DNA of 64,000 bases from an uncultured Nitrososphaeraceae archaeon (GTDB taxonomy: Archaea; Thermoproteota; Nitrososphaeria; Nitrososphaerales; Nitrososphaeraceae), in the NCBI GenBank assembly GCA_963825865.1, contig CAWGVG010000021.1, forward strand, positions 64,001-128,000, written 5' to 3'. Of this stretch, positions 1-64,000 are shown piece after piece; the stretch's first letter is position 1, and the number at the start of each line of letters is the position of its first letter. The notes under the pieces were generated by a model. The model did no database searches. It was not told where the DNA came from and saw only the letters and a list, made by a program, of their open reading frames with translations. The position numbers and the translations under genes are program-made.

Positions 1-704
1 AAAAGACATCCATACATAAGTTTATCGACCAAAAATTCCATAAAACCTAGAACACTATACAAATAGAGTATGACAGATATGGCATGAAAACGAGAGAAAT
101 TTTGGTGTATTGTCCGTTACAAATACAGAATCAGTTCATATAATCAATTCAACGAATTGTAATCAAAAATAATGCAAAGTCACTTACAGATGAAATGTAT
201 AGTTTAAGATTCAGCTTTAGAGTAGCTTTAAATAAATATAAATAATTCTGGAAAAAGATTCAGAAAAATGAGAATTATTTCAAAAAATGAACCTTCAGCT
301 AATATTCCCAAACATTCACTCACTAGAAAGACAAGGCTCAGATTTACAAAGCAAGGTAGAAGAATTAGAAGACGAATAGTTCATCAAGAGAACAAGATAA
401 GATAAAAGACAATGCCATAGCACATTTATCTATTCAAAAATTATGATTTTTATCTGTAAGGCTACAGGAACTTGAAAGGAAACAACGAACAGCGATAACA
501 ACGTCATAGCCGATATCAATGCTAGGCTGACAAGAACGTGATTCAAATTTGACTTAATTATAAACCACAAATTTAAGACCGTTCTAATGAGAAAATCCTT
601 AAAGAAAGACACCAAGCATGCTGTCAGAATATACTTGGTTCAAAAAATCCTTTGTTTACAAATATGTGAACTAAGGAAGACAAAAGAAGGTATCTATTTT
701 GTTA

Positions 705-965
705 TTATTTTCTTTGTGTGTCGATAGACAACATTTCATCGAATTGGTTATACATCTGCAAAAGGCGTACACCTTTTTCTGTTGTTCTTAAGAATTGTCT
801 TTCTTCTTCATATTGTAATAGAGCGTTTTCTAATAGAACTGTTAGGTATTCTTTTCACTGAGCATAGGACAGAAAGGCCTTATACATTATTTTTGTCTTG
901 GTAGCTCCACCGTTAGCGGCTTCTAGAATCAACCCAACTATATCAGTTCTGCTTCTATATTTCAT
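705..965 (-). pseudogene. Small winged-HTH protein (HTH_45/ArsR-like), copy 1, with in-frame TGA
   Basis: Manual translation MKYRSRTDIVGLILEAANGGATKTKIMYKAFLSYAQ*KEYLTVLLENALLQYEEERQFLRTTEKGVRLLQMYNQFDEML; 261 nt, same length as intact paralog 40662-40922; the stop may be a sequencing error. Confidence 0.8.
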
Positions 966-1078
966 AACAATGTTGTAATAAAAGATCAAGTATTTATGAG
1001 AAGCCGTACTATTGATCATAGTATTCGATCGATGAAGTGATCATTCTACTAGATCGAAAATGCATTTAGCATCAAATC
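705..1078 (-). repeat. Duplicated wHTH gene plus promoter cassette (second copy 40662-41037)
   Basis: About 895-1078 is nearly identical to about 40853-41037; the 3' coding part is more diverged. Confidence 0.9.
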
Positions 1079-1201
1079 ATTTTCTGAAGTTACTAGATCA
1101 TCACTCCATGTATGTTGTAATAAGATATTCCTTCAAATCCACTTCGTATTCATATGCACATACGTGTCAATCCATTTATGCAAGTGAGAAATGTACTTTA
1201 C

Positions 1202-1417
1202 ATGGACACAAAATGCTCTGCTTGCTCACAAAAAGTTTCAACAGGCAAATACTGTTTTCATCATAGCCAAGCATTTGATAGTCTCAAAGAACATCATAAG
1301 GCATGGATTGAAGCGTATGGAATTATTTCTTGGAATAATTTTTTGAATAAATTGATAAAGATGAATGGAACAGGAAGTTGGATAAAAGAAGTAATTGTTG
1401 TAGAATTAAAGGGTTAG
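1202..1417 (+). CDS. Small Zn-binding hypothetical protein (CxxC...CxxH)
   Basis: MDTKCSACSQKVSTGKYCFHH...W...TGSWIKEV pattern. Confidence 0.6.
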   Translation: MDTKCSACSQKVSTGKYCFHHSQAFDSLKEHHKAWIEAYGIISWNNFLNKLIKMNGTGSWIKEVIVVELKG

Positions 1418-1462
1418 AGCGATAGAATAAACTATCGAACTAGTTTTATCTATCTATCTATC

Positions 1463-3117
1463 TTACATTTCTCCGCCCATTCCGCCCATTCCGCCAGGTG
1501 GCATACCACCAGGTGGTCCACCAGCTGATTTACCTGATGCAATTACATCATCGATCCTGAGGATCATTGATGCAACCTCTGTAGCAGATTTAATAATCTG
1601 CTCTTTTACAGAGAGTGGCTCTAAAATATCTAATTTTGACATATCTGCAATTTTGGTATTTCTTACATCAACTCCAGTCCATTTTGAACCTTTGCTCTGT
1701 TTTGAACGTAGATCTGTCATAGTATCAATTGGATCCATGCCTGCATTTTCTGCTAGTGTAAGTGGAATTGATTCCAATGCCTCAGCGAATTTTTGTGCTC
1801 CAGTTGTTCCCGGCCAGATAATGTACTTGCCCATTCACTCAATTTACCAGCTACATGTACCTCAGGGGCTCCGCCGCCTGCCACGATTGCAGGCTTCTCA
1901 AGGACATCCTTTGTAACCATCAGTGCATCATGGATTGAGCGTTCGGCTTCATCAACAACTCTTTGTGATCCGCCTCTAATCAATATTGTTACTGATTTTG
2001 GATGTTTGCACCCTTCAACGAATACCCACTTGTCTGTCTCAACCTTGCGCTCTTCTACTAAATCAGCAGCGCCGAGATCTTTGCCCGTAAGATCGTCAAG
2101 GTTATTCACTACTCGTGCCTCTGTTGCTCTTGCCAGCTTGGTCATATCACTTTCCTTTACTCTACGTATTGTCAAAATGTTAGCCTTTGCCAGATAATGT
2201 TGTGCAATGTCATCTATGCCCTTTTGACAGACAACCACGTTAGCACCAGCAGTGATAATCTTATCAACCATGTCCTTTAGCATCTTATTCTCTTCGTCTA
2301 AGAACATCTTCATCTGATCTGGAGAACTGATGTTTATCTTGGCATCAAACTCCGTCTTTTCAATCTCAAGAGCAGAATTGATCAGTGCAATTTTTGCTTT
2401 CTCCACTCTTTTAGGCATTCCGCCATGAACAACTTCCTTATCAAGAACGATACCCTTGATCAATTTAGTATCACGCAGCAAGCCGCCTGCTTTCTTCTCT
2501 ACTTTAATATCATCAATATCTACCTTATAATGAGAATCAGTTTTTTCTGAAACTTGTAGTATTGAATTAACCACAACTTGTGCTATCTCGGTGGCTTCCT
2601 TTGAGATTAGCTTTGTTTGCATTGAGGTCTTTGCAATCTTAGTCAATAGTTCTTTATCACTGCCGTTAACCTTCATGGCAATGTGGTTGTAAACTTCAAT
2701 GGCCTTGATGGCACTCTTTCTATAACCATCAACTATGATTGTTGGATGAACGTCTTTTGCGATTAATTCCTCTGCTTTTTCAATCAGTGCGCCTGCTAAT
2801 ACTACCACAGAGGTTGTACCATCGCCTACTTCATTGTCTGTCGCTTTGCTAATTTCGACCATCATCTTGGCTGCTGGATGCTGAACGTCAATTTCTTTCA
2901 AAATTGTTGCCCCGTCATTTGTGATTGTAACATCACCAAGAGTGTCTACTAACATCTTGTCCATGCCTCTAGGACCAAGGGAGCTTCTTACTATTTCTGA
3001 GATCAATTTTGCAGCAGTAATATTATTCTTCTGGGCATCTCGGCCTTTTGTCTGACTAGCACCTTCTTTTAATATTAGTACTGGCATTCCGCCAGCTGAA
3101 CCTTGTTGAATTGACAC
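1463..3117 (-). CDS. ths: Thermosome (group II chaperonin) subunit, frameshifted near 1800
   Basis: [21 protein letters not shown] motifs; GGM-rich C-terminus in ORF 1463-1834. Confidence 0.97.
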
Positions 3118-3675
3118 TTACCATTCACCTAAAATCTATAAAATAAATTGCACAGTTTGGTATATTTTAAACTTACTGTAGAGATATGTGTAGATATCGT
3201 GCACTGGCCTACTCAGATCTTTTACATATAGACTTGTACGTTGTTTTCGATACTTATGCAACAGAGCTCGACAGTAATAGCTGCCTGCTGCCTGTGTTTA
3301 ACATATGCCTCAGTTTTCTTCTGTCTGTATTTAGGTTCTGGAGCTTATTTTTATCATATAGATCTATCGTTAGGAAGTCTTACTAAACGGCAGTTACTTA
3401 TCATACATAAAAATGGGTAGTTTAGTTGATATTTATATATATACTAGTCATTTTACAGGTCATTTTACAGTTCCAAATGTTTACGTAGTAATAACCGTAA
3501 CATATGATCAGAGCCTATTTTTCAAAAACACATAAGATATTAACGCCAGTTTATACTATGTGTTAATAGTTCTACATTACATAGCCCTTATAAATAATCT
3601 CTAAATAGATCTTACATTATACATAGGTCATACCATTGCTAAAGCATATTAAGAGTGATTTGTATCTTTTTTTTT

Positions 3676-3846
3676 ATGACAATGAATTGTCCATTGTGCG
3701 GCACAATGATGGTATGGTTAAATGGTTCTATAAGTCATGATCCTCCAGTAAAATACTATTTATGCAGGATATGTAATGTAAATGTGACAAAGCAACTAGA
3801 TGGTTCGTATGAAGTTACCAAAGTAAAAGCTGAACAAAAGAAGTAA
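3676..3846 (+). CDS. Small Zn-ribbon protein
   Basis: CPLC...CRIC pairs in 56 aa. Confidence 0.6.
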   Translation: MTMNCPLCGTMMVWLNGSISHDPPVKYYLCRICNVNVTKQLDGSYEVTKVKAEQKK

Positions 3847-4021
3847 CAGTATAATTAAAGTCAGTAAGAGCATACGAATTGCATATCCGTTTAATTTCAA
3901 AAGGATGAGAAACTTCTACTTCAATATTGGGGTCTCGACTCAATAACTCAGAAAGATTAATTTTTCCTGAACTAGGAAAAACCATACTTTTAATTTTAAT
4001 TTAAATAAACAAATGAGAAAC

Positions 4022-4065
4022 GACACTTGCCTGCTCATAGCTCCGCGACTCTACAGGCAAGTGTC
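4022..4065. repeat. Perfect 12-bp inverted repeat (hairpin)
   Basis: GACACTTGCCTG (4022-4033) / CAGGCAAGTGTC (4054-4065). Confidence 0.8.
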
Positions 4066-4292
4066 TACTTTGTATCAGAAATTGGAAAGAAGATTAAGAA
4101 ATCTATAAAAAAATTAATTCTTAAAAATAACATTTAAATTGAATCAAAGTAACTGGAAATCAGAAACAAGATCCATTTACTTATAGATTCTGTAGGTAAC
4201 CTTGAAGAACCAATCATACTGGAAATTGGGCAGCAGAATAATGAGATCAAATAAAGCATTTTAATATTAAGTGTTTCTGAAACAGCAGTAGC

Positions 4293-5165
4293 ATGCAAAA
4301 GACAAAAAGCAAGGTTTCATTAAGGGAACAAATTGAAGATAACAAAAAGATCATAGTATTGCCCGGAGTTTTTGATGCACTGAGTGCTAGAATAGCAGAA
4401 CAAGTAGGATTTGATGCAATGTTTCAAACAGGATATGGTTCTGCTGCTGCGTTATTAGGAATGCCTGATTATGGACTTCTAAATGCGGGAGAAACTACAG
4501 ATAATGCTCGCAGAATTGTACAGGCGGTAAATGTTCCGGTGCTCGTTGATGCTGATACTGGGTATGGCAACCCATTGAATGTATGGCGGCTTGTCCGCGA
4601 TCTGCAAAGTCTTGGTGCAGCAGGTATTTTTCTCGAGGATCAGATATGGCCGAAAAGATGCGGCCATATGACAGGAAAGGATGTTATTTCAACAGATAAT
4701 TATATTCCGAAACTAAAAGCAGCTTTAGAAGCACGTAAAAGTAAGGACTTTATCATTGTTGCTAGAACAGATGCACGGGCTCCGCTTGGACTAGAAGAAG
4801 CCATCGAACGTGGCAAAGCATATCGTAAGGCAGGTGCAGACGTAATCTTTATAGAGGCACCTAGATCAATCGAAGAATTAAAAAAAATTGCCAATCACAT
4901 TGATGCACCATTAGTGGCAAATATGATCGAGGAAGGAGTAACACCCATTTTGCCTGCAAAAGAACTGTTAAAGATGGGCTACAGAATTGCAGTATTTCCA
5001 TTATCTGGGCTTTATGCTGCAACTTTTGCAATAAAAGAAGTATTTATGGAATTAAGGAAAACTGGCATAACAAAAGGGAGGCGTAAAATGATGGTTACTT
5101 TCAAGGATTTTAACAAATTTGTAGACCTGCAGGGATATATGGCTCTAGAGAAAACATACACTTGA
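4293..5165 (+). CDS. prpB: Methylisocitrate lyase / ICL-PEP mutase family
   Basis: DADTGYG, LEDQIWPKRCGH, IVARTDA motifs. Confidence 0.88.
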   Translation: MQKTKSKVSLREQIEDNKKIIVLPGVFDALSARIAEQVGFDAMFQTGYGSAAALLGMPDYGLLNAGETTDNARRIVQAVNVPVLVDADTGYGNPLNVWRLVRDLQSLGAAGIFLEDQIWPKRCGHMTGKDVISTDNYIPKLKAALEARKSKDFIIVARTDARAPLGLEEAIERGKAYRKAGADVIFIEAPRSIEELKKIANHIDAPLVANMIEEGVTPILPAKELLKMGYRIAVFPLSGLYAATFAIKEVFMELRKTGITKGRRKMMVTFKDFNKFVDLQGYMALEKTYT

Positions 5166-5180
5166 GCTGGTTTTAACAGT

Positions 5181-5225
5181 AGAAACTCTTCTCACACAAT
5201 TGATAAGTGTGAAGAATAGTTTTCT
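5181..5225 (+). terminator. Imperfect hairpin downstream of prpB
   Basis: AAACTCTTCTCACAC...GTGTGAAGAATAGTTT followed by pyrimidine-rich tract. Confidence 0.4.
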
Positions 5226-5672
5226 CATATTTCTCCCAAATCAAGTAATTCGAGCAACTTATCCTATATCTTTGATCTTTTACTAGAAATTTCTCTTTTA
5301 AAAAAGATCATGACGCCACATTTGTGAAGATTGTCGATATTTTATGCAGTTATAGTATTATTGAAAACCCTCAATTTATACTTTAAATTTGTTTTATGTA
5401 TAAAAGAATTTTTTTTCAAAATTCGATGTTAATGAAAAATAAAGGGAATTGTTTTATTAAAAACTGAAGAATCAGTGATAGCAAAATTATACATTGGATA
5501 ATAGAACATATCGTCTAATTTAGATAGCAGTTTACATTATATCGACTGGTATAACCGAACTTTGATATCAGTATAATAAAAAAACACATCATCGTATTAA
5601 CATACCTATTAATTACAATACTATATGATAGCGGTTTACCAAACATTTTAAACATTCAAACAATTCAACACA

Positions 5673-5703
<31 letters not shown>

Positions 5704-5729
5704 TGATAAAGTGGATAAGTATTTAATGG

Positions 5730-6767
5730 ATGAATAGTATCACAATTAACCTGAAGACATCGATGCAAGCAAAGCAGCAGATTGATATGCTCGATAAAAA
5801 ACTTTTGAATGAGATCCAATGGACTTTTCCGCTTATTGATAGGCCTTATCTTGAAATTTCAAAGCATCATAATATTTCCGAAGATGAAATCATGCAAAGG
5901 ATCACATATATGAAGGAGTTGGGTTTAATTAGGCAGATTAACGCTATCTTTGATACAAGACGTCTGGGTTACAAAAGTGCCCTTATTGCATTTGCAATCA
6001 AGAGTGATAAACTTGAATATGTCGCTAGTGAGGTAAATAAACACCCAGGCGTTAGTCATAATTACGAAAGAAACCATGAATTCAATATGTGGTTTACACT
6101 TGCTGTTCCTCCATATTCTGATATGAAAATAGATTTAGATAGAATGGCTTCGCTTGAGGGTATTATAAAATACAGGATATTACCAACTCTGAAACTTTAC
6201 AAGATTGGCGTTAGACTTGACATGGTTAATGAAGATCCACAAAAGCCAAAACCAACAGACGAAGTTAAGAAGTTAAGCCCGAAGAAATTCGATCTCACAG
6301 AACGTGACAAGGATTTTGTTCGTGAATTGCAAAAAGATCTGAAAGTAATTCCAGAACCATTCAAGGAGCTGGCCGGAAATCTTGGCATTACAACAGCTGA
6401 ACTCTTTACAAAAGCCAAAGAATATGAACAGATTGGAGTTATGAGAAGGTTTGCAGCAATATTACGTCATCGTAATGCAGGCTTCTCTGCAAATGGCATG
6501 ATAGTTTGGAAGGTGCCTGAAGAAAAAATTGATAAAATTGGCCATACGCTTGCATCTTTCCCACAGATAAGCCATTGTTATCAAAGACCCGTCTATCCTG
6601 ACTGGCAATTCAACTTATTTAGCATGATTCATGCGCGTACATTAGAAGCAGCAGAAAAAATTGCGGCCGAGATGTCGGAAACAGTTGGAATTAAAGACTA
6701 TAGAATTCTATTCAGTTCGCGAGAATTTAAGAAAGAGCGAGTGAAATACTTTGAAGAGGAGAACTAG
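5730..6767 (+). CDS. ahbAB: Fused siroheme decarboxylase AhbA/AhbB (Lrp/AsnC-like, NirDL/GH family)
   Basis: Two tandem Lrp-like halves with VSHNYER and ISHCYQR motifs, LRHRNAGF. Confidence 0.88.
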   Translation: MNSITINLKTSMQAKQQIDMLDKKLLNEIQWTFPLIDRPYLEISKHHNISEDEIMQRITYMKELGLIRQINAIFDTRRLGYKSALIAFAIKSDKLEYVASEVNKHPGVSHNYERNHEFNMWFTLAVPPYSDMKIDLDRMASLEGIIKYRILPTLKLYKIGVRLDMVNEDPQKPKPTDEVKKLSPKKFDLTERDKDFVRELQKDLKVIPEPFKELAGNLGITTAELFTKAKEYEQIGVMRRFAAILRHRNAGFSANGMIVWKVPEEKIDKIGHTLASFPQISHCYQRPVYPDWQFNLFSMIHARTLEAAEKIAAEMSETVGIKDYRILFSSREFKKERVKYFEEEN

Positions 6768-6991
6768 TATTCAACTTTATCTCCACCATCTTCCTGCAAG
6801 CTGTAATTTTTCAGCATACACACATGTGGCAATAACACATGAAGAGCCAACAGGACATTATTTTTAGTTTCAAATATGTTTTAGCATATTCCTGTATTTT
6901 GCTAAATAATCTGGTCGATTTTTTGTAATTAATCTAAGTGTAACAGGTTATCACATAATACTTATATTGTAATTCAGGCGATTAATGTATA

Positions 6992-7768
6992 ATGGCATTT
7001 TTAGAAGTTAAGGACTTACATGCTAACATCGAAGGAAAAGAGATCCTGACAGGTCTTAGTTTAAACATTAACAAAGGTGAAGTTCATGCAATCATGGGTC
7101 CAAATGGTTCAGGCAAGAGCACTTTTGCAAATGTACTATTAGGTCATCCAAAATATACAATTACTGCCGGTGATATACTTGTTAAAGGGCAAAGTATTCT
7201 AGACCTATCGACTGATGAAAGATCAAAGAAAGGATTATTCCTTGGTTTTCAATATCCAACCGAAATTTCAGGCGTAGGTTATAGCCATTTTTTAAGAAAT
7301 GCATACAACACTTTGAGTAAATCATTGGGTGAAGAGCAACAGAACAGAGAAGTTTTCTTGACTGTCAGAGAATTTCATGAATACGTAAAGAGGAACCTAG
7401 GCTATGTCGGGCTTGATCCATCTTTTCTTGGAAGATATCTTAACGAAGGATTTTCTGGTGGAGAGAAAAAAAGATCGGAGGTAATGCAGATGCTGGTTCT
7501 AAAACCAAATATTGCAGTTCTTGATGAACCGGATTCTGGCTTAGATATTGATTCAGTAAAGGCTGTTGCAGAGGCAATTAACACATTAATTAGAACAGGA
7601 GCAGGTCTCGTTGTAATTACTCATTATGCCCGAATTCTAAGATATCTTACAAAGCTCGATCAAGTTCACGTTATGACTAAGGGAAAGATTATCAAATCAG
7701 GTGGAAAGGAATTATCCGAAAAGCTTGAATTGAAAGGCTATGAATGGCTCGGATTAGAAGACAAATAA
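6992..7768 (+). CDS. sufC: Fe-S cluster assembly ATPase SufC
   Basis: GPNGSGKS, GFSGGEKKR, LDEPDSGLDID, ITHY. Confidence 0.95.
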   Translation: MAFLEVKDLHANIEGKEILTGLSLNINKGEVHAIMGPNGSGKSTFANVLLGHPKYTITAGDILVKGQSILDLSTDERSKKGLFLGFQYPTEISGVGYSHFLRNAYNTLSKSLGEEQQNREVFLTVREFHEYVKRNLGYVGLDPSFLGRYLNEGFSGGEKKRSEVMQMLVLKPNIAVLDEPDSGLDIDSVKAVAEAINTLIRTGAGLVVITHYARILRYLTKLDQVHVMTKGKIIKSGGKELSEKLELKGYEWLGLEDK

Positions 7769-7946
7769 CAGGATAATAACAAATTATTTTTATTTTATCT
7801 GTTTATAACATTTAACTATTCTTTGTTTTAGTTGTTTGAGTAAAATACCTTTATATCAAAAAACCTGCCTTGCTTTTACACACTTTAATTTATGGCAAAA
7901 TCTTACACCTATTTTTAAATATGGTTTCATATTCTTCGTTCATTAA

Positions 7947-8643
7947 ATGATCTCTAGCGAGGCGACAGGAAAGGTAAGAACATCATCATATCTAAATTTT
8001 TCATTCTTTAAAGTTGATCCAAAATGGCGATGGCTAAACGAACTTGGAAAAGATGAGGCTATAAAAGAATTTTCAAGTTTAATAGAAGTTGCGAGTACAA
8101 AGATGAAAGTTCGAACTTATTCTACTATAGGGCTCCGATACGATACCGAATTTATGTTATGGACGATTTCGGATTCTGTTGAAAAGATGCAGATATTGAT
8201 ATCAAAAATTTATTCTACGATTTTAGGAAAGTATGTCGAACCTTCATATATATACCTATCAACTTCCCGCCCATCGGTGTATTCAAATAAAGTTGTTCCA
8301 GGATTTGTGACAGATGAACAACCTATGAAATATGTTATTGTTTATCCTTTCGTAAAATCAAGAGAATGGTATTTGCTTCCGTTTGAAGAACGAAAGAAAA
8401 TGATGGAAGAACATATAGACTGTTGGGAGAAAATTTCCACAAATTAGACTAAATACCTCTTATTCATTTGGTCTTGATGATCAGGACTTCATGCTTGCAT
8501 TTGAAACAAATGATTTAATTGATTTTCAGGATTTGATAGTTCAATTACGTGAAACTCGAGTTAGTAAGTATGTGGTGAGAGATACTCCAATGATGGTTTG
8601 TATTTATAAGGGTATTGAAGACATTATCAGGAGTCTTGCATAA
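7947..8643 (+). CDS. Chlorite dismutase / coproheme decarboxylase (ChdC/HemQ) family, frameshifted near 8420
   Basis: YPFVKSREWYLLP..ERKKMMEEH; continues LNTSYSFGLDDQDFMLAFE...LRETRVSKY in another frame, stop at 8641-8643. Confidence 0.85.
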
Positions 8644-9200
8644 TGGCTGCACTTAAGGAATGGGCAATAGTTTGTAAAGCACTAGAAGAAGGAAGACAGG
8701 TATTGCTTCTACGGAAGGGTGGAATTATGGAGTACAGACAAGGTTTTGAGGCAAAGCATGAAAAATTTTTGTTATTTCCAACTTTTGAACACCAATCAAA
8801 GGAATCCATACAACCAGATTATGTTAATAATTTAGATGTCCTGCTTCAAAATGTCCCAATAAACGACAAGAATAAAATAACTTCTTTTGCGGAAGTCGCA
8901 GCGGTTAAGGAAGTTAATGATAGATCAATATTACAAAAATTGAATAAATATCATATATGGAACGATCGTTATGTAAATGTCAGAATGGACTATAATCCTA
9001 AAAGACCCATGAGCATAGTATTGCTACGGGTTTACAAAATGAATAATCCTATAGAAGTCGATACTAAACCAGAATGGGCAGGGTGTAAATCATGGATTCC
9101 GATTGATTTCCAGCAGGGAAGTGATAATTATCATCAACCTGCTTTAGAGGATTCAAAGTTCTATGAAGTTGTAGCAGAGATTAAAGGGGTATTAAACTAA
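8643..9200 (+). CDS. DUF1802 family protein
   Basis: ALKEWAIVCKALEEGRQVLLLRKGGI, GCKSWI. Confidence 0.85.
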   Translation: MAALKEWAIVCKALEEGRQVLLLRKGGIMEYRQGFEAKHEKFLLFPTFEHQSKESIQPDYVNNLDVLLQNVPINDKNKITSFAEVAAVKEVNDRSILQKLNKYHIWNDRYVNVRMDYNPKRPMSIVLLRVYKMNNPIEVDTKPEWAGCKSWIPIDFQQGSDNYHQPALEDSKFYEVVAEIKGVLN

Positions 9201-9202
9201 AT

Positions 9203-10195
9203 ATGAAGTATCGAAAATTAGGGAAAAGTGGGATTAAGGTAAGCGAAATAGGATTTGGAGCGTGGATTATTGGTCTAGATTGGTGGGGGAAGAAGATCGA
9301 TGATGATGAAGCAATCAAAATGTTGAAACGTGCCTACGATCTAGGTATCAATTTTTACGAAACTGCAGACATGTATGGTAAGGGTAAAAGCGAAAAGGTG
9401 ATCGCACAGGCATTCAAAGATATGCGCAATGAAGTAGTTTATTCCACAAAATGGGGTTATGATATGTATAATGCTGAACAGATCGGACACAATGAGATAC
9501 CCCAAAAACATAATTCTGATTTTTTGGAATATGCATTGCAGCAGAGTATGAAACGTTTACAAACTGATTATATCGATGTTTACAGTCTTCATAATCCAAA
9601 AATGGATGCTATAAAAAATGATAGTTTGTTTCTCTCACTTGATACTTTAGCAAAAAGTGGAAAGATCAAGAGTCATGGTGTTGCATTGGGTCCGGCTATA
9701 GGCTGGAAGGATGAAGGAATTCTAGCCATAGAAAAACGCAATATCACCTGCCTTCAAACGGTTTACAATGTCTTAGAACAAGATCCTGGTAGAGCCTTTT
9801 TAGAAGCGGCAAGCAAGAATGATGTAGCGGTTATGGTTAGAGTTCCCGATGCTTCTGGAGTATTAACCGGCAAGGTTGATGAAAAAACAATATTTGATAA
9901 GAATGATCACAGAGGAAATAGAAAGAAAGAATGGATTCATGAAGCAATGCAAAAAATAGAAAAAATGAAACCAATTGCAAATGCAAAAGGATGGAATATA
10001 TTCCAGCTGGCAATCAAATTCATACTATCTCAAAAAGAAGTATCAGTAGTTTTACCAACTGTTATAGATGTTGAAGAAATTGAAATGTTTGCAGAAATGT
10101 CAGATGGTACCTATCTAAGTGAAAAAGAAATGTCGCAGATAATTGATCTCTATAACAACAACTTCTATGTTCAACCTATTGCTCCTTACAAATGA
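9203..10195 (+). CDS. Aldo/keto reductase
   Basis: LGKSGIKVSEIGFG, ETADMYG, LQTDYIDVYSLH. Confidence 0.93.
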   Translation: MKYRKLGKSGIKVSEIGFGAWIIGLDWWGKKIDDDEAIKMLKRAYDLGINFYETADMYGKGKSEKVIAQAFKDMRNEVVYSTKWGYDMYNAEQIGHNEIPQKHNSDFLEYALQQSMKRLQTDYIDVYSLHNPKMDAIKNDSLFLSLDTLAKSGKIKSHGVALGPAIGWKDEGILAIEKRNITCLQTVYNVLEQDPGRAFLEAASKNDVAVMVRVPDASGVLTGKVDEKTIFDKNDHRGNRKKEWIHEAMQKIEKMKPIANAKGWNIFQLAIKFILSQKEVSVVLPTVIDVEEIEMFAEMSDGTYLSEKEMSQIIDLYNNNFYVQPIAPYK

Positions 10196-10839
10196 GGAAT
10201 GCTACAAGGAACAAGATATTGTTTTAAAATGTTATGATAAACTTTATGCCAATGAAAATACTCCCTTTGAACATATTGAAAGTATCCTCGATGGTAATTG
10301 AAGAATATGCTAGTAGGTTCCGTCATGAATGAAGGAGCAATATTAAAATGTTATGTCTAATATTTTTACTGATCTAGCTTTGCTACCCACCTACCATTTC
10401 TTGGATAGTTTTTACAATTAATTAAACTAACCACCGTCGGGCTGAATGCAGTGATAAAGTCTGATTAAAAACTAACACATATTTAGACTTTTTAGGCACA
10501 CAACAGTGAAAACACTCCAAAGCAATATTCGCAGAGATAGGTCATCAGCAAGTAATTTTATGATAGTTATAATTCTTAAAATACAGTATAATGACAAGTT
10601 CAGGAAGCAATAAGAAAGAGTCAAATATCGAGTTAATGGAACAACTTACCTTTACCGCAGATTGGATTTTATAAGTATCGTAAAAAAAATAGGTTAAGCC
10701 ACTGAAACTATTGGAACTTTTGAACAGGATAGATACTTGTAAAAAAGAGGCATCGTACAAATCATACCACCAACATAATAAACAATGGATAAGTCAACAG
10801 ATCAAAACGATAATTAAAAATAGATACAGTTAATGAATT

Positions 10840-11364
10840 TCATCCTACGAGGACTTTTCCTGTCATATAAGGATGAATTTTACAGTAAAATGGATGTTCT
10901 CCTTGTCCGATTTTGATTGCTGGGATACTGTATTTTTGACCTGGATTCAAAATATCTGAATCGAATAGTTTACCGGTGTTGGGATCTTGTATACCACTAC
11001 CACTGGTAGCAGTATGAGGCACGATATCACTATTAGTCCATGTAACCAGTGCATCAGTACTTACCTTTGCTGCGTTAGGATCATAGCTCGGATTACCTTG
11101 TGTTGATGCTCCCTTTAAAATGGTAATGGCAACTTTATTATGGAATTTAGACTCATCTATTACTACTATAGGTTTATTTTCTTTCGTTCCAGTTGCAGGT
11201 GGAAGATCATTTCGATACATTGATTCAACTACTCCTTGATGTGGCATAACCAAAGCAAACAAGTAATACGCCACAATACCAGTAACTGCACCTAGCGCAA
11301 GAATTACTGTGAATGCAACTTTTCCAACTGAACCCATATTTGTATATCTTACTTCGATGCTCAA
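10840..11364 (-). CDS. Membrane-anchored blue copper (cupredoxin) protein
   Basis: N-terminal TM helix; WTNSDIVPHTATSG and YCKIHPYM type-1 Cu ligands. Confidence 0.9.
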   Translation of the reverse strand: MSIEVRYTNMGSVGKVAFTVILALGAVTGIVAYYLFALVMPHQGVVESMYRNDLPPATGTKENKPIVVIDESKFHNKVAITILKGASTQGNPSYDPNAAKVSTDALVTWTNSDIVPHTATSGSGIQDPNTGKLFDSDILNPGQKYSIPAIKIGQGEHPFYCKIHPYMTGKVLVG

Positions 11365-11571
11365 CCCCTATTAATCCTTTTTAGTGGAAGAGCATAACAT
11401 TTTATACATCAATTCAAAAAGTAGTTCTCGTTTCTAAGATGGTAAAGGAAACCTTTGTGCTACACTGGCTGTTAATGCTGTAAAAATATCCGTCTAATTA
11501 TTGTTTAATAACAACATATTCCTTGGTAAATGCTGCAGATTTCAACCGACTCACATAATATGAGGGTTTTG

Positions 11572-11712
11572 TTATTGTTCTTGATTTTGTTGAGGAGCAA
11601 TAATAGTAGCACTACTATGAATATTTTTTATATGATTTTTTAGTTCTCCCATACTTCCACCGACATCCTTGTTGCAAGATGGGCATCTCCATTTTACTCC
11701 TACAATTCCCAT
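11572..11712 (-). CDS. 46-aa C2H2-like zinc-finger microprotein
   Basis: Manual translation MGIVGVKWRCPSCNKDVGGSMGELKNHIKNIHSSATIIAPQQNQEQ. Confidence 0.55.
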   Translation of the reverse strand: MGIVGVKWRCPSCNKDVGGSMGELKNHIKNIHSSATIIAPQQNQEQ

Positions 11713-12021
11713 CTACATATCTTTGACGATGTAATATATACGGGTTACTTTTTTTGACATTGTTAATTTATCGGTGATTTAATAATTATTTCTCTATGTG
11801 TGTGTCATGATGATTTTTAAATGCGTTATCAGTGGATCATCACAACAACAATAACAAAAGATTGATATTTTTAAATCTTTTAAGAATTAAGATCATCTCT
11901 TTGAGGTCTGCAGAGATCCCCATTTTTAGATCGAAAGATAAGAATAGTTATTCTCAAAAATGAATTTAGCATGCTTATTTATGCGATATTTTAAATTAGG
12001 AAGTGCAGGGCAAGTTTATTC

Positions 12022-13359
12022 ATGCAAATGAGTCCAAAAGCCTTCTATGATGAAGTCTTAAGATTGATGAAAGAACATCACGAATGGTTCAATAAATCAA
12101 TTCCACTTATTGCTAGTGAAAACATACCAAGCCCAGCAGTAAGAGAAGCAATAATGTCAGACTTCGGCAATAGATATGCCGAAGGATGGCCTGGCGAGAG
12201 AGTTTACGCGGGCTGTATTTACATAGATCAGGTAGAGATAATTTGCAACGATTTAGCAAAGAGGGTTTTTAGAGCAGAATTTGCTGATTGTAGAGCGACA
12301 TCTGGCGTAGTTGCAAATCTTGCAATTTATGCCGCATTCTCAAATCCAGGAGATCATATGATGGCTGCTTCTATTCCTAACGGAGGACATATTTCACATG
12401 GGAAGAAGGAACACTTTGGTACCGCAGGTCTTGTCCATGGACTAAACATTGAACATTATCCCTTTTCAAAGGAAGAGATGACAATTGATGTTGATGCTAC
12501 AAAAAAGAAGATTGAAAAAATGACTTATGATGGCAAAGCACCAAAGATAGGAATGTTTGGAGGAAGTCTGTTTCTCTTTCCACATCCTGTAAAAGAACTG
12601 TCAAATTTTATGCATGACCACGGCATGTATATTAATTATGACGGAGCCCACGTTGCGGGGCTGATTGCTGGTGGAGAATTTCAAGACCCATTAAAGGAAG
12701 GAGCAGATTCCATTACCATGAGCTCACACAAAACTCTCTGGGGACCACAAGGGGGGATTATTGTATCACTAGAAAAACATGCAGACCCAATCAAGAAGGC
12801 AATCTTTCCTGGTAACACCAGCAGCCATCATCTGCACCATGTTGCTGGAAAAGCTATTGCATTAGCAGAATCATTAGAGTTTGGAAAAGATTATGCAAAG
12901 CAAATAATCAAAAATGCTAAGGCACTTGCAGAAGCTCTTGTTGGCCATGGTTTTATGGTGTTAGGTGAAAAACGAGGATACACTGCATCACATCAAATTG
13001 CAGTCGATGTTTCAAAGTTTGGTGATGGTGGTAGTATTGAAAAGAATCTAGAAAAGGCTAACATAATTTTGAACAGACAATTACTGCCAGGAGACATTAA
13101 GGCAGGACGGCACTACATGCATCCAAGTGGAATAAGAATTGGTGTTCCTGAAACAACCAGACTTGGAATGAAAGAAAGTGAGATGAAAGAGATTGCCAGT
13201 TTTATAAAACAGGTAGTTGTTGATATGCATGACCCCAATATAGTGGCGAAAAATGTTGCTGACTTCAGGAAGCAATTCCAAAAAGTGCAGTATGCATTCG
13301 ATAACACGTTAGGTGCATATGAGTACATAAATCTCGTTGTTGGCACCATAAGAAAGTAG
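12022..13359 (+). CDS. glyA: Serine hydroxymethyltransferase
   Basis: LIASEN, YAEGWPGERVYAG, GGHISH, SSHKTL. Confidence 0.97.
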   Translation: MQMSPKAFYDEVLRLMKEHHEWFNKSIPLIASENIPSPAVREAIMSDFGNRYAEGWPGERVYAGCIYIDQVEIICNDLAKRVFRAEFADCRATSGVVANLAIYAAFSNPGDHMMAASIPNGGHISHGKKEHFGTAGLVHGLNIEHYPFSKEEMTIDVDATKKKIEKMTYDGKAPKIGMFGGSLFLFPHPVKELSNFMHDHGMYINYDGAHVAGLIAGGEFQDPLKEGADSITMSSHKTLWGPQGGIIVSLEKHADPIKKAIFPGNTSSHHLHHVAGKAIALAESLEFGKDYAKQIIKNAKALAEALVGHGFMVLGEKRGYTASHQIAVDVSKFGDGGSIEKNLEKANIILNRQLLPGDIKAGRHYMHPSGIRIGVPETTRLGMKESEMKEIASFIKQVVVDMHDPNIVAKNVADFRKQFQKVQYAFDNTLGAYEYINLVVGTIRK

Positions 13360-13555
13360 TAAGTCGTATGCGGATATATACAATTATCAGAACATAATCA
13401 GTTTTAGAAAATCTTCTTAAATGTGGAAAGGATTAGTCGTCAATGCATTGTTTAGTTATTATTATCATTCTTTCAATTTTTACTATTAGTATTCTTTGTA
13501 TACATTAAAGAAAATTAAAGTTGTCTCTGATTAACTATAGTTCAGATGGATATGC

Positions 13556-13574
13556 ATATATATATATATATATA
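13556..13574. repeat. (AT)9 microsatellite
   Basis: Direct read, between convergent glyA and polC. Confidence 0.85.
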
Positions 13575-13661
13575 ATAGATTTATTACAAATGTTCAGTAG
13601 GCCAATCTTTTTACGTATCAGTCTTGATTGTTAAACCTACCTTTTAGTAATCTATCGCTAG

Positions 13662-16600
13662 TTAACCCATAAATTCCGTCAGAGTTAACTGTTCTTTCTT
13701 TTGTTCCTTAAAGATTAATTTTAGTTCCATTGTCAAAGATTCAACTCTGCTACGTAAATAATCATTGATTTTGAATTGATTACACAGACTTGTTGCAATA
13801 TTAACATATTTTTCAACTGAACCTTTAGTAACTGTTTGCAAAAGTTCATTTCCACATTCAATACACTTGCCCATAAGTGGTATTCGACGATATTTTTCTC
13901 CACACCTACTGCATCGAAAGGCTTGAGAAGAATATGATCGCATGTTACCCATAATGTCGGGTAAAATGTGTGTCGTAAGTACCATTGATACCACTTCATC
14001 AGGATTGACGGCATTGATTAGTTTTGCAGTAGTTATCTGCATTTCCAATTTTTCATCCATAGTATTGAGTCTAGAATATGCACTTCGCTGACTATTGGTT
14101 GTTAGCAGACCTGTAAAATGAGTAAAGCCATAGTTGAAAAATTGGTTTTCATTTCCAATCCTATTTTTAATAATTTCTATCTTGCTGGCAAAGTCTCCAG
14201 CTTTGGACTGGTTCCATGTTGCTTCGTAAAATTCAAGTGGATAAACTGAAGTGACGTCAATATTATGGGCTTGTCTTTGCACTTCATCGGGCAATACAAC
14301 TGGTTGAATCAATAGTGGTGCATCCATGAGTCCGCCGATTTTATTGGGCAAAAAGTCATATGAAAAGTTTAGCAATGCATCCATCAAAAGCATTATCGAG
14401 TCTGCATCGCCATCACAATCCCTACGTTTTGCAGCGTGCCAGATAGGAGACGCCAGACAGACCTGGGAATCTGTAAAGCCTATAATTCTTCCTATAATAC
14501 CCACAGAAGTGTGTGGTGCGAGCCCAACTATCAGATGTCCTATAAGATCTTCTACGGAGGATGTATTATAGAAAGGTTCAAGTCCATATATTTTTACAAG
14601 TTCTTCATCGATAAATTTGGCTACATTGAGTAAATGTTTAGCGGCATCTAAAGGTATCATTACATCTTGCATCAACAGTTCGACTAACTGATCAGGCGAC
14701 GTCAGTTCCCTGCCAATATAATCCCTTCTATAACCCAATTCTTTTAATTTTCGATATCGACCATGGTCCACTTTGGTTTGAAGTGGGTCAGCGGCTCGTT
14801 GGTTGCGTCAAATCTAATAGTCCCATCCTTGAAAGTATACAGCCCATATTTTTGTCTTAATATTCCTTTTTCTAGTGGCTCGCCTGCCTTGTCCTTGCTC
14901 ATAAGAGCCTTAACACCTTTGAGTGGTTCAGTCGCCATGATTCCAAGTTTTCGTTGTGCTTCTTCAAGTACTGTTTTTAGTGGATAGCTGATAGGGGAGT
15001 AAGTCTTACCCTCCTTACCACACCTATAGCACTGGTTATTGACGGCATCATCTGCAATTTCCTCTCTACAAACTATACATAAATTGCGTAAAGAAGTAAG
15101 AGCACCACAATTACGGCAGTGGGATCCAATTGAAGGAAGTTTACAATTATTACAAAATCTATTTGCGATTTCAGCATAAAATGATTCGTCCTTTGCTGCC
15201 TTCAAAATATCACGTGTTGCACCTCCTTTGATACCAATAGGAAACAATACATGAACAGGTGGTTTCATTTTACGTTCAGCAGCCTTTTCAGGACGCCCAA
15301 CTCTGACTGCAATTGATGAAGCAAATTTTGGCTTGACTTCAACTCCTGATATCTTTGAAATAAATTCGAATGCATCTTTTGCCTTAATACCACTTTTGAC
15401 AGATGCTGTTGATAATCCCGTGGTTGATGGATACGTTATTGTTGCTGGTTCAGAACAGATCAATAACTTGGTCAGCGAATACACCTGATCCATGCTGTTA
15501 ATTTCAATAATATTTGCTATTTTTAATTGAATGGATAACACCTAGTCGTTCCAAGATATCTTTTAACTTTGGATTATCGTTAGGCGAATTGTAAAAAAGA
15601 ATGAATGGGGTTATTATCGTTATTGATATCAACATTCTGTTGCTGGTGCTGTTTTCGTTGTTGACCCTGTAATACTTTTCCCTCAATAATAAAACTTCAT
15701 TTATGCTGACAGAATCCCAATAGAATGAGTATTTTGGATGAAGAGGAATGTTAAACTTTCTGCTGATTTCAAATGCTTCTTCAACTGTTGGAAACATTGT
15801 GAAGGGTTCTTTTGATAATTGAATTAGCCTTTCGCTGATTATTTCTCTCACTTAGTAAGAGATAAACAAGGGATGACGATGTAGACAGTTTCGAATGTAA
15901 TTGTAATGCCCAAATTTCTTCCACATAACTAGCAGGTGGTAGTTGAGCATTATTTTCAAGAAAATCGCCATAACTTATTAAAATATCGCCAAGGTAAATT
16001 ATTTTTTCAATCTTAGGTCGGATCTTAGTAGCCTGTTCTATTGTTAACACGTACATAACATTGCCATCATCAAGCCTAACAAGCGGAGGCTCAATAGTAT
16101 CTACAAGTGCAATAGTTGATGCTTTTCCAGGTACATCCATTTTAATTTGTGTACCCACAACAAAGGCATGATTTAGTAATATAGGCACAGCAGGATGAAT
16201 TCCAATAGTTGCAAAACCGGTATTATAACATCGGCCATACCTTAACCGGAAGCCTCCGATTTTCTTCGACATCGAAAGCACTGGCCTGCCAGTAATCACT
16301 TCAGACATTCTGTGGTGTAGCGGCATCATCCTCATTACCTGTTTGAATTGCCCCCTTGAGATCCTTGAGCCAATTCCAGCCCTCCAGTTTTAATGTTTCA
16401 ACAAGTTTGAGCAACTTTCTACTTCTACCGATCAGACCATCATTCATTACTCTCAGAGCACCACCACGAACCCTATTGGTAGAAATTCTCTTCATTCCTC
16501 TATGTCCCACAACTTCTACCGGATCAGTATCTATACCATCAAGCTCTACTGGCAAATTGACTATACATTTAACTACATCTTCATCTAACACTTTAAACTG

Positions 16601-17230
16601 AAAATTGCCAACTTCACGTTCGTAAATTCTGAGTTCTTCGACAAATCTTCCTGTCTCATCATCGTAGGAGTTTGCAATGTATTTACCTAATCCAGCAATT
16701 TTTCTTACATGGTCTGCTATTAGCATCGTAAATGCGGCCTCAGTTCCTCCCGCAGACCGGATAGGGCCAGCAAACGATATTGAAAGGTATTGGCTTCCGT
16801 CATGAGTTATTTTTTAGTTGTACATCAGCAATTCCTTGTAGAGGAGCAACTGTCACACCTTCTGTAACTATAGCTAGACTAACACGTACAGCATTATCCA
16901 ATTTGGTTCGTAAGTCGCCATTGCCATATTCTCCCATGGCAATTTCTTCAGCAATTTTAAGTGCTGCCTTTTCCTTGGTGGTCCGCGAAAGTAGAGCACG
17001 CAATCGATCTGCGATATCAATATTATGCATTTTTGCAACTCTGTCTGCCAAGTCAAACGCAATTTTTGGTTCTACTCTGTCTACAACATCTAATCCTAGT
17101 TTCCGTGCTTTCGTACCGCAACTCAAAATTCTTTTGTACATTTTTCAAAATATTGTGTTGGTAATTTAAATAATACAATGGCATACGCATATTTTTTAAA
17201 CGAGATTTCAGCCTCATCAATCATTGTCAT
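13662..17230 (-). CDS. polC: DNA polymerase D large subunit DP2 (several frameshifts)
   Basis: TEGVTVAPLQG, FAGPIRSAGGT, GGFRLRYGR, RVGRPEKA, HAAKRRDCDGD and C-terminal Zn fingers across six or more ORF pieces. Confidence 0.96.
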
Positions 17231-17245
17231 GTCATGTTATTGTTG

Positions 17246-17996
17246 TCATCTTCTTATCGTCTTGATAATCGAAGAGAGTTTATCTTCCCAGTTCCCCTCT
17301 TGCTCAATCATTGTACCAATTACAATAATATCTGCGCCTGCTTTAGCTATTTCCTTTGCTGTTTCAGGATCACGAATTCCACCGCCAACTAATAAGTATT
17401 CCTTTATAATGTTTTCTTACAGCCGATACCATGTGTGGCGAGATACTTCTGCATAGCACCTGAGCCAGCCTCAAGGTATAAAAATCTCATACCTAAGATA
17501 CTGTGCTGCCAAGAGAATACATGACTGCAATTCCCGATTTATTGAAAGGAATTCCACGTGCCCGGCCTACAAACCATGCAGTAGTACCTTCCCCGATAAT
17601 TAGCGTAACCAGTTGGCAACGGTTCGATGTCATACTTTTTGACAGCAAGAGCTCCCAGATGCCTGAGCTTCAGTAATAAAGTAAGGATTCTCTGAGTTAA
17701 GTAATGAGTGCTGAAGAGAATAGCATCAGCTCTGGGCGATACTCCCGTGACATTGCCAGGAAACAATATCACAGGAATTTTGATTTGCGATTTGATATTT
17801 GAAACTGTGTCTGCCAGTTCAAGTTGATCAATTGCCGAAGATCCACCTACTAAAATGGCATGAAGCTCCCATTCTTTCAACCTTCTTTGCAATTGAAGAT
17901 GCATCCAGCAGAATTTTCGGAATCTATAAGTGGAAAGCATAATGTGCCATACTTTTTGACCTCACTTTGAATGTAATCCTCGACCTTATTTCTCAT
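17246..17996 (-). CDS. Geranylgeranylglyceryl phosphate synthase (frameshifted)
   Basis: ILVGGSS, PVILFPGNVTGVS, YLEAGSGA, VGGGIR, GADIIVIGT. Confidence 0.92.
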
Positions 17997-18092
17997 GTCG
18001 CTCCTGAAATGTATCTATTATATACCTTGCTATCAATATACCTCTACATAAGGTTATAGTCCTATAAATCATAAACAAAAAATCTTATTCAG

Positions 18093-18356
18093 CTATTTTT
18101 TATTAATGTAATTGGTATGAACAAGTCCCTCCGTTCTGTTTTGAATCTGCAAAAAACATATTCCCTTCTCCGTTGTTCTATAAGATCGCATTCCATCTTC
18201 ATATTCTATCAAACCATTTTTCTCTAAAACTGCCAAGTATTCCTTTAATTGAACATAAGATAGAAAGGCTTTATACATTATTTTTGTCTTGGTAGCTCCA
18301 CCATTAGCGGCTTCTAGAATCATTTCAGCTATGTCACTTCTGCTTCTATATCGCAT
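18093..18356 (-). CDS. Small winged-HTH protein (HTH_45/ArsR-like), copy 2
   Basis: MRYRSRSDIAEMILEAANGGATKTKIMYKAFLSY. Confidence 0.9.
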   Translation of the reverse strand: MRYRSRSDIAEMILEAANGGATKTKIMYKAFLSYVQLKEYLAVLEKNGLIEYEDGMRSYRTTEKGICFLQIQNRTEGLVHTNYINKK

Positions 18357-18721
18357 CAGAATCAAAGAGGAAATGAAAGAATAAGTATTTATGCTATCCC
18401 TCTATTTGTACTAAACCCAGTACTAGTTTCTATCAAACATATTACTTTGCAATAGATAATGTATATAATAAGCCTCATTTGTTTGATAACAATTAATTAT
18501 CCTAAGACATATCTGGTTGTCACGTACGATTGACTAATTATGACGAATAGAAGCTAATTATACATAAATTATAATATTCGTATACATAATTGTGATATTT
18601 ATATAATCATATAGGGATTTTATACAGATAGTTAATGATATTCATTTAGGAGTGGACAATTACGATCCCAGATCAGACAATAACTTATATTGAAGTCGCC
18701 TATACAGATTTGTATAGCTTT

Positions 18722-19093
18722 ATGATAAAGCAGGAAACTAATTTTAATTACATTTATAAAAATATTATTGCAAATTCTTTCTTCACTGAAAGACAAATAT
18801 ATATTATTTCTAAAAGGTTGATTGGTAAAAATAGAGTAGAAAATATTAGTTCTGGTGCATATTATAGACAGTTAAAGCAGTGTCAGGACAAAGTTATCAG
18901 TCTTTTGTATAGCATACTTCTACTCAGGTCTATAAGAGCTGTTGATGAACAAGCACTTTCCATAATTGACGGATTAGCTGATCAAATAGCCGTGATGTTA
19001 CATACAGAAAATAGTGATATCAACGCTAATGAAAATGTACAAAGTGTGATATCAGTAATGGAACAGATAATTAAAAGAATGTCACAAGTGTGA
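18722..19093 (+). CDS. Origin-proximal HTH-like hypothetical protein
   Basis: SFFTERQIYII...ISSGAYYRQLKQ resembles an HTH; helical C-terminus. Confidence 0.7.
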   Translation: MIKQETNFNYIYKNIIANSFFTERQIYIISKRLIGKNRVENISSGAYYRQLKQCQDKVISLLYSILLLRSIRAVDEQALSIIDGLADQIAVMLHTENSDINANENVQSVISVMEQIIKRMSQV

Positions 19094-19475
19094 AGTAATG
19101 CTACTCATTAAGAATAAATAAAAGTTCTATTACTAGTGTGATATGACTGGTGATATCTCTGTCTTTATTTGGAAATTTATGATATTTGCTGTGATTTCAT
19201 TTACTGTTGGCGCTGTCAGCATGATAATGTATAATATATTAAAAAAAATGTTTCGAGTATCCAATCTCTGTACTGACAAAGACATTATCGATGCGATTGT
19301 AGCAGAGTATACGTATAGATTAAAGAATTTGGAGAAGACAATTGCCGAATTACGTGTCAAAACAGATACTATGGAAATGCGGATATCACAGCAACCTGCA
19401 TCACAAACTCCTATCATTACTAGCACCTCTGTGACAACTGACCTAGGCAAAGAAGCATCACAGCATCAATCACAG
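18990..19475. repeat. Cluster of TGTGAT/ATCACA motifs (half-sites of TGTGATATCACA)
   Basis: Exact hits at 19045, 19137, 19190, 19385, 19400, 19457, 19469; near matches at 18992, 19014, 19080, 19089, 19150, 19430. Confidence 0.8.
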
Positions 19476-19856
19476 GTAGGATATCCTCCTACATCCTCCG
19501 TAAGTGAGACAGGGGCTATTATTCAGCTGTCGGCGTTACCTGCGACTAAGAGCAATGGAGATGTATATAACAACACTATGGATTATATACTTAAATTGTT
19601 AATTGAAAGACCTAGAACTTCAAGGGAAATACAACACGCCATCAGGAGAACGCGAGAACACACATCGCGTCTTATGAAAAAGCTTCACCAAGCCAACCTT
19701 GTGAGTAGAGATAACAATAGCAAACCCTTCAAATACGCCATTAGTGATGCAGGTCGTATACAGTTGAAGGAACATCAAAAGACAAGTGCTGCTGTTGCTG
19801 ATGGTATGCAGGCTCTTGTTGACGCGCCTGAGTCTCAATTACAGACGACGGTCTAG
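19143..19856 (+). CDS. Membrane-anchored coiled-coil plus C-terminal winged-HTH protein
   Basis: N-terminal hydrophobic helix, RLKNLEKTIAELRVK coiled coil, S/Q/T linker, TSREIQHAIRRTREHTSRLMKKL...YAISDAG wHTH. Confidence 0.82.
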   Translation: MTGDISVFIWKFMIFAVISFTVGAVSMIMYNILKKMFRVSNLCTDKDIIDAIVAEYTYRLKNLEKTIAELRVKTDTMEMRISQQPASQTPIITSTSVTTDLGKEASQHQSQVGYPPTSSVSETGAIIQLSALPATKSNGDVYNNTMDYILKLLIERPRTSREIQHAIRRTREHTSRLMKKLHQANLVSRDNNSKPFKYAISDAGRIQLKEHQKTSAAVADGMQALVDAPESQLQTTV

Positions 19857-20257
19857 ACTATTTTATATATCCATTCTTTTCCTTTTTTGTTTCTGTCTAC
19901 CTTGCCTCTTTCACAATATCTAGACAAATAAGTTGAAATTATACTTAATAATATAGGTTCGTTATACTCGTCCTCGTATATCTCCTGGATATCTGATGAA
20001 GTAAAAGTGGTATATGGAAATTTATTTTCAACAATACCCCATATCTTAGAGCCAACTGAGGCCAAATTCTTGTTCAGTTGACTTTTCATATTATTGTTGT
20101 CAGTATTATTATTTTGTCCTTTTATGTCAAGGACTTCAATTAATTCAAAGACCTTCATTATCTTCTCTTTTGACATATTACCTTCTAAAGAAAGGTTATA
20201 CTTGCCTCCATCGGCATCCTCAAGTTCTATCTTTATTTTCTTTTTACCCAAGGTCAA
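19853..20257 (-). CDS. Small protein with C-terminal winged-HTH, adjacent to oriC
   Basis: FTSSDIQEIY...LSIISTYLSRY...VDRNKKGKEWIY wHTH pattern. Confidence 0.8.
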   Translation of the reverse strand: MTLGKKKIKIELEDADGGKYNLSLEGNMSKEKIMKVFELIEVLDIKGQNNNTDNNNMKSQLNKNLASVGSKIWGIVENKFPYTTFTSSDIQEIYEDEYNEPILLSIISTYLSRYCERGKVDRNKKGKEWIYKIV

Positions 20258-20431
20258 TCTAGAGCATCTTTTACTTGTTAATCATATTAGCACCTTAACA
20301 CTTAACACAGCTACTCATAATTTTGATAACAAAGAGATTAGTTTTTGTTAACTTTGTATGAGAGAAGATTATAATAGTGTTAACGACTTCAGCTGTTAAT
20401 TATCCTAATCATTTTATTAATGTTTTTTCGA

Positions 20432-20453
20432 TTCCAGTAGAAATTAAGGGGTC
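20432..20453 (+). promoter_or_regulatory. ORB box 1
   Basis: TTCCAGTAGAAATTAAGGGGTC matches the TCCA-x-GGAAA...G-string ORB consensus. Confidence 0.88.
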
Positions 20454-20493
20454 TGATTCAATGATATTAACAGTGTTAACGACTACCTTAACA

Positions 20494-20515
20494 GTCCAGT
20501 GGAAATAAGGGGGTC
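20494..20515 (+). promoter_or_regulatory. ORB box 2
   Basis: GTCCAGTGGAAATAAGGGGGTC. Confidence 0.92.
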
Positions 20516-20587
20516 ATATTTTACCTGCTTTCTCTACTATCAATAATTCTGTTAATATATTGTTAATACCCGATACTTTTTTAGAAT

Positions 20588-20609
20588 CCACACCCCACCA
20601 TTTCCTGTG
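20588..20609 (-). promoter_or_regulatory. ORB box 3 (inverted, G-string facing ORB2)
   Basis: Reverse complement CACAGGAAATGGTGGGGTGTGG. Confidence 0.75.
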
Positions 20610-20743
20610 TGCATCATCTACTCATAATCTAAAAAATTATAATTAAATATTTTATATAATAGTTAATATTACTTGATTTAGTGGTTTATAAATAAAATGT
20701 TAACATGTTGTTAACATACGGTAAGAAGTCTTCTTATATGTGG

Positions 20744-20765
20744 AAAGGAAAAACAGGGGTGTGGG
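20744..20765 (+). promoter_or_regulatory. ORB-like box 4 in the cdc6 leader
   Basis: AAAGGAAAAACAGGGGTGTGGG, shares GGGGTGTGG with ORB3. Confidence 0.65.
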
Positions 20766-20793
20766 CAAGATCAGACTTGCGTAGAAATGGTGA

Positions 20794-22021
20794 ATGAATT
20801 TGAGCGATGATTTGCTTGACAATATTTTTGAAAGAGTCGCTACAGGAAAAATACTGATCAAGAACCGCCGGACCTTGGCAATAGATTATGTACCTGAAAA
20901 ACTTTCATTTAGGGATGAGGAAACCAAAACAATTGCACAGGCATTATCAGTGGTTTTAAAAAGAGCAAGACCATCTAATCTCCTGTTATTCGGTAAACCT
21001 GGCACCGGAAAGACTGCAGTAGTGAAAAACGTAATTGAACGCCTATACAAAAAAGCCAAGGAACTTGGAATAGAAATTATAGTACCATTTGTAAATACAA
21101 AAACTGCAAACACTGCATACAAAGTTCTCTATGAAATTGCCGAGGATATGGGTATTAACAAAGGTGAAAAGAAATTACACGTACATTTTACTGGACTGTC
21201 AATGGGCGAGGCAACAGATAGAATTCTTGATTTCATTCAAAAGAAAAAATTTTACGTCATTCTGGTATTTGATGAAATTGATTCACTCGTTGACAAAAAC
21301 GGTGATGATATATTATATAATTTTACAAGGGCAAATGAGCGAATTTCTGAAACAGGGTTTATCAGTCTAATTGGAATATCTAACAGCCTTACATTCAAAG
21401 ATAAACTTGACCCTCGCGTTCGAAGCAGCCTGAGTGAAGAAGAGATGGTATTCAATCCATATACAATAGAGCAATTACGAAAAATTCTATCAGATAGGGC
21501 TAAACTCGCATTTAACGACGATGCAATATCGGGCGGCAGCAATCAATTTGTGTGCGGCAATGGCTGGTAAGGAAAATGGTGATGCAAGAAAAGCAATTGA
21601 TTTATTAAGAGTTGCTGCTGAAATTGCTGAAAGAGAAAGAGTGTCTAAAGTTGAAGAAAAGCATATCCGGTTAGCACAAGAAAAAATTGAAAAAGATACT
21701 AATTATGAAGTTATAAAAAATTCTACTACTCATACTAAAATAGTAATATTGGCGATAATGAAATCAAAAAATGGAAATACTGGTGAGGTATACGAAATTT
21801 ATTCGTCATTTTGCAAGCATAGTGAGCAAGAACCACTTACACAACGTCGTATAACACAAATAATAAGTGAGCTCGACCAACTTGGTCTGATAACAAGTAA
21901 TGTAGTAAGCCAGGGGAGATATGGTCGGTCACAAAGAATCAAAATTACCGTCCCGACCTTGACTATCAAAGAAGCACTAAAAGATGATCTAATCCTTTCT
22001 ACATTATTGTTAAAGGATTGA
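20794..22021 (+). CDS. cdc6: Orc1/Cdc6 replication initiator (frameshift near 21530)
   Basis: GKPGTGKT, DEID, LDPRVRSSL, GDARKAIDLL, C-terminal wHTH with GRYGR. Confidence 0.96.
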
Positions 22022-23539
22022 AGTCCATTTGAAAGGGCTGAAAGAGTAGCTAGATTAATTAGAATTGCAATTCCAGGAGTTGGCATAATGCCCATAGTCT
22101 GTTGATATTTGGTTTGCGCTTGCCATGCACCTGAATTAACGATTAAAGTTCCTCGATAATTTTGAACATCTATAATATGGATGTGTCCTGAATGTAATAT
22201 ATCTGGGACCTCAGTAATTACCATCATATCCTCCTGTTCTGGTGCTATAGGGTACGCTTCCCATATATTGGAGATAGATGTCTAGCTTTGAGTAACACCT
22301 TCATTGCCTCTGCTGGCTTTGAGTATGTTAGACCAGGAGTTGTAGCAATAATGTCATCTAAGCTCTGTCCGTGATACATCAATACTTTTACACCATTTAA
22401 TTCTAACAAACTAGGATTTCCAAGCATTGTAAAATTCTCAAAAGTATATAATTTATCAGAATCCTTTCTTGGCAGTGATGGTTGTGGGAAGCTCTTCTAC
22501 CCTGATCATGGTTACCAGGAATTATAAAAACCTTGATATGGTTTGGAATTTTAGCAAGCAAATCTATGGCATGTGTCATTTGCTTGATTGTATCCATTTC
22601 AAGTAATTCTCTATCCTGATTGGGAAATATACCGATACCATCAATTAAATCCCCTCCAATACACACAAACTTGATCTTGCGTACAATTTCATCGTCGGTT
22701 GACGAAAGCCAGTTTAAAAATCTAATAAATTCTGCTTCCATGAAATATTTACTACCAATATGAAGATCCGAAATTAAAACTACATAGGATTCCGATTTTG
22801 ATCTGATTAGGAAGATGATCCGGAATGTCTGGAGAAGTCAGATTCTTTATAACAAACCCTTGGATTTCTTTCTTAATATATTCGACCTCTAACATCACCA
22901 TTTGGTCCAGAGTAAGCATTGAAGCCTGCTTCTTTAATTCATCAGTAACTGTAAGGGCGCTCATAGTTCCGCTGTAGTCATCAATTACTATCTCCAACCC
23001 TTTCTTCCTTGAATGCCTGGACATTAGCAAACCGGCTATGATAGAAGAGGAATTTATACTCAAATCCCTATGAGTGTCGTACTTCTTCTTACCTTTGCAT
23101 TATTTGCTTTCTGTTTTACAGATGCAATTTTTGTAATTCGCTTGCTATCCGGGCGTAATGCTAAGATGCGAAGTGATTTTTCAAACCGACTGCGGAAAAG
23201 TGCAGTATAACCTTCAACTCCCTCTCCAGAGTTAATGCTGAAAGTCGGATCTAAAATTACTTTATGGGAATTCTGCTCGGGAAAAGAATTAACAGCAAGA
23301 CCAATACTATTAACATCATTGGCAGTAATTTTGCTTTCTGGATTGATAAGGTTCTTGATATCCTCAACTACAATAAGAGAACTTTCTTTTTGTTTGATCT
23401 TCATTTTAACAATGTCTTGGATGATCTTTAAAGCATTGGTATCAAGACCTTTGAGCATCGCAAAAGCATCAGGATGTACTTGATATCCATTACTAGTAGC
23501 ATAGGATAGTGCATTAAAAATTTCTCTTTGCAAAGTCAA
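21999..23539 (-). CDS. polB: DNA polymerase D small subunit DP1 (several frameshifts)
   Basis: GDLIDGIGIFPNQ, PGNHD, YHGQSLDD, RHLSP, LHSGHIH, NSGAWQAQT. Confidence 0.94.
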
Positions 23540-23612
23540 GCTAGTTGCTATTTTTTTCTACGGATATCATGTTTAATTACATTTCCATATTTGACAAAAC
23601 TAATTATAGAAT

Positions 23613-24173
23613 ATGATGTCATTATTTTACACATTGAATTTTAATATTAAGCGACGTCTTCTCTATTTGGCATTTGGTGCAACTGCTTTTCTGATTGCTT
23701 ATTCTGCGGGCGCAGCCATTACTATGAATAAGAAGGAAGCAGAGGATCTAAAAGGACAATTTGCTAAACAAATTGTAGGTATTGATCAAAACGGAATTTT
23801 TATCAATAACGTGAAGATTGCGATTGGAATGTTTATTCCTGCAGTCGGGACGGGACTAGGAATATTTTCTGGCTTTTCAACAGGAATGGTATTTAGCGCA
23901 ATGGTAAAAGCGTCTTCTCTTAATAATATTCCTCCACTGATAATTCTACTTACACCATTTGGAATTATGGAAGTTTTTGCTTACGGCTTAGCAATGTCTA
24001 GAAGTGGTATGATCATTTATCAACTTGTAAAGAAAAAACCATGGAGAGAATATGTTATCCCTACACTTATCGAGATCGGAATCGTTGTAGTGGTCTTGTT
24101 TGTAGCAGCCATAATTGAGTGGCAGCTGATAGAACAGTTTGGTAGACTTAATGTCAGTCGTCATAGCATATAA
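23613..24173 (+). CDS. SpoIIM/DUF95-like integral membrane protein
   Basis: IFINNVKIA, PFGIMEV, AAIIE motifs; several TM helices. Confidence 0.8.
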   Translation: MMSLFYTLNFNIKRRLLYLAFGATAFLIAYSAGAAITMNKKEAEDLKGQFAKQIVGIDQNGIFINNVKIAIGMFIPAVGTGLGIFSGFSTGMVFSAMVKASSLNNIPPLIILLTPFGIMEVFAYGLAMSRSGMIIYQLVKKKPWREYVIPTLIEIGIVVVVLFVAAIIEWQLIEQFGRLNVSRHSI

Positions 24174-24292
24174 TTTTAATTAAAAATTGGCTTTTTTTAT
24201 ATAATTTTTCTATATATTAATGGGTTTACTTGAAGCAATCATAACTATAAAAACAGAATACTTTAATAATTTGAAAGAACATATGATTCTTT

Positions 24293-24652
24293 ATGTATGA
24301 AATGCTAAAGGATGAGTCGTTGGCTCTTTTATTGCGGGGCTATGACCTGATCCCTAATAGCCCACTTGTAACTAAGATCGCCGTCTATACTCCTGAGATT
24401 GTGGAGACCATTTTGACAGAACATCCAGAAATCGTCGATCGTTGGCTACAAAAATTACATAAGGAGTATATTGATAACAAAAAGACCTGTGATTTTGATA
24501 ATGACCCAACTGCATGCTTTAACCTTGGAGTATATGAAGAATTTGAGAGAAACCTGAAAAGTTGGGAAGAGGGTGGATTAATAAAATTAATACTGCCTGG
24601 AAATAAAGAAATACGGATCAGCAAGCAGCCAATATTCACGCTTGTAACATAA
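24293..24652 (+). CDS. Hypothetical protein
   Basis: 119-aa ORF with upstream TATA-like tttaata. Confidence 0.55.
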   Translation: MYEMLKDESLALLLRGYDLIPNSPLVTKIAVYTPEIVETILTEHPEIVDRWLQKLHKEYIDNKKTCDFDNDPTACFNLGVYEEFERNLKSWEEGGLIKLILPGNKEIRISKQPIFTLVT

Positions 24653-24846
24653 CCTCCAACTTACTATACGTGGTATCTTTATCGCTAAAAAGGATCTTTA
24701 ATTTTGCATGTGTTTATCTTATAGTTACTTTTGGATATTGGTATGTGTATATTTTCATAAGTGATGAGGCAAAAAGTCAAAGAAAGAACTGTCAATATAT
24801 GATATGCTAAATTAAAAGCCGCAACAAAAAAGTAATGAAGCGTAAG

Positions 24847-24977
24847 TTACGCTTGAGTTTCGCCGCATGCAGGACAAATACGCGAGATTTTCGACATTTT
24901 TGCTCCACATTCAAGGCAGTACTTGGTCGAATTATAGAGTCCTGAACCATGCCAAGAGATTTATTATCTATTGACAT
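24847..24977 (-). CDS. Zinc-ribbon microprotein (probable frameshift)
   Basis: KYCLECGAKMSKISRICPACGETQA*. Confidence 0.55.
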
Positions 24978-25239
24978 AATAATTCAAGATTAACTATATA
25001 TTTAAATGCACTTGCAAAGTCTTGTAACAATAATATTTATCTCGGAAATATGACGAATTCCTTAATATAATTAGAGAAGATGTGAATACTACTTAAAAAT
25101 TTATGAAACTCGTAGATTGCTGCTCACTCATGTATGATTGCTGCCCTGCCTGCTATGGAAATGTTGTAGGCATCAACATCGGATTTCTGGCAAATGATTT
25201 AATGCAAAATTTGTTTGAAGATTTCTCTTAGTGACCCCA

Positions 25240-25963
25240 TCAATCAAATTGCAAATATGTCTGACGCTTTACCTGGTCAATTACCATGACAGAAAGCTCA
25301 CTGAATTCTCTTCCTTCCAAGTCACTGACTTTGCCTTTGAAGACAGTTTCTTTATTCTCTTTCGTTAGGTGTTCAAAAACCCAACTTTTAAGATTTGAAG
25401 TATCAATCCCATTTTTTTTTAAGAAAATTGCAATGTCAGACTGCATAAAGTTTCTTAGAGGGTCTCTAGGCCACGGTCGTGGCAGCAAAATTACACTTTT
25501 CTTATCCATTACAGCTTTGATCAATTCCAATTTTTTTTGCTCAATATCACCCGTTACATGGAAAGTAACTATATGTGCTTTGTCAAGTGGCACCCTGGAT
25601 TTTGCTGCTCCAATCTGAATTGAACTAATACCTGGAATAATTTCCACATTGTCGTCCCCAAATAATTCTAACAACCTATCAACTACTTCAGATTCGGAAA
25701 AATTTACGTCGCCTGTAAAGGGTACAGTTACAACAATCGTTATCCTTCATTACTGTATATGTATCTTGATAGACGTCCTCTTGATTCTTCATGGTGACCT
25801 CTGAAATCTTTTGCATGCTTTTATCAACTACGCCTTCAATGATCATAAGAGCATATCTATATCCTACAACATAGCGGGATTTATGGATGGCGTCTTTAGC
25901 CGCGTCAGTCAAATATTTTGGCGAGCCAGGGCCTACCCCAATAACAAATAGCTTCTTTGACAA
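25240..25963 (-). CDS. cbiE: Cobalt-precorrin-7 / precorrin-6y methyltransferase (frameshifted)
   Basis: VIGVGPGSPKYLT, IIPGISSIQ, FEHLT. Confidence 0.85.
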
Positions 25964-26198
25964 TTACAGTACACAGACATGATATGAAGAAGGGTCATAA
26001 ATTCTTGTGCAGTATGTGCGAATGCCTGTAACTAAAGAGAAATCTCTTGTTTCCCTTAGACTTTTCATTAATATCTCTATTCATATCATATTTGTCATAA
26101 GAACAGTTCTCTAAATCGTGTTACGCGATAATTAGAACAAATGCCCTTCTGCATTATTAATGGTTTTCCTCTTCTATTGTTTTTTAATTTTTCATACT

Positions 26199-26786
26199 CT
26201 ATATAGAAGTTTTAAAAAGGTTGATGAGAGGATTCCAGTCCACATGCTGAAATTCAATTGGATCTTTTGCAGGATACTTTACCCAGCCTTTAACAATTGA
26301 AAACTTGTAGTTTTTTGATTTATCTACCATCTTAACCTTAACTTTAAGTAGTGTCCCCCAGCGTTTCTCTTCAGAGGTAATATCTAAAATCTGGCTAAAC
26401 ACAATCTCACGGTTTTCATCAGACTTATCAAGATCATTTTCTAAATCCTTCACCTTATATCCCTCCAAAGGACGGAATACATTTTCATCTTCCTTGAATC
26501 GTTCAAGTTGTCTTCTGGAGTACACATCGTGTATTCGATAAGTCATATTTGTTTTTGTAATAAAAGCAATGCGTCTATCAGTAATAACAAGCATACCTTC
26601 CTTGCCTCTTTTCATAAAACCCTCCTCTTCGCCCCATACCCAAACTAGATGGGCCTTGATTTGCTCGTCCCAGCCTATCAATATGTCTATACAAATCTTT
26701 TGTATGATTAAAAACTGTTCTCGTCGTCTTGATGGGGAAGAATCAGTAGATGTAACGTTAAATCTTGAACTCAGTTCTGTGCTCAT
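26199..26786 (-). CDS. Hypothetical protein, PH/GRAM-like fold
   Basis: GMLVITDRRIAF motif typical of PH-like domains; start uncertain. Confidence 0.65.
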   Translation of the reverse strand: MSTELSSRFNVTSTDSSPSRRREQFLIIQKICIDILIGWDEQIKAHLVWVWGEEEGFMKRGKEGMLVITDRRIAFITKTNMTYRIHDVYSRRQLERFKEDENVFRPLEGYKVKDLENDLDKSDENREIVFSQILDITSEEKRWGTLLKVKVKMVDKSKNYKFSIVKGWVKYPAKDPIEFQHVDWNPLINLFKTSI

Positions 26787-27122
26787 ATAGCAAATCTGTT
26801 TGTTAATTTTTTAATCTATCTTTGTCACGTGAGATGTTCTCGTTTATGTACATTTTGTACCTTGTTATTCTGGAACATACTTGAGCTTTGGTCTTGGGTA
26901 ATTAGTACATGGCATCAATAAAGTATGTCAGAAAGTCTTTTTACTTCCTCTATTGCCGTCAACAATAATTCTATTATTAAAGAATGATTAGATATTTTGC
27001 CGTTATTAAGCAAATCCATAGGATTTAGCAACTGGAGAGTTGATTCTATTATTTGTTATCGTTGTATACATGCATCATTAATATATTCTATTTGCAATTT
27101 TAGTGAATTATAGTAATAGTCA

Positions 27123-27644
27123 ATGACTAAGATAGGTGACACCTACCGATGGATTTATGGACGTGTGGTAAACAGACCCACCAATTTTAGCTGGGTTATT
27201 AAAGGTAAACTTGCTGGAAGTGGTATGCCTGTGACTTATTCTCAATTTGTATGGGTGGTTACACATGGTATCAAAACGATAGTTACTGTAAGAGAAGTGC
27301 CATTACCATCAAAATGGTTTACTGCTGATAATATCAATAGTGTTGATTATTTTCATCTAAAAGTAGAAGATTACGGTGCTCCTTCTATCGAAGAAATGGA
27401 CAATACAGTTGACTTTATCCAACGACAGATAGCTAATGAAGAACCAGTTATGGTTCACTGCGCTGCTGGTAGAGGAAGAACTGGAACTATATTAGCCGCT
27501 TACCTCCTCAAAGAAGAGAACTTGACATCTGATCAAGCAATCAAGAAAATAAGGAAGATCCGCCCTGGATCTATTCAATCAGATCGACAAGAAATGGTGA
27601 TTTCTATGTATGAAAAATACCTAAAAGACGACGAAAAGGATTAA
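27123..27644 (+). CDS. Dual-specificity protein phosphatase
   Basis: VHCAAGRGRTG CX5R loop, IRPGSIQ. Confidence 0.93.
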   Translation: MTKIGDTYRWIYGRVVNRPTNFSWVIKGKLAGSGMPVTYSQFVWVVTHGIKTIVTVREVPLPSKWFTADNINSVDYFHLKVEDYGAPSIEEMDNTVDFIQRQIANEEPVMVHCAAGRGRTGTILAAYLLKEENLTSDQAIKKIRKIRPGSIQSDRQEMVISMYEKYLKDDEKD

Positions 27645-27871
27645 ACTAAAAAATTTATGTGATTATTTTAAAACCAAGCACTGGCAAAAATAGTGATAAT
27701 ATATCTTCCTGTATTATAAGTAAAATAGCCTATTCAGTAAGATAAAGTAACTACATGAGCTGGATTTGGTGTTATGTATTTTTTATTTATTTATACCACT
27801 AAGAAAACAAAATTTAAGCTTATAAATTTAAAAAAAGGAATTTTTAGGACTTTTTTCTTGGGATGATGATG

Positions 27872-28165
27872 TTAACCTTCTTCCCAGCCCTTTACAAACA
27901 CTGCGTTCTTCTTTAATGGAATCGGTTGTCCTGGTGTATAATCCATTGGTCTCATCCAGAATATTGCCTTTGTTGGGCAAACACCAATACACGCTCCATC
28001 GGAGATACATCGCTCTGGATAGAATACAAAGGCTTTACCTCTCTTCCATCCTTCTACTGGCTTTACTCTCAATACATCTGGACCAAGAGCAGTGCAAATT
28101 TCTACACATAGGGCACAGCCAATACAGTGTTGTTCGCTAATATCCGGAATTATTGCGACTGGCAT
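27872..28165 (-). CDS. 4Fe-4S dicluster ferredoxin
   Basis: CIGCALCVEIC and CISDGACIGVCP. Confidence 0.93.
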   Translation of the reverse strand: MPVAIIPDISEQHCIGCALCVEICTALGPDVLRVKPVEGWKRGKAFVFYPERCISDGACIGVCPTKAIFWMRPMDYTPGQPIPLKKNAVFVKGWEEG

Positions 28166-28656
28166 CTATTTCACTACATTCGATCCATGTTGAAACTATT
28201 TAAACCCTATGCCTGCTGTATAACAGTGATATAAAATTCGTTTTACTTTAAACGGTTTAAACGGAGGTATGAGGCAGAATTGCTGTATCTTACTCTACAT
28301 TTCTGAAATAGCAATAAAACGAAATAATGGGATAACTCATTCTGATCACCACATTTGTATAGAACCTAAAAAGCCTCTTCTACCTCCTGATGATTATATG
28401 TCCCGTAGACCTTGAGAAAAAACAGTAATTATAAAACATTAGTCATTGCAGATAGGTGTTATATGATTCATAAAGCATTATTAATCTGCTTAAAACATAC
28501 TATTTCGCTGCCTACCGCGAAAATTCTATATGATTGAATCCTGATTCTTATAAATTACGAACGTATCATGTAATAAGTAGGCTAGTAGAGGTACATGTGA
28601 GTTGTCTTAACTAAACAAAGAAGCAGACTTTTATATTTACAGCAGAAAAGATTTTC

Positions 28657-29924
28657 ATGTCATATTCCAACTTTTCGAAAATGAGCTTTGACATTTCTGA
28701 AGAGCAGAAAAAGTTTTTGAAGGTAGTAGACAGCACATGCAAGTCAATACGTTCCTATGAAGAAAAATGCTACCTTGAGGAAAAGTCAAATGAAAGGGTA
28801 ATTCCAGAATTTGGAAAAATTGGAATGCTTGGCTGTCCTATATCTACCAAATACGGTGGTTTGGGATTTGATATTCTCACATATGCTCTTGCAATCGAAA
28901 GAATAGGCAAAGAAGGGAGTTCTTTGCGAACCTTCTTTTCAGCTCATACCTCCATAGGTCAAATGGTTCTTCAAGGCTGGGCAACCGAGGAACAAAAGAA
29001 AGAATATCTTCCAAAAACCTCCGATGGCCGAAGTGTCATGGCCTTTGCACTTACAGAGCCTACAGCAGGCAGCAACCCTTCATCTATGATTACAAAATTT
29101 GAAGATAAAGGTGACCACTATGTCTTGAAAGGAAAAAAACATTGGATTGGCAATGGTACGTTTGCTACCATCATGACAACTTATGCAAAAGAAAATGGTG
29201 GCGATAGCCACAATGGAAAAGTATCCGCATTTATCGTCAATGGAGATTCTCTTGGCATGCGAACAGAAGAAATGAAGGACAAGTTAGGGTTATTAACTGT
29301 CAAAAATGCAGAAGTTTATTTTGACAATTGCATTGTTCCAAAGAAGAATTTGCTTGGACAAAAAGGTCAAGGGTTGAACATTGCATACAGCGCATTAATA
29401 GATGGTAGACTTAGCGTAGCTGCAGGTGCAGTAGGAGTAATGAGAGATTGTTTGAAGGAATCAGTTATATATTCAAAAATAAGGGAACAACATGGCTCCT
29501 TGCTAGCTAAAAAACAACTAATACAAGAGCATATTGCCAGAATGGCCGTAAACATAGAAAGTTCTCGCTGGTTAGTATACTGTGCAGCTCGGCAAGACAA
29601 AAGCTTCATGATTATGTCGAACAGTTCAAGACAGAAGATGATGAATGGCAATCGAAATTGAACAAAAGTAACAAGGAGTATTCGATATTAAGGAATGAGG
29701 CAGACAGATTGGCGGCCATTGCGAAATTTCATTCAAGCAATTCTGCGTTTGATTCAGCTAATAGGGCCGTTCAAATTTTTGGATCTTTTGCATATAGAAA
29801 GACAAGTAGGGTAGCAAGACACTTTTTAGATTCACGCGCAATTATGATATATGAAGGAGCAAATGAAGTACTTGAACTAAAAATGGCATCACAAATTCTT
29901 GGAGAAGATTATAGATCTTTCTAG
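28657..29924 (+). CDS. Acyl-CoA dehydrogenase (frameshift near 29590)
   Basis: AFALTEPTAGS, GKKHWIGNG, AVQIFG, IYEGANEV. Confidence 0.92.
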
Positions 29925-30418
29925 TATCAATGTATCTGCTACTACCTATTACCCTAACACTTCTTATTACTGCAACAATGCTTCATTCATTATTGCTTAT
30001 CATTATTGTACCTCCTCTCCCATTATTAGCATACCTACTGAAAAACTAACAAATACTTCCGATATAGAACTAGAGAAATTCCTTTCGGCAAAAGTATTGT
30101 AATATACTACCAATGAAAAAGAAAAATGGTGGGAAAAAGCTCAAGCCTTGTCACCTTCTATTTACAGACTACTGTCATCAAAGACGTCAAATATATCGAG
30201 TCTTAATCTCATCAAGTTAGGCGTCGCGAAAAAAGATAACAATGGTGAATTATGTTATTGTAGAAATTGTTAGTATCTTAAGCAAGTAAACTGGTAATAA
30301 CATGTTTGAATATGTCCTTTTGATATCTATTATAGACATTTGTGCAAATGATTCAACAAAGAAGGTATAAAGTGTATGAACAAGTTAATTATATCGCTTT
30401 TATGGAAATATACAATAA

Positions 30419-31099
30419 ATGCAACTTATAAGGAAACTGGAGATACAATCTAAGAAGAAGGTCATTGAATTTCTAAACAGCCAGCCTGTAGGCAGGATAG
30501 CATCAATAGATGCTAATGGCTATCCAGAGGTGATACCAATGAATTTTGTTTATGTAAAAGCAGACGACCCACGCGTTGATACACACTGCACAATAGATTT
30601 AGATGCAATTTATATGCATTCTCATCCTTTAGGTGAAAAACTTGACAATATTAAAAGAAATTCACAAGTCGGATTCGAAGTTGATCAGCATATCTGCTTT
30701 TTACCGTCATACTATTTTCATCCTACTGATGCGTCACAAGCTGATACTCTTTACATAAGTATAGTTATCAAAGGAAATGCATTGATTGCTGAAGATAATA
30801 AAGAGAAAGCAAAGGCACTCAATGCCCTAATGCAAAAATACCAGAAAGAGGGAAAATATGAAACACTTGACTTCTATATGCCATCCGTCCACGAGGTCAC
30901 AGTGATCAAGATAATTCCAAAAGAAATGCGAGGTAAATATAAAGTAGGTCAACACTGGGCTCCTGCTTATAGATTAAAAATAGCTAAAAATATTATTGAA
31001 AGAGAAGGAAAGGAGCAAGCGAAACAGAGCCTTGAAATTATGGGAATAATGGTTTTGCCCAATGGTAACTTAAAGATAAAAGAAGAACCGTCAATGTAA
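30419..31099 (+). CDS. Pyridoxamine 5'-phosphate oxidase-like FMN-binding protein
   Basis: GRIASIDANGYPEVIPMNF, IYMHS...GEKLDNI...VGFEVD. Confidence 0.88.
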   Translation: MQLIRKLEIQSKKKVIEFLNSQPVGRIASIDANGYPEVIPMNFVYVKADDPRVDTHCTIDLDAIYMHSHPLGEKLDNIKRNSQVGFEVDQHICFLPSYYFHPTDASQADTLYISIVIKGNALIAEDNKEKAKALNALMQKYQKEGKYETLDFYMPSVHEVTVIKIIPKEMRGKYKVGQHWAPAYRLKIAKNIIEREGKEQAKQSLEIMGIMVLPNGNLKIKEEPSM

Positions 31100-31101
31100 T
31101 T

Positions 31102-32312
31102 GAGGCTTGGGCATAATTCCAGATTCGTATTTTTGGCAATGTCTATTGATGAATTAGGATAAAGCTATCCTTTGAGTGTTTGAATTTGTGATGAAACATA
31201 ATCAAACATTCCCAAAGGATAGCATATGGTAGTAGTAAATGTGAATCTATCCTTTTTAGTATTCTGTATTTGATAGGATTGATACCATGGTCAGAATCAC
31301 AAAAAAAGATGAAAAGAAGGAGAAGAAGGGGCAGACCGTATGTCTATTCACCTAGCATAATTCTGAGATGTTTCATAGTAAGACTATGGTTTAGACTGGA
31401 TTCTAACAATGCATTACATAAATTCCTAGAATTGGATTATCCTTACAATAAGAAGATAATGAAAAGATGTGGTCTGAGCCAAATACCAGATAGACGAACA
31501 TTTGACAGACGACTTAAGACCATATCCATAGACATCAAGGAAAGGATTGCTGTCATGACCTGCCTGTTTGTATGCGAAAAGATGATAGATCCATACATTG
31601 TTGCAATAGATAGCACCTTACTCAAGGCCAAAGGATCTGTCTGGCACAAATCATCTATGGAGAATGGAATAGTACCACGTTCAGGTATTGATACTGATGC
31701 AAGGTGGGGATTCAGTCATACTAAAGGATGGATATTTGGTTACAAACTACATATGATATCAAGTACTGGTTTGACTATATTACCATTAGCAGCTGATTTT
31801 ACAACTGGCAACATACAGGATAACCAGATGTACAATCCAATGACATCGTCATCAATGACTACAACTTCTACTATACCAGAAGAAAAAATATGTTACATGA
31901 TAGGCGATTCTGGTTATGATGATCAAAAACTATATGATCTTAGCATAAACAGAGGATTTGAACTGATATGTCCAGTACAGAGGTATGAACATACTCCTGC
32001 TGACAGACTGGAGCTAATCCAATTCTATGAATCTGAGTTAGGACAGGCTATATACTCTTGGAGAAGTAAATCAATAGAACCATTAATAGAGCATATTAAA
32101 TCTGTTTTTAGAATAGACCCATTACCGGTAAGAGGATATCAGATGGCTGCTGGAATAGTACTTCTGTCAGTACTACTGTATCAAATCCTTGTCTACTACA
32201 ATTATAAAACCAGACGTAGTCAACGACCAAAAGCAATCAAACACATGTTATGTAGTTAATGCATCACTAAATGATAGGTGAAAAATGTAGAATTGAATTA
32301 TGCCCATGTCTC
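31102..32312 (+). mobile_element. Insertion sequence (DDE_Tnp_1-type), 1211 bp
   Basis: TIRs GAGGCTTGGGCATAATTC / GAATTATGCCCATGTCTC; 8-bp TSD ATGTAATT at 31094-31101 and 32313-32320. Confidence 0.95.
31270..32259 (+). CDS. DDE transposase
   Basis: AIDST, GYKLH, GDSGYD, R...IEPLIEHIK. Confidence 0.93.
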   Translation: MIGLIPWSESQKKMKRRRRRGRPYVYSPSIILRCFIVRLWFRLDSNNALHKFLELDYPYNKKIMKRCGLSQIPDRRTFDRRLKTISIDIKERIAVMTCLFVCEKMIDPYIVAIDSTLLKAKGSVWHKSSMENGIVPRSGIDTDARWGFSHTKGWIFGYKLHMISSTGLTILPLAADFTTGNIQDNQMYNPMTSSSMTTTSTIPEEKICYMIGDSGYDDQKLYDLSINRGFELICPVQRYEHTPADRLELIQFYESELGQAIYSWRSKSIEPLIEHIKSVFRIDPLPVRGYQMAAGIVLLSVLLYQILVYYNYKTRRSQRPKAIKHMLCS

Positions 32313-32406
32313 ATGTAATTGGTGTTTTTATTTTAATATTGATAATAAATGTTGAGTATGAGTAATAATGTTATTTAAACTCCTGTATGATTTTTTATAA
32401 AAGTTG

Positions 32407-32838
32407 TTAATGCTGACCGCAGATCTGGAATGCAAACATAATGTAGCCGGCAATCTTGCCAGAAAGTCTATAAGGATAGAAGTTGTTAGTATCTTTTGGC
32501 ATAAGCTCGTATTTTAACGCTGCAGCATCTATTTTCGATAACTGTAATTCAGTCAGGCGTTCTTCCAATGTTTTGTTCCAGGGTAACTGAGGAAGCGGAT
32601 TTTTCTTAATGACGATCATTGCAACTATTCTGTTTGGTTCTTCTCTATCAACAATAATAGAATAATTGTGATCACTCTTATCGTCAAATGGGTCTGGCAT
32701 AGTATATGGATCAATTTCAATGTATTTTTCTAGACGATCCCTCAGGGAATCAGCTAATCCACTCATTATAGCAATATCAATTACTGTTAACTTTTTAACT
32801 TCTTCAGGTGTGGGTGGTTTTAGATAAGTTGCTAACAT
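32407..32838 (-). CDS. Hypothetical protein
   Basis: 143-aa clean ORF with TATA-like upstream sequence. Confidence 0.7.
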   Translation of the reverse strand: MLATYLKPPTPEEVKKLTVIDIAIMSGLADSLRDRLEKYIEIDPYTMPDPFDDKSDHNYSIIVDREEPNRIVAMIVIKKNPLPQLPWNKTLEERLTELQLSKIDAAALKYELMPKDTNNFYPYRLSGKIAGYIMFAFQICGQH

Positions 32839-33044
32839 ACATTGTCATAACAATCATCATTATATATTTTTTGATCTAGGTTGAATACTGGTATGGTTGG
32901 AATAAACTTGTTTTGGGAATATGTAAAAGAATGCCAAGTTGCTTTCAAAAGTATTTATTGAATATATATTTTATTCGATATGTATTGTGTGTATTTGCTA
33001 ATGCTGGAAAAAGCATTAAATTGCAATATCTTGTCAAGGACAAT

Positions 33045-33163
33045 GCCGGGTAACCGAAGCTAGGTAAGTCATAGAACCCTAAAAGGGGTCAGCCTCGAGA
33101 TCCAATACTGATGCGCTAGCTGATGTCCTTCGGGACTCGTGGGTTCAAATCCCACTCCCGGCG
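33045..33163 (+). tRNA. tRNA-Ser(CGA) with two introns
   Basis: Acceptor GCCGGG/CCCGGC-G, T-arm GTGGGTTCAAATCCCAC, long variable arm GTCCTTCGGGAC, anticodon stem TCAGC/GCTGA with CGA at 33096-33098; inserts about 33068-33083 (D-arm) and about 33100-33117 (37/38). Confidence 0.9.
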
Positions 33164-33541
33164 CCTTATACACCAATTACCTAAAGCCCAATTATGCTTT
33201 AGTATATCTATTATGATAGATCATAGAATGCTAATATTCTAAATGTATGATATACTACAAACTATATAACAACACACATCTTTTATTCAAAATTTACGTT
33301 TAAAGTACTCGAATACATATTTTCCTTTTTTGGATGAACCAATCACATTGGGAGTTCTGACATTAAAATATTGATAATGGCACATACTATGACCATATTG
33401 GATATGGGCTTATGGGTTGTCTCTGACCTCTACGAAATGTTAAATCTACTATTTTATGTGTTTTATATTAAAATGTAGATAATTGATACATAATTTATAA
33501 TAGATAACTACTAATATGGAAAAAATAAAATGATTATTTAC

Positions 33542-33727
33542 ATGCCAAAGGCACGAATTTCTATTACTATAGATAGCAAAACTGCTCGTGAGATTGAGGA
33601 TTACTATCGCACTAGGGTAAAGACAGCTGCTGAAAATGAAGATTCTATTCCTAAATTATCTAATGTCTATGAAGAAATCGTCATGTTGGGATGGGAATCT
33701 GTAAAGAAGAATCTCAGGAAAAAGTAA
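33542..33727 (+). CDS. Ribbon-helix-helix DNA-binding protein
   Basis: MPKARISITID beta-strand followed by two helices. Confidence 0.72.
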   Translation: MPKARISITIDSKTAREIEDYYRTRVKTAAENEDSIPKLSNVYEEIVMLGWESVKKNLRKK

Positions 33728-33755
33728 AAATCTTTCTATTATCTAACCCATATGA

Positions 33756-34782
33756 ATGGGATCAGATCTAAAACCGCTTATAGCGCCTTCTCCTATAATG
33801 ATATCGGGACTATCAGATAAGGTGGTGGCAGTTGATGCATATAATACAATTTATCAATTTCTTGCAACAATTCGTGGCCCAACAGGAGAATTACTTACAA
33901 ATGCCCAAGGTGACGTAACGAGCCACCTGAGTGGTTTATTCTACCGTAATATCAATTTGTTAGCAGATAATATAAAACTTATTTATGTTTTTGATGGCAA
34001 GCCTAATCTGTTAAAGTCAAAAGAAATTGAACGGAGACGCCAAATAAAACATGAAGCATCTGAAAAATATCAGGAAGCGATGACAGAAGGCAGGTTTGAA
34101 GATGCACGAAAGTACAGCCAAGCCTACCTCTATTTTAACAGATAAAATGGTAGAAGAATCAAAAAAGATCCTGACTCTTCTTGGGATCCCGTATGTTCAG
34201 GCTCCATCTGAAGGAGAAGCCGCTGCTGCTTACATAACGAATCAGGGCATAGCATTTACCTGTGCAAGCCAAGATTATGATTCGCTATTGTTTGGCGCCA
34301 ACAGACTGACGCGCAACCTGGCAATCAGTGGCAAGAGAAAAGTCCACAATAGAAAAATGTATATTGATATTGAGCCAGAAATTATTGAGCATCAACGGCT
34401 TCTCAATCAAACTAAATTGACACATGAACAATTAGTAGATGTAGGAATTTTAATAGGTACTGACTTTAATCCAGGAGGCTTTGTGGGCATTGGGCCCAAA
34501 ACTGCTCTGAAGTTGGTTCGAGAATATGGTAAATTAGAAAATATTGAAAAAATTAAAGGTTTATTACCTGATATTCCATATCAAGAAATACGAAACATCT
34601 TTCTAAATCCGGAAGTTCCAAAGGTGAATGATATACAATTCAATGAAGTAAATTACACCAGTATCCTTGATTTTCTATGCATTGAAAAAAGTTTTTCTGA
34701 AAACCGTGTAACTGGAACTCTAGAAAAACTTAAAAAATCAATTGCAATTCGTAATCAATCGTTAGAAAAGTGGTTTGGATAG
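33756..34782 (+). CDS. fen: Flap endonuclease 1 (frameshift near 34120)
   Basis: VDAYNTIYQFL, VFDG, APSEGEA, SQDYDSLLFG, GTDFN, GIGPK, QSLEKWF PIP box. Confidence 0.96.
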
Positions 34783-36431
34783 TTAACTTAATTCGAGTCT
34801 TTTCTTTTCAACATTTTTTTCAGCATCGAGTCTTTCTAGTTCATATTTGCTTAAGTCAACAAATTTCATTCCATCTGCAAGTACCGGATGAACATGCTTT
34901 ATCTGACCAAACATTTTCTGGCACGCATAGCGATAATCTGGATGTCCTTGAGGAACAGTTCGTAGTTCGATCATATGACATGCTTCACGTAGATTGACCT
35001 TGATAAAATATGGATACCTATACGCAAAATTAACAATATACTGAGTCTGCTTCAGGCATATTCTTTGAAATAATTTCATAGACTTCGTTACATTTGTACA
35101 TGCAATCTTTGTAGTCTTTCGCAATATCAAAACCAATGATCTCTGCAGGAATATCATATCCATGCTTAGTGGAGAGCAGCTGCCTTTCCATAGTTAGAAT
35201 TCTATGGCGATGCAGGTCACGGAACATACCAAAATTTGTAAACATTTCAAATGTATATTCTACCATCTCAAATGCTCTACCAGGGCGATCTCTTCGATTA
35301 GTCCGGAATTTTGTATATGCTTGAATTATTTTCTGTCTGTCTTCTGGCATAATAAACCTGATATATTGTGTAATCTTTTCAAGAGACTGACCTTCTGCAT
35401 ATTCGTACAGTATGGCAGAGGCTACTTTTATTTCTGCTTCTGAGTTGTCTTCAAAATTCAGCAGTTTTACAGATTGTGGATCTTCCAATACTTTGATATT
35501 TTTTATATGATATCGAGCAAGTTCAGCGATCGTGTTTCGTGTACTTACGAGGTAGGATTGAAAGGTCTTACCATGCTTATCATTTGCTCTCTTTACAAAA
35601 GCCGGAATAACTATGTTAAGTTCTCTATGCAGTTGATCCGCCATCTTTTTTATTTCATTCAAATTTGAGGCAAACATTGTCGATAGCAAATATTCAAATG
35701 CCCTACCATTTCCTGTAATGCCTAGATTTGTGAGCGTAGATGCTGGCAAAAGTCCACGAAGAACATCAAGCGACTTGGCCTTAATCGTTGACTTATAGAT
35801 CCGTCCCGCGGATTCAATATCTTTACTCGATTTCAAATTACCGTAGGGTATATCTTGTTTTGACATAGAATCAAAAAAGGGAAATCGATCAATTGGCTCC
35901 ATTTCTGAAATAAATTTCTGCAGTGGCTGAATATTTTTACTATACTCATCAAAAGCATGATCGCAAGCCTGAAGGTATAGATCAGCATGCGATGATGCCA
36001 TAATGGCCTCTTCTCTACAGGTACTTGTACCGACCATTAACTTGTTGATTAAATGCTACATAACGTGAGGATTTTTCAAGATATGAAAGCCCAATTCTAT
36101 GGTCTTCGATTTTTTTAGCAGCAATATTTGAAACCCATTCTATTGCAACCTGAGCTTCCCCTAGTTCTGCGACAGAATCGTCTCCATACTCTAATAGTAC
36201 GCGTTCATAGAATTCTTCTCCTCTATTTGGATTCTTGGCAAATTCCTCAAGAAAAATACGCCGCATTGTCTTATCTGTCCTAGAATATCTTGACATTAAT
36301 GCTCCTCTGTCTACCTGTCTCGGTGTGATTATTGCAAAAACTGTTTTATCATTATTGGAAAAATGCGAATTAAGAATAGATTTTTCTTCATCAGAAAAAT
36401 TATCGTAAAACTGTGGATTGTTATTAGTCAT
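34783..36431 (-). CDS. thyX: FAD-dependent thymidylate synthase with tandem ThyX domains (frameshifted)
   Basis: [32 protein letters not shown]...ELRT..QGH. Confidence 0.9.
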
Positions 36432-36664
36432 AAATAGTCATAATTCGTAACAATCTGTGATAAAAATGTAGTATATCTAAACATATTTATCAAAGTCTGC
36501 TTTATCCTCTTCCTAACACTTTATAATATAGAATCATCAGCCCTAATGAAAGAAAATTCTGCTGTACCTCCCCTGTGTGTGCCATGAATGGTAAAATGGT
36601 CTTACTAAATAATGCAACAATTTTGACAATGTTACCATTATATCTATTTATCAAACGGGGTTGT

Positions 36665-37483
36665 ATGAGTGAACTAAAGCTCGAATTTGTAGGTAAACAA
36701 GTCAAAGATATGTATGGTACTTTCATGGGAAAAGTAGTAGGCATGGTGACAGACAGCGATGGTTCAATCGAATCTGTCGGTGTAGATTGTGGTTCTATTG
36801 GTTTAAAGCACTTAGCATATGAACAATTGTTAGTTCAGGGAGATTATGTAATCTACATTCCTAGATGGAGATTGGATGCACAAAAACTATTAAGACAGAA
36901 AAATCTTACTCTGAAGAGAATAAAGGCTCTTCAAGATATAGTTACAGAAAATGATTTGATGAAAGATGACGCTGAACTGGTTTATATAAAATATGAAAAG
37001 AGACTGCATGACATTGAAGAAAATGAAAAATTTGTTAATGAAAAATTGCAAATAAGGTTAAATGAATTAGAAGCAGAAAGTAAAAGCATCAAAGCAGTGT
37101 TGTTTGACGCAAAACTACAGTATAGAAGCAATGAGGTGACAGAGGAGATATATCAACAAATCAGCATATATACAAATGAATTATTAGAACACATCAACCT
37201 TGAAAGGGCTGAAATCAACAACGTCAAGACAAGGCTCTCTAAGCAAACCTTGGAAAATACCGTTTTAACAACACCGAACAACATATCAAATACTCAAGGA
37301 CCAACAACAATTACTACTATTCCCGAATCTAATTTACAACAGGAATCTAATAAACAAAATGAAACGACACCTCAAATCATAGACACAGCAGATTCGCCGA
37401 CACCCGACGACGAGAAAGTTACTGTGAACTCTAATGGTGAAACAGAAACAAATTGGCTAAACCAAGTAATTTCAAATGATTGA
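36665..37483 (+). CDS. cdvA: Cell division protein CdvA-like
   Basis: N-terminal PRC barrel (GKQVKDMYG..MGKVVG), long coiled coil, low-complexity tail. Confidence 0.85.
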   Translation: MSELKLEFVGKQVKDMYGTFMGKVVGMVTDSDGSIESVGVDCGSIGLKHLAYEQLLVQGDYVIYIPRWRLDAQKLLRQKNLTLKRIKALQDIVTENDLMKDDAELVYIKYEKRLHDIEENEKFVNEKLQIRLNELEAESKSIKAVLFDAKLQYRSNEVTEEIYQQISIYTNELLEHINLERAEINNVKTRLSKQTLENTVLTTPNNISNTQGPTTITTIPESNLQQESNKQNETTPQIIDTADSPTPDDEKVTVNSNGETETNWLNQVISND

Positions 37484-37592
37484 TTACATGATATGTTTAA
37501 TTAGTGGCAGGTAGCTTTTATATTAAAAGCTTCTCACTATGTTTTTATTAGAGTATTTTAAAAAATATATAAAAGACTTCCGAAAAGATGTT

Positions 37593-37856
37593 TTATTTTT
37601 CTTGTTTCGGTGAAGTCTGTAGAAGCTCGCCTATCTCATTATGCATCTTCAGAAAGTTTAATCCCTTCTCAGTAGTCTTGTATGTCTGAGAGCCTTCTAA
37701 ATACTCCAACAAATTGTTTTCAATGAGTACGGAAAGGTATTCCCTTAACTGTGCATAGCTAAGAAAGGCTTTATACATAATTTTTGTCTTAGTTGCCCCA
37801 CCATTTGCTGCCTCTAGGATCATTGCTACTATTTCTGTTCTACTTCTGTATTTCAC
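37593..37856 (-). CDS. Small winged-HTH protein (HTH_45/ArsR-like), copy 3
   Basis: KYRSRTEIVAMILEAANGGATKTKIMYKAFLSY. Confidence 0.9.
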   Translation of the reverse strand: MKYRSRTEIVAMILEAANGGATKTKIMYKAFLSYAQLREYLSVLIENNLLEYLEGSQTYKTTEKGLNFLKMHNEIGELLQTSPKQEK

Positions 37857-38088
37857 GTTTAAAATACACTGGATTTCTTTATTTTAATATATTGACACAT
37901 TATCTAGTAACAAAATTATATATAAACACTACTTTTTAGTGAACTATATAAATAATCATAAATGGTCATTAATAAATGGAACAAAAGGTTCAATTTGTTT
38001 TAATTAAGGTTACTCTTGTATATGCCGGGCGTCTGATGGTTTGTCGCCATAATCCTTTTAAAATTATTCTTACCTCTTTTCTATATAA

Positions 38089-40045
38089 ATGACCAATCCG
38101 AATTTTAGTGAATTATCAAAAGGATATTGTGAAACTGAAAAAGTAACATTAGAAGGCAAAAAACTTGCTAAATTAAGAAGACAAGCAGCGGAAAACCCTG
38201 AACAGTTCTGGGCAGAACAGGCAAAAAATCTGGTCTGGTTCAGAGAATGGAAGAATGTCACTTGATTGGAATCATCCATTCGCAAAATGGTTTGTTGGTG
38301 GTACGTTAAACGCATCTGTTAACTGTCTTGATAGGCATGTTAATTCCGATGCAAAAAACAAGGCAGCAATAATCTGGGAAGGTGAAAATGGTGAGACCAG
38401 ATTGTTTACATATTATCAATTATACCGTACTGTTAACAAATTCGCCAATGCCCTGAAAAATCTCGGAGTCAAAAAAGGTGACCGTGTTACAATTTACCTT
38501 CCTATGGTTCCTGAGCTTCCAATTGCGATGCTAGCATGTTCAAGAATTGGTGCAGTACACATTGTTGTTTTCTCTGGCTTCAGGTACTCAAGCGTTATCT
38601 GATAGGATAAATGATTCAAAGTCTAAAGTTATCATAACTGCTGATGGTGGCTTCAGGAGAGGTAAACTTGTCGAACTAAAAAGGGTTGTAGATGAGACAG
38701 TTCCTTTTACACCGTCAGTAGAACACATTGTTGTTTTGAAAAGAGCCTCGAATGATATCAAGATGGACACAAAAGATTTATGGTGGCATGAAATAATTGA
38801 AAATGCACTACAATATTGCGAACCAGAAATTGTAGACAGTATACATCCCCTTTATATTCTGTACACTTCTGGTACACAGGCAAACCGAAGGGTGTATTGC
38901 ATAGCACTGGTGGCTATCTTACATATCTATATGCAACAGCTAAATGGGTTTTTGATTTTAGAAAGGAAGACATTTTCTTTTGTACCGCTGATATTGGATG
39001 GGTCACAGGTCATAGTTACATTGTTTACGCACCATTAATGCACGGCATTACTGAGATAATGTATGAAGGGTCTCCAGATTATCCAAAACCGGACAGATTT
39101 TGGTCTATCGTTGAAAAGCATGGTGCAACAATTCTATATACGACTCCTACTGCTCTCCGAATGTACATGAAATATGGAAATGATATCCCTGATTCGTTTG
39201 ATCTATCCTCGCTACGTCTATTGGGTACAGTCGGTGAGCCAATTAATCCAGAAGTATGGATGTGGTATTTCAAAACTATTGGAAAGGAAAATTGTCCTAT
39301 TGTTGATACATGGTGGCAAACTGAAACAGGCGGCATTATGATAAGTGCATGTACTGGGATCGAGAGCATTTCAATGAAACCTGGTTCTGGAACCTTTCCG
39401 TTACCTGGTATAGATGCAGGTATTGTTGATGAAAGCGGAAAACCAGTATCTCCAGATAGAAAGGGTTACCTTGTGATTAGAGGACCATGGCCTGGAATGC
39501 TGATGACAATCTGGGGAGATGACGAAAAATATCAAAATACTTATTGGAAAAAATTTGGAACCGCATACTATGCAGGCGATTATGCATTTTCAGATAGTGA
39601 TGGTTATCTCTGGCTTCTAGGCCGATCAGATGATGTACTCAAGGTATCGGGGCATAGACTTGGTACAATGGAACTAGAAAGTGCATTTATTTCACATAAA
39701 GCAATTGCAGAGGCTGCAGTAACCAGCAGACCGGACCAGAAAAAAGGAGAATCAATAATTGGGTTTTTAGTACTGCGAACAGGATTCTCAGAATCTGATA
39801 TGCTACGTAGAGAACTTACTAATCATATTAGAACTGTAGTAGGGCCAATTGCATCACCTGATGAAATTTATTTTGTCAACAAACTTCCCAAAACTAGAAG
39901 CGGAAAAATAATGCGGAGGTTACTCAAATCGATAGCAAGTGGAGCAGCAACACTCGGCGATGTAACAACACTAGAAGATGGGACGTCCATAGAAGAAATA
40001 AGGCAGGTCTACAATGATTTACATAAAGTAGTTGACACTACTTAG
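38089..40045 (+). CDS. acs: Acetyl-CoA synthetase (AMP-forming; several frameshifts)
   Basis: [43 protein letters not shown]. Confidence 0.95.
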
Positions 40046-40661
40046 TGATCCCAACTTGCAATATAAAAAGAACTAATGGATAAAATGCGGAACTCTTATT
40101 GGACAGGACAAGGAATTTACATGTCATGTAGTAATTAATAATACAGTTTGTATTTTTTCCACTCTATATAATCCCCCATGATGGATTCTTCTACAGTATC
40201 GAGTAACATTTAGTTTGCGATATTTAACTTATCATAATTCAGATTTTTTCTCTCTTCTGCTCTTTCCTCTCCTTTAATTCAGCAAACTCTAAATATACAC
40301 TCTGTAAAGAGGTTTATTTGTTCTATGTGTTTATATGTGTCTACTGAATGTTGTCACATTACATCGAGCTTCCAAGTCTTGCTTAACTGAATAGCAGTGG
40401 AGATGTGTGGAGATACGCCTGTTCTATATATGATGTGTTTATCATCATCTCTGAGCGTGCCTTATAGGAGCATAATAGTAGGTTATGGAAAGTATTACTA
40501 TCTTGCTAGTTGACCAACTGATAATAAACAATAGACATAATTAATAATAATTGACAAACACAGAAAGGGTATCAGATATAGAAGCTCACAGTTCCTGGTT
40601 CCAAAATAGAATAATGTTAATGACGCAAGAACACAAAAATAAATATAGAATTATTTGCTTA

Positions 40662-40922
40662 TTACTTTCTTACGCCATTTATAGAGATCATTTCATCGAA
40701 TTGGTTATACATTTGCAAAAGGCGTATACCTTTTTCTGTTGTTCTAAATAGTTGTCTTCCTTCTTCATAGTCTAATAAGCTATTTTCTAATCGAGCTGTT
40801 AGGTATTCTTTTAGCTGAGCATAGGACAGGAATGCCTTATACATTATTTTTGTCTTGATAACTCCACCGTTAGCGGCTTCTAGAATCAACCCAACTATAT
40901 CAGTTCTGCTTCTATATTTCAT
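40662..40922 (-). CDS. Small winged-HTH protein (HTH_45/ArsR-like), copy 4
   Basis: MKYRSRTDIVGLILEAANGGVIKTKIMYKAFLSY. Confidence 0.9.
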   Translation of the reverse strand: MKYRSRTDIVGLILEAANGGVIKTKIMYKAFLSYAQLKEYLTARLENSLLDYEEGRQLFRTTEKGIRLLQMYNQFDEMISINGVRK

Positions 40923-41321
40923 AACAATGTTGTAATAAAAGATCAAGTATTTATGAGAAGCCAGTACTATTGATCATAGTATTCGATCGATGAAGTGATC
41001 ATTCTACTCAGATCGAAAATGCATTTAGCATCAAATCTAATTGATTGTAGTAGATTAACGAAATATAATAAGAACGGGAAGAGCGAGAACCTTGTATTTG
41101 TTTAATTAATAAACTCAGGTTTCCAGTTTTTTAAAAATAAACGTCGTAATTATAGTGATAATTGACGTAATAATTGGTATAAATAATTCATTTGATTCTC
41201 TCTTATTCTGGTTCTTAATGCTTCTTGAGTCAAAATTTGTCCCTCTTGTATCAGGGAAAAAGCTGACAAATATCTTAACAGCTTTAATGCACTCTTTAGT
41301 TACCTTCGTCCCCATTATCAA

Positions 41322-42034
41322 TTATTCTGATTGAATAAATGTATGTTCTTCTCTTCTATGTATGTACGTCTAACTACCATGTTGTTTGTCTTAGATGACT
41401 TTGTTGTCCTTCATTAGATGATGGTAACAATGGTAATGACGATGATGATGTGCTAGAAGCATAGTCTGTAATAATTTTGTTTACACAATCTTTTACTAGT
41501 TTATTGTAAAGTTTTTCTGCTTCTTCTACTATCATAGTTACATTAGATTCCGTATGATAATCCTGTGATGATACTGTTTTTGTGAAGACATATTGTAAAA
41601 TTTAGCCTAGTTATTATTAGCAATTTTAAGAGGTCTAATGACATATTGTACACCAATACCTTCAACTTTCATCAATCTATACAAGTTTAGAAAAGAACCG
41701 ATATCATCTTTAATTTCTTCATAAATCTTATTAAAGTCGTTTAGTTGCTTTAGCTTCCAATACTCTTTGTAGTATTGTGCTACCCCCTGGCTCTTATGTT
41801 TGATGCAAAGACTTCTATTGGAGCCTTACCGTCGGAAAGAGTTTGTATGCTTGTGTTGATTGGGACATCTTTTGTGCTTGCTTTTGCTTCTTTCCTTCTT
41901 CTTTTCTTGCTCATCCAAAATAGCACCTATATCCCTAAATGACATCCTAACTTCTCGGGCTATTTAATACGTGTTTTTACCTTGATTGTAGAGGTTTAAA
42001 ACAAGTCTTTCCCTTTCCTGTCTTGATAATACAT
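41322..42034 (-). pseudogene. Decayed HTH/coiled-coil hypothetical protein
   Basis: LSRQERERLVLNLYNQGKNTY*IAREVRMSFRDIGAIL, STQAYKLF, YYKEYWKLKQL, EEAEKLYNKLVKD fragments with stops and frameshifts. Confidence 0.7.
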
Positions 42035-42482
42035 ATCTATATGTTTATAATAAATACACAATAAAATAGAATCATAAACTGCCTATCACCTTCTACCAAT
42101 ATTATTATCCCTACTACCTCTATGTTACCACCTGCTATAATCTGTTACACCTGTTACCAGTAATAACTTTCTGAACTTCATCGTCTGGCATTAACAGATA
42201 CTCATTCAATCTCATTATTTTTTAATTCTGTCTTTAGTTGTATACCTCTGCTGTTATAATAAGTGACCAAACTTTGACCTTTCATTATGTTATAACGAGA
42301 TTATATGGCCCATTGAACGTTTTGGGAACGTTCAAGAAATTCCACAGGCTTAATTGCAACATGCCTAGTGTTATCATGACCTTTTAGTTGAATTCAGAAT
42401 ATAGCATGAATTTGAGGAGCTAGAATCCTTGCTATAGTATTCTATAATCTATAGTTTTTTATAAGCAATCGTATGATGATGG

Positions 42483-42694
42483 TTAGACATAATTCTCACC
42501 ACCAAAGATGTTTTGTAGTATTCTTGTAAACATCGACTCCTGGTAACATTTCAAATGTCCATACTCTTTTACTCCACCTGAGAAATTGTAATAATATAGC
42601 GCTCTCCTGCTTTGTTAACCTCTATGATATCTTTGCAAAGTCTGCATCTAATGAGAGTGGGAGCTTTTTCACTTGGATAGAGCATTTCTTTCAT
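42483..42694 (-). CDS. Small Zn-binding protein (CxxC...HxxC), frameshifted
   Basis: MKEMLYPSEKAPTLIRCRLCKDII...YGHLKCYQE. Confidence 0.5.
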
Positions 42695-42839
42695 TTAGAA
42701 TATCAATCTTATAAAAGAAAAATATGGCACATCTAAATGATTGATATAATATATTGGTTTCCTATTGTTCCTATAATTCTAACACAATCATCAGATGTAA
42801 ATCGAATTCCACTAAAAAACAGCAACAATACCAGTGAAA

Positions 42840-43070
42840 TGACTGCTATCTTGAAGCCTACACAACTATGTCAATAGAGAAGCTGATAAAGTATACAACA
42901 AAATAGCAAAAGAGGAAGAGCTTAACAAAATTATTACTGATTACTCCACTAACATACCATCATCGCCGCCACAAAGTGAACAACAAACTCGTGTCTTCCA
43001 AAAACAAGCAGTAACAAATCAGACAAGGATATATACAAAAGAATATCTATTTGTTCGCCAAAATTATGTT
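42840..43070 (+). pseudogene. Inverted C-terminal fragment of the same family as 41322-42034
   Basis: EADKVYNKIAKEEELNKIITDYS matches EEAEKLYNKLVKDCVNKIITDYA. Confidence 0.55.
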
Positions 43071-43096
43071 CTGTTATCTTCAGAAGATAATAAATA

Positions 43097-43612
43097 TTAG
43101 ATCGAAATCATCGTCATCTTTGATTCCATTGTAATTTTATGTTCATCTATGAAGCCTGATGCTGCAGCAATCACATACTTAGCAGGCTTTGTATTTTTAT
43201 AAGTACAGTTAGATGCATCTAAGGTATTCTTACATGGCGACGCGTCCTTTACCATATACACTATATTCCCGCTTTCATCAAACCAGATCAGATCAAGATT
43301 ATATTCAATATTTAAGAGCCACATTGTGTACAAGTCCAGTTTATCATAAATTAGGATCATTGCAGAATTCAATGGTAGCCTTTCTTGTCTGAACATTAGC
43401 CATCTTTGTTTTTCTGCAGCAGATTTTGCAATTTCAACCTTAATTAAATTACCATTTATACTTGCTGTTCCTTGTGCAAAATCTAGACGCTTGTTTTTGA
43501 TTTCCGACGGAACAAAGGCAAGACCAATGGCCCCAATAGCGATGACTATTATAATCAATGGTACCAGAAGGGCTAACTTGCGAACCAAATTGTCATTGAA
43601 TAAGGTTTTCAA
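43097..43612 (-). CDS. DUF192 family protein
   Basis: VEIAKS...LMFR...MILIY...MW...LDLIWFDE pattern, N-terminal TM. Confidence 0.85.
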   Translation of the reverse strand: MKTLFNDNLVRKLALLVPLIIIVIAIGAIGLAFVPSEIKNKRLDFAQGTASINGNLIKVEIAKSAAEKQRWLMFRQERLPLNSAMILIYDKLDLYTMWLLNIEYNLDLIWFDESGNIVYMVKDASPCKNTLDASNCTYKNTKPAKYVIAAASGFIDEHKITMESKMTMISI

Positions 43613-44818
43613 AAAGAATTTGAACTTTACGGTTTGTTCCTTTTTTTATTATCTGCCGTTTTTGGCATTGATTTAACTAATAATTCTAATTCTTCGACTA
43701 TATCTTTTACTGCTTTCATTTCTGTCAATGGCTTGACTGTATTTTTACAATCGATATTGAAGGTAATAGGAAGGGGATGTGCTGTAGTTTCTCATTTGAT
43801 TCTACATCCCTAACGTAATCCTCCATGTGAATCAACAAATACGTATGAAAATGAGTTTGCCTTCTCTTTTTAGATCGTATATATTAAAGATTTGTTTTAA
43901 CATAATAATATATGCTAGAGCAACTTCGTTCTAAAATTCACTCCTCACATGATCAGTTACAATAAAATAGCATTACTGTGACATCATTCCTATAGAATAT
44001 ATGGATTATTTTTTATATACAACTATACAAATACAAGTAAACATTTTTTTTGTTTACTATTCCAGTATGTTATAATAAAGCTATAATAATACTTAAGCCA
44101 CTTCATCTGTTCTATCAATAATGGTATCATATCATTAACCACGTCCTGAACACGGTTCTGAGTATGGGAAGCCAATTTACTTCCTATTTGTTAATCTTTT
44201 ATTGTAATCGCTTGATTTTTCTTATTCTGTGGTCATAGTTCATCCCAACATTTGGTACAAAAATCTCTCATTTACTAATCTCTGCTCCAAATTAATTGTT
44301 TTGAGGTCATAAATATGATAACACAAAACACATACTTGCGTTTTATTTATATTACATTAACTTTGCATTTTAATTTTGTGGATTTGCTTTCAATATTTAG
44401 AAAAACTAACTGCTGATTTTTGCTGATGGATTGATAACTCATCTGATTACAACTATGAATGAGGATTAGGATGAGAATGCTGAGCTTACTATAATCACAC
44501 CGTTATTTTATCACATATGATGAATTTTAGAGAAGGTCACAACGATAAGATTTGATTGGTCTTTAATTCTCCATCACTTATTGTATTCTCGTAAATGTAT
44601 GGAAAAGCCTCACCTTTGATTATATAATATATGCACTTTATTTCTGCCCTGTGTTCTTGTTTGTTAAATCCCTTATATTAACAAAATTCGTTTAAAAAAA
44701 TAAAAAATGAAAGGATTATCTATAACTCCCACTAGAATCACATTGGTTTACTAGAGCAACTCTAGGTATGCTGTAATATTTCCTATTATTTCCTACTATG
44801 CTGTCACATCCAGCAGAA

Positions 44819-45705
44819 CTATGGAGACCCAAACGGAAAAATGAAAGGATTATACTGAGACGGATTACTACCTTGAGTTGTGGATTCTCTACTGCTAGTA
44901 CTGCGATGACCCGGTGCCTTGTCACTAGTACAACTAGTGCCATTACTACTATCGCCACTGCTACTACTTCCACTCCCACTGCTAACGCAAGTGCTAGTAG
45001 GTACCTGCTAGTACTGCGATGACCCGGTGCCTTGTCACTAGTACAACTGTCCCTGCTACTACTTCCACTCCCACTGCTAACGCAAGTGCTAGTGGTACTG
45101 CTAGTAGTACTGCGATGACCCGGTGGCTTGCCACTCCCAATATACAATAACTCCTTGGACTGTGTTGAGGGTGTTGCTGTCCCTGCTACTACTGAACTGC
45201 TGTTTCCTTTAGCAGCATTATTATTGCCTGTTATTACTGGCTGCTGTTGTTTTGTAGCACTGGTTGATTTAGCTCCTATTCCTGTGACATTTGTGCTAGA
45301 AAATGAAACTAAACTAGGATCGCTACTGCAAGAGTATTTGGCAGTTATTTTATTTTCTCCTTCTTTAATGGCAGTATATTTAGGAGTAAGGGTAAAACTC
45401 CATTTTGAATAGTCATTTGCTCCACCAGGTCCAGATGCAGTAGCTGGTTGATATGGCTTTATCTTATTTGCAATAACAGAAACTTGGCAATCAGAAGTAG
45501 CATTATCTGAAGATGTTCCTGAGACTATAAGGCTACTGCCGATAGGTACTTGTTGACCTTTAGTATGTGTATTGATTTTTACAGTATGTATTTTTGGTGG
45601 TACTGCTGTGTTTGTAGTATTATTTTGTGCATATACCGCAATATTGGCCCAAACAGCCGAAAGAAGTATTCCAAAAGCAAGCAATAGTGTCAGTTTTTTA
45701 AACAT
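44819..45705 (-). CDS. Secreted protein with Ig-like domain and Ser/Gly/Thr repeats (frameshift near 45000)
   Basis: Signal peptide; SGTSSDNATSDCQV...GPGGANDYSKW...NKITAKYSC; corrected C-terminus SQYNPFIFPFGSP*. Confidence 0.8.
44892..45130. repeat. About 2.5 intragenic tandem repeats of about 100-113 bp
   Basis: CTGCTAGTACTGCGATGACCCGGTGCCTTGTCACTAGTACAACT at 44892 and 45005, partial at 45105; CTGCTACTACTTCCACTCCCACTGCTAACGCAAGTGCTAGT at 44958 and 45053. Confidence 0.9.
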
Positions 45706-45965
45706 ACTTTACACAAAATTTTACTATCAAAAGGTATTAAAATAATAAACTGAATAAGAATTAGCTAAGTCAGCTAGTAGCTAGTAAACTATTTTAGCTT
45801 TATTGATAGACTTCATTATATTCAGAAAACTTCTTTTAAATCAAAAATAATCAAGAAACCACAGTTAATAATGAATAGGTGGCGGAGGTTATACAATGTG
45901 ATGTCTATTGAGAGAAATCACATAGTTAGATTGATAAGCGTATTCTGACACTTTACTAATTAAAT

Positions 45966-47146
45966 GACGATTGGACATAAATCCAGCTCTATTTTTTGCA
46001 AATATATATTGATGAATTAGGCTAAAGCTATCCTTTGGATGTCTGAATTTGTGATGACATATAATAAAACATCCTCAAAGGACAGCACATGATAGTTCAG
46101 AATCCATCCTTATTGGTATTCTGTATTTGATAGGCTTGATACCATGGCCAGAATCACAAAAGATGAAAAAAAGAGGTAGACCATACGTCTATTCTTCTAC
46201 TGTCATACTACGATGTTTCATAGTCAGATTGTGGTTTAGAATGGATTCTAACAACGCATTACATGAATTCCTAGGAATGGATTACCCTTACAATAAGAAG
46301 ATAATGAAAAGATGTGGTCTTACCCAAATACCAGATAGACGAACATTTGACAGACGTCTTAAGACCATATCCATAGACATCAAGGAAAGGATTGCTACTA
46401 TGACTAGTCTATTAGTAAATGGGAAGATAATAGACCCTTATATTGTTGCAATAGATAGTACATTGCTCAAAGCCAGAGGACATGTTTGGCACAAATCATC
46501 TATGGATAAAGGAATAGTACCACGTTCAGGTATAGATACAGATGCCAGGTGGGGATTCAGTCATACCAGAGGTTGGATATTTGGTTACAAACTACATTTG
46601 ATATCAAGTACTGGTTCTACCATAGTACCTTTAGCAGCAGATTTTACAACTGCTAATGTACAGGATAATCAAATGTACAATCCTATGATATCATCATCAT
46701 CATCATCTCTGTTCCTAGAAACATGTTTCATGATAGGTGATTCTGGGTATGACGACAATAAACTATATGATTTGAGTACTAAAAGAGGATTTGAACTGGT
46801 ATGTCCAGTACAAAGGTACAAAAAATACTCCAAAGAATAGACTAGAGCTGATACAATTCTATGAATCTGAGTTAGGACAGGCTATTTACTCTTGGAGAAG
46901 TAAATCGATAGAACCACTAATAGAACATATTAAATCTATTTTTAGAATAGACCCATTACCGGTAAGAGGCTATCAGAAGGCTGCTGGAATAGTACTTCTG
47001 TCAGTACTACTGTATCAGATCCTTGTCTACTACAATTATAAAACCAGACCTAGTCAACGACCAAAATCAATCAAACACATGTTATGTAGTTAATGCAGCA
47101 CTAAATGATAGATGAAAAATATAGAAATGAATTATGCCCATGTCTC
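45966..47146 (+). mobile_element. Insertion sequence, second member of the same family, 1181 bp
   Basis: Right TIR GAATTATGCCCATGTCTC, degenerate left TIR GACGATTGGACATAAATCC; 8-bp TSD AATTAAAT at 45958-45965 and 47147-47154. Confidence 0.93.
46127..47093 (+). CDS. DDE transposase (frameshift near 46825)
   Basis: Colinear with 31270-32259. Confidence 0.9.
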
Positions 47147-47649
47147 AATTAAATAAAGAAATAGAAAACCAATTTATGATGATCAAACACTAGGATTATA
47201 AAGCTTTTTAAGTTTAAAAGTCACAACGAATTGTTGAATTACATATATAGAAGAAGTGTGGCGTTGTAAGTCATAATAACTAAGACAAATATACAACTAC
47301 TCAACTCAAAGATATCAAGTGAATATTCCATCCATTGTATCTACATTATTATTTCTATAACTCTATCGGTAGTGAAATATAGGTTTCGTTATTGGGCTGT
47401 TTTATTTGATCCACTTTATTCTAGTCATATGTGAAAAACAAAGTATTAAAGCTGATATTGAAAAAACGCTTTATCCAGCTTGAAAATTACCATTTACAGA
47501 TGTATATTTAGGTTGTTTATTCATAAATCCATTCAGTCACTACCATTTATAATTGTCTATGTAAATAAATCTTATATTATCTTAGATCGCGCTAATTTAT
47601 ATCCCTTTTAATTTAGTATATTATCGTGAGACTGTAACTCATGCTTAGA

Positions 47650-48417
47650 TCATATGTCTGAATCACTTTTGATTGATTTAATCTGATCTAAGCCGTCTAA
47701 AAGTTTCCTTTGAGTTAGTCCAATGTTATCATTATTATGGGGATAATCCAGAATTTTTCGTATTTTTTCTGCACGTGCAGTCCCAAAACCAGGGATCCTT
47801 GCAAGTTCTGCAACAGATGCATTTAGTGCACTCTTGGGTGTGCGAAATTTCTGAAGCATTCTTACTGCAAGTTTGTCTCCTATACCGGGCAATGAAGAGA
47901 GGATTGACAGTTGTTGTGTGTATAATAGGTTTCCTTTCTTTATCCTCTTTAACAAAGGACCATTACTTCGTCCTTCTTGAAGTGATTTATTTACTATGGT
48001 GACAAGCAATTGTGATGTATATTCTGCAGATGGGGTGTGTATTGTTGGAATTCTGAAATCTAATGCTACTGCTGCAAGTGCATTATATGTTAAAGGCACT
48101 CTTTCTATTAATATTCTTAATTGATCATCATCTATTTCTGGAGGAGGAACGTCAAGAAGATCTAGAATATTTCCCTCAATAATTACTATAGGTTTGGAAT
48201 AGTGCTGAGCAAGTTCTGAACATTGCACAAATAATCTTCCATCGTAAATCGAGTTGATAAGATCACGTATGGTTTTTCTTTCTATTGCAGTTTCCGGAGA
48301 GACGATATAATCGCCAACTTTAAGTTGTGCAAAATCGATTATTGCACCTGCTTGACGTAGTAGATCAGGAATTCTACTATTTCGCTCTCTTTCGTCAACT
48401 ACAATCCTAACAGGCAC
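47650..48417 (-). CDS. xpf: Short XPF/ERCC4 nuclease with HhH2
   Basis: VDERE, GDYIV, ERKT..DL..SI.DGRLF.Q, two HhH motifs. Confidence 0.92.
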   Translation of the reverse strand: MPVRIVVDERERNSRIPDLLRQAGAIIDFAQLKVGDYIVSPETAIERKTIRDLINSIYDGRLFVQCSELAQHYSKPIVIIEGNILDLLDVPPPEIDDDQLRILIERVPLTYNALAAVALDFRIPTIHTPSAEYTSQLLVTIVNKSLQEGRSNGPLLKRIKKGNLLYTQQLSILSSLPGIGDKLAVRMLQKFRTPKSALNASVAELARIPGFGTARAEKIRKILDYPHNNDNIGLTQRKLLDGLDQIKSIKSDSDI

Positions 48418-48763
48418 GTATTAATTTAATCAGGGGGCTGTTAATACGTATTATCTACCTTTCCTATTTTTCTCCATTATATCTCTGCTAATTAAATCTG
48501 AATGTATACTGTTTTTTATTATGTCTAATATTCAGCCGGGTCGTCTACTCTTAACTACTATTGGCATATATATCATCTTTCTTAATCCTTTTCAGATTAT
48601 CAAACACACGATTGCATTAATCATAGTCTACTACAAAGCCTATGTATACATATATGCACAAGCCATTCATTCCTTTTCTATTGTTTACTTGAAACAGCAG
48701 AGCCTTTAATAACCAAAACTAGAGCTTTGGCCTTATATGAAATTTTTATACTTTTATATTCTG

Positions 48764-49162
48764 TCATTCTCCTTTTGGTTTTGAACTTTGTGGAGAGCCA
48801 ACAGCGCTACCTTGTGCCCCTCGAATCATTTGGTTAATTTTATTTTCAACTTCTTTTAGGTTATCTTTTACTCTTGTTTCTTGTTTTGCAAGAACCATAA
48901 CCCTGGTGTTTGATAATTCTTTCTTTTCCTCCAGTTCCTTTGTGACATCTTCTCTCTTTGCCTTGATTAATAGAGGACCAGCACTTTTATAGAGGACATC
49001 ATCTGCTCCTATCTTCTTTATCTCTTCTAATGCTTTGTCGATTTCGACAACTTCTAATTCCACTTGTTGTTTTTGCATCATTATTGCCTGTAAATTCTGC
49101 TGAAGCTGTTGTAAACGTGATACTTGCTCTCTAAGCCATGGAGGAAGTTCTTGTTCACTCAT
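48764..49162 (-). CDS. pfdB: Prefoldin beta subunit
   Basis: LPPWLREQ...QQLQQ, LYKSAGPLLIK. Confidence 0.93.
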   Translation of the reverse strand: MSEQELPPWLREQVSRLQQLQQNLQAIMMQKQQVELEVVEIDKALEEIKKIGADDVLYKSAGPLLIKAKREDVTKELEEKKELSNTRVMVLAKQETRVKDNLKEVENKINQMIRGAQGSAVGSPQSSKPKGE

Positions 49163-49205
49163 AATAATATATTATGATGCGAATCACCAGCATAAAATCA
49201 TACCG

Positions 49206-49472
49206 TTAATTGGTTATACTTTTGTAGGAGGCATTAGCCAACCTTAAATAAGAATTGATAATTGCACGTAGACTTGGAACATCATTAGTCTCAATTTCTA
49301 TATGTAAACTAGAGTTATAAACACAAGCTCCTGTTTTGACTCCTGGATCAGGGGAAGACTTAATATCAGGATTTAACGCAGAATAAATAGATTTTACAAT
49401 AAGGTTAGATTTAGAGGTTGATGTTTTAAAAGAAATTTGTATTTTAGCTTTGCAGTTTTTCGATGTTGACAT
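49206..49472 (-). CDS. pcc1: KEOPS complex subunit Pcc1
   Basis: IYSALNPD...LRAIINSYLRL; position in exosome superoperon. Confidence 0.82.
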   Translation of the reverse strand: MSTSKNCKAKIQISFKTSTSKSNLIVKSIYSALNPDIKSSPDPGVKTGACVYNSSLHIEIETNDVPSLRAIINSYLRLANASYKSITN

Positions 49473-49685
49473 CGTACACCCCAGCTGCCAACTTTGTAAT
49501 TGCATTTTGGACAATACCATATACCTGATGCAATTCTATTGAATTGCCGTGAACCACATAATGGACATCTTCTTTTTTAGCTTCAATGTACGGTATACCT
49601 TTCCATATCTTTTGCGTACAGTGGCTCCAAATTTTACACCTAAACCTTTGAGTCCTATAGGACCCTGTTTTCTTCTACTGACCAG
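49444..49685 (-). CDS. rpl37ae: 50S ribosomal protein L37Ae (frameshifted, absent from ORF track)
   Basis: KGLGVKFGATVRKRY, CPYCG...RIASGIWYCPKC. Confidence 0.85.
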
Positions 49686-50502
49686 TCTTTAGCAACTCCT
49701 TTAATTTGATTCGTATTTCCTCTCCTTTAACTTTTGCTATCTCTGCTGCTCTCTTTATCTGTTCAATAGTAAAAGATCCCGTAGATCCCTTTTGTATTGC
49801 AGTATAGTCACCATTTGAATTTGTCGTTACGGTAATTCTTGCGTCCATACATGCTTCTTCTTCAGCAGAGGGATCTAATATTACCACGTCACCAATCCTG
49901 ACTGCCGTAATTGATATGGGTATTGTGTTAATTGGGGGGTCTCGCTCATTTCCAGTATCAACTACCTTATCGTCTTGCATTTCAAAAACAGGAAGTTTAG
50001 TGCTTACTAATGCTGAAACCACTGCATAGGATGTAGCATCAAAAAGATTACCGTCGGTATTGATAACACTACAATCAACAAAGATTGTATAGACTGTCTT
50101 GCCTGGAACTAAGACTAATTTGTCAAGGTCTATCATCTCCGATTCTCTTACACCCCTGTCTACTACCCTTGCTAGTTCAACTGTTTCTTCATCTGGAGGA
50201 CCAGGTTCACTATATGGTGATGCAGTAGGAAGCACTTCCGCAGATAAGATTAATGCACCCTTATTTTCCAGTCCTTCGAATGGCTCACCTGTCTCGACCT
50301 TTACTCCTGCAACTACTTCTGAGTTGCCTAATTTTACCCTTGCAGAGCCATTTGCTTTTTTTATAATATCTATTTCAATTTCAAGTGGCCTTATCTCATT
50401 TAGATTTCTCCCATCAAGTCTTTTTCCCTTTGAAATTGCGTCCCACATTTGCTGTTTGCGCAAATGTTCGACTATTATTGTTGAGCGTTTTGATGAACTC
50501 AT
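49675..50502 (-). CDS. rrp42: Exosome subunit Rrp42
   Basis: RLDGR, ANGSARVKLG, ELARVVDRGVRES, DGNLFD. Confidence 0.95.
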   Translation of the reverse strand: MSSSKRSTIIVEHLRKQQMWDAISKGKRLDGRNLNEIRPLEIEIDIIKKANGSARVKLGNSEVVAGVKVETGEPFEGLENKGALILSAEVLPTASPYSEPGPPDEETVELARVVDRGVRESEMIDLDKLVLVPGKTVYTIFVDCSVINTDGNLFDATSYAVVSALVSTKLPVFEMQDDKVVDTGNERDPPINTIPISITAVRIGDVVILDPSAEEEACMDARITVTTNSNGDYTAIQKGSTGSFTIEQIKRAAEIAKVKGEEIRIKLKELLKTGQ

Positions 50503-51242
50503 TGTTCTTCTTTCAACTCCGTTTCATTACCAAAGTACTTTTGCATTAGTGCCTGTTTTTGAATTTCATAAACCATGTTGCAACCACTTAATGCCTTATC
50601 CACGCATTCATTGAACTGCTCTGAGGTTAATATACCATCAAGTTGTAATAATGTTACTTGTTCAAGATGTGGCATATATGCAACTGGCATATCTGCTCCA
50701 CCTTCCTTATCTTCTATATCATTAATATCAAGAACAATTTTGTTGTCGACTTTACCTGCTGCACATGCGGATACAATGTCACGCATATTAATCCCCGCAT
50801 CGGCCAATGCTATAGATGCAGCTGCAATGCCAGCACACCTTGAACCACCATCCGCTTGCAATACCTCAACAAATACATCTATTGCAGCACGTGGATAATC
50901 TTCTAATATCAAGGCTGGTTCCAATGCTTCTCTCATTACCTTTGAAATTTCAACTTCCCTTCTTGATGGAGCAGGATTTTTGCGAGTATCGGTAGAGAAT
51001 GGAGACATATGGTATCTACATCTTAAAACGCATCGATCAGGAAGTGCCATGTGCTTTGGATGAACTTCTCTTGGACCATAGACAGCTACTATGATTTTGT
51101 TCTTGCCAAATTCTATGAATGCAGAGCCATCCGCATTTTTCACTACTCCAACAGTTATCTTGACTTCACGCAATTCATCTGCGGTGCGACCATCAGTCCG
51201 CTTTCCGTTTTCATCAATTAGATTTCTTGTTTGGTTGATCAT
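50499..51242 (-). CDS. rrp41: Exosome subunit Rrp41
   Basis: RTDGR, GPREVHP, LQADGGSR, EDKEGGADMP. Confidence 0.96.
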   Translation of the reverse strand: MINQTRNLIDENGKRTDGRTADELREVKITVGVVKNADGSAFIEFGKNKIIVAVYGPREVHPKHMALPDRCVLRCRYHMSPFSTDTRKNPAPSRREVEISKVMREALEPALILEDYPRAAIDVFVEVLQADGGSRCAGIAAASIALADAGINMRDIVSACAAGKVDNKIVLDINDIEDKEGGADMPVAYMPHLEQVTLLQLDGILTSEQFNECVDKALSGCNMVYEIQKQALMQKYFGNETELKEEQ

Positions 51243-52030
51243 GTTTGTTCACCTTCTTCTAACTCTTCTTCTACATCTTCGATAGCCGATTGGATCTCTT
51301 CGCCCTTTTGGCCATTTTGAGCCTGAGTTGCTGAGGTTCCTTCTGCTTGTGGAGAATCTGGTACATTCAGTAAGACCTTCACTCTTTGTGTCAAATTCGC
51401 TGTATGAGCTTCTTCTTCAACCATCCTAATTGCTCTCATGGCTAGTTTTATTCCTTCCGGATTTCTTCCCATAACAACGACGATTCCGTTTTGACCAATT
51501 AAAACTCTTGTTTGTGTTGCCTGCTCAATTGTTTGTATCATGGAACCACGCTTTCCAATAAGCCGTGGAACCCGGGTTGCAGAAATTTTTAACAATTCTC
51601 CGCGAGGTATTTTGCCTAAATCTTTGTCTTGGATCGTTAGCATCGGATCTCTCGTTCTGTCAAATGCAATAATTCTTGCAGCAATTAAATCTCCTATTGC
51701 CAGTTGTCTGCCCATATCGTCTCTAGCTGGAGAAAAGTCTCTTCCAAATACATCTTGTGCAGGTAAATGGGCCGAGAAGCAGGAGTTGACGTCTACTTCC
51801 CATGAGAGTGAAGAATGATCTATAATCTTGCCTATTACAATATCATTTACTCGAGGAATGTAAACACCTGACAATGGTATAACTTTGACACCATCTCTTC
51901 CCGTTTCTGCAATTCCAATTCTTGTAGCAATAATAGAATTGTCTGTTTTAATTACATTCATTAGGGGCCTAAAATTCCCTTCTACGATCTTATCACCGGG
52001 AATGACATACTTTCTTTTAATTTCTTGCAT
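51239..52030 (-). CDS. rrp4: Exosome subunit Rrp4
   Basis: S1 plus KH (VPRLIGKRGSM), AHTANLT. Confidence 0.95.
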   Translation of the reverse strand: MQEIKRKYVIPGDKIVEGNFRPLMNVIKTDNSIIATRIGIAETGRDGVKVIPLSGVYIPRVNDIVIGKIIDHSSLSWEVDVNSCFSAHLPAQDVFGRDFSPARDDMGRQLAIGDLIAARIIAFDRTRDPMLTIQDKDLGKIPRGELLKISATRVPRLIGKRGSMIQTIEQATQTRVLIGQNGIVVVMGRNPEGIKLAMRAIRMVEEEAHTANLTQRVKVLLNVPDSPQAEGTSATQAQNGQKGEEIQSAIEDVEEELEEGEQT

Positions 52031-52155
52031 GTCGTTAACAAGTCATCCTCCGGGCAAAAACAGCCTTATTATGTAAAAGGATTCTTTCCATTTTTTTCTA
52101 CACTTTGGGTCAGTAAGATCAGCCTTATATTTTAAGTGTTGAAGAGAGAGATCTT

Positions 52156-52845
52156 TTATTGTTCTATTACCTGAGCAGAGCCCTTTGTTATAGATCCTAT
52201 CCTGTCTAGGAAGGTGCCTTTAATCCCAGCATTTATTTCTACTACAACCCTTAAAGAACCATCTGTAAGCCATTGTTCACCATTAAAATTCCCCACAGTT
52301 TTCAATACGCTGTAAGATTGAGCTGAAAATTGGGGTGGAACAGTTACCGTTAATCGCAAGGTTTCTGATTTTAGAGGTAAAATCTTTCTAAGCGAATCAA
52401 TTATGGTCTTAGCCTGATCTTCAGCTCTTTTGGAAGGGTCAATAATAACTCTCGCTTCATCCATTGCACTCTCAATTCTCAAAGGTGGATGTGGGACGTG
52501 TGTTTTGGGATCTACAAAACTTTTATTAATATACTGAATAATTTGTTTTTTCTTCTCTTCTACCATTTTTCGACGTTGGTCTGTTGTCAGACTAAGTTCG
52601 CCTCGAGAAAGTATTTGTTTGGCAACTTCTGTCGGGTCTGTTGTCTTGAAATATTTTATTAGTTTTTCATTAGCGGCCCTTGAACCTTTATTTGCATCAG
52701 AATAAATCTCATCAGAAACTAGGATGCCCGATAAGTCAGTTCTTTTGCCCAGTTTGTATTCTAAGGCAGGATTGGGTTTTACTAAAATTTCGAACTTGTT
52801 GCCATCTAGACTTAGACGAACAATAGTAGGCTTAGTATCTGCCAT
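52156..52845 (-). CDS. Ribosome maturation factor SBDS
   Basis: KFEILV, GELSLTTDQRR, DPKTHVPHPP.RIE. Confidence 0.95.
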   Translation of the reverse strand: MADTKPTIVRLSLDGNKFEILVKPNPALEYKLGKRTDLSGILVSDEIYSDANKGSRAANEKLIKYFKTTDPTEVAKQILSRGELSLTTDQRRKMVEEKKKQIIQYINKSFVDPKTHVPHPPLRIESAMDEARVIIDPSKRAEDQAKTIIDSLRKILPLKSETLRLTVTVPPQFSAQSYSVLKTVGNFNGEQWLTDGSLRVVVEINAGIKGTFLDRIGSITKGSAQVIEQ

Positions 52846-53261
52846 TAATCTGTAGAATAATCTCTCCTCAGCAATATATATGCATGTTAGTGCTTAAATC
52901 TCAAAACTTTTCTTAATTTATGACGAGTCAGGGATTCATGAAGATTGGCAGTCTCGAGTGACTCAAAGTATAGATCACATCTAAAACACTTCCAAACTCT
53001 ATCGTCTATCTGAGCCATCTATGAGAGTAGTCTGTTTTAGAATTATTTATATTTGGCTAATTTTTATCCTTTGAGTTTGTGTTTTATGCACCTACCCAAA
53101 CCTAGAACGATGGCTATGGGAATTTTGGAAATACTCGAACTTTAGATATCCTTTTTTTACTTGAGAATAGAGGATTATGTACATCATCCATAAATCCATA
53201 GTTATTTACCAAAGGCAACAATGGATGAGATTACAGGTTTTCTTACTCTGTTTTTTGTAAT

Positions 53262-54052
53262 TCACATAAAATACCCACTATGTCTTGATACGCCAATCAT
53301 TCTACCGCTTTCCTTATCCCTTACTATAGTAGAGTTTTTTGGAACAAAGCCATCTGGTTTAACAAGATAAGATGTGTTATAGATGTTAGTCAAAACGTAT
53401 TCATATCGCCATAGGAGGTATTTCTCCTGCTCGCTCATTAAACTCCTGAGGGACACATTGGGTTCAGTATATCCGCCAGCAAGTGCACATTATGGTACCA
53501 TTTTTCATAGTCTGTCCATAATGAATACAAAGGTTCAGGCCTGTTTTTGACATAGAGTAGAGTGGGTTTATATGCAATTATCATGCTCAGTGCAACCATT
53601 GCAATTCCAAGGAAGAAATAACTTTCCGTAGCCATCGATATGATCTGTTGATCAATCAATACTCTTATTCCCTTGAAGTAACTTTCAGTAGGTAGAGTGA
53701 GCGCATAGGATGGGATAACAATTCCGCCGTATATCAAGGTAATACCAAGGCTACCTATGACTATAGGTACCATGCCCTTCCAAATTATTGAAAGAAACGT
53801 TAAAGAAATTAACACAATAGTGATAACCTGAATGATTCTCGCAGGAACTGAATTCAACGAGATTTGTATTGTGGTAGTAAAAAGGTGAAGGGCAAATAGA
53901 AGTATAATGCTGATCACGCTCAGCGATACAAGTGCAGATCTATTTCTGTGAAACCATTGGTAGGCAGACAAATAACTACCGTATCCTTTATCCTCCTTGT
54001 GTGATGAAGGAAATCCTGACCTCATATATGTGTGATACAGAGTCGTAGGCAT
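53262..54052 (-). CDS. Hypothetical membrane protein (frameshift near 53460)
   Basis: About four TM segments; ORF 53262-53456 is the likely C-terminus. Confidence 0.65.
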
Positions 54053-54812
54053 TAAGTTTTCTTAAATGTGGTAAGTGTACTAAATATAATGTAGTTCACT
54101 TCATCTTTCATCTTATAGAGGGTTAGGAAAAAGTGCGGTCAGTTTCAGCATGAACGACCTTTTTACGGATTCTCCATAAAAACAGGCCTTACATATACAA
54201 TACTCATTTTCTTTTAATGGCAGACCAATTGCTAAGCACTGCTCAAATACCTAAATTAATGTCAAAAGGAAGTAAGGCACAGATACACAAACTTTCAGCA
54301 ACATGAGGGGGTTCACTAGAATGTGTCATAGATATGTATTTATGTTCTACATTTCTTTCAGTCTTTGATTTACTACTAAATACTTTTACATCCCTTATTC
54401 GATTGGAATGAATAAAATTAGAACTATTTTATAGTCATATTTGATTATACAGTGTTGCACTTTTATTATATTATTTTATAAAGAACCAAGATATCAATAA
54501 TAAAGAATGATTTTCGGAAAACATAAGTGGGGTATGTTCAATATGCGGACAGGGTGTTACGAGAAAAAGTAGTGCTATCAGACACAATGATAACCTTCAC
54601 CATGTAGATACCAAGATTGTTTGACCATATGATTATATGATTGGAAGGTTAAATGGTGAATTCCCTCCACCAATTGATCCTTTGCTATACAGACAAAATA
54701 AGAAAGGTAAGAAGGATACTTTGGATCCCATTTATTATCATGATGGCGATGATGATAATAATAATACCAAAAAAATAAGCAAGGTTGCATCTGTATGCAG
54801 AGGTACCACTTA

Positions 54813-54963
54813 TTAACTTGTTTCTGAAGACTTGGACTTGTTCCCCTCTGCTGGGGACTTAAAGCCTAGCGAATACCTTTTTGCCCTTGCTGTAAACAGA
54901 ACTGCGGTAAACGCTTGCGAAGACACCTGCCGTTACAGCAAACATGAATACTTGATCAGCCAT
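54813..54963 (-). CDS. About 49-aa single-TM microprotein (probable 1-nt frameshift)
   Basis: MADQVFMFAVTAGVFA/AFTAVLFTARAKRYSLGFKSPAEGNKSKSSETS*. Confidence 0.45.
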
Positions 54964-55253
54964 ACGTGTAATGCATAATTGACAAAGATAAAGTTATCTT
55001 CAAGCCTAATCTTATCGCATTTTCACATTGGATAATATCTACAAACGTTTATAATACTAATACAAAATAACCTTTGATATTATATTCATAAAATCTGATT
55101 CTTAATAATACAAGTTTATTTCGATAATTTTATTCTATATTATATCATTTTTCATATAACATGGCGTAGACAATCCAATAAATCAATAAATCAATAAATT
55201 TGTGATATCCTCTTGATAAGAAGTCAAATCTTTAGTTTTATATAAATATAACT

Positions 55254-55338
55254 ATAGCAATATCAATGCGAGTGTTGACTCTTACATTGACAACTATGAA
55301 CAGGGTTTATACAAAGTCAAGCACTCTAATATTGCTAT
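55254..55338. other. Long nested inverted repeat downstream of amt
   Basis: ATAGCAATAT/ATATTGCTAT outer stem, GAGTGTTGACT/AGTCAAGCACTC inner stem. Confidence 0.65.
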
Positions 55339-55422
55339 TCATTAAATATTTGTATTAATAATTGTCGGCATAAAATGCTTAAAAGCCCATAAAAAATAAC
55401 AAAAAGGAGAGGAATATTTTAT

Positions 55423-56905
55423 CTATTCAGTTACATATGCTCGTTCTCCGTGCTGAGCCAAGTCGAGTCCAATTTCTTCTTCCTTTGGAGAAACCCTAAT
55501 TCCCTGAGGCCAAACTAAATCCATGACCTTGATAATTACAGCAGTAATACCCATTGCCCACGCCAGCGAAGCAAACGCTCCTATTGCATTGTTCACAAAT
55601 TGTTGTGGGTTTCCAAATGCAAGTCCATCTGCAACAGGAGTAAATCTCTTCTCGGCAAATGTTCCAGTCAACAGTGCTCCTACTAGACCTCCGACACCAT
55701 GTACTCCCCAGGTATCAAGTGCATCGTCCCATTTGCGTCTGCTCTTGAACATTACTGCACCATAGCAAAAGACCGAAGCAGCAATACCGATAATTATCGC
55801 CGACATTGGAGATACAAATCCTGATGCCGGTGTGATTGCTACTAGGCCAGCTACTGCACCAGATGCTGCACCTACTGTAGAAGGCCTTCCTGTGTGAGCC
55901 CATGGAATCAGTGCCCAAGTTACTGCTGCCATTGCTGTAGCAACCTGAGTTGCAACGAATGCACTTGTTGCGTTTAATCGAGCTGCCACCTGCAGAGCCA
56001 GCATTGAAACCAAACCATCCTGTCCATAGTAATGCTCCTCCTAAAACTATAAGTGATATATTGTGTGGTTCCATTGGTATCTTTCCATATCCAAGTCTAC
56101 GTCCAAGCATTAGTGCTATTACTAATCCTGACCAACCTGATGTGATATGGATTACAGTTCCACCTGCAAAGTCAAGTGATGGAAGTGCGCCCGTCCAGCC
56201 AACGTGTGTACCACCAAATCCAAGTGACCAAGTCCAGTGAGCACAGAAGTCATATACAAATGTCGCCCAGAGTACCATAAAGATCACAAATACGCTAAAT
56301 TTCATCCGCTCTGCTAATGCCGCCACAATGAGAGCCGGCGTAATGATAGCGAACATCATTTGGAATGCCATGTATGTCATGTGAGGAATTGTTGGACCAC
56401 CTAATCCACCATATACATCTGATGGTACGTCGTGAAGTACATTATTTAGACCAGCCCAGTCAAGCGTGCCTATAAATCCATTTCCAGTTGCATCTGGCCC
56501 AAATGCCAGACTATACCCCCAAAGTACCCATTGAATTCCTATTATTCCTGTTGTTATGAAAACCATATGAAGTGTGTTTACTGCATTCTTTTGTCTTGAA
56601 AGACCGCTATAGAAAATTGCTAATCCGCCAGGAGTCATCATCAAAACAAGCGCTGCAGATGTCAACATCCACGCATTATCACCCGTATCTATTGGACATG
56701 GTGTAAGGAGACCAGTGGTTTTATTGACGGCGAGATTTCCATCTTTATCTTTTTGAAAACAACTAAACTTTACAGCAGGGTTGTCTTTTGTGTAATTATT
56801 CGGGCCTGCGGCAAAGGCATTACTCAAGAAACTGAAGGAAAGTAGTATGGCCAATATAACAGCTAGACCCCCTATAATCAGATTTCTGCTCTGTAATCCA
56901 AACAT
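55423..56905 (-). CDS. amt: Ammonium transporter (frameshift near 55980)
   Basis: DTGDNAWML, FQMMFAIIT, DFAGGTVIH, GWFGFNAGS, DDALDTWGVHG, EEEIGLD. Confidence 0.97.
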
Positions 56906-56981
56906 TATTACAAACTCCTCTGGGAGATATATAAAAAATATTATATGCAACCAAATGAATATTGTGAAATAATAAAATAAG

Positions 56982-57074
56982 TTGATTTTTGCGATATTAT
57001 CTTAAAGTTTAAATTTTATGATAATTAATTTGAAACACTAGTATACAAATAACTTGATTTTTGCGACATTATCT
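56982..57074. promoter_or_regulatory. 21-bp direct repeat pair in the divergent amt/rpoD promoter region
   Basis: TTGATTTTTGCGA(T/C)ATTATCT at 56982 and 57054. Confidence 0.7.
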
Positions 57075-57140
57075 GACAGTTTTTTACAAGTTTTCGATAG
57101 ATTTTTAAGGACGCATTAGGAAAAATCTTTGAATTAAAGT

Positions 57141-57797
57141 TTGGCTTCTTTATCCATAGATATTCTTGAAAAAGAAGATGAGAGGGTTATTGTTAAATTT
57201 AATAATGCTCCAAGACAATATGTAAACGCCCTTAGAAGACTATCGATAAGCGAGGTTCCAACTTTAGCAATAGATGATGTTATAATCCTAGAAAACTCCT
57301 CTGTTATGCATGATGAAGCAATTGCTCATAGACTAGGCCTCATCCCACTAAGAACAGATCTTGATAGATTTGTGATGCCACATGATTGCGACTGTAAAAG
57401 TACTTTGGGATGTTCAAAATGCAGGGTATTGTTGGTATTAGATTCTGAAGCAAATGAAAAAACTAAAGTTGTAACTTCAGGTGAGCTTTTGTCTGAAGAT
57501 GAGCTTGTAAAGCCAGTTAGTAGGGATATTCCAATTATTATTCTCGCTCCAAGTCAGAAGCTAAAATTTGAAGCATATGCAAGATTAGGAGTTGGAAAGG
57601 ATCATGCAAAATGGCAACCAACTTCAGCAGCCATTGTTAAAGACGGAAAGGATGAAAATGAATCTATTCTTATTATTGAAACAAACGGCGCATTAACCGC
57701 AGAAGAAGTAATAATGGCAGCTATTGAGAAACTAAATTCAAAAATAAAGAATTTTAATCAGGTCATTCAATCGCTTGAAATACCGACTAATGCTTAG
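57141..57797 (+). CDS. rpoD: RNA polymerase subunit D (Rpo3)
   Basis: NALRR..ISEVP..AID, DEAIAHRLGLIP, HAKWQP. Confidence 0.96.
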   Translation: MASLSIDILEKEDERVIVKFNNAPRQYVNALRRLSISEVPTLAIDDVIILENSSVMHDEAIAHRLGLIPLRTDLDRFVMPHDCDCKSTLGCSKCRVLLVLDSEANEKTKVVTSGELLSEDELVKPVSRDIPIIILAPSQKLKFEAYARLGVGKDHAKWQPTSAAIVKDGKDENESILIIETNGALTAEEVIMAAIEKLNSKIKNFNQVIQSLEIPTNA

Positions 57798-57844
57798 GTA
57801 GATTTATTTGGGATTTAAGTTAATGGACTGGATAGATTAATAGT

Positions 57845-58195
57845 ATGTTTACTGATGCTCTTGTGGATAACACAATCTGGACTCTTCGTAAAGCTTTCAA
57901 AAAGAATAAGGCTCCAATTTGGAGGGTGCTAGAAGACGAGCTTTCAGGTCCAAGATCAAATAGAAGGGAAGTTAATGTAAATAGATTGACAAATGTTACT
58001 GAAAATAATGAAGTCGTTATTGTTCCTGGTAAGATTTTAGGTGCAGGATCAATTGGACACAAACTGACAGTTTGTGCCTTTTCAATTTCTGCAATGGCTG
58101 CAAAGAAAATCATAGAATCGGGAGGGAAGTTTATTACGCTTGCTGATTTGATAGAGAAATATCCAGATGGTAAGGGAGTGCGTATAATTGGTTAA
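57845..58195 (+). CDS. rpl18e: 50S ribosomal protein L18e
   Basis: VNVNRL, VPGKILGAG, AFSIS. Confidence 0.95.
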   Translation: MFTDALVDNTIWTLRKAFKKNKAPIWRVLEDELSGPRSNRREVNVNRLTNVTENNEVVIVPGKILGAGSIGHKLTVCAFSISAMAAKKIIESGGKFITLADLIEKYPDGKGVRIIG

Positions 58196-58643
58196 TCAGG
58201 AATTGAAATCACAGAAACAAATAGTAGTTGATGCAGCAAACTGCATCGTTGGCAGAATGTGTTCGCATGTTTCAAAACTATTACTTCAGGGAAATAGAGT
58301 TGCTATTGTAAATGCTGAGAAAGCTATGCTATCTGGAAATAGATACAAGACAATTTCTCTTTACAAAGAGCATCTTGAAATCAACTCTGTCACAAATCCT
58401 ATTCATGGTCCATTTCATCCAAGGAGACCAGATACGATATTGACAAAGATGGTACGAGGAATGATACCAAAAAGCAAAGCGAGCGGCATCGAAGCTTTTA
58501 AACGATTAAGGGTATACATAGGTATTCCTGAAGAGCTAAAGAATATCGAGTCTGAATCTTTTAATGATTCGATGATTACAAAACCTGCCTCGTACTATAT
58601 TACAGTTGGCGATGTAGCAAAACAAATTGGATGGAAGGGATAG
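58188..58643 (+). CDS. rpl13: 50S ribosomal protein L13
   Basis: GPFHPRRPD, VRGMIP, LRVYIG. Confidence 0.95.
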   Translation: MVNQELKSQKQIVVDAANCIVGRMCSHVSKLLLQGNRVAIVNAEKAMLSGNRYKTISLYKEHLEINSVTNPIHGPFHPRRPDTILTKMVRGMIPKSKASGIEAFKRLRVYIGIPEELKNIESESFNDSMITKPASYYITVGDVAKQIGWKG

Positions 58644-58647
58644 AACC

Positions 58648-59091
58648 GTGAATAAAATAGATCTTTATCCGGGTCAAAGAAAATCATGCCGAGCCGTGGC
58701 TACAATTTCTAAAGGAAATGGTAAGGTAAGAATCAATAACATTCCAGTAGAAATTTTAGAACCAGAAGTAGTTAAGGAATTGGTATTAACACCGCTCGCT
58801 CTTATAGGGGAATTAAGAAATAAGGTTGATATCAATGTACGGGTGCAAGGTGGAGGATTTATGGGACAAGCCTTTGCTAGTGCAGTTGCAATTTCTAGAT
58901 CTCTAATAGGTGAAGGAAAAGGAGGAAGAGATCCAAAGGATCATCCATTAGCAAAGAATATACGTGAAGAAATTCGTAAAAAAATTACTGAATTTGATAG
59001 GCACCTTCTAGCAGGCGATCCTAGACAGACCGAATCAAAGAAATTCGGTGGATCTGGTGCAAGACGTAGAAAACAGAAATCATATCGCTAG
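58648..59091 (+). CDS. rps9: 30S ribosomal protein S9
   Basis: GGGFMGQA, DPRQTESKKFGG.GARRRKQKSYR. Confidence 0.96.
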   Translation: MNKIDLYPGQRKSCRAVATISKGNGKVRINNIPVEILEPEVVKELVLTPLALIGELRNKVDINVRVQGGGFMGQAFASAVAISRSLIGEGKGGRDPKDHPLAKNIREEIRKKITEFDRHLLAGDPRQTESKKFGGSGARRRKQKSYR

Positions 59092-59248
59092 GCTCCATTT
59101 TTTTCTATTTTGTAGTTAGTGATTCGGTTTTATAAATAACAGTTTAAGTGTTGTTGTTATTATCAGCATCATGGTTAAAAGTTTGAGGTAATAATGATTA
59201 TATTCAGCAATCATCTGCAGTTAGAACTCTTCGGTTCATTGGATTTAT

Positions 59249-59422
59249 TTATTTTTTTGTAATACCTCGGCGATCCATAGAAATGTAATACTCAGTCAAT
59301 TTTATTCCATAACATTCTCCACATAATTCGCCGAAAATATTCCATTGAGGCATTGGTTTGTATCTGAAACTAATTATGTCCTTTCCACAAATGACACATT
59401 TTAAATTGTTGATCTTGCCCAT
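59249..59422 (-). CDS. 57-aa zinc-finger protein (absent from ORF track)
   Basis: MGKINNLKCVICGKDIISFRYKPMPQWNIFGELCGECYGIKLTEYY. Confidence 0.72.
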   Translation of the reverse strand: MGKINNLKCVICGKDIISFRYKPMPQWNIFGELCGECYGIKLTEYYISMDRRGITKK

Positions 59423-59704
59423 TTGCTTCTACGAGGAGTTGTCTAAAATAACACTTGTGGTGATAATGTAAAATGTTTTATATATATCATTGAAAAGGAG
59501 TAGATTAATTTAGACTATTATTTGGTATATTCATTACATATATTTGGACGGAGGGTATCCTTAGTATTTTTTGTCAATTTCTACGCGTGATTATTTTCGT
59601 ATATATGATATCCTTCTTTATAGGGCTTTGATATTTTGGTGAAAAACATTCAAATAATTCTAAGACTCGTTGTATAAGTAATCGGAATCATTCCTCATTG
59701 GTGT

Positions 59705-59720
59705 TATATATATATATATA
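59705..59720. repeat. (TA)8 microsatellite
   Basis: Direct read. Confidence 0.85.
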
Positions 59721-60044
59721 CTAAAAATACGGCTAATTACCTAAACTAATAAAAAAAGAAAGGTGGCTCATTGCATTTCCTCTCGTGTAAACTGACTCTT
59801 TTTAGTCGTACTATAAGTAAGAAGGAATCATGACAGATTACTCCATTAATTAATTTTCTTTTCATGAGCAGTTGCTACTTTCTGAATGTTACATAAGGCA
59901 TTGAAGCTGTAGTAGTATCCACAACCACTGTGCTCACAATAATATGCGTAGGAGTTTAACATTTCCTCTTACACAAATAATTACATTAACACCTTGGCCC
60001 AATCATCTTCTCAAATACGCCGATCTCGTGCGATGAAAGCATAT

Positions 60045-60068
60045 TATATATATATATATATATATATA
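60045..60068. repeat. (TA)12 microsatellite
   Basis: Direct read. Confidence 0.9.
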
Positions 60069-60104
60069 ATATAGTGTAGCCTTGTCATCTTTTTTAAGTT
60101 AACC

Positions 60105-60728
60105 TTATTTTTTATTATTGCTTTTATTGCCTGTTTTGTGGATCAATCTGAAGGTTTCTTTGCCGTAATCGTACGCTAGCTTGCGATCTTCATATGACCC
60201 ACATTCAATACATTTTACACTGCTATTTAACCGAACGGTGTCGCCACCACAATTAAAACATAAAGTATAGAGAACTCCAAATTCCTTTTCATCGATTGTA
60301 ATATGTATAGTTGAATTTAATAGACTGATTACTCGTCCCCTGATGATATCGCCAACTCTAAATATGATTCGGCCTCTTCTATCTCCTCTGTCTCGCCCTC
60401 CTCCACTTCCTCCTAATCTCATAGATGCAATTGCAGAAAATCCTGCAACTGATTTCTGGTCATTTACATAAAGTATTCTTAGCGAAAACATACTACCAAA
60501 TAACATTTCTATGTAGCCAACTACTGTGTCACCAATTTTTGGCAACATAGGAGAATTTTTTTGGTCAATCTTCACTATGCGTCTTTTGAAATCATAAATT
60601 TTAGTACCTACTGCAGTTGACCTGATTGCTCCATCGGTAATATATGTATTTTTTCCACCTTCAAATTCCTCGATGGATGCCACCTGTTCTCCAGGCAGTA
60701 TTGCAGTTGTTTGTTTTTCTCTTTTCAT
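60105..60728 (-). CDS. csl4: Exosome subunit Csl4
   Basis: LPGEQVASIEEF, S1 domain (GDIIRGRV), CFNCG...CIECG..EDRK Zn ribbon. Confidence 0.93.
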   Translation of the reverse strand: MKREKQTTAILPGEQVASIEEFEGGKNTYITDGAIRSTAVGTKIYDFKRRIVKIDQKNSPMLPKIGDTVVGYIEMLFGSMFSLRILYVNDQKSVAGFSAIASMRLGGSGGGRDRGDRRGRIIFRVGDIIRGRVISLLNSTIHITIDEKEFGVLYTLCFNCGGDTVRLNSSVKCIECGSYEDRKLAYDYGKETFRLIHKTGNKSNNKK

Positions 60729-60938
60729 ATACACATGATGAAGTTCCTTTAAAGTTATAATTGTTACATTTACCCCATTTGTTTGATCGCTTATTGAGTT
60801 AGTATATGTGCCATCATTAGTACCAATCGTCTTAGTAACAATCCTAGTGTTCATAGTCACTTTTGGGATAGAATCACTTACTCCTTCTCCATTCTGATAT
60901 GCAATTAGTGATACTCATGCTTAAAAATAAGAAAATTA

Positions 60939-62189
60939 TTAGTTTGGCACAATACTAAATTTATTGTATTTTGTACTCACTATGATGGTTCCTATGATTG
61001 CTACTGCAAATACCATTACTGCAATAGCTGCACCAAATTCTGGCACTACATGAGTACCGACAATTTCGATTTTCTCAGTACCTTTATCAAAATCAATCAC
61101 CAATGTTCTTACTTGGCTATTATTTGTTGTTTCCTCAGCAACTATACTTTGACGATCTTCAAAGACTGCATAAGTATCATCAGCGTTCGTTCCTTGTTTT
61201 GTGGAGTCTATTGAGTTTCTTGGAAGCTCAATTGTCAATCTTCCATTTGATTGCGAAGAGATGTTAGCCATAAGTGTTGCACCGTCATTCTCTGCAGCAA
61301 TGTTATTAATTTTATTACCACTACCAGTGATTTGATACTTGACTGGATAGGTTTTACTGTTAATATTTGGGATATATGTAATATTATTAGTGGAAGTTGT
61401 TATTGTTTTATTATTCTTAGTTGTTGTTATATTTGTGGTTGTTATTAATTTGTTATTAGTTTGAGTTAATATGTTGTCTCTTGTTGCATTTGTTATTTTA
61501 ACACCCGCAGTTTTTATAGCTGTGCTATTTGGAACAAGCGTAGCTTTAAATGATGTACTTTGATATGAATCAGATTTTGGTGATGAGTTGTCTTTTAATT
61601 GCTCATTTTTATGGAATTTTGGGGGTATTGCTACATCCTCATCATCCTCATCAAACCCCCCAAGTGGCATGGGAAACAAAAAAGGAGTAGTAGCCGCATT
61701 ATTACTTGTTATTGTTGATGGATGCTGTTGCTTTTGTTGTTTTTCCTTTCCAGTTAGCACTCCAATAATATTTACACTATACGATTTTATTAAATTAGTA
61801 TGATTAACATAGCAAGTTAATTTGGCAGTCAGTTTATTTACTCCATTTGTAATAATATGATGGTTCCCAGCATAAATAAAAGTCCATCTTGAATAGTCAT
61901 TTGCTCCACCAGGTCCAATTGCTAAAACTTTTTTGAATGATTTTAGAACATTCGAATTAATGTAAATTTGGCAGTCAGTATCGGCATTATCTGTAGATGT
62001 TCCAAAGATTATCAGTCTATCAACTGGAACTAGTTGACCTGCAGTAGGTGATGTAATTTTTACACTCATTTCATTTGGTATTTGCTGTGCATATATAGAT
62101 GAATTAGATAAGGAAGCAGAAAGAAGAAATATTTCAAAAAAGAGAATTAGCACCAGCGTTTCTGACTTATGTGGAATAAATTTTTTCAT
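60939..62189 (-). CDS. Surface protein with Ig-like domain and PEFG-CTERM sorting signal
   Basis: Signal peptide; GTSTDNADTDCQ...GPGGANDYSRW; C-terminal VVPEFG plus TM plus basic residues. Confidence 0.88.
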   Translation of the reverse strand: MKKFIPHKSETLVLILFFEIFLLSASLSNSSIYAQQIPNEMSVKITSPTAGQLVPVDRLIIFGTSTDNADTDCQIYINSNVLKSFKKVLAIGPGGANDYSRWTFIYAGNHHIITNGVNKLTAKLTCYVNHTNLIKSYSVNIIGVLTGKEKQQKQQHPSTITSNNAATTPFLFPMPLGGFDEDDEDVAIPPKFHKNEQLKDNSSPKSDSYQSTSFKATLVPNSTAIKTAGVKITNATRDNILTQTNNKLITTTNITTTKNNKTITTSTNNITYIPNINSKTYPVKYQITGSGNKINNIAAENDGATLMANISSQSNGRLTIELPRNSIDSTKQGTNADDTYAVFEDRQSIVAEETTNNSQVRTLVIDFDKGTEKIEIVGTHVVPEFGAAIAVMVFAVAIIGTIIVSTKYNKFSIVPN

Positions 62190-62361
62190 AATAGCGTTAT
62201 GACAATTGGTTCAAATAATAAATTGCAAGAGAAAAAACATTGATTGTTTACTTGTAAAATATCAATTTTTAATTTTATAATAACACTTATCGTAGATCTC
62301 TCCAGAATAAGACAGTTGCAGATATGTACTTGTACGATTAGAAATAGATCATATTCATTAT

Positions 62362-62690
62362 GTGAATAGCAGTCGTGCATTATTCAAAGCTCGAGCATAT
62401 AAACGAGCAGCAGATGTTATTGCAAATTTGCCATTATATATAGAAGATATATATGAAAAGGATGGAATAAAAGGTCAAATTGATGCGCATTATGACCGCC
62501 TTGATTTAAAAGATGATTATGTAAGGCAGTACAAAAGGATGTCAAACTTGTAATTGATTCAGATACACATCATCCTGTTCATTTTGCATTTTTGATATTT
62601 GGCATAGCGCAAGCAAGACGGGGCTGGGCAGAAAAGTCAGACATTCTTAATACACTGCCTGTTGATATGCTACTAAAGAGTCTCAAATAA
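62362..62690 (+). pseudogene. Internally deleted PolX-PHP (DNA polymerase X) remnant
   Basis: FKARAYKRAADVIANL (N-terminal 8-kDa domain) joined to IDAHYDRLDL...KLVIDSDTH...GIAQARRGWAEKSDILNT (PHP C-terminus). Confidence 0.8.
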
Positions 62691-62807
62691 AAAGTAATGA
62701 AATATGTAAAATTTTTATATCCTAGTCATATGTAGTAACCCTCTGTATGATATATATGCGTACCTCTAGTTTAGAGAGAGATGAAATAAGGACAAGGAAG
62801 CTCTTTC

Positions 62808-63311
62808 TTGGTATTTTTTACTTTTGTGCTGCATCTATGGCGAGCTATCACTTTTTATGCTCTCTACGTTAGTATAGGGGAATATCTTACGACGGGAAAA
62901 GTAGTTATTGGCGAAGTACTAGTCAATACAGACTTTCCTGTTCATGGACTTGCAAAGCTTGTGTCATATCTGATGATCGTCACTGTAGTAGGGTGGTATT
63001 GTGTAACTAAACTGGGTGGAGAAAAGGTAAAAGATATTCCTAAATCAGTTAAGTCAATATTGCAATTAATTGTCCTAACCATAGCAGTAATAGCACTGTA
63101 CGAATTTATTTACAACTCTATTATATGGAATTCCCTTATTACAGCTGATGCAATGAAAGGCATAATGAGACTGGACGACATAAACATACCATATCCTAAT
63201 CCTCATACGCCTTGGAACCTTGTATTTGCTACAAAGATGTCTCTAGCAGCATTTCTCATCTCTGCACACGGGTTGTACACTATATCAAAACCTACTAAGA
63301 GAGAAGAGTGA
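62808..63311 (+). CDS. Hypothetical membrane protein
   Basis: About four TM helices; N-terminus uncertain. Confidence 0.65.
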   Translation: MVFFTFVLHLWRAITFYALYVSIGEYLTTGKVVIGEVLVNTDFPVHGLAKLVSYLMIVTVVGWYCVTKLGGEKVKDIPKSVKSILQLIVLTIAVIALYEFIYNSIIWNSLITADAMKGIMRLDDINIPYPNPHTPWNLVFATKMSLAAFLISAHGLYTISKPTKREE

Positions 63312-64000
63312 TATTGTGTCAACAATGAGGAATATTATCTTTATATTTATAGACGATAAAAATATGTACATGTCACTGAAACCATTGTAAACAAAATAGT
63401 AATCCTTTGTGTTGATTCAACCAAGACTAGGTTATCTAAAACTCAAACACTCTAAGTTCGCGGAGATTGTTAACATTGTCCAGCAACTTGGCTGCTGAGA
63501 TTATATATCGTTTTTGGTAAAATAGCTTTTTATTGTATGTCTCCTATTTATTAGTAAAAAAATCTAAAAATTTATCTGTCTATTGATGATGATGAATATA
63601 TGCGAAGGGAATTCATAATCGATTCCCAAAGTCAAGTCCTTGAAGATTGGGTAAATGTATGAACAAATATCAAAAATGATCTTGTCACGATCAAAGCATC
63701 CGATCCTTTATCTGTCTGTCAATTGTGTAAGATAACACAAGGAGAAAATCAAAAAGGTCTATTGAATTGATGAAAAAAGGAATTATCTGGGACAAACAAA
63801 AGGGGCATGGTATAGAAAGCTAACTGTGTGTGGAATTTTATATATTAAACAATGGCCTATCAATGAACTTGCATTTTTACTACCACAGCTGTTTTGTTGA
63901 TTTTTTTTATGTGCTAGCACATTCTCTAAGCGTATATGCAGTAACCTTAAATTTCGATTTAAAACATATGGTATAGTTGAATAATGATTAATTCTGTTGT

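Follow-up and report, generated by a model that had tools for sequence, protein, structure and literature searches.

Gene content and origin elements

The locus lies in a 64,000-nucleotide stretch (the window) of contig CAWGVG010000021.1 in assembly GCA_963825865.1, whose host is a soil ammonia-oxidising archaeon, an uncultured member of the Nitrososphaeraceae. Three small uncharacterised genes, here called P1, P2 and P3, are followed by a predicted replication origin and its initiator gene in the order P1-P2-P3-oriC-orc1/cdc6, with two arrays of short motifs among them:

18722..19093, + strand: P1, open reading frame of 123 aa from the ATG at 18722 (127 aa from the TTG at 18710)
19045..19474, no strand: array of nine TGTGA[T/C] half-sites (motif scan, relatives, synonymous-codon shuffles)
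19143..19856, + strand: P2, open reading frame of 237 aa
19741..20257, - strand: P3, 171 aa as corrected (the 134-aa reading is 19853-20257)
20276..20716, no strand: array of TGTTAA/TTAACA, 15 hexamer matches (motif scan, family loci)
20433..20452, + strand: ORB 1, 2/20 mismatches to the family ORB core
20495..20514, + strand: ORB 2, 1/20 mismatches to the family ORB core
20588..20606, - strand: degenerate inverted ORB-like element at the left flank of the AT-rich stretch (inverted repeat with 20746-20764, 79% complementary)
20618..20697, no strand: AT-rich stretch, 85-90% A+T, candidate unwinding element
20741..20760, + strand: degenerate ORB-like element GGAAAGGAAAAACAGGGGT before cdc6, 6/20 mismatches to the ORB core
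20794..22021, + strand: orc1/cdc6 initiator gene, with AAA, Cdc6_lid and Cdc6_C matches (read as 20794-21570 plus 21521-22021)

All three open reading frames that an earlier note on this DNA had placed left of an ORB-containing origin are present in the ORF list. Each gene is single-copy in the 4.98-Mb assembly, and the 3' end of P3 overlaps that of P2. The ORBs themselves were confirmed, with 1-2/20 mismatches to a core common to 19/20 loci of the family. Most family loci also carry a degenerate element of the GGAAAGGAAAAACAGGGGT type upstream of cdc6, and ORB-like elements in inverted orientation flank the AT-rich stretch at 20618-20697, with the cdc6 start at 20794. Repeated ORBs, a flanked AT-rich stretch and an adjoining initiator gene are the marks of an archaeal ORB-type oriC, and by these marks the locus is predicted to be one. 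A single origin was mapped in N. maritimus by Pelve et al. 2013, according to a passage in a review (PMC4010727).

Read on in a different frame, P3 ends at a stop at 19741, and a 99%-identical database protein has 171 aa. One base is absent at 19857 in contigs of 4/4 public runs, and one at 21535, inside cdc6, in contigs of 2/4; therefore, both frameshifts are 1-base insertions of this assembly. The small convergent wHTH gene of the earlier note thus stands, but its extent of 19853-20257 does not. In two studies, metatranscriptome contigs span P2, P3 and cdc6, which is only a weak hint of expression because the library may contain DNA; they reach neither P1 nor the intergenic region, a gap of no evidential weight.

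Full-text literature searches returned no description of the module, and among the papers listed for the motif none contained it. The words "membrane" and "transcriptional regulator" do not occur in the text of a gene-context study of cdc6 neighbours from 2008 (PMC2643942).

The three proteins of the module

P2 consists of a TM helix (residues ~7-25), a helical segment (~45-85), a low-complexity S/Q/T linker and a wHTH domain (~145-215), which bears out the TM, linker and wHTH parts named in the earlier note. The N-terminal TM helix is found in 28/29 orthologues; in those 28, the best TM window begins within residues 1-20, so that no more than 19 residues lie outside the membrane. No K/R precedes the helix in 27/29 orthologues, and never more than one, while the 12 residues after it hold 2-5 in 28/29. 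Our best explanation is that P2 would be a single-pass membrane protein with the N-terminus out and the helical segment and wHTH in the cytoplasm. Three distant P2 versions have no TM helix. The coiled coil of the earlier note was not confirmed: in a crude heptad test, 15/29 orthologues score above their own shuffles.

The wHTH of P2 has invariant R171, E172, H173 and R176 (R171, E172 and R176 across 29 orthologues) and a K-P-F-x-Y wing; the orthologues have profile matches to HVO_A0261_N (26/29), TrmB (23/29) and HTH_Crp_2 (7/29). R171, E172 and R176 align with S-R-E-M-V-G-R of the Vfr/CRP recognition helix, a weak match (E 0.025) over ~30 residues, and the R-E-x-x-x-R of P2 is spaced like the TGTGA-reading triad of CRP. 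R180-E-T-V-G-R185 of E. coli CRP reads T-G-T-G-A (PMC11253593), and CRP/FNR family specificity is held to be set by that triad (PMC2677863). P2 resembles CRP/FNR in having R-E-x-x-x-R at the same helix positions and in the predicted half-site TGTGA. Nevertheless, P2 is not a CRP/FNR member: it has no Pfam match to a cyclic-nucleotide-binding or FNR sensor domain, its N-terminus is a TM helix, and the half-sites are spaced by N2 (TGTGAYRTCACA) or dispersed, not by N6.

P3 has a small N-terminal domain, a BlaI/CopY-like wHTH at about residues 80-134, in the C-terminal part, and a C-terminal TVYDLHH tail. Penicillinase_R of Pfam matches 15/27 P3 orthologues at E<=0.1 (best E 1.1e-7), the window's own copy being without a match, and a PDB profile search with P3 gave a weak hit to 2k4b (E 0.023). 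Operators of BlaI, MecI and CopY are short repeats with a TGT core. P3 resembles these proteins in a divergent promoter region rich in TGT-core short repeats and, for the 15/27 orthologues with a match, in its wHTH. It differs in that its wHTH is C-terminal behind a small domain, rather than N-terminal with a C-terminal dimerisation domain, and in that its predicted target region is a replication origin. No BlaR1/MecR1-type sensor protease occurs among the ORFs around the locus.

The P1 gene called HTH-like in the earlier note holds as an ORF, whereas the HTH assignment found no support: no family was found for P1 in Pfam, NCBIfam or PDB profiles, or in Pfam for 10 distant relatives. An Atlas search gave Sigma70_r4 (0.82) as its sole lead, and hhalign put homology between P1 and P2 at 0.9% probability. 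The orthologue alignment shows invariant residues G-A-Y-x-R...Q...K. A search of 1.84 billion proteins for P1 gave 241 cluster representatives at E<=0.001, and a P1 HMM finds the gene adjoining P2 in 49/51 oriented loci. Database labels for these module proteins read "predicted transcriptional regulator" or "MarR family".

Conservation of gene order and of two site classes

The linkage to cdc6 on which the earlier reading depended holds for the order and for 11 more families of the phylum. Matches among 41 related genomes number 37 for P2, 36 for P3 and 39 for cdc6. The module order is kept in 32/32 fetched loci of the order, although P3 lies elsewhere in 12/32; P2 adjoins cdc6 in 31/32 by tblastn and in the remaining locus by a separate search. 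Another 18 loci, from other families of the phylum, have the same order, and the gene order beside oriC/cdc6 is kept across >25 families. In a phylum sample, the P2 profile matches 91/151 genomes. Manual comparison of the P2 match with the best cdc6, within 5 kb, placed the two <=5 kb apart in 19/19 Nitrosopumilaceae-type genomes and in 33/71 other genomes with a match; when profile HMMs were applied to 18 of these 33, P3 and P1 were each recovered from 16 loci. P2 was not found in any of the 13 genomes of one family (f27, with ~2-Mb genomes) of the sample. The best explanation, to which we incline with some reserve, is an ancient, uncharacterised module belonging to the chromosomal origin region.

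The earlier note also described two dense, non-overlapping motif arrays, and both are evident in the window. The 64 kb contain 48 TGTGAT/ATCACA, of which the densest 500 bp holds 7 (19045-19474), and 84 TGTTAA/TTAACA, of which the densest 500 bp holds 15 (20276-20716). Densest-500-bp counts were compared with those of 150 first-order Markov simulations, in which 0/150 reached 7 for the first motif or 15 for the second and the maximum was 6 for both; both arrays are far denser than chance. Both site classes recur in orthologous loci, as detailed below.

The TGTGA[T/C] sites, at 19045, 19081(-), 19137, 19190, 19385(-), 19400(-), 19430, 19457(-) and 19469(-), run from the P1 3' end over the P2 promoter and start to the P2 linker codons. 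This is the densest TGTGAT window of the 4.98-Mb assembly outside coding tandem repeats; the top window, C27:125210, is an unrelated 27-bp coding tandem repeat. The earlier note had inferred a centromere-like array beside oriC, and a site cluster does lie there, 0.8-1.5 kb from the ORBs, but it is a single cluster in this genome, not a spread of sites over the origin region. In the 32 loci of the order, TGTGA[TC] reaches 8.0/kb at -350..+450 of the P2 start vs 1.1/kb elsewhere, with at least 3 sites in 31/32 loci; in the 18 distant loci the densities are 6.0/kb vs 1.2/kb, with at least 3 sites in 10/18 and fewer in 8/18.

The TGTGA sites are constrained at the DNA level. Within P2 coding sequence, the sites number 94, vs 27.0 +/- 4.6 (maximum 42) in 200 synonymous shuffles, and ATCACA falls in all three frames (16/14/41). 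Loci of the order carry 5-10 sites over ~600 bp, extending into the coding sequence in all frames. These sites overlap the stretch between TATA and start of P2, and distant lineages have them solely upstream of the gene, with full palindromes TGTGAYRTCACA. In this order, the array is built of half-sites: perfect TGTGAYRTCACA 12-mers number 0 in this assembly and 0 in two complete family genomes, and two other complete genomes have one each, away from the locus.

In the whole 4.98-Mb assembly, no TGTTAA window is denser than the oriC array. Among its elements are five TGTTAAC, a direct repeat of 22 nt (20367 and 20463) and, directly behind a TATA-like TTTATAAATAAAA, two TGTTAACA palindromes at 20698 and 20709, 11 bp apart. 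The TGTTAA array is present in 20/20 loci of the family (window included), with TGTGAA instead in other lineages, where the sites are concentrated in that fifth of the intergenic region which is nearest to P3. TGT[GT]AA reaches 14.8/kb in the intergenic region vs 1.4/kb elsewhere, and at least 3 sites are found there in 31/32 order loci and 15/18 distant loci. The origin array remains in the order loci from which P3 has moved away (12/32). No array lies upstream of the 13 relocated P3 genes; one TGTTAA stands at -110..-30 in 5/13, too weak a signal to use. Two other sites of the assembly, both remote from ORB-bearing cdc6 loci, have TGTTAACA arrays too; whatever binds these arrays is therefore not specific to the origin.

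Origin sites have A as the next base after TGTGA in 80% of cases, and sites upstream of P2 have T in 58%, C in 28% and A in 4%; therefore, there are two distinct site classes, one in the origin and one upstream of P2. As the origin motif shifts from TGTGAA to TGTTAA, the P2 helix does not change, but the P3 helix goes from LS-T-x-STYLxR-[LMI] to LS-[IVLM]-x-STYLxR-[YF], and motif and helix probably changed in one evolutionary event. The P1 helix, too, is not the same in the TGTTAA group as in the TGTGAA group, so that P3 and P1 are indistinguishable as the origin-motif binder.

A proposed membrane hold at the origin, its rivals and known systems

Many related archaea share this arrangement, so a possible role for it is to tie the origin to the membrane and to contribute to the control of replication start. 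On balance, we lean towards the following as the best explanation of the whole: a three-gene module in which P2 would hold TGTGA[T/C] sites at the membrane and a second factor would act on TGT(T/G)AA. The P2 wHTH would read TGTGA[T/C] half-sites around its own promoter and 5' coding half, TGTGATATCACA being the candidate target of a P2 wHTH dimer. Occupancy of the array would repress or tune P2 and would also hold origin-proximal DNA at the cell membrane, because array-bound P2 stays in the membrane. The second factor would bind the TGT(T/G)AA(C) sites that fill the intergenic region from P3 to cdc6, where they stand between the ORBs, next to them and, in this family, also directly behind the TATA-like element before cdc6. 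It would thereby control the P3 and cdc6 promoters and perhaps the access of Orc1/Cdc6 to the origin. It is probably P3, which is transcribed divergently from cdc6 and for which TGTTAACA is the candidate target, or alternatively P1. The earlier note had assigned the TGTGA array to P2 and the in-origin array to a second protein, and this predicted pairing fits the CRP-like helix and the motif switch. Judged by the three refuting conditions that the note had set, the evidence favours a functional module; taken as a whole, the note's interpretation is partly supported.

In a stronger form, P2 would clamp a centromere-like TGTGA array to the membrane while P3 and P1, on the second motif, would gate orc1/cdc6 expression and firing, as an origin-anchoring system of much of the Thermoproteota, including ammonia oxidisers and excluding Sulfolobus-type models. 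We regard this form as possible yet doubtful, and a role in segregation is purely conjectural. If it were true, origin position, segregation and initiation timing would be coupled without a ParA-type motor, giving a physical form to the old membrane-attached-origin idea of the replicon model.

The main competitor has ordinary autoregulated transcription factors beside cdc6: P2 as a membrane-held autorepressor (acting perhaps on a few other genes) or a proteolytically released one, P3 as a BlaI-type autorepressor, and nearness to oriC without mechanical meaning. We consider it a serious reading that is rather unlikely to be the right one. With TGTGA sites on the promoter of P2 itself, much of the array is accounted for by plain autoregulation; these sites cover the P2 TATA-to-start region and, in distant lineages, lie upstream only, TGTGAA sites cluster beside the P3 start in most lineages, the database names are those of transcriptional regulators ("predicted transcriptional regulator", "MarR family"), and the AAA_31 search gave no partition ATPase nearby. 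However, an order beside oriC/cdc6 kept in >25 families is unusual for unlinked regulators, and 5-10 sites over ~600 bp, reaching into coding sequence, are more than an operator needs. The origin array moreover stays after P3 has relocated, and the outside tail of P2, at <=20 aa, leaves no sensor domain. Any DNA-bound integral membrane protein would, in addition, tether its own site, whatever its "purpose".

The pairing of proteins and sites could also be reversed or different, with P1 or P3 on TGTGA[T/C] and P2 elsewhere, or with Orc1/Cdc6 reading TGT(T/G)AA. The TGT core is common to both motifs, the TGTGA predicted for P2 is part of the ancestral origin motif TGTGAA, the motif switch is accompanied by changes in P1 as well as P3, and sequence logic is all that speaks for any pairing. 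Such an exchange is nonetheless improbable, given that the base after TGTGA splits the sites into two classes, that the P2 helix does not follow the change of the origin motif, and that TGTTAACA arrays occur away from ORB-bearing cdc6 loci.

An RNA feature at TGTGAT...ATCACA, either long-range base pairing inside the P2 mRNA or antisense control where the 3' ends of P2 and P3 overlap, was rejected as very improbable: order loci have TGTGAT mainly at -200..+100 and the complement ATCACA at +200..+400, and a 13-nt complementary pair lies at 19186-19198 / 19382-19394, but the fold of 19120-19490 is no stabler than shuffles (z +0.48; 65/100 fold as well), there is no Rfam match, distant lineages have the upstream cluster without the downstream one, and coding accounts for the orientation bias, one frame of TGTGAT giving a TGA stop and another Val-Ile/Met suiting the TM segment, with ATCACA giving polar, linker-suited residues.

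The favoured membrane hold by P2 has partial counterparts elsewhere. In the bacterial RacA/ram-DivIVA and PopZ-ParB systems, a site-specific DNA-binding protein links origin-proximal sites to the cell envelope, through a separate polar scaffold and with many sites, or with parS and a ParA ATPase. In contrast, the locus here has one predicted integral membrane protein, one site cluster and, by the AAA_31 search, no ATPase nearby. Membrane-bound transcription factors such as ToxR/CadC and archaeal ArnR fuse a DNA-binding domain to a membrane anchor and carry sensor domains or HAMP modules. P2 shares the DNA-binding domain and anchor but has <=20 residues outside and no evident sensing part.

Of the two marks of a partition system, the origin-near site cluster is present and a ParA/SegA ATPase gene is absent from the window, as the earlier note had stated: AAA_31, the one ParA-type profile searched, has matches solely on contigs C46, C36 and C14 and none on the window's contig (C21). 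SegAB of Sulfolobus, the only such system named in the portion of a 2024 review that deals with it, where how it drives DNA segregation is described as not understood, resembles P2 as an archaeal site-specific DNA-binding protein with a proposed role in chromosome organisation or segregation; SegB differs in having a ParA-like partner, SegA, and no membrane anchor (PMC7617429). The mark of a RicO/RacA-like tether, a DNA-binding domain and a membrane anchor in one protein, is predicted for P2. RicO of S. aureus likewise unites a sequence-specific DNA-binding domain and a membrane element in one protein, and its motif is origin-proximal, so that RicO bridges origin DNA and membrane (bioRxiv 10.64898/2026.03.06.710092). 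Unlike P2, with its N-terminal TM and C-terminal wHTH, the bacterial RicO has its DNA-binding domain at the N-terminus and an amphipathic helix at the C-terminus. No sequence relation between the two was seen, and the binding and phenotype of RicO are experimental while P2 is known by sequence alone.

Origin positioning and segregation in archaea and cell-cycle control of orc1/cdc6 are largely unknown, and the locus offers three single-copy genes beside oriC, a predicted P2-TGTGA[T/C] pair and a second site class, TGT(T/G)AA. The hosts are globally important nitrifiers, and several relatives of the same layout are in culture. This layout is found in Ca. Nitrosotenuis chungbukensis MY2 and in Nitrosopumilus, Nitrosotalea and Nitrosopelagicus MAGs; with cultured relatives sharing it, probes, antibodies and localisation experiments can be designed from the coordinates.

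Gene order beside the origin

The earlier note had claimed three ORFs directly left of the replication origin, and all three are present; we call them P1, P2 and P3 and treat them, together with the origin and the orc1/cdc6 initiator gene (cdc6), as one module. The intergenic region upstream of cdc6 is an origin of the origin recognition box (ORB) type.

Features of the module (window positions; P1 and P2 from the ORF listing)
18710/18722-19093, + strand: P1
19143-19856, + strand: P2
19853-20257, - strand: P3, ORF as read in this assembly
536 bp between P3 and orc1/cdc6: intergenic origin region
20433-20452: ORB 1, 2/20 mismatches
20495-20514: ORB 2, 1/20 mismatches
20588-20606 and 20741-20760: degenerate inverted ORB copies
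20618-20697: AT stretch (85-90% AT), flanked by the degenerate copies
20794-21570 and 21521-22021: orc1/cdc6 in two overlapping pieces (Pfam AAA, Cdc6_lid, Cdc6_C)

P3 is cut short in this assembly alone: past the break it reads on in a different frame and stops at 19741, and its 99%-identical counterpart in the database is 171 aa long. Contigs from public Illumina runs lack single bases of the window at 19857, 20577, 20768, 20775, 21535 and 22041; contigs of all four soil runs compared there (two DNA, two RNA) miss the base at 19857, and both DNA runs also lack those at 21535 (inside cdc6), 20768, 20775 and 22041. The P3 and cdc6 frameshifts are thus assembly insertions. The genes for the two PolD subunits, which flank the locus, are split into several ORFs (14744-17141, 22245-23539), probably from the same cause; one-base insertions seem to be numerous across the assembly, so that its other gene calls need caution. 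After frameshift removal, the convergent 3' ends of P2 and P3 overlap by about 115 nt (19741-19856), an overlap bridged by one RNA contig and measuring 53-140 nt in seven relatives of the window's family and 4-24 nt in six others.

P1, P2 and P3 are each single-copy in this assembly. Single-protein searches of 41 related genomes recovered P2 in 37, P3 in 36, cdc6 in 39 and P1 in 28. From 32 of these genomes 35 stretches were fetched, and tblastn found the order P1-P2-(P3, convergent)-intergenic-cdc6 throughout. P2 was placed by tblastn at 31 of the 32 loci of the window's order, the remaining one being matched in the single-protein search, and P3 lies at the locus in 20/32, with an intact copy elsewhere in the genome in the other 12. 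One relative (L013, G017:C75, 1930-2310) carries an oriC-side P3 copy with three stop codons and an intact copy on another contig, which looks like a snapshot of P3 moving away from the origin.

Across the phylum, the P2 profile matched 91 of 151 sampled genomes. Comparing each P2 hit by hand with the best cdc6 match (<5 kb, same contig), we found the two adjacent in 19/19 genomes of the Nitrosopumilaceae-type family f13 and in 33/71 other genomes with a P2 hit, the latter from families f18, f22, f28, f30, f31, f33, f37, f40, f44, f46 and f49. In f24, f26, f32, f41 and f43 the P2 hits, many of them shorter, lie away from cdc6, and the profile did not find P2 in f27 (13 genomes, ~2 Mb) and some other families of the phylum sample. 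Profile HMMs applied to 18 of the 33 cdc6-adjacent loci detected P3 in 16 and P1 in 16, bringing P1 to 49/51 oriented loci overall. Among the named records that share this layout are Ca. Nitrosotenuis chungbukensis MY2 and Nitrosopumilus, Nitrosotalea and Nitrosopelagicus MAGs. The earlier observation is confirmed and widened to phylum scale.

Upstream of P1 lies a divergent small wHTH gene (18093-18365, - strand; Pfam HTH_45, E 5.8e-19); in one relative (L021) a homologue sits beyond cdc6. Five relatives (L020, L024, L028, L043, L044) carry an inverted repeat, TTCCTGTGAT...ATCACAGG(A/G)AT, about 330-380 bp upstream of P1; it has no counterpart in the window and may be part of a small RNA or of a gene nearby.

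Two classes of DNA site

The two motif arrays described earlier are real and above chance in 150/150 Markov-1 simulations. Seven of the window's 48 TGTGAT/ATCACA sites fall within 19045-19474 and 15 of its 84 TGTTAA/TTAACA sites within 20276-20716; 0/150 simulations equalled either maximum, the top simulated value being 6. No TGTTAA window of the 4.98-Mb assembly is as dense as the oriC array, and the P2 array ranks second for TGTGAT, after a stretch unrelated to the module (G000:C27:125210-125431, nine tandem 27-bp units in a long ORF). Broadening the motif to TGTGA[T/C] gives nine sites at the P2 locus.

Both arrays recur in relatives. With the 32 order loci placed on the P2 start codon, the interval -200..+100 holds 72 TGTGAT and 32 ATCACA, and +200..+400 holds 49 ATCACA and 8 TGTGAT; most remaining 100-bp bins hold 0-6 sites, with 13 at -900..-800. 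TGTGA[TC] density is 8.0/kb at -350..+450 versus 1.1/kb in the rest, and at least three sites occur near the P2 start in 31/32 order loci and in 10 of 18 distant loci from other families of the phylum. The P2 coding sequence holds 94 sites versus 27.0 +/- 4.6 (maximum 42) in 200 synonymous-codon shuffles, ATCACA uses all three frames inside P2 genes (16/14/41), and the linker protein sequence is not conserved across orthologues, which together place the constraint on the DNA. Orientation bias follows from coding demands: TGTGAT would put a stop into one frame and reads Val-Ile/Met in the frame that the transmembrane (TM) segment uses (22/23), and ATCACA codes Ser, Gln, His and Thr, suiting the linker. 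An RNA-structure reading of the array was rejected (fold z +0.48; no Rfam match). The 18 distant loci have their sites upstream of P2 (27 at -100..0, 14 at -200..-100), often as full palindromes TGTGAYRTCACA or 7-bp-offset tandems. A TATA-like AATAAATAAAAG lies ~20-33 bp before the P2 ATG in the window, one site overlaps the P2 start, and metatranscriptome contigs from two studies start at 19184 and 19200, excluding P1, a weak hint that P2 has a promoter of its own.

At the origin, loci of the window's family, the window's own among them, carry the ORB core in 19/20 and TTGTTAA(C) in 20/20, with about five copies each. In the other order loci the second origin motif is TTGTGAA (10/13), and TGTGAA also occurs in distant loci (5-8 copies in 8/18). 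Taken together, TGT[GT]AA sites number 14.8/kb between P3 and cdc6 versus 1.4/kb outside, with at least three sites in 31/32 order and 15/18 distant loci. At the origin 80% of TGTGA sites continue with A, and upstream of P2 the next base is T (58%), C (28%) or A (4%); origin and P2 sites are two classes. Outside the window's family the origin sites crowd the P3-side fifth of the region (22/40 and 39/89); within it TGTTAA sites are scattered across the whole origin, and a conserved unit before cdc6 joins a TATA-like element to a pair of TGTTAAC(A) sites, set 11 bp apart, and to an ORB-like GGAAAGGAAA-ACAGGGGTGTG.

The proteins and their candidate sites

P2 appears to be a membrane protein with a DNA-binding end. 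Its best 19-residue hydrophobic window begins within the first 20 residues in 28/29 orthologues, preceded by at most one Lys/Arg in 29/29 (zero in 27/29) and followed within 12 residues by 2-5 in 28/29, a charge pattern that predicts an N-out, C-in signal anchor. The segment at ~45-85 is helical (a crude heptad test for the coiled coil described earlier put 15/29 above their shuffles) and leads through a variable low-complexity linker to a wHTH, matched by HVO_A0261_N in 26 of 29, TrmB in 23 and HTH_Crp_2 in 7, with R171, E172, H173, R176, R189, P195 and Y198 invariant. The TM helix is kept in 13/18 distant orthologues; three short ones (f22, f30) lack it, the ORF start being doubtful for two.

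The best PDB hits of the P2 profile are Vfr/CRP (E 0.025), in a short, weak alignment of a protein outside CRP/FNR: t-s-r-e-I-q-..-s-R-E-H-t-s-R-L-m-K of P2 faces T-R-Q-E-I-G-..-S-R-E-M-V-G-R-V-L-K. The E. coli CRP helix R180-E-T-V-G-R185 recognises T-G-T-G-A, with Arg180 contacting G2 and Glu181 and Arg185 the G4:C4 pair (PMC11253593), and for the family the triad is described as a proposed, partly demonstrated specificity determinant (PMC2677863). P2 keeps R-E-H-T-S-R unvaried in the phylum sample, and at the P2 gene the motif is always TGTGA[T/C]. This helix-motif match is the strongest argument at hand that P2 would read TGTGA.

P3 opens with about 45 conserved residues, followed by a spacer and a BlaI/CopY-type wHTH (Penicillinase_R in 15/27 orthologues, best E 1.1e-7; PDB 2k4b, E 0.023; Bathyarchaeota neighbour clusters in the Atlas, where that family has an 18% share). 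In the window's family its tail, after a variable Gln-rich spacer, ends T-V-Y-D-L-[HR]-x (19741-19765), a peptide that resembles a short docking motif for some partner. P1 matched no family in any library searched, and an HTH in it is at most a possibility, suggested by a reading of the sequence and a weak Atlas lead; a search of 1.84 billion proteins gave just 241 representatives at E<=0.001, all of them short and stand-alone.

Strong TGTTAA arrays go with the P3 helix LS-[IVLM]-x-STYLxR-[YF] and TGTGAA arrays with LS-T(A)-x-STYLxR-[LMI]; a polar-to-hydrophobic change opposite a G-to-T change would be chemically sensible. However, each of the two groups is probably a single clade, and P1 differs between them too (YYRQ..C vs F[NL]RT..A). 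Three things alone favour P3 over P1 as the candidate binder of the origin motif: a BlaI-like fold, a divergent position and the sites crowding its end of the region.

Proposed tethering and regulation, and further sites

The best-supported reading, judged from sequence, has two parts. Membrane-embedded P2 would sit on the multi-site array that covers the promoter and the 5' coding part of the P2 gene, ~1 kb away from the ORBs; occupancy would autoregulate P2 and, if P2 stays in the membrane, would tie origin-proximal DNA physically to it. P3, or P1, would sit on the TGT(T/G)AA sites of the origin and of the control region that P3 and cdc6 share. The mechanism is one that we infer, and the earlier interpretation is partly supported. 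A strong rival, which we consider possible rather than probable, makes these proteins plain regulators, since the observations fit P2 binding to its own promoter as well as they fit origin anchoring. Against pure autoregulation, the origin array remains at oriC in the 12 order loci that P3 has left, and relocated P3 genes have no array upstream.

The nearest functional analogue of P2 in the two-part reading is RicO of S. aureus, which is described as joining a DNA-binding domain and a membrane-binding helix with an origin-proximal motif; RacA and PopZ-ParB also link origin and membrane. CRP/FNR proteins have a sensor domain and ToxR-like sensors an outside domain, both absent from P2; BlaI proper differs from P3 in domain order; and ParABS/SegAB have an ATPase, of which a search with the family AAA_31 found none on this contig. 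We therefore assign the module to no family. Database names for its proteins are only "hypothetical" or "predicted transcriptional regulator/MarR", and full-text literature searches turned up no account of it, though published origin repeat lists might overlap the TGTTAA/TGTGAA motif. In their accessible portions, an archaeal-origin review states one mapped origin for N. maritimus and nothing more (PMC4010727), a 2024 cell-cycle review names only SegAB (PMC7617429), and a 2008 gene-context study of cdc6 neighbours gives PolD, RFC and MCM links, the terms "membrane" and "transcriptional regulator" being absent (PMC2643942). The module's parts are concrete and testable, which makes its interest high.

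Arrays of the origin-motif type also occur away from the origin, so that their binder would not be origin-specific. Two copies of a conserved intergenic element of ~330 bp (G000:C30:4081-4332, L118; G000:C26:6414-6541, L119) hold 6-7 perfect TGTTAACA palindromes, spaced mostly 12-44 bp apart; their neighbours are genes for response-regulator receivers and Usp, and C52:1972-2017 has a smaller group. The origin-array binder may have further targets here, or they may be another replicon-like element; TGTTAACA was absent from the thaumarchaeal papers listed in a full-text search. The next-densest non-tandem TGTGAT clusters of the assembly are two paralogous intergenic stretches (G000:C33:83166-83575, G000:C62:123651-123993) with 5-6 TGTGAT/ATCACA sites each, which could be secondary P2 targets.
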